DNA from: Gammaproteobacteria bacterium
GTDB taxonomy: Bacteria > Pseudomonadota > Gammaproteobacteria > JABDBA01
Direction: 5' to 3'
NCBI GenBank assembly: GCA_013288885.1
Contig: JABDBA010000001.1
Location: forward strand, 467,840-531,839
DNA length: 64,000 bases
A program made the position numbers and the translations under genes. Positions 1-64,000 of the stretch are shown piece after piece. The notes under the pieces were generated by a model. It was not told where the DNA came from. It made no database searches and saw only the letters and a program-made list of their open reading frames with translations. Position 1 is the first letter of the stretch; every line of letters begins with the position of its first letter.

Positions 1-1951
1 TGTAATAGTTGATATCGATCACGTTGTCCAACATACGGGTTGCGGTGCGAATGGTGCGTTGTAATTTTTCATGATCAAGTTGACCGTCAGCGGTGATGTG
101 CAGCGGTAAATTAATGCTGCCCAAATTACATACGGCGATTTCTTCTGCCGAAGTATTCAAGGTAATTTCGGTGCACAAATTAGAACTGTGAATCACGCCC
201 ACATGTTGTTGTGGCGAACGCAGATTGCAAGGGTCTTTAAATGTTGCCCAAGGGTGCCCAGTTTCAAACAACAGCGTGAGCATTTTGCGCCACAAATTAA
301 TAGCAGGCATGGTTTTATGGTTGTTGATTTCACCGTTAGCGGCTTTGGCTTCATAAGCGGCATACGCTTTTTCAAAAGCGAGGCCATAAAGATTATGCAA
401 ATCTGGCACTTCTTCCGGTGAAAACAAAGTCCAATTGCCACCTTCGATAACGCGTTTCATAAATAAATCAGGGATCCAATTGGCGGTGTTCATATCGTGT
501 GTGCGACGGCGTTCGTCACCGGTATTTTTGCGCAGTTCTAAAAATTCTTCGACGTCACGATGCCAAGTTTCAAGATAAGCACATACCGCGCCTTTACGTT
601 TGCCGCCTTGATTGACAGCAACTGCAGTGGCGTTAGCAACATTCATAAAAGGTACAACGCCAAGTGATTTACCATTGGTGCCTTTGATATGAGCGCCCAT
701 GCCGCGTACGGGCGTCCAGTCGTTACCTAAGCCACCAGCAAATTTTGATAACAGGGCATTATCTTTGATCGCGCTGTAGATGCCTTCGAGATCATCGGGC
801 ACAGAAGTTAAAAAGCAGCTGGATAATTGCGGACGCAATGTGCCGGAATTAAATAATGTAGGCGTAGACGCCATGTAATCGAAAGAAGACAACAGATTAT
901 AAAATTCAATCGCCTGTTTTTCTTTATCTTTTTCATGTAAGCACAAACCCATCGCGACGCGCATGAAAAACGCTTGCGGTAATTCGAAGCGTACACCTTG
1001 TGAATGAATGAAATAACGATCGTACAGTGTTTGCAAACCTAAATAAGTAAATTGTAAATCGCGTTCTGGTTTAATGGCCGCAGTAATTTTGGCGAGGTCA
1101 AAACTTTGTAATTGTGGGTCGAGCAATTCTAATTCGATACCGCGTTGCAAATAGGCTTGAAAATAAACGGGATATTCTTGTTGCATCGCAACTTGGCTGA
1201 TAGCGGGCGGTAAAGTTAAGAAATCGAGTGCTTCTTGGCGCAGCGTGGTCATTAACAAACGCGCAGCTACATAACTGTAGTTAGGGTCGCGTTCAACCAG
1301 TGGGCGCGTGCAAATAATTAATGCTTTGTTCACATCAATGTGTGGAATGCCGTCATACAAGTTACGCAAAGCATCTTGTAGAATTACTTCTGGTTCCACG
1401 TTCGGCAATTCTTGGCAGGCTTCGGCGATGGTGTTTTGCAATTCGGCAATATTCAGCGGAATGCGTGCGCCATCGTTTAGGGTGATATGAATGTTGGTGG
1501 TGAACTGAGGTTTTTTGCTTTGTTCAGCTTCTAGCGCGCGGGCTTTGCGGCGCTCTTCGCGATAGAGCACATAGGTGCGCGCTGCTTTGTGTTCGCCGGT
1601 ACGCATCAACGCCAGTTCGACTTGGTCTTGCACATCTTCAATGTGCAAAGTACCGCCCGAAGGTAGGCGACGTGAAAAAGCGGCTACGATATCAGCGCTT
1701 AGCTGTGCCACCATTTCGTGGATGCGGGTTGAGGCCGCCGCGCTGCCACCTTCAACGGCCAAAAAGGCTTTAGTCATGGCCACGCTGACCTTTTCAGCGT
1801 CAAAAGAAACGATTTTGCCGTTGCGTTTAATAACGCGCAGTTGGCCAGGGGTGTTGGCAACCAATTCGGCGTTATCCGCGTGGGTGTTTTCAGGTGCACC
1901 CATCGGCATAATTTTGGGGGTTTTGCTGGTAATTTCGATTTCGCTTTGCAT
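1..1951 (-). CDS. nrdA: Ribonucleotide-diphosphate reductase alpha subunit, N-terminal ~650 aa (runs off the window)
   Basis: My reverse-strand translation from the ATG (complement of 1949-1951, GGAGAC SD upstream) gives MQSEIEI...LRVIKRNGKIVSFDAEKV (ATP-cone), ...NSGTLRPQLSSCFL..., ...NLCTEITL.... These are class I RNR large-subunit motifs. It is missing from the ORF track because it has no stop in the window. Confidence 0.9.
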   Translation of the reverse strand, partial: MQSEIEITSKTPKIMPMGAPENTHADNAELVANTPGQLRVIKRNGKIVSFDAEKVSVAMTKAFLAVEGGSAAASTRIHEMVAQLSADIVAAFSRRLPSGGTLHIEDVQDQVELALMRTGEHKAARTYVLYREERRKARALEAEQSKKPQFTTNIHITLNDGARIPLNIAELQNTIAEACQELPNVEPEVILQDALRNLYDGIPHIDVNKALIICTRPLVERDPNYSYVAARLLMTTLRQEALDFLTLPPAISQVAMQQEYPVYFQAYLQRGIELELLDPQLQSFDLAKITAAIKPERDLQFTYLGLQTLYDRYFIHSQGVRFELPQAFFMRVAMGLCLHEKDKEKQAIEFYNLLSSFDYMASTPTLFNSGTLRPQLSSCFLTSVPDDLEGIYSAIKDNALLSKFAGGLGNDWTPVRGMGAHIKGTNGKSLGVVPFMNVANATAVAVNQGGKRKGAVCAYLETWHRDVEEFLELRKNTGDERRRTHDMNTANWIPDLFMKRVIEGGNWTLFSPEEVPDLHNLYGLAFEKAYAAYEAKAANGEINNHKTMPAINLWRKMLTLLFETGHPWATFKDPCNLRSPQQHVGVIHSSNLCTEITLNTSAEEIAVCNLGSINLPLHITADGQLDHEKLQRTIRTATRMLDNVIDINYY

Positions 1952-2075
1952 GAGGTCTCCGCTGAAGATAGTATCAAGCCGCTGGGCTGTTTAGGGCCAC
2001 AGTCGACAGGATCAAGTGTTAAAATTATACTGGGATTTAACCAGGGGTTTGAGCGGGTTTAGGCGCTCTTAACAA

Positions 2076-2123
2076 ACACAATATCATGTGCTCAAAGCAC
2101 TTGGCAACCACAATATAATGTGT
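2076..2123 (-). promoter_or_regulatory. Tandem NrdR boxes upstream of nrdA
   Basis: ACACAATATCATGTGC (2076-2091) and CCACAATATAATGTGT (2108-2123) fit acaCwAtATaTwGtgt. Their starts are 32 bp apart. Confidence 0.6.
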
Positions 2124-2140
2124 GTATCCGCTTATTAACC

Positions 2141-2149
2141 TGTGGATAA
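2141..2149 (-). promoter_or_regulatory. DnaA box (TTATCCACA on minus strand)
   Basis: A perfect 9-mer consensus lies in the nrdA/xthA divergent intergenic region. Confidence 0.45.
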
Positions 2150-2219
2150 GTTGTGCATGAATTTATTTGAGAAATTGCCTATTGACGGTCGGTTTGGGTT
2201 GGAGTAGGAGGTACTTAAT

Positions 2220-2990
2220 ATGCGCATTCTAACTTTAAATCTCAATGGCATTCGATCAGCCACCAAAAAAGGCTTTTTTACCTGGGTCGCGCAGCAAAAA
2301 GCCGATGTGATTTGTTTGCAAGAAACCCGTGCGCAAGAGCATCAATTAGATGGTGCAATCTGTTTGCCGGGTTATCATATGTATTTTTTCGATGCTGAAA
2401 AAAAGGGTTACAGCGGTGTCGCGCTTTATACCAAGCAAAAACCCGATAAAGTAAAAACCGGTTTAGGTTGGGATCATGCCGATAAAGAAGGGCGCTATAT
2501 TCAAGCGGATTTTGGCAATTTGAGCGTGGCTTCTATTTATATGCCATCGGGCACGAGTGGTGATGCACGGCAAGTGATTAAATATGATTTTATGGCGCAG
2601 TACGAAAAATTATTGATAAAACAACTGCAGCAAAAACGCGAATTTATTATTTGCGGTGATTGGAACATTGCGCATAAAGAAATTGATTTAAAAAATTGGC
2701 GCGGCAATAAAAAAAATTCCGGTTTCTTGCCAGAAGAGCGCGCATGGCTAGATAAATTATTTGACGAATTAAAATACGTCGATGCCTTCCGCACCATTAA
2801 TCAAGAGCCCGATCAATACACCTGGTGGTCGAACCGCGGTCAAGCGTATGCAAAAAATGTCGGTTGGCGCATCGATTACCAGATCACGACGCCTGGCTTA
2901 AAGCATAAAGTGAAATCCGCTTCCATTTATAAAGCACAGAAATTTTCTGATCACGCGCCGTTGATAATGGATTATGATCTGTCACTATGA
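2220..2990 (+). CDS. xthA: Exodeoxyribonuclease III
   Basis: MRILTLNLNGIRSA...CLQETR...SDHAPL are ExoIII/AP-endonuclease family motifs. AGGAGG SD upstream. Confidence 0.9.
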   Translation: MRILTLNLNGIRSATKKGFFTWVAQQKADVICLQETRAQEHQLDGAICLPGYHMYFFDAEKKGYSGVALYTKQKPDKVKTGLGWDHADKEGRYIQADFGNLSVASIYMPSGTSGDARQVIKYDFMAQYEKLLIKQLQQKREFIICGDWNIAHKEIDLKNWRGNKKNSGFLPEERAWLDKLFDELKYVDAFRTINQEPDQYTWWSNRGQAYAKNVGWRIDYQITTPGLKHKVKSASIYKAQKFSDHAPLIMDYDLSL

Positions 2991-3066
2991 TTTCCGACGC
3001 ACTGCATCGGATTTTTAGATTCGCCACGCAGTGCGTGGCGAATTGGAGAATATTCAGACAGTTATG

Positions 3067-3717
3067 TTACCAAGTTGCCGGTTTATAAATATTTGTTCCC
3101 GGAATTGGGTTGGGTAGTTGAGATTCAGATAAGAGCTTTTTGCTAATTCTACGTATAAAGGTTGCATGTTTACTGAGTTCGGATGAAGCTTTTCGATATT
3201 TTTCATTACCGGGGACGACAAGACCAATTTTTTTATTGTGATCTTCCTTAACAAATCGAAGTGCTTCTGCTAAATCACTATCATTAGAAACCAAGACTGC
3301 GCAATCATATTTATTTTGCCAAGCATCATTTAGGATATGTAGGGCGATATTAACGTCTGAACCTTTTTCTTCCGTTTTTATAACTTTGATGTACTTTGGT
3401 TGTCCTGGAAGTGGCATATAAACTTTTGCTGTCACTGGGTGTGATAGATAGTGTCCGTAATAGGTATGAATTTTAGGTATATATTTTTCTAAGGCGAGGA
3501 GGTAAGCTTTTTGTCGCTGATGTGCGCTTTGATCCCCATCTCTGCTGGAGATTCTTGCTGTAAAGTACTTGATTTCAGTTATTTGATGTTGATGCTCAAG
3601 AAGCTTGGTGAATAGTGTGATTAAGTCCAACCATTTATAAGGTGTTTTTCGGAGAGAGCCGTAATAAAGATTAAAACCATCAATGTATACGGCAGTGCGA
3701 TCTAATTGTTGCGGCAT
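3067..3717 (-). CDS. NYN (LabA-like) domain protein
   Basis: TAVYIDGFNLYYG...VLVSNDSDL is the NYN/PIN-like nuclease-fold signature. Confidence 0.65.
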   Translation of the reverse strand: MPQQLDRTAVYIDGFNLYYGSLRKTPYKWLDLITLFTKLLEHQHQITEIKYFTARISSRDGDQSAHQRQKAYLLALEKYIPKIHTYYGHYLSHPVTAKVYMPLPGQPKYIKVIKTEEKGSDVNIALHILNDAWQNKYDCAVLVSNDSDLAEALRFVKEDHNKKIGLVVPGNEKYRKASSELSKHATFIRRISKKLLSESQLPNPIPGTNIYKPATW

Positions 3718-3746
3718 ATGTTTTTATTTTTCTTGCTAGATAAAAC

Positions 3747-3768
3747 AAAAGCCCCCGAAGGGGCTTTT
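3747..3768 (-). terminator. GC hairpin AAAAGCCCCCGAAGGGGCTTTT (bidirectional terminator-like)
   Basis: 8-bp GC-rich stem flanked by A and T runs, downstream of the Bro-N gene and its remnant. A near-identical copy lies at 5015-5036. Confidence 0.7.
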
Positions 3769-3852
3769 ACCCTACCGACGAAACGATAGGGTGAGTCGTA
3801 AGTATTATTATAGCTTAATAATTAAATAATGCAACAAGTTTGTATTATTTTT

Positions 3853-4074
3853 TCATGTAAACATTTTACCGTGGACAGCTATTGTCTCAACAGGGGTACA
3901 AATTGTACCCCTGTTGGTGCTTAGCTCTGAGTCACGGCTAAAGGTGTGACAATTCGTCACGGTTTCATTATCTTCTTTAATTAATTTCTCATGCATTTCC
4001 AGCTGGTTACATTTTGTAACCGACTGACTTCTTTCATTTTTTAATAAGCTTTTATGGGTGATTTTTGCGTGCAT
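3853..4074 (-). pseudogene. Degenerate duplicate of an internal Bro-N gene segment
   Basis: It encodes ERSQSVTKCNQLEM and ETVTNCHTF, echoing EGSQSVTNCHRLKL of the adjacent gene. At DNA level, GTTACATTTTGTAACCGACTGACTTC at ~4005 matches GTGACAATTTGTCACCGACTGACTTC at ~4724. Confidence 0.45.
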
Positions 4075-4916
4075 TAATTATCTTGCTTTAATAGTTTATT
4101 TTGCTTCTTAGGTGGAAGATAATTTTTTGCTGAAATCACTTTTTTCCCGGTTTTTTCTTCTAAATCTAATCGGGCATTTTTAGCAATGCCGCCACCAATT
4201 TTGCTTGCCACAGTATTTTCAGGCATACCTTTTGCTTGGATACTTTCAGCAACTTGCCTTGTGGAGAGTTCTGCAAGTGCTGTAAAAATTAATTCAGCTT
4301 CACTCATGTGGTCGCGTAAGTTTTGTGACTTTAAATTTTTAAGTTTCTTATGGTCTTTGATACTAAGTTCAGACCATTCTTGGTGGATGATATTAGTAAG
4401 GATAGCAAATTCCTCGTCTTCTTTGACATCATTTTCTTTCCAGTAATCGGTGAGTTTATTGCGGGTTTCTTGGCCCGTCATACGCTGTTGGATCCATTTT
4501 TCACTACGACCGTGCTTTTGCCAGGTTTCACGTGCTCTGTCCAAAGACCTTGCCGGATCTGCCATTTCTTGCATACGTTCATAGCCCACTTTGGCAAGCC
4601 ATAATTTAACGGGTTCGGCTTTAGGGCTGGGAATTGATTGGATTAAACGTAAGAGGGTTTCGGCGGTGGCGACATCAGTAGGATATTTCTTGCCATCAGC
4701 AGCTTGCAATTTCAGTCGGTGACAATTTGTCACCGACTGACTTCCCTCATTTTTTAGGCGTTCTTTCAGCTTGTTCCAATACTTTCTAGCTGTTTGAAAA
4801 TTAGGTTGCTCGATCAAAACCTGGATTATATCCACCACCGAAAAATACCATGTCTCAGTTTGTTCATCATAGGTTCGTCGGATGTTGTCTTCAAATAAAG
4901 TTAAGTTATTGTTCAT
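4074..4916 (-). CDS. Bro-N / DinD-like DNA-binding protein (phage antirepressor-like)
   Basis: FEDNIRRTYDEQTETWYFSVVDIIQVL...SPKAEPVKLWLAKVGYERMQE. I place the start at MNNNL (4916), which has an AAGGGGG SD. The upstream extension in the track is unlikely. Confidence 0.65.
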   Translation of the reverse strand: MNNNLTLFEDNIRRTYDEQTETWYFSVVDIIQVLIEQPNFQTARKYWNKLKERLKNEGSQSVTNCHRLKLQAADGKKYPTDVATAETLLRLIQSIPSPKAEPVKLWLAKVGYERMQEMADPARSLDRARETWQKHGRSEKWIQQRMTGQETRNKLTDYWKENDVKEDEEFAILTNIIHQEWSELSIKDHKKLKNLKSQNLRDHMSEAELIFTALAELSTRQVAESIQAKGMPENTVASKIGGGIAKNARLDLEEKTGKKVISAKNYLPPKKQNKLLKQDN

Positions 4917-5014
4917 TTGGCCCCCTTTATGGTAATAATAAAACTTATAAATTATCATAATGGTAATAAAGGTAAAATGCAACAACCAAATTATTTATCT
5001 AAAAGAATTTTTGC

Positions 5015-5036
5015 AAAAGCCCCCGCAGGGGCTTTT
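5015..5036 (-). terminator. GC hairpin AAAAGCCCCCGCAGGGGCTTTT
   Basis: Twin of 3747-3768, immediately downstream of the 5054-6061 gene. Confidence 0.7.
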
Positions 5037-5053
5037 GCCGTGTCGACGAGTAA

Positions 5054-6061
5054 TTATCTTGCCCTAAACTGCGCTATATTTATCGTGGGAGTTGCGGATA
5101 CTGCAATTTGCTCGCCGAATACGCGCCTTAATAATTGTGCGGTGCGAATAAATCCACCCTCTTGTGCGTTAGTGATTAACTCATCAGGTTCGGCCCCGGT
5201 CGCTTGTAGAGAATTCGCAATCAAGTTATCGAAAGCTGATTTATGACTGTGCACCGCAGCGAGTTGTATAAATGCCTCTAAAGCTGAATTAATTTCTGAT
5301 ATAGCAGGCTCTTTTCTTTGCAACCGATTTTCTGCTTCCGTGATCATGCCTTTAAGCTGTGCGGGATCGGCATTTAACATCACAGCACTAAACAGTTCTA
5401 AGTATTTAAATTGCTGGATATATTTTAGTGTGCCTAAAAAAATAGCGTGTTCAGAAGAAGGTATGTCGCTTAGGCAAACTCTATTTTTATTTTTAAATTG
5501 CGGAATATCTCGAAAGTAGGGCGTTAGTGGACCGTGTCCTCTTTCAAAAACGGGTGTATTTGTTAGAGAAAAACATTGATCAGGAGATGGGCTGGATTCC
5601 TTTTCGCGAGCGGCAAGTCTTGCGGCGCCCACTCCAACTGGTGCAAACAGTAAAAATCCCCATTTTATGGCAGAACTTAAAGCGCTCATTGTTGAAAATG
5701 AATGAGATTTTTCATCACTTAATTGAGCAGGATCGTTCGCAATTTCGTCGGCTAGTGCTGCATCGAGTTGTTGGAATTCTGGACATTCCTTGACAGTAGC
5801 TACTAACATGCCGCCAAGTTTTACCGCAGCTTGGCTGGGATAAAATCCTTCCTGATTAATGTATCGCCTTAATTCCCGCAGATAGTCGTTATATTTATCC
5901 GCAGACAAAACGTTTTTCTGTTCTTTGATGTGGGCTATTAATTTTTGTGAAAGTTTTTCTTTAGCGGCGTCATCAAATAAACTGTTTGTGCTAAGGTGTA
6001 TATCTTTCCAGCCATTAATGCACATTTTTGATATTTCAATAATTTGTTTGTATGTACTCAT
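5054..6061 (-). CDS. Hypothetical protein (335 aa)
   Basis: Long ORF with a GAGG SD. I recognise no family. Confidence 0.6.
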   Translation of the reverse strand: MSTYKQIIEISKMCINGWKDIHLSTNSLFDDAAKEKLSQKLIAHIKEQKNVLSADKYNDYLRELRRYINQEGFYPSQAAVKLGGMLVATVKECPEFQQLDAALADEIANDPAQLSDEKSHSFSTMSALSSAIKWGFLLFAPVGVGAARLAAREKESSPSPDQCFSLTNTPVFERGHGPLTPYFRDIPQFKNKNRVCLSDIPSSEHAIFLGTLKYIQQFKYLELFSAVMLNADPAQLKGMITEAENRLQRKEPAISEINSALEAFIQLAAVHSHKSAFDNLIANSLQATGAEPDELITNAQEGGFIRTAQLLRRVFGEQIAVSATPTINIAQFRAR

Positions 6062-6106
6062 CGTGTTTTACCTCGTTAGTTTGGATGATTTAAATAAATT
6101 TAAAAA

Positions 6107-6514
6107 TTATTTCGCTTCGTAGCCAACTATTCCCATGCCAGTTATATTTATGTTCTTACTATTAAGCATTTCTATTAAAGGTTGTACGTTGGCTGGCAGT
6201 TTATTGATATTGCGATAAATTTCTTGTGTTGACGCAGGTTGATTAGAGCCGTAATAGCAGATCCAACCATTCTGACCATTGACAGTTGCTGAGGATGAGC
6301 CGATAAACGCACCCGCATGAGAACCCCCCATCCCTCCACCAATACCCTTCGAAGTGGGTAAAGCAGGCCCAAACCAAGGTCCGAACGACCCAGGTGCAGA
6401 TCCTAATATAAAAATAGCATCGGGATCAGGGCATTGAAAACTATTGCCCGCATAAGCATTTGAAGCCAGGATCAAGGCCAGTGGTAGTATTAATTTAAAT
6501 TTTGAAATTTTCAT
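6107..6514 (-). CDS. Small secreted Gly-rich protein
   Basis: Signal peptide MKISKFKLILPLALILASNAYA|GN. SD ACGGAG. Confidence 0.6.
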   Translation of the reverse strand: MKISKFKLILPLALILASNAYAGNSFQCPDPDAIFILGSAPGSFGPWFGPALPTSKGIGGGMGGSHAGAFIGSSSATVNGQNGWICYYGSNQPASTQEIYRNINKLPANVQPLIEMLNSKNINITGMGIVGYEAK

Positions 6515-6674
6515 GTGATTGCTCCGTAAGTGAAGTTAAAAAAGTTTGGTGTTGTTGTTGGGTGTTCGTTAAATAATCAGCATGGCGCACCTCTCTTTTT
6601 GTTTTATATAAATAATATTTATTTATAAAATAGTTTAATTTATAAAGTATTAGCATAAAAAATTTTAACTCAAA

Positions 6675-7136
6675 TTACATCGATATCTGGGTAAATTTTC
6701 GAAATATCTTTAAAATGCCTTCTTGTTCTTGTACGGTGAGCATACCAAATAACGTATGGATGACTTCATTAATATGCTCAATTTGCCGCTGATAGATTTT
6801 TTTGCCCTCGGCGGTCAAGCTACCGTGTACTACGCGCCGATCTTCTTCGTTTCTTAAGCGTTTTGCTAATTTACTTTTAACTAATTTCTCGACGATAACC
6901 GTCACGCTGCTGAGTGATAAAGACACTTGCTTGGCAATATCGCTCATAATGCAGGGTTCGTTGTCGCCAATAGCATTTAATACGTTGAGTTCTTGCAAAC
7001 TTAAACTCCCCAACGATGCAAGAAATTCCGCACTATTTTTATCCTGTATTTTTCGCAGCAATAATAAATATTTGGCGAATAGCTGTACTCGCCCTTCCAG
7101 GGAATCATCGATTTTTTTGTGGGTGTTTTTATCCAT
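6675..7136 (-). CDS. MarR-family transcriptional regulator
   Basis: Winged-helix region LNVLNAIGDNEPCIMSDIAKQVSLSLSSVTVIVEKLVKSKLAKRLRNEEDRRVV. Confidence 0.8.
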   Translation of the reverse strand: MDKNTHKKIDDSLEGRVQLFAKYLLLLRKIQDKNSAEFLASLGSLSLQELNVLNAIGDNEPCIMSDIAKQVSLSLSSVTVIVEKLVKSKLAKRLRNEEDRRVVHGSLTAEGKKIYQRQIEHINEVIHTLFGMLTVQEQEGILKIFRKFTQISM

Positions 7137-7153
7137 GGAGATAGTTTAGAATA

Positions 7154-7180
7154 AAAATAGTTTAATTGTCAAACTATTTT
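7154..7180. promoter_or_regulatory. 10-bp perfect inverted repeat AAAATAGTTT-N7-AAACTATTTT
   Basis: It lies between the MarR start (7136) and the pncC stop (7204), with a third ATAGTTTA copy at 7141. It is either a candidate MarR operator or a weak AT-rich terminator of pncC. Confidence 0.35.
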
Positions 7181-7203
7181 TTATGCCAATACATTTCTTA
7201 TGT

Positions 7204-7704
7204 CTAAGCGGATTTTTGCAAGATCTCAACCAGCTTCTGCAACGCAAAAGTGGTGGTCATGGTGCGGATAGTATTACGATCGCCGGTGAAGTGTTTAAGT
7301 TCAGTTTGGGTGGGTTTATCTTTTTGTGCCCAAGCGAGCCAGACAGTCCCGATGGGCTTTTCAGCAGAGCCGCCTTCGGGGCCTGCAATGCCGGTCACGG
7401 CTATGCTCACTTGCGCCTGGCTTAGTTTCAGCGCGCCTTCGGCCATCTCTTGTGCAACTTCGGCACTGACTGCGCCCATTTTCTCTAAGGTAATTTTTTT
7501 AACGGCGAGCATTTCGGTCTTGGCGGCATTTGAATAAGTCACAAAGCCCCGTTCAAACCAATTAGAGCTACCTGCTATGGTCGTAATGGCTTCAGCAATC
7601 TGGCCGCCGGTACACGATTCTGCCGTTGCCAGCATCAAACCGTGCTCTTTCAATAAGCGCCCCACTTGGTCAGCCAGAAAATAAAGAGTGTTATGAGTTT
7701 TCAT
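7204..7704 (-). CDS. pncC: Nicotinamide-nucleotide amidohydrolase (CinA C-terminal domain type)
   Basis: LATAESCTGGQIAEAIT...VTGIAGPEGG. Confidence 0.85.
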   Translation of the reverse strand: MKTHNTLYFLADQVGRLLKEHGLMLATAESCTGGQIAEAITTIAGSSNWFERGFVTYSNAAKTEMLAVKKITLEKMGAVSAEVAQEMAEGALKLSQAQVSIAVTGIAGPEGGSAEKPIGTVWLAWAQKDKPTQTELKHFTGDRNTIRTMTTTFALQKLVEILQKSA

Positions 7705-7781
7705 AGTATAATTATGGGCATGATTAGCGATTTATGCAATCTTATATGACGCTTTAATTAATTATCCCAGAGATTACAAAT

Positions 7782-9365
7782 ATGTGGCCAGCTTTAACCC
7801 TGCATCATGCTATTGAAAAACCAGAGCGTTCTACGGATGAAATTAAACAATTATTGAAAGATAATCCTGACTTAATTTATGAACTGAATGCGGAAGGCAA
7901 AACGGTATTTGATAAAGCGAGCGACACAAAAGATGTTGGTATTATGTTATGCCTGCTAGAGAAAGCAACGCAGATTTTTGCAGCGCCTTCGACAGAAACC
8001 GAAAGACCCAAATGGGCAGTATACGAAATTATCAATAGCATCTATGAATGCTTGAAAATTGCACAAAAGTGTACTACGGCATTATCTGTCGAAATATCTA
8101 TTAGAGAAAATTGTGGGAAACTATTAGCATTTTATAAAAAATTTATCCCTTTGTTTTTTGAATATCTCGTAGCGCAGAGGCCTCTATTACATTTTAAAGC
8201 AGCAGTAGCTGGCGAAACAAAAAAAGGACCGGAAACAATATTGCTTTTCATGTATAATGATTTAATGGAAGGGTTTGTCGATGATATAGCGATTCTTTGT
8301 GTTAGTTTCACCGAAGAAGAAAAAGCACAGCAAGCAGAAAAAGAAGATTATGGCTTTGAATTGATTAAGATCCTTTTAAAATTAATTTATGCTAAATTAA
8401 TAAAATTTGATAATAAAAAAGAAGATTGCAAAGAATTCCTCAAAAGAGTTTTGCAATCACCTTTTGGGCAATATTTTTTAAATAATGCTCACAAATCTGA
8501 ACTGGCGATCGTTTTAAGTCTGCAAGATAAACCGTTTGCTCTTGCTGACGGCAACAAGTTTTATTGGATGGTCTATGAGATTATAAGAGATGTGCAGGAA
8601 AACGTTGTTACTGCTACAGATCCAAATTTATGTCGCCAATATGAATCATCGTTTGATGTATGGCGTGTATTTTTACAAGAAGTGCCAGCAAATTGTTTTC
8701 CATTATTAGCAAAACACCAAACACGCGAAGCAGTAAAAAAAGAAGTATTACGAAAATTTTTGGGTTGGCGCATAATTGTTAGCGAAAGAATAGAATTCCT
8801 CGCGAATGAACGTCAAGCGCATGAGCGCCAACAATATAGGGAAACAACGCTGCAGGTGGCTGCGGCGAGTCAAGAATTATCGCAAGAAGCATATTATGCA
8901 GGTGCTGTGAATCCAGCCGACATCATCAAAAAATTAGACGATAAACTCGCATTGAGTTCGTCGCGCGTTGAAAAAGGCGCTGGTTATGGAATGCCAGAAC
9001 ATGTGCAAACGATCAAGGATACACAAGCAAAAATTGGACGAATTAAACCTAGAATCAACGGGCCTATAAAACAAATAAATGAGCTTCACAAAGAAAAGTT
9101 AGACGAATATCATCTCACACTCCAGGCTAGAACAGCTGAAATTAAAGAAGAAAAGAACTCTCCGCCTGCGGCAAAGCAAAAATCTAAAGATACAACGAAA
9201 AAACACGTGACATTCTTGGATGAACAATCTAAACAAGATGCTGCTGTTTTACAACATGGAAAACGCAAACGCAACAAAGAAATTTCTGAAGATGAATATC
9301 CCGCATCACAGATGCCACAACCAAACCCTTCTTTAGTTACTAATAGAAAACGCCAAACATTATGA
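7782..9365 (+). CDS. Hypothetical effector-like protein (527 aa) with basic C-terminal clusters
   Basis: AT-rich ORF with no recognised family. It carries GKRKRNK and NRKRQ clusters near the C-terminus. Its TGA overlaps the mutS ATG (ATGA). Confidence 0.6.
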
Positions 9366-40603: not shown

Positions 40604-41856
40604 CCTACCAACATATAAAAATTCCCAGCAATGCTGAAAAAATTAGCGTCAATGCTGATTTATCGTTAAACGTTCCGCAGCACCCAATTATTCCTTTTAT
40701 TGAAGGCGACGGTATTGGTGTTGATATCACCCCCGTGATGTGCAAAGTGGTTGATGCCGCTGTTGCAAAAGCTTATAAAAATAGTCGTAAAATCGCTTGG
40801 ATGGAAGTGTATGCCGGTGAAAAAGCCACCCAGGTTTATGACAAAGATACCTGGTTGCCCGACGAAACGTTAACCGCTGTGCGCGATTATGTGGTGTCGA
40901 TCAAAGGCCCATTAACCACACCGGTCGGTGGTGGTATTCGTTCGCTCAATGTGGCATTGCGCCAGCAATTAGATTTATACGTTTGTTTGCGTCCGGTGCG
41001 TTATTTTAAAGGCACGCCAAGTCCGTTGAAAGAGCCATGGAAAACCGATATGGTTATTTTTCGCGAAAACTCGGAAGATATTTACGCGGGCATCGAGTGG
41101 CAAGCTGATACAGCAGAAGCTAAAAAAATTATTGCTTTTTTACGCAACGATATGGGCGTGAAAAAAATTCGTTTTCCTGATCATTGTGGTATTGGTATTA
41201 AACCAGTTTCGCAAGAAGGCACTACACGTTTGGTCACGCGCGCGATTCAATATGCGATCGATAACAATCGTTCTTCAGTTACTTTAGTGCACAAAGGTAA
41301 CATTATGAAATTTACCGAAGGCGCATTTAAAGATTGGGGTTATGCTGTTGCACGCGAAAAATTTGGGGCTAAGTTAATTGATAACGGCCCTTGGTGTGTT
41401 TTGAAAAATCCAAAAAATGGTAAAGATATTGTGATCAAAGATGTCATCGCCGATGCGTTTTTGCAGCAGATTTTATTGCGCCCAGAAGATTACAGTGTGA
41501 TCGCCACGTTGAATCTGAATGGTGATTATATTTCTGATGCACTTGCTGCGCAGGTGGGTGGTATTGGTATTGCACCCGGCGCTAATCTCAGCGATAAAAT
41601 TGCGATGTTTGAAGCAACGCATGGCACTGCACCTAAATACGCCGGGCAAAATAAAGTAAACCCCGGTTCGATTATTCTCTCCGCAGAAATGATGTTGCGT
41701 CATATGGGTTGGATCGAAGCCGCTGATCTCATCATCAAAGGCATTGAAGCAGCCATCGAAGCAAAAACCGTTACCTACGATTTCGAACGCCTCATGCCCG
41801 GCGCAACCCTCGTCACCTGCTCTGGCTTCGGCGACGCGATTATTTCGCATATGTGA
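40600..41856 (+). CDS. icd: NADP-dependent isocitrate dehydrogenase
   Basis: [16 protein letters not shown]...[35 protein letters not shown], near-identical to the E. coli Icd motifs. Confidence 0.97.
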
Positions 41857-41981
41857 CGCTCTCTGGCGTTGGCAAAATTTCAAAATATCGTCTATGGTTA
41901 AATTATAAGGATGTAATTTTTCGAGGTGTTTATTTTTTAAACACTGGCATGTAGTTAATTATTAACGGAAGGAGTCGTGTT

Positions 41982-44255
41982 ATGTTAAGCAAAGACCTAG
42001 AACAAAGCCTAAACCAGGCGTTTCGCCAAGCCCGCGAGAAGCGTTATGAATATTTAACGGTAGAACACCTATTGCTGGCACTACTAGATAACCCATCAGC
42101 TGCCGCCGCTTTAAGGGCCTGTAGCGCCGATTTGACCCGTTTACGCTTCGAATTAGGCAGCTTTATCGCCGCGACTACGCCGTTATTACCCCCTACTGAC
42201 ACCGAATCAGAAACCCAGCCTACGCCGGGCTTCCAACGCGTCTTACAACGTGCCATCTTCCAAGTACAATCGGGCAGTGCAGCGGCCGAAGTTAACGGCG
42301 CTAACGTCTTAGCTGCCATTTTTGGCGAACAAGACAGCCAAGCGGTTTACTTCCTGCGTCGTGAAAACATCACCCGTTTAGACATATTGAACTATGTCTC
42401 GCATAGCTTGGCCGCTAAACCGGCCAGCGAGCCAGATGAGCACCATTTTGGTCATGTGTTGGATGACGAACCAAATGCAGAAGCCCCCGGCGCAAGCCCG
42501 CTAGAAAGCTATACGATAAACCTCAATGCACGCGTCACAGCAGGCCGTATCGATCCTATGGTGGGCAGAGCAGAAGAACTGTCGCGCTTAATTCAAGTCT
42601 TATGCCGCCGCCGCAAGAACAATCCTCTATTAGTTGGCGAAGCCGGTGTAGGAAAAACCGCGATTGCCGAAGGCTTAGCACAGATGATTGTCGCAGGCCA
42701 AGTACCCACTGTTTTAGCGCATAGCACCGTTTACGCGTTAGATTTAGGCAGCTTGCTGGCTGGTACTAAATATCGTGGCGATTTTGAAAAACGCTTTAAA
42801 GCACTGCTCTGGCAGTTGAAGCAAGACCCAGGCGCTATTTTATTTATCGATGAGATCCATACCATTATCGGCGCAGGTGCTGCATCGGGTGGCGTGATGG
42901 ACGCTTCTAATTTAATGAAGCCGTTATTAACCACCGGCGAAATTAAATGTGTGGGCGCTACTACCTATCAAGAATATCGCGGCATCTTTGAAAAAGATCG
43001 CGCGCTTTCACGTCGCTTTCAAAAGATCGATGTGCCACAACCTTCAGTAGACGAAACCATTGAAATCTTGCAAGGTTTAAAGAGCCGCTTTGAATCACAT
43101 CATAATGTGAAATACAGTGCGCAAGCATTACGTGCTAGCGCAGAATTAGCAGAACGTTACATCACCGATCGTTTTTTACCCGATAAAGCCATTGATGTGG
43201 TCGACGAAGCAGGTGCTTTTCAAGCGTTACAACCGAGCAATAAACGTAAAAAATTAATTACCGTGGCTGAAATTGAATCTGTAGTTGCACGCATGGCACA
43301 CATTCCACCACGCAGTGTTTCGTCATCGGATAAAACTAAACTACGCACACTCGAGCGCGATTTAAAATTACAAGTATTCGGGCAAGAAAAAGCAATCGAG
43401 ATGTTGTCGGCTGCTATCAAGTTGGCGCGTTCGGGCTTGCGTGAAGTACAAAAACCGATTGGCTCGTTTTTATTGGCAGGGCCTACCGGCGTTGGCAAAA
43501 CTGAAGTGGCACGTCAGTTGTCGCAATTAATGGGCGTTGAATTAATTCGCTTTGATATGTCGGAATATATGGAACGTCACACCGTTTCACGCTTAATCGG
43601 CGCGCCTCCTGGTTATGTAGGTTTTGATCAAGGTGGCTTGCTGACGGAAGCAGTCGCTAAACATCCTCATGCAGTATTATTGTTGGATGAAATCGAAAAA
43701 GCCCATACCGATGTATTTAATCTTTTATTGCAAGTGATGGATCACGGCACGTTGACGGATACCAATGGCCGTCAAGCTGATTTTCGTCATGTGATTTTAA
43801 TCATGACCACCAACGCCGGTGCAGAAGTGTTGGAACGAGGTCACATAGGCTTTCAAGCGCATAACGAAGTAACGGATGATATGGAAGCAGTTAAGCATGT
43901 GTTTTCACCGGAATTCCGCAATCGTTTGGATGCCGTCATTCAATTCGATTATTTAAATTCTGCCACGGTGGAAAAAGTTGTCGATAAATTTATTTTGGAA
44001 TTAGAAGCGCAACTGGAAGAAAAAGGCGTGATGTTAAAGTTGGAGCCAGCTGCACGGGTCTGGTTGAGTGAACATGGCTACGACCACGCCATGGGCGCAC
44101 GACCAATGGCGCGACTGATTCAAGAAAAAATTAAAAAACCATTAGCCGAAGAGTTGTTATTTGGTAAGCTGGCCAATGGTGGTAAGGTATTGTTGACGGT
44201 GGCCAATGACAGCTTGCATTTGGTCATTGATGAGCAAGCAGTGGCGGCAGCCTAA
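41982..44255 (+). CDS. clpA: ATP-dependent Clp protease ATP-binding subunit ClpA
   Basis: ClpA N-domain plus two AAA+ modules ([18 protein letters not shown]). Confidence 0.95.
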
Positions 44256-44262
44256 GGGGTAG

Positions 44263-44484
44263 CTAATCCCTATCCCGAAACACAATACGCCCCTTACTCA
44301 GGTCATAAGGGGTCATCTCTACTTTTACCCGATCGCCTTTTAAGATGCGGATATAGTTTTTGCGCATACGGCCAGAGATATGGGCAGTAACGAGATGGCC
44401 ATTGTCGAGTTGCACGCGAAACACGGTGTTGGGTAGGGCTTCGGTAACCGTGCCATCCATTATTAAGTGATCTTCTTTTGCCAT
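44263..44484 (-). CDS. infA: Translation initiation factor IF-1
   Basis: [71 protein letters not shown] place the start at M22 of the track ORF. Confidence 0.95.
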
Positions 44485-44661
44485 GAAACGACCTTTTTTA
44501 TAAATAACCATTGTTAAAGAATGGCAATATTGCCGCAAAACGGGCAATCTAGCAACAGATATAATATACGTTCAGTTCGCAAATTGGCTGTGGTTTTGTG
44601 TATAATAGGGTAAAGCTAATTTAAACCCGGTCATCAATTATTTTTCGAGGTACAAAAAAAC

Positions 44662-46635
44662 ATGGATTTCGAACAACAACAGTCACGATTGAAGTTATTG
44701 ATTGCACACGGCAAAAGCCAGGGTTTTTTAACCAATGCGGAAGTAGGCGATTTTCTGCTGGATGAAATCGACCCTGAAGCAACCGCTCAAATTGAAGAGA
44801 TTATCGGCATGTTGGGCGATATGGGAATCCCCGTTTATGAAGCCCCACCCGATATTGAAACCCTACTGTTATCAGGTGCTTTGCCCGAAGGTTCGCCGCC
44901 CGACGAAGAGGTGGTGGACGAAGCGGCGGCTGCCATGGCAGCGGCGAGCGCGGAACTAGGGCGCACCACCGACCCTGTGCGTATGTATATGCGCGAAATG
45001 GGCACGGTCGAATTGTTGACGCGTCAGGGCGAAATTGTATTGGCGATGCGTATTGAAGAAGGCATTCGCGAAGTGTTGGGCGCGCTGGCACAATACCCTG
45101 AAATTATCTCCGATGTGTTAAATGACTATGCGCGTTACGAACGTTCTGAAATGCGTTTGAGCGATATCATCAGTGGCTTTACCGATGCCGAAGCCAATGT
45201 TCCACCCGTAGCGGTGGCGGAAGTAGAAGAATTAGAAGCCGATGTGGCTGCGATTACTGAAATCCCTGATCTCAACCTCACCGAAGAAGTGGCGGTGGGT
45301 GAAGTCGGCGAAGTGGCGGATGAAACCTTCCCCGTTAAAGCATTGGCCGAAGAAGAGGAAGGCGAAGAAGGTGCAGGGGGTGAAGCAGCCGGTGATGCCG
45401 ATGACGCTGATATCGATGGCGGCCCAGACCCTGAATTGGCGAAACAACGTTTCACCGAACTACGCGATCTGTATCAAAAATATCGTGCCGCAGAAAAACG
45501 TTACGGCCGCAAACATAAATCGACCGACAAACAAAACAAAGCGATAGGCGATGCGTTTATTAAATTTAAATTAGTGCCGCGCCAACTCGATAAGCTCACC
45601 AAAAAAATGCGTAGTTTGCTCGATGCGGTGCGCGAGCAAGAACGTCATGCGATGCACTTGTGTGTGAACAAAGCAAAAATGCCGCGCAAACTTTTTATCG
45701 ATACCTTCCCTAAAAATGAAACCAATTTGGAATGGATCAATAAACACATTACGCCTGCTAAACCGTATTCGGCAGCGTTAAAAGAAATGAGCGTGCAAGT
45801 GATTCGCGCACAGAAAAAATTGGTCACGCTCGAAGAAGAAACCCACATGAATATTGCTGAAATCAGAGAGATTAATCGGCAAATGTCATTAGGTGAAGCG
45901 AAAGCGCGCCGTGCTAAAAAAGAAATGGTAGAAGCTAACTTGCGTTTAGTGATTTCTATCGCAAAAAAATATACTAATCGCGGGTTGCAATTTTTAGATC
46001 TCATTCAAGAAGGCAACATTGGCTTGATGAAAGCGGTCGATAAATTTGAATATCGCCGTGGCTATAAATTTTCAACTTATGCGACGTGGTGGATCCGCCA
46101 AGCGATTACGCGATCGATCGCCGATCAAGCGCGCACGATTCGTATCCCCGTGCATATGATCGAAACTATTAATAAACTCAATCGTATCTCGCGCCAAATT
46201 TTGCAAACCACCAGTGTGGAACCTTCGCCGGAAGAACTCGGTAAGTTTATGGGTTTGACGGAAGATAAAATTCGCAAAATTTTGAAGATCGCTAAAGAAC
46301 CGATTTCGACCGAAACCCCAATTGGTGACGACGAAGATTCCCACCTGGGCGATTTTATCGAAGACTCTGCGGCGCTATCACCCATTGACGCTGCGACCAT
46401 CGAAGGCTTGCGCGAAGCGGTGCAAGAAATTCTCTCGACATTAACGCCGCGTGAAGCTAAAGTATTGCGTATGCGATTTGGCATCGACATGAACACCGAC
46501 CACACACTAGAAGAAGTCGGCAAACAATTTGACGTCACCCGCGAACGTATACGGCAGATTGAAGCCAAAGCACTGCGCAAACTCCGCCACCCCAACCGCT
46601 CAGAGCCGTTGCGTAGTTTCTTAGAGCAGGAGTAG
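44662..46635 (+). CDS. rpoD: RNA polymerase sigma-70 factor RpoD
   Basis: Regions 1.1 to 4.2 are present, including [27 protein letters not shown] and an acidic spacer. Confidence 0.97.
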
Positions 46636-46658
46636 AATACCCCCTTTTGCCCCTCACA

Positions 46659-46735
<77 letters not shown>

Positions 46736-46829
46736 AAAATCTTTTATTTATCAATAACTTAGGCGATACCGATCGAAAATAGGAAGTTAGCGTGTCGAAG
46801 GTGTGTCGAAGGAATGAAGGGAAAATCTG

Positions 46830-47129
46830 ATGTTATTACTCAAAAAAGATTTACGATTAAATGCTTTCCGTTTTGTTCTATTGTTGCTCATCAGTCTACT
46901 AATTACTATTTCTACCCCTATATCGGCAATTGCCGCCGACCTACATCTGTTCACAACTGAACAAGCTGCCCAAAGCCACTGCCCCAACGATGAAGTTGTT
47001 TGGCTAAACACCAATACTGGCATATGGCACAGCCAGGGTGGTCATTGGTATGGGAGAACCAAGAGCGGGGTTTATGTTTGTAGGGTGGAAGCGGCGGCAG
47101 CGGGGAATAGGGGGAGTTTGAATGGGTAA
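46830..47129 (+). CDS. Small secreted protein (99 aa)
   Basis: Signal peptide ending AIA|AD. The mature part holds two Cys (CPNDEVVW...YVCR). Confidence 0.5.
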   Translation: MLLLKKDLRLNAFRFVLLLLISLLITISTPISAIAADLHLFTTEQAAQSHCPNDEVVWLNTNTGIWHSQGGHWYGRTKSGVYVCRVEAAAAGNRGSLNG

Positions 47130-47211
47130 ATTTTTCTTTGACTTTACTTAATCCATTGAAAAGAGTATATTAATTCAAAATTTCAACAAATTTTCGTTAA
47201 AAATGTGACTT

Positions 47212-48417
47212 ATGTTAAAAAAATTCAAAGTTGAAAACTTTTATAGTATTGGCGATAAGCAAGAGATTTCAATGGAAATTACTTCCAAAGATGTTCTCGA
47301 TGATTCGGCGCGCCAAGTACAAAAAGGCAGTACTTCATTAAATCTAGTTGCATGTGTGATTGGTGCCAATGCTTCTGGTAAAACAACAATGTTGAAGGCA
47401 ATGAGTTTTCTTTTTTGGTTTATTAATAACGCATATACGAGTTTAAAAAAGGAAAGCAAGATCCCTGTTAATCAGCATGGGCTACATAAAAATGAGTCTA
47501 CAAAAATAGAAATAGATTTTTTTAATAATGATGTATTTTATATATACTCTATTGAGTTTAATAGGGAAGAAGTTTTAAAAGAATCATTAAAAAGAAAGAA
47601 TGAGCGTATTTCTCTTATTTTTGATTTAGATCGTAAAGCTAAAAATATTTTTATTAATACTCGTACTGACTTAAAAATAAATGAATCAGATGAAATAAGA
47701 TTTAAACAGCGTCGGAACGTGCCTTTACTTTCTAGTTTAATTGATACTGGTTATTTATCTGAAATATCTTTTTTTAAAAACTTTACTAGCAATGTAAATC
47801 AATTAGGCATGATGAATTACAATATCTTTTTTGATTTTATAAGTATTTCTAGAGAGTTACAAAAAAATGAAGTTTTATGTAAAAAGGTTCTTGGTTTTTC
47901 TAAAGAGATAGATTTGGGAATTTCTGATTTTAAGTTTTCTGAACGACAGTTTATAGAAAAGAACTCCATGAAAGAGGAAAAAATTTCAGTTCTGGAATGC
48001 GTTCATTCCTCTAAACAAAAAATTTTTAGCTTGCCTATTTTTGAAGAATCTAATGGAACTCAACAATATATTTTGATATTTTTAAAGATATCACCAATTT
48101 TATCAACTGGGGGAATAGTGGTTCTTGATGAATTGGAGCACAGCCTCCACCCATATGCTGCAAAAAAAATTATTGCACTTTTTGAAAATAAAGAAACAAA
48201 CCCATATAATGCCCAGCTTATTTTTTCAACTCATAGTCATTTATTGTTAAACGACAGAACGAAGACCCAGATATTTATTGCTGAGAAAAATAATGTTTTA
48301 TCTGAAACAGAAATTTATAGATTAGATAGTGTTGAAGGTATAAGGAATGATGAGAATTATTTTCAGAAATATACTGCTGGTGTTTACGGCGGTGTTCCCA
48401 ATGTTACTTGGTTGTAG
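47212..48417 (+). CDS. AAA-type ATPase (AbiLi / RloA-like)
   Basis: FKVENFYSIGD...GANASGKTT (Walker A)...VVLDELEHSLHP (Walker B)...FSTHS. Confidence 0.7.
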   Translation: MLKKFKVENFYSIGDKQEISMEITSKDVLDDSARQVQKGSTSLNLVACVIGANASGKTTMLKAMSFLFWFINNAYTSLKKESKIPVNQHGLHKNESTKIEIDFFNNDVFYIYSIEFNREEVLKESLKRKNERISLIFDLDRKAKNIFINTRTDLKINESDEIRFKQRRNVPLLSSLIDTGYLSEISFFKNFTSNVNQLGMMNYNIFFDFISISRELQKNEVLCKKVLGFSKEIDLGISDFKFSERQFIEKNSMKEEKISVLECVHSSKQKIFSLPIFEESNGTQQYILIFLKISPILSTGGIVVLDELEHSLHPYAAKKIIALFENKETNPYNAQLIFSTHSHLLLNDRTKTQIFIAEKNNVLSETEIYRLDSVEGIRNDENYFQKYTAGVYGGVPNVTWL

Positions 48418-48428
48418 TGGTTTATGAT

Positions 48429-49055
48429 ATGGGAAAAAATAAACGCAAAAGGAAAATATCAGTCCACGGTACCATGGAAGGTGAAAAGTCAGAAAAAAAC
48501 CTTTTGGAATATCTAAAAGAACATTATCTCGATCCAACCCTAACTTCTTTTATGGAAAACCCAAAACATGGAGGTACTCCAAATAGTCTTATTCTTTCTG
48601 CATTAAAATATATTGATCGAGATCTGGTTTTTGTATGGCTTGATGAGGATAAAGATTTAGATGAAGAAACTCTACGGGCTATTGCAAAATGTTGGAATAT
48701 TTCTCCGCAATTAATGGATTCATTCTTGTTATGCGCTTTACGAGACCTTCAGTCTACTTACAACATCCAGCGTAGGAAGCCCGTTTTAATAGTTTCTCAA
48801 CCTGTTTGCGTAGAATCATTGATACTGAAAACGTTGGGATATGCTCCTCCTTGTTCGAGGTATGAAGCTGATAAGAGAGATGAACAAATTAAGCAACTTA
48901 AAAGCGCTTTAGGCGGAGTATTTAAAAAAAACGATCATCGTGAATTCTACAGGCGGGTATTAAATAAACAATTACTTGAAGAAAGGCGGAAGAGCATTCC
49001 AGAGCTTGATCTGTTGATCTCAATGATTACAGCGCATCAAACAGCGAAAAATTAA
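48429..49055 (+). CDS. RloB-like protein (AbiLii-like)
   Basis: Basic N-terminus GKNKRKRK followed by MEGEKSEKNLLEYL, resembling the RloB CEGEKTEpnYF motif. It lies directly after the ATPase. Confidence 0.5.
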   Translation: MGKNKRKRKISVHGTMEGEKSEKNLLEYLKEHYLDPTLTSFMENPKHGGTPNSLILSALKYIDRDLVFVWLDEDKDLDEETLRAIAKCWNISPQLMDSFLLCALRDLQSTYNIQRRKPVLIVSQPVCVESLILKTLGYAPPCSRYEADKRDEQIKQLKSALGGVFKKNDHREFYRRVLNKQLLEERRKSIPELDLLISMITAHQTAKN

Positions 49056-49081
49056 TTTATTTTAAAGGTGTCTTTTGAGGC

Positions 49082-49129
49082 AACGGCGCCACGTTTGGGC
49101 AACAGTGCCACGTCTGGAATAAGGAATAA
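49082..49129. repeat. Half copy (plus degenerate partial) of the 60-bp palindromic element
   Basis: AACAGTGCCACGTCTGGAATAAGGAATAA (49101-49129), preceded by AACGGCGCCACGTTTGGG. Confidence 0.8.
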
Positions 49130-49172
49130 AACTGGCTAGATATAACGCCTTTGCTTTTGCTCGTTTCAGAAC

Positions 49173-49571
49173 TTACATATTAAGCACTTTAAGCCCGGGC
49201 ACTCTACCAAATTCGGTATGATTGCTTGTTAATACCGCGTATCCATGGGCTAATGCCGTTGCGGCGATGATGAGATCATGTGCGCCGATAAGTTGGCCTT
49301 GCTCAGCAAGGTGTGAATAAATTTCAGCATGGATGCGTGCAACTTCAGCCGTAAAATCAATGATGGGGATTTCATTGATGGCGGTTTCTACAAAAGCGGA
49401 ACGTTTTAATTGCCGTGCCCCGGTGTTAGCCCGCTGTACGCACATTAATAATTCACTGACAGTCACCACACTGATATAAACTTCTTCGTAGGATTTCCAT
49501 TGATTAAAGTCTAGTGGTTTAGCCTGTTTTTCGGAGTGGATTAAAACACAAGTATCTAGAATTAATCCCAT
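49173..49571 (-). CDS. vapC: PIN-domain toxin VapC
   Basis: MGLILDTCVLIH...AHDLIIAATALAHGYAVLTSN. Confidence 0.85.
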   Translation of the reverse strand: MGLILDTCVLIHSEKQAKPLDFNQWKSYEEVYISVVTVSELLMCVQRANTGARQLKRSAFVETAINEIPIIDFTAEVARIHAEIYSHLAEQGQLIGAHDLIIAATALAHGYAVLTSNHTEFGRVPGLKVLNM

Positions 49572-49843
49572 GGGTTACTCTCAGTGTTCATCTGCGCGCG
49601 TATCTGTTCTAAATCTTTTTTAAATATTTCTTCATCGCCGCTTTCCAGTGAGGGAAGGCGTTTAAAAAGTTTGTTGAGCTCACTTACCTTCAAAATCGAT
49701 TTTTTCGCAGTCGCAGGAACGATTTTCGCAATGACTTCTTTGCCGCGTTTTATGTCATAACTTTCACCTTGATAGTGAACTTTGTTTAAGATGTTGGAAA
49801 ATGTTCGACTGGCTTGGGTCGCACTGATGGTATGGCTAGACAT
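49562..49843 (-). CDS. Phd/YefM-type antitoxin
   Basis: ISATQASRTFSNILNKVHYQGESYDIKRGKEVIAKIVP. It overlaps vapC by 10 nt. Confidence 0.75.
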   Translation of the reverse strand: MSSHTISATQASRTFSNILNKVHYQGESYDIKRGKEVIAKIVPATAKKSILKVSELNKLFKRLPSLESGDEEIFKKDLEQIRAQMNTESNPWD

Positions 49844-49943
49844 ATAACCCCCCCCTATTGATAGATGTAAGTGAATTATAGCATAGAATTAGATAATATG
49901 AAAATCTGATTTTATGGGGAGAATCGGGGCGTAGTATGGGGAT

Positions 49944-49992
49944 CAGATCTTGATTTGTAACATTTGATTGAGATGCTACAAATCAAGATCTG
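49944..49992. repeat. 16-bp perfect inverted repeat CAGATCTTGATTTGTA-N17-TACAAATCAAGATCTG
   Basis: Read directly. It lies between the 3' end of the 50064 gene and the promoter region of the phd-vapC operon. Confidence 0.7.
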
Positions 49993-50063
49993 CTACCTTT
50001 AACTATGTACTATTTTATTATCTTATATGGCTAATATAACCACAAAAACAGCGATAACCTTGT

Positions 50064-51047
50064 TTAAAGAGCGCGGGGGGATGTATAGATAAGCTCATCA
50101 AGATTTCGTTTTACGACCTTGTCGGATGGGAGAAACAACAGTGCTTTTTCCCAAGCGGACTTAGCTTGGGCGTGATCGCCTGATTCATAAAAAGCGGTGC
50201 CTAAATTATTATAAGTTTCGTTTAAGTGGAAATGATCTGATGGGGGATAATTAGCAATAGCAGTTTCATATGCTTTAATAGCGCCTGGTAAATCACCCTG
50301 TTTTTTAAGATCGATACCTCGAATGTAATGAGCGCGTGGATGGTTAGGGTTTACTGCCAGACATTGGTTTAGAGCTTCTGCACTTTTTTTGTCATCGAAA
50401 AAACTGTAAACAATTGCTTCACGGCATAACACTTCAGCGCTTTCTCCAACAATAGTTTTTGCTTTGGCAATCCACGTTAAAGCTTCTGTTAGTTTTCCCT
50501 CTTCTGCCGCTACCATAGCTTCGGTGACTTCGCGTAATATTTTCTTACAACAAAATTTATATTTTTTTCCTGACGCGCAAGAGCAGGGAGCGTAGCTATC
50601 CGGTATAAAGCTTTTGATACTTTCTCGATCGCATTCATCCATAGGATGGTTGCTAGGAGTACAACCAATCGAAGCGGGAGAATAACATTCTTGGCCAAAG
50701 GATTGTTTTAACGGGGCTGTAAGTTCCTCAATGCAAGGTTCGGGTACGGCTTCGAAATCAATGAGCAGTTTTTTAGCTGAATTTTGCAACAAAGATTCAG
50801 ATGGATCTCCTTTGACCAAGATTACCCGGCGTGGCAAAGCGCCTGTTTGCGATCTGCCATGTCGCAGTAAATTATCAATTTGCGCTTGGTCAACTTCTGT
50901 TTCTATTATATCAAAGGCAAGGATATTGCCGCTGGGAAGCTCCATTAAGAAATAGATGTCCACTGGCAGGTCATTTATCTGGGTGTCGGTGCGAAATACT
51001 AACCAGGCTTCATTTTTAGCAAAATCTTTATAACGATAACGTTTCAT
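50064..51047 (-). CDS. SEC-C motif plus TPR-repeat protein
   Basis: CSCASGKKYKFCC (SEC-C metal-binding motif) followed by TPR-like helices (AHYIRGIDLKKQGDLPGAIKAYETAI...). I place the start at MKRYRYK. Confidence 0.6.
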   Translation of the reverse strand: MKRYRYKDFAKNEAWLVFRTDTQINDLPVDIYFLMELPSGNILAFDIIETEVDQAQIDNLLRHGRSQTGALPRRVILVKGDPSESLLQNSAKKLLIDFEAVPEPCIEELTAPLKQSFGQECYSPASIGCTPSNHPMDECDRESIKSFIPDSYAPCSCASGKKYKFCCKKILREVTEAMVAAEEGKLTEALTWIAKAKTIVGESAEVLCREAIVYSFFDDKKSAEALNQCLAVNPNHPRAHYIRGIDLKKQGDLPGAIKAYETAIANYPPSDHFHLNETYNNLGTAFYESGDHAQAKSAWEKALLFLPSDKVVKRNLDELIYTSPRAL

Positions 51048-51276
51048 AAGATGTTCCCATTTGAGTTTGAAAATCCACTTCCCGATAATGCTGTATATGC
51101 ACAATATAAATGCTATCCAAATGTATCCGGTAGCGCAATACATAACCCGCCGCACCAAAGCGAATAAATAAATCTCGATATTGTGGTAAATCTTCTATGG
51201 GTTTCCCTATAGCAGGATTTTCTTGGGCTATAAACTCCCTTAAGCGCTGATATAAACTTCTTCGTAGGATTTCCAT
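51028..51276 (-). pseudogene. 5'-truncated RelE/ParE-family toxin remnant with vapC-derived 5' end
   Basis: The C-terminal part AQENPAIGKPIEDL...YVLRYRIHLDSIYIVHIQHYRE is RelE/ParE-like. The first 35 nt are identical to vapC 49471-49505 but read in another frame. There is no antitoxin upstream. Confidence 0.5.
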
Positions 51277-51342
51277 TGATTCTTGATTGTTACCAATAAG
51301 ATAATGTATAGTAATTGGTAATATTTGGCAAGTGGAGTAGTT

Positions 51343-61467: not shown

Positions 61468-61527
61468 AACGGTGCCACGTCTGGAATAAGGAATAACGTT
61501 ATTCCTTATTCCAGACGTGGCACCGTT
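61468..61527. repeat. 60-bp palindromic element, copy 5 (perfect)
   Basis: Perfect palindrome. It contains the stop and last 6 codons of the 61506-62642 gene. Confidence 0.95.
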
Positions 61528-62642
61528 ATTATTGAAGGTGTATCTGTAACCGATGCTGCTGGCTGAGGAGCTGCTCGAAAAAAATTATATCTATTTGTGG
61601 AGTAGGTATTGAATATAGGGTTTAATATATTTGCATAATTCTTCCAGTGTTCATTCTCATGAAACGGGACTAGCCAGAGCATGGATGGAGTATCTTTTTC
61701 TCCAACCTTTCCCACATTTTTTAAGTTAACAATATTATTAAATCCTTCATTGAGGTGTTTAATAATTTGTATTGCGTAACAATGGTTGAAAGAATCAGCA
61801 GGAGGTAAATAAGGTAGCAACAGTGTTAACGTAGTGAGGTTAAAATTCCAATCATCAAGTTGTTTTTTATATTGCAGCAATACTTGATCTACAGAGTGGG
61901 GTTTCTCTTCTCCAGAATTATTTGATGATGTAGGCACATCAGAATCATCTAAGCTTGTTTCTTCTTCTGTGTCATTATCATCGCCATCTTCAAATTCAGG
62001 AATATCTATATCGGTGCTATGTAGCCCTTGGGATGATGTAGGCTCATCTAGTTGAGCCAATATAGTTGCTACATCATTTGTAGTTTCATTATTGGGAGCA
62101 GGATCTGTTTGTTTTTGTTCCGGCGGCGCCATATCTTGTATAGAATATCCTTGCGCAGAATATACATTTTTGATGGTATCTACAACCGCATTTACCATTT
62201 GTTGACGTAAGTCACTATCTATTTCATCCTTTTTTAATAACGCAAACATTCCTTTTTCTTTGTCTTTCCTGTCAGAAAAAGATTTTATTTTTAATTTTTT
62301 TTTAAATTCTTTAGGGATTATTTTATTGAGGAGTGTAGGTAGTCGAGGGGGCTGCTTTTCTTTTTTTGAAGATGAGGATCTATTTGAGTTTTTGCATAAT
62401 CGAGCTGTTGCTACTTCTTTAAACGAGCCATACGCCTTTGCACGATACTTTTTAATAACAATCGCAGGTCGAAAACTATGATGAGATTTCACCCCTGCTA
62501 TAAAAATATCCCATCTCCATTTGCAGTGTTCTTTTTCTTTATCCGCTGCTTTTTTCATGAAAATAGATACTTTGCTTTCCTCTAATATTCCAGTGATGCG
62601 TTTTTCTTCGGGCGCTATTTTTTGACGTTTCTTGGGCGGCAT
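61506..62642 (-). CDS. Hypothetical effector-like protein (378 aa) ending in TVPRLE
   Basis: Basic N-terminus and an acidic central tract. The C-terminal TVPRLE plus stop is encoded by the palindrome. SD AGGAGAGAG. Confidence 0.7.
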   Translation of the reverse strand: MPPKKRQKIAPEEKRITGILEESKVSIFMKKAADKEKEHCKWRWDIFIAGVKSHHSFRPAIVIKKYRAKAYGSFKEVATARLCKNSNRSSSSKKEKQPPRLPTLLNKIIPKEFKKKLKIKSFSDRKDKEKGMFALLKKDEIDSDLRQQMVNAVVDTIKNVYSAQGYSIQDMAPPEQKQTDPAPNNETTNDVATILAQLDEPTSSQGLHSTDIDIPEFEDGDDNDTEEETSLDDSDVPTSSNNSGEEKPHSVDQVLLQYKKQLDDWNFNLTTLTLLLPYLPPADSFNHCYAIQIIKHLNEGFNNIVNLKNVGKVGEKDTPSMLWLVPFHENEHWKNYANILNPIFNTYSTNRYNFFRAAPQPAASVTDTPSIITVPRLE

Positions 62643-62681
62643 AACTCTCTCCTAATAGATTAAGATCATTTGTTAAGGGTA

Positions 62682-62702
62682 ATTGTACCAGATTAACCTT
62701 AA
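62682..62702 (-). promoter_or_regulatory. Possible PmrA half-site promoter: CTTAAGGTT...TACAAT
   Basis: The reverse complement gives TTAA-N11-TACAAT with the same proximal half-site CTTAAGGTT as at 19849 and 30767. The distal half-site is degenerate (AATA). It lies 40 nt upstream of the ATG. Confidence 0.3.
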
Positions 62703-62738
62703 GAAAGCCTATTCGGTAGCTCAGGATATGAACGGATG

Positions 62739-62798
62739 AACGGTGCCACGTCTGGAATAAGGAATAACGTTATTCCTTATTCCAGACGTGGCACCGTT
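62739..62798. repeat. 60-bp palindromic element, copy 6 (perfect) with duplicated 13-bp end
   Basis: Perfect palindrome. GGCACCGTTATTA (62790-62802) is repeated at 62809-62821. Confidence 0.95.
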
Positions 62799-62818
62799 AT
62801 TATATTATGGCACCGTTA

Positions 62819-63733
62819 TTATCTAAGTTGCGGGGGTTTTGTTTGAGTTGTCCAGTAGAATTCTTTGCCATGATCTTGATCCTGAGGGTCTAATCGGACT
62901 AAGGCGGCGGCCGCTTCTGCGCTTGGGTTATTGGGGTTTTTAAAAAAAGGCAGTGGTGAAAAACCCCCATGAAATTCGGTAAAACCTGCTTTTTTTGCTA
63001 CGGGTTTTAAAATAGGAGGGGTTAAAAAATTCATCAATGCGGGTAACCGTTTTCCTACTTCAGGGTTGTGCAGTGTTACTAATTCTCCAAAGTTATTTAT
63101 CTCACCAGGAAATGGTTTCCCTTGTTTTTCGTTTTCTTCAATACTTGCGAGAATACCCGTTTCTTTGTTTAGCTTTGTAAATGGCGAATTGCCAGAAGAA
63201 AATAATTTTCCGCGCGGAGTCAGCCAGGTAAAATATTTTTTATAAAGCGCCCCAATTTGTGCGCCAGTAGAAAAATGTAAGAGGTTACGTTCGCATATAT
63301 ATTCAAAAAACTGGGGTGGAAATTCAGTTTCATGGATATTACCTTGTTGCGGAATGAAATTGCGACATTTATCTTCCGGCATATTTTCTGCGAGTGTTTG
63401 GGTAATATCGTCTAGATGTTTTTGGTGCAGTTCAACCGTATGTACAATTGGTGGAGTATCTGAAAAGGCAAAAATTCTAAAAATCATGCATCCTTGCCCG
63501 GCAGCTACATAAAGAACGCGGGCATTAGCATTATTAATAATCGCACTCAAAAATGCGTAATCTGCTGGCGTGGAAGGAGGTTGGCTCCAGCCCATTTTAT
63601 TGGCGGTGGTCATCCAATCTTGTGCGTTCGGATTCCAGCTGTTTTTCGATTTCAGTTTTGAGAACGGGCGATATGAAAACTTCGCCGTCATCATCACTCT
63701 AGCTAAATTCTTGATTGTATTTGGCATTGACAT
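62819..63733 (-). CDS. Hypothetical protein (304 aa), possibly methyltransferase-like
   Basis: ORF only. The weak Gly-rich stretch LYVAAGQGCMIF is not decisive. The stop lies in the duplicated palindrome end. Confidence 0.5.
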   Translation of the reverse strand: MSMPNTIKNLARVMMTAKFSYRPFSKLKSKNSWNPNAQDWMTTANKMGWSQPPSTPADYAFLSAIINNANARVLYVAAGQGCMIFRIFAFSDTPPIVHTVELHQKHLDDITQTLAENMPEDKCRNFIPQQGNIHETEFPPQFFEYICERNLLHFSTGAQIGALYKKYFTWLTPRGKLFSSGNSPFTKLNKETGILASIEENEKQGKPFPGEINNFGELVTLHNPEVGKRLPALMNFLTPPILKPVAKKAGFTEFHGGFSPLPFFKNPNNPSAEAAAALVRLDPQDQDHGKEFYWTTQTKPPQLR

Positions 63734-63939
63734 TGATAGCCCCTCTTAAAATTGCAGCATGGTAGCATAATTAAAAGGTTAACGAAATACATTAATGAGA
63801 GTAGCAGCGTTATCTAGCCGTTATTACCAAGCTTAACATTGACAAGAACGCCAAAATTTATTTATACTTAACTTTTTTAAATTCCCCCCGATGCAAGCCG
63901 TTCTTTGCGTGATGATCATTTTATTAATTGGAGAGAAAT

Positions 63940-64000
63940 ATGCTAAGCGAAAAAGATCCATTAGGTGAATCAAACAAAATAGTTACCAAAGCAATGGCGG
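63940..64000 (+). CDS. 5' end of an unidentified ORF (runs off the window)
   Basis: GGAGAGAAAT then ATG, open to the end of the window (MLSEKDPLGESNKIVTKAMA). Confidence 0.3.
   Translation, partial: MLSEKDPLGESNKIVTKAMA

What the first reader, a model, noticed from the sequence alone, without database searches (positions are those of the whole stretch)
49082..62821. Family of 60-bp perfect palindromes placed at gene 3' ends, partitioning the island into cassettes
AACGGTGCCACGTCTGGAATAAGGAATAAC|GTTATTCCTTATTCCAGACGTGGCACCGTT occurs five times as a full copy (52621, 54848, 60363, 61468, 62739) and once as a half copy (49101). All lie within 14 kb and I saw none elsewhere in the window. Three copies are perfect, with 30-bp arms and no loop. 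Each arm contains a GGAATAA GGAATAA tandem. Each full copy overlaps a stop codon or lies within about 20 bp of one; the half copy sits about 45 bp from two convergent stops. The copies thus separate 1- to 3-gene units of mixed orientation. Copy 6 has a 13-bp terminal duplication, and the half copy has a degenerate partial neighbour, which suggests mobility or recombination. The elements could act as bidirectional terminators, RNase III substrates, cruciform recombination sites, or targets for IS110/IS1111-type insertion, as reported for palindromic repeats in Coxiella.
Basis: seen in the sequence. Interest (0 to 1): 0.85.

Follow-up and report, generated by a model that had tools for sequence, protein, structure and literature searches.

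The report
Perfect palindromes capping accessory gene units
A 60-base perfect palindrome, so far seen only in this little-sampled Coxiella-like bacterium, is repeated at the ends of gene units in one accessory region; it most likely acts as a strong RNA hairpin that closes each unit, and it might also mark mobile gene cassettes.

Summary
There are five full 60-bp palindromes, three of them perfect, and one half copy. All lie in the last 15 kb of the window, and none would be expected by chance. A seventh copy lies about 2.1 kb past the window end.

Each full copy sits from 22 nt inside a gene's 3' end to 20 nt after its stop codon. Two genes take their last six codons and stop (TVPRLE*) from the repeat. 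As RNA, each copy folds into a 28-31-bp hairpin of -44 to -55 kcal/mol.

The array lies in low-GC accessory DNA next to rpoD/tRNA-Met in a deep Coxiellaceae-like lineage. Relatives keep that junction but carry other genes there and have no such palindromes.

The repeat fails the defining tests I could run for MITE (no target duplications), REP (no GTAG), integron attC (no core sites, no bulged bases) and Xer/dif sites (wrong geometry, no similarity). The window encodes no transposase, integrase or RAYT. No public collection searched contains the repeat.

Best reading: a lineage-specific, orientation-independent 3'-end hairpin (terminator, insulator or RNase III site) spread by recombination rather than by transposition.

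A cassette-recombination system is not excluded, at about 0.2. Three features hint at DNA-level activity: array clustering, a half copy cut at the dyad axis, and junction duplications.

Interest is moderate. I rate it a new variant of a known kind.

The parts
49079..49097 (.). Degenerate first unit of a 19-bp tandem duplication spanning the left junction of the half copy
   Evidence: GGCAACGGCGCCACGTTTG vs GGCAACAGTGCCACGTCTG, 16 of 19 identical. One search finds the degenerate arm motif at 49085-49098.
49101..49130 (.). Half copy: left arm only, with similarity ending at the dyad axis (position 29/30)
   Evidence: 2 mismatches. One search shows no right arm. It lies between the convergent genes 48408-49055 (+) and 49173-49571 (-).
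52621..52680 (.). Full palindrome 1 (one G-to-A change in the right arm), 15 nt after the stop of gene 51325-52605 (+)
   Evidence: RNA hairpin -51.2 kcal/mol. It is the only copy flagged by the terminator scan.
54848..54907 (.). Full palindrome 2 (perfect). It supplies codons TVPRLE and the TAA stop of gene 52761-54869 (+)
   Evidence: -54.6 kcal/mol.
60363..60422 (.). Full palindrome 3 (3 changes near the outer ends), 6 nt after the stop of the 1136-aa LVIVD/OTU gene 56946-60356 (+). A consensus sigma-70 promoter follows at 60435-60462
   Evidence: (-44.2 kcal/mol).
61468..61527 (.). Full palindrome 4 (perfect). It supplies TVPRLE and the stop of gene 61506-62642 (-)
   Evidence: -55.3 kcal/mol.
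62739..62798 (.). Full palindrome 5 (perfect), 20 nt after the stop of gene 62819-63733 (-). Without the junction duplication the gap would be 1-2 nt
62728..62743 (.). 8-bp tandem duplication (ATGAACGG x2) spanning the left junction of palindrome 5
62789..62826 (.). 19-bp tandem duplication spanning the right junction of palindrome 5. The second unit holds the stop codon of gene 62819-63733
   Evidence: (family D3).
63940..64000 (+). Start of a 712-aa ORFan gene that runs off the window. Its stop lies 4 nt before a seventh palindrome at about 66083-66142
   Evidence: L002.
46659..46735 (+). tRNA-Met directly after rpoD: the left border of the variable low-GC region that holds the array
   Evidence: The same rpoD-tRNA-Met junction is followed by unrelated genes in relative L087.

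Best explanation
The repeats are a lineage-restricted family of perfect palindromes. The core is 60 bp, and about 72 bp if the A-rich and T-rich flanks are counted. They close transcription units in a low-GC accessory gene array next to rpoD/tRNA-Met in a Coxiellaceae-like intracellular bacterium.

Shown:
- Position, symmetry and near-identity of the copies.
- A predicted 28-31-bp RNA hairpin.
- TAA stops in two of three reading frames on either strand.
- Absence of target duplications.

Inferred:
- When transcribed from either side, the element forms the hairpin right at or after the stop codon. It then acts as an orientation-independent 3'-end module.
- That module would stop or impede read-through into the next unit, each of which has its own promoter 50-165 nt further on. 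It would also define or protect the mRNA 3' end, or offer an RNase III cut site.
- It guarantees translational stop for genes that run into it.
- It was propagated together with, or between, accessory genes by DNA recombination at the palindrome (homologous, hairpin-mediated or cruciform-mediated). Cut-and-paste transposition is the less likely route.
For: - Hairpin energies are -44 to -55 kcal/mol, z -7.5 to -13. DNA hairpins are -24 to -34 kcal/mol.
- All five full copies lie between co-directional genes, -22 to +20 nt from the upstream stop and 49-165 nt from the next start. The probability is 0.0025 even if only intergenic positions are allowed. Copy 7 lies 4 nt after a stop.
- Two unrelated ORFan genes on opposite strands end in the arm with the same TVPRLE*.
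- Frames 2 and 3 of the arm hold TAA, and the palindrome reads the same on both strands.
- In the sense direction the tails are GUUUAUUUU, GUUAUUCUU and GUUUAUUUC for copies 1-3. Eight of 11 outer flanks extend the dyad as A-rich/T-rich (AAyAAT...ATTnTT), the layout of bidirectional terminators.
- A 12/12 consensus promoter starts 13 nt after copy 3.
- Against transposition and for recombination: no target duplication beyond random expectation. All 6-7 known copies lie in one 17-kb array and none in the other 49 kb. The half copy is cut at the dyad axis, and three junction-spanning tandem duplications exist.
- Coxiella QMITE2 shows that stable hairpin repeats in 3' UTRs that overlap gene C-termini occur in this order (PMC5896051).
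Against: - There are no expression data.
- Only one of five copies passes a simple terminator scan. Copies 4 and 5 lack a U-rich tail in the sense direction.
- A 30-bp stem is far longer than known intrinsic terminators.
- In two copies the stop codon lies inside the stem. A terminating ribosome would delay folding.
- Terminator-like sites are not enriched anywhere in this genome region, so it is unclear that this organism relies on hairpin terminators at all.
- Other low-GC ORFan genes in the window (19925-30708) have no such repeat.
- Clustering in one array fits a cassette-recombination system at least as well.
- The rest of the genome could not be examined.
Confidence: 0.5

Rival explanations
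1. The palindromes are recombination sites of a gene-cassette system, analogous to integron attC arrays or Acinetobacter pdif modules. A recombinase encoded elsewhere would cross over at the symmetric centre and insert, excise or invert 1-3-gene units. Full symmetry of the site would allow either orientation.
For: - All known copies form one array at a tRNA-linked hotspot.
- Units have mixed orientation.
- The copies are near-identical while the genes between them are unrelated ORFans.
- TA and defence genes lie in the same region, as in chromosomal integrons.
- There are no target duplications.
- The half copy ends at the dyad axis.
- Relatives have other content at the same junction.
- Legionellales use dif sites with perfectly symmetric arms (PMC9765430).
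Against: - No recombinase is encoded in 64 kb.
- The attC core sites RYYYAAC/GTTRRRY and extrahelical bases are absent.
- The GGAATAA inverted repeats are 2 or 16 bp apart, not 6-8 bp.
- There is no similarity to the L. pneumophila dif/LME-1 att site: 10 of 22 matches, the same as shuffles.
- Each palindrome has exactly one 3' end and one 5' side. That is what a 3'-end element predicts and is not required of a cassette site.
- No alternative junctions are visible in the one other assembly.
Confidence: 0.2
2. A classical non-autonomous transposon (MITE) made only of two abutted 30-bp terminal inverted repeats, mobilised by a full-length IS elsewhere in the genome or in the donor of the island. 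Insertions survive only just downstream of genes.
For: - Small and non-coding, with 30-bp perfect inverted ends and multiple near-identical copies.
- It overlaps gene C-termini, as Coxiella QMITE2 does.
- Partial end copies lie next to two elements.
Against: - None of five young copies (95-100% identical) has a target-site duplication.
- The window has no transposase and no IS with these ends.
- The copies are clustered rather than dispersed.
- No empty-site paralogue or related element was found in any collection searched.
Confidence: 0.12
3. A protein-binding site at the DNA level, with four GGAATAA heptamers and two GGTGCCACGTCTGG boxes. It could be an operator for the two LuxR-type regulators of the island, a nucleoid or insulator site, or a DNA-uptake-type signal.
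For: - The repeat has a symmetric internal architecture.
- Two GerE/LuxR regulators are encoded in the array.
- A type IV pilus cluster is present in the window.
- CGTCTG resembles the core of the Neisseria uptake sequence (from memory).
Against: - The sites lie at 3' ends, 49-165 nt from the next start, rather than over promoters.
- A 60-bp perfect dyad is much longer than LuxR boxes.
- Uptake sequences are spread over core genes at about one per kb, whereas 49 kb of this window has none.
Confidence: 0.05

Closest known systems
Coxiella burnetii QMITE2 (Wachter et al. 2018, PMC5896051)
   Same: Same bacterial order. It is a non-coding repeat found mainly in 3' UTRs and intergenic DNA. It overlaps the C-terminal codons of several genes and can donate C-terminal residues. 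It forms very stable hairpins (-67 to -113 kcal/mol) that have been proposed as RNase III substrates.
   Different: QMITE2 is 150-190 bp, has 7-11-nt direct repeats at each copy, and contains a GTAG REP that IS1111 targets. It occurs 60-80 times dispersed over the genome. The present element is 60 bp and a perfect loop-less palindrome. It has no direct repeats and no GTAG, shows no sequence similarity to QMITE2, and is so far seen only in one array.
REP/BIME and REPIN elements with RAYT transposases (enterobacteria, Pseudomonas)
   Same: Extragenic palindromes downstream of genes. They stabilise mRNA 3' ends, can terminate transcription, and serve as targets of IS110-type elements (established knowledge, from memory).
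   Different: REPs are 20-40-nt imperfect palindromes with a conserved GTAG/GGAG head. They occur hundreds of times and are linked to a RAYT gene. None of these features is seen here.
Neisseria Correia elements (CREE/NEMIS)
   Same: Short inverted-repeat elements near genes. Their transcripts fold into long hairpins cut by RNase III, and they can act as terminators or supply promoters (reviewed in PMC10969869 and from memory).
   Different: Correia elements are 100-155 bp with 26-bp inverted ends, a TA target duplication and an IHF site. They are dispersed in hundreds of copies.
Integron attC arrays / CALINs and Acinetobacter pdif modules
   Same: Arrays of short symmetric sites that bound small gene units, often including toxin-antitoxin genes. 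Chromosomal integrons have highly homogeneous sites, and ORFs may end inside the site.
   Different: attC sites are imperfect, with extrahelical bases and RYYYAAC/GTTRRRY cores, and their cassettes are co-oriented. pdif sites are 28 bp with an 11-6-11 layout. The present site is a perfect 60-bp dyad with neither layout, and no recombinase is nearby.
Bidirectional intrinsic terminators
   Same: A hairpin flanked by an A-rich tract upstream and a T-rich tract downstream, placed between genes just after stop codons.
   Different: The stem is 28-31 bp instead of 5-15 bp. The U-tracts are interrupted or absent in some copies. The sequence is repeated almost identically at unrelated genes.

Membership tests
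MITE (DDE-transposase-derived) | Terminal inverted repeats, small size, no coding capacity | tested here: met
   The two 30-nt arms are perfect inverted repeats and the element is 60 bp.
MITE (DDE-transposase-derived) | Target-site duplication flanking each copy | tested here: not met
   The best shared flank words are 5-6 nt, do not abut the element, and are as frequent at 2000 random positions.
MITE (DDE-transposase-derived) | Parent IS with matching ends; copies dispersed in the genome | not testable with these tools
   No transposase is encoded in the window. The rest of the source genome is not readable. All known copies are clustered in 17 kb.
REP / REPIN-RAYT | 20-40-nt imperfect palindrome headed by a conserved GTAG/GGAG tetranucleotide | tested here: not met
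   The arm AACGGTGCCACGTCTGGAATAAGGAATAAC contains no GTAG or CTAC, and the arm is not itself a hairpin.
REP / REPIN-RAYT | Associated RAYT (Y1 HUH) gene | tested here: inconclusive
   None among the ORFs of the 64-kb window. The rest of the genome was not examined.
Integron attC site / CALIN | R''/R' core sites RYYYAAC ... GTTRRRY | tested here: not met
   The left junctions read CAAT|AAC, CAGT|AAC, AGGC|ATC, GGGC|AAC and GATG|AAC. The right ends read GTTTATT, GTTATTC and GTTATTA.
Integron attC site / CALIN | Imperfect stem with extrahelical bases that give strand selectivity | tested here: not met
   Three copies are perfect palindromes with no bulge or spacer.
Integron attC site / CALIN | Co-oriented, mostly promoterless single-ORF cassettes; intI nearby | tested here: not met
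   Units hold 1-3 genes in mixed orientation, and one has a consensus promoter. No integrase domain is found in the window.
Xer dif / pdif module site, including Legionellales dif/XerL | A site of about 28-30 bp: two 10-12-bp arms around a 6-8-bp central region, with similarity to known dif sites | tested here: not met
   The GGAATAA inverted repeats are separated by 2 or 16 bp. The L. pneumophila att/dif 22-mer (PMC5071653) matches 10 of 22, as shuffles do.
Intrinsic (Rho-independent) terminator | Stable G+C-containing hairpin just downstream of a stop codon | tested here: met
   Energies are -44 to -55 kcal/mol, positions -22 to +20 nt from stops. The stem is unusually long.
Intrinsic (Rho-independent) terminator | Uninterrupted U-rich tract directly after the stem | tested here: inconclusive
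   Copies 1-3 have 5-7 U in the first 9 nt in the sense direction, and copies 4 and 5 do not. Only copy 1 passes the scan.
Coxiella QMITE2 | 150-190 bp, 7-11-nt direct repeats, internal GTAG REP, IS1111 insertions | tested here: not met
   Size, direct repeats and GTAG are all absent. Features taken from PMC5896051.

The most novel reading that the evidence does not exclude
The array is a previously undescribed gene-capture system of an intracellular bacterium. A fully symmetric 60-bp site, cut at its dyad centre by a recombinase or hairpin nuclease encoded elsewhere, would let effector-like and defence genes be inserted, inverted and exchanged in either orientation at the rpoD/tRNA-Met hotspot. 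The same sequence would double as a built-in stop codon and terminator for each captured unit.
Probability: 0.15. Interest if true: 0.8.

Novelty: new variant of a known kind. Interest (0 to 1): 0.4.

Why it matters
Small palindromic repeats at gene ends are common. This one combines unusual traits:
- It is a loop-less perfect 60-bp dyad, which many bacteria cannot maintain.
- It has no transposition scars.
- It has stops in two frames on both strands.
- All known copies lie in a single array of ORFan, effector-like genes (one an OTU deubiquitinase homologue) and defence genes at a conserved hotspot.

If the array is dynamic, it would show how a poorly sampled group of intracellular bacteria assembles and insulates newly acquired host-targeting genes. 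If it is static, it is a compact natural bidirectional stop module: a translation stop plus an RNA hairpin.

Tried and rejected
1. Census of the element elsewhere. An exact 20-mer and a gapped two-arm pattern gave 0 hits in GTDB species genomes, JGI metagenomes and IMG/VR. blastn gave 0 hits in PLSDB plasmids and GenBank phages. The negative result for genomes says nothing about the source genome. Copy 7, which lies outside the window, was also not found, so that genome is absent from the collection or masked.
2. Protein-level census. The read-through peptide NGATSGIRNNVIPYSRRGTV shares no words with any of about 15 billion proteins. This is a weak negative.
3. Homologues of a palindrome-terminated gene, to compare C-termini. 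The 702-aa protein is an ORFan that hits only itself.
4. Relatives. GTDB RpoD hits are at most about 62-70% identical and share no synteny beyond rpoD. Logan contigs with 72-76% RpoD identity keep rpoD-tRNA-Met but have no palindromes.
5. Rfam gave only sub-threshold hits to microRNA hairpin models and no real family.
6. Legionellales dif hypothesis. The papers give only the L. pneumophila 22-mer, which shows no similarity. A scan of Coxiella plasmid QpH1 for the plasmid dif site gave no clear candidate.
7. The idea that the element is an insert into an AATAACGTTATT target that it recreates at its centre. No empty target exists in the window, so this remains unsupported.
8. Outward promoter from the element end (GTGGCA as a -35 box). 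A suitable -10 is found only at copy 4, so it is not general.
9. Conserved sequence next to the copies on the 5' side or 3' side. Beyond about 6-8 nt there is none.
10. Sequencing adapter or assembly artefact. Rejected, because genes end inside the repeat and a second assembly agrees.


Full report

Yes. The 30-nt arm AACGGTGCCACGTCTGGAATAAGGAATAAC matches 11 times with up to 3 mismatches, against none expected in 100 dinucleotide-preserving shuffles. The matches pair up into five palindromes with no spacer:
- 52621-52680, with one mismatch;
- 54848-54907, 61468-61527 and 62739-62798, all perfect;
- 60363-60422, with three mismatches near the outer ends.

There is also a lone left arm at 49101-49130. 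Sub-motif searches find no further partial copies anywhere in the 64 kb.

An independent short-read assembly (Logan, run SRR8430286) is 100% identical to the window. Its contigs end at the palindrome centres, one contig per inter-palindrome unit. One of these contigs, L002, runs 2.1 kb beyond the window. It ends in another copy at about 66083-66142, 4 nt after the stop of a 712-aa gene that starts at 63940. The array therefore continues past the window, and the repeats are not an artefact.

**2. Anatomy.**

- As RNA, each full copy folds into a 28-31-bp stem with a 4-nt ACGU loop. Energies are -44 to -55 kcal/mol, z -7.5 to -13. As single-stranded DNA the energies are -24 to -34 kcal/mol.
- The arm is built as [GGTGCCACGTCTGG][GGAATAA][GGAATAA]. 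It has TAA in two of three frames. Because the element is a palindrome, this holds for entry from either side. The third frame is open: NGATSGIRNNVIPYSRRGTV.
- Two unrelated genes on opposite strands, 52761-54869 (+) and 61506-62642 (-), run into the arm in the same frame. Both end ...TVPRLE*.
- The other copies start 6, 15 and 20 nt after a stop, and copy 7 starts 4 nt after one.
- All five full copies lie between co-directional genes, 49-165 nt upstream of the next start. If 60-bp elements were dropped at random on positions that disturb at most 22 nt of a gene, 30% would fall that close to a 3' end. Five of five gives about 0.0025. The window of -22 to +21 nt was chosen after seeing the data.
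- Eight of eleven outer flanks prolong the dyad as A-rich/T-rich (AAyAAT...ATTnTT).
- In the sense direction, copies 1-3 are followed by U-rich tails. Copies 4 and 5 are not. A simple terminator scan flags only copy 1.
- A 12/12 consensus sigma-70 promoter starts 13 nt after copy 3.

**3. Scars.**

No copy has a target-site duplication. The best flank matches are 5-6 nt, do not abut the element, and are as common at random positions.

Three junction-spanning tandem duplications exist:
- 19 bp at the left end of the half copy (49079-49116, 16 of 19 identical);
- 19 bp at the right end of copy 5 (62789-62826, 17 of 19 identical);
- 8 bp at the left end of copy 5 (62728-62743).

Similarity in the half copy stops at position 29/30, which is the dyad axis. 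These are the footprints expected of hairpin or cruciform-related slippage, breakage or crossover at the DNA level. This is inference from one to three cases.

**4. Context.**

The array begins after rpoD (44662-46635) and tRNA-Met (46659-46735). G+C is 0.34-0.40 in the units against 0.45 in the core stretch 28-46.6 kb.

The region encodes:
- an AbiLi-type ATPase with a partner;
- a PIN/Phd pair, a ParE remnant and a TPR protein;
- two LuxR-type regulators;
- a 1136-aa LVIVD protein whose C-terminal part matches the Wolbachia OTU deubiquitinase wMelOTU (E 8e-10);
- a DUF1801 protein and several ORFans.

No ORF scanned in the window has a transposase, integrase or RAYT domain.

All window proteins tested are singletons at 90% identity among about 15 billion proteins. 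The nearest RpoD sequences are 72-76% identical, from unnamed Logan contigs. The nearest named ones are Rickettsiella and Aquirickettsiella at 65-67%. The host is therefore a deep, poorly sampled Coxiellaceae-like lineage. Ankyrin and OTU proteins fit an intracellular lifestyle.

Relatives keep icd-clpA-infA-rpoD-tRNA-Met. Downstream they carry different genes, such as Abi_C and DUF1016, or their contigs break there. None has a long palindrome or the motif. The junction is thus a hotspot, and the repeat is specific to this genome as far as can be seen.

**5. Searches elsewhere.**

The repeat has no exact or gapped match in GTDB species genomes, JGI metagenomes or IMG/VR. It has no blastn match in plasmids or phages. 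The genome scan did not even return copy 7 of the source organism, so that genome is not readable there.

No predicted protein anywhere contains the read-through peptide. The 702-aa palindrome-terminated protein has no homologue. Rfam gives only sub-threshold microRNA-hairpin hits.

**6. What it most likely is.**

Confidence is 0.5, with the hairpin function inferred. The position at stops, the orientation-independence, the stops in two frames, the very stable hairpin, the A/T-rich flanks and the promoters that follow all fit one role. The element looks like a 3'-end module that closes each transcription unit. It would act by termination or blockage of read-through, by 3'-end protection, or by RNase III processing.

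This is how REP/BIME, Correia and Coxiella QMITE2 elements are thought to act (PMC5896051; PMC10969869; otherwise from memory). Three points argue that it spread by recombination with or between accessory genes rather than by DDE transposition: the lack of target duplications, the single-array distribution, and the dyad-axis truncation.

Weak points:
- There are no expression data.
- The U-tracts are imperfect.
- The stem is far longer than any known terminator.
- Terminator-like sites are not enriched in this genome region at all.

**7. Rivals.**

- *A cassette recombination system (0.2).* It explains the array, the mixed orientation, the ORFan content and the half site. But no recombinase is nearby, the attC cores and bulges are absent, and the heptamer spacing (2 or 16 bp) does not fit a tyrosine-recombinase core. 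The site also does not resemble the L. pneumophila dif/LME-1 att site (10 of 22, as shuffles).
- *A classical MITE (0.12).* It fails the target-duplication test.
- *A protein-binding or uptake-type signal (0.05).* It fits neither the position nor the distribution.

**8. Comparison and novelty.**

It works like REP/QMITE2/Correia-type 3'-end hairpin repeats. By the defining features I could test, it is not a member of the MITE, REP, attC or dif families (see the membership table). I rate it a new variant of a known kind, of moderate interest (0.4). The most novel reading not excluded is an orientation-free gene-capture array for effector-like genes. I give that 0.15; it would be of high interest if read-level or comparative data showed cassette movement.

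Noticed in passing
window 49471-49505 and 51247-51281: A perfect 35-bp direct repeat 1776 bp apart. One copy lies inside the PIN toxin gene. The other forms the start of a 5'-truncated ParE-like ORF (51028-51276). The segment between them holds the Phd antitoxin and a TPR/SEC-C protein. The repeat explains two breaks in the Logan contigs and looks like a scar of rearrangement among toxin-antitoxin modules.
   Followed up: partly
window 47212-49055: An AbiLi-type AAA ATPase (PADLOC 2e-70) overlaps a 215-aa partner that has no family hit. This is probably an AbiL-like two-gene defence system, directly after tRNA-Met.
   Followed up: partly
window 56946-60356: A 1136-aa protein with N-terminal LVIVD beta-propeller repeats, a Ser-rich region encoded by 45-bp tandem repeats (58266-58400), and a C-terminal OTU deubiquitinase domain similar to Wolbachia wMelOTU (E 8e-10). 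It looks like a host-targeting effector. Two LuxR-type regulators precede it in the same unit.
   Followed up: partly
window 60435-60462: A perfect consensus sigma-70 promoter (TTGACA-16-TATAAT) 13 nt after palindrome 3 and 39 nt before the 154-aa gene.
   Followed up: no
window 49939-49997 and 54992-55064: Two other imperfect inverted repeats: 25-nt arms at 88% with a 9-nt loop, and 31-nt arms at 77% with an 11-nt loop. The first lies just upstream of the Phd/PIN operon and the second just upstream of the first LuxR gene. They are possible operators and are unrelated to the 60-bp family.
   Followed up: no
window 44662-46735; loci L087, L088-L094: The rpoD-tRNA-Met junction is conserved in relatives (RpoD 72-76% identical). 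Different genes follow it in each, and several Logan contigs end within 80-900 bp after rpoD. This suggests a strain-variable integration hotspot across the lineage.
   Followed up: partly
window 19925-30708 and 11984-14383: Three very large ORFans (1502, 1084 and 922 aa) with no Pfam hit, and a 799-aa ankyrin-repeat protein with 90-bp internal tandem repeats (12683-13132). All are low-GC and effector-like, and none has the palindrome at its 3' end.
   Followed up: no
whole window: Every protein tested is a singleton at 90% identity among about 15 billion sequences. The source genome (largest contig 664,623 bp; NCBI and IMG) could not be reached by any DNA scan. The lineage is very sparsely sampled.
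   Followed up: partly
window 14490-14945 and 19083-19478: More toxin-antitoxin-type genes lie outside the array: a PemK/MazF-like toxin and a nucleotidyltransferase substrate-binding (HEPN-like) protein.
   Followed up: no
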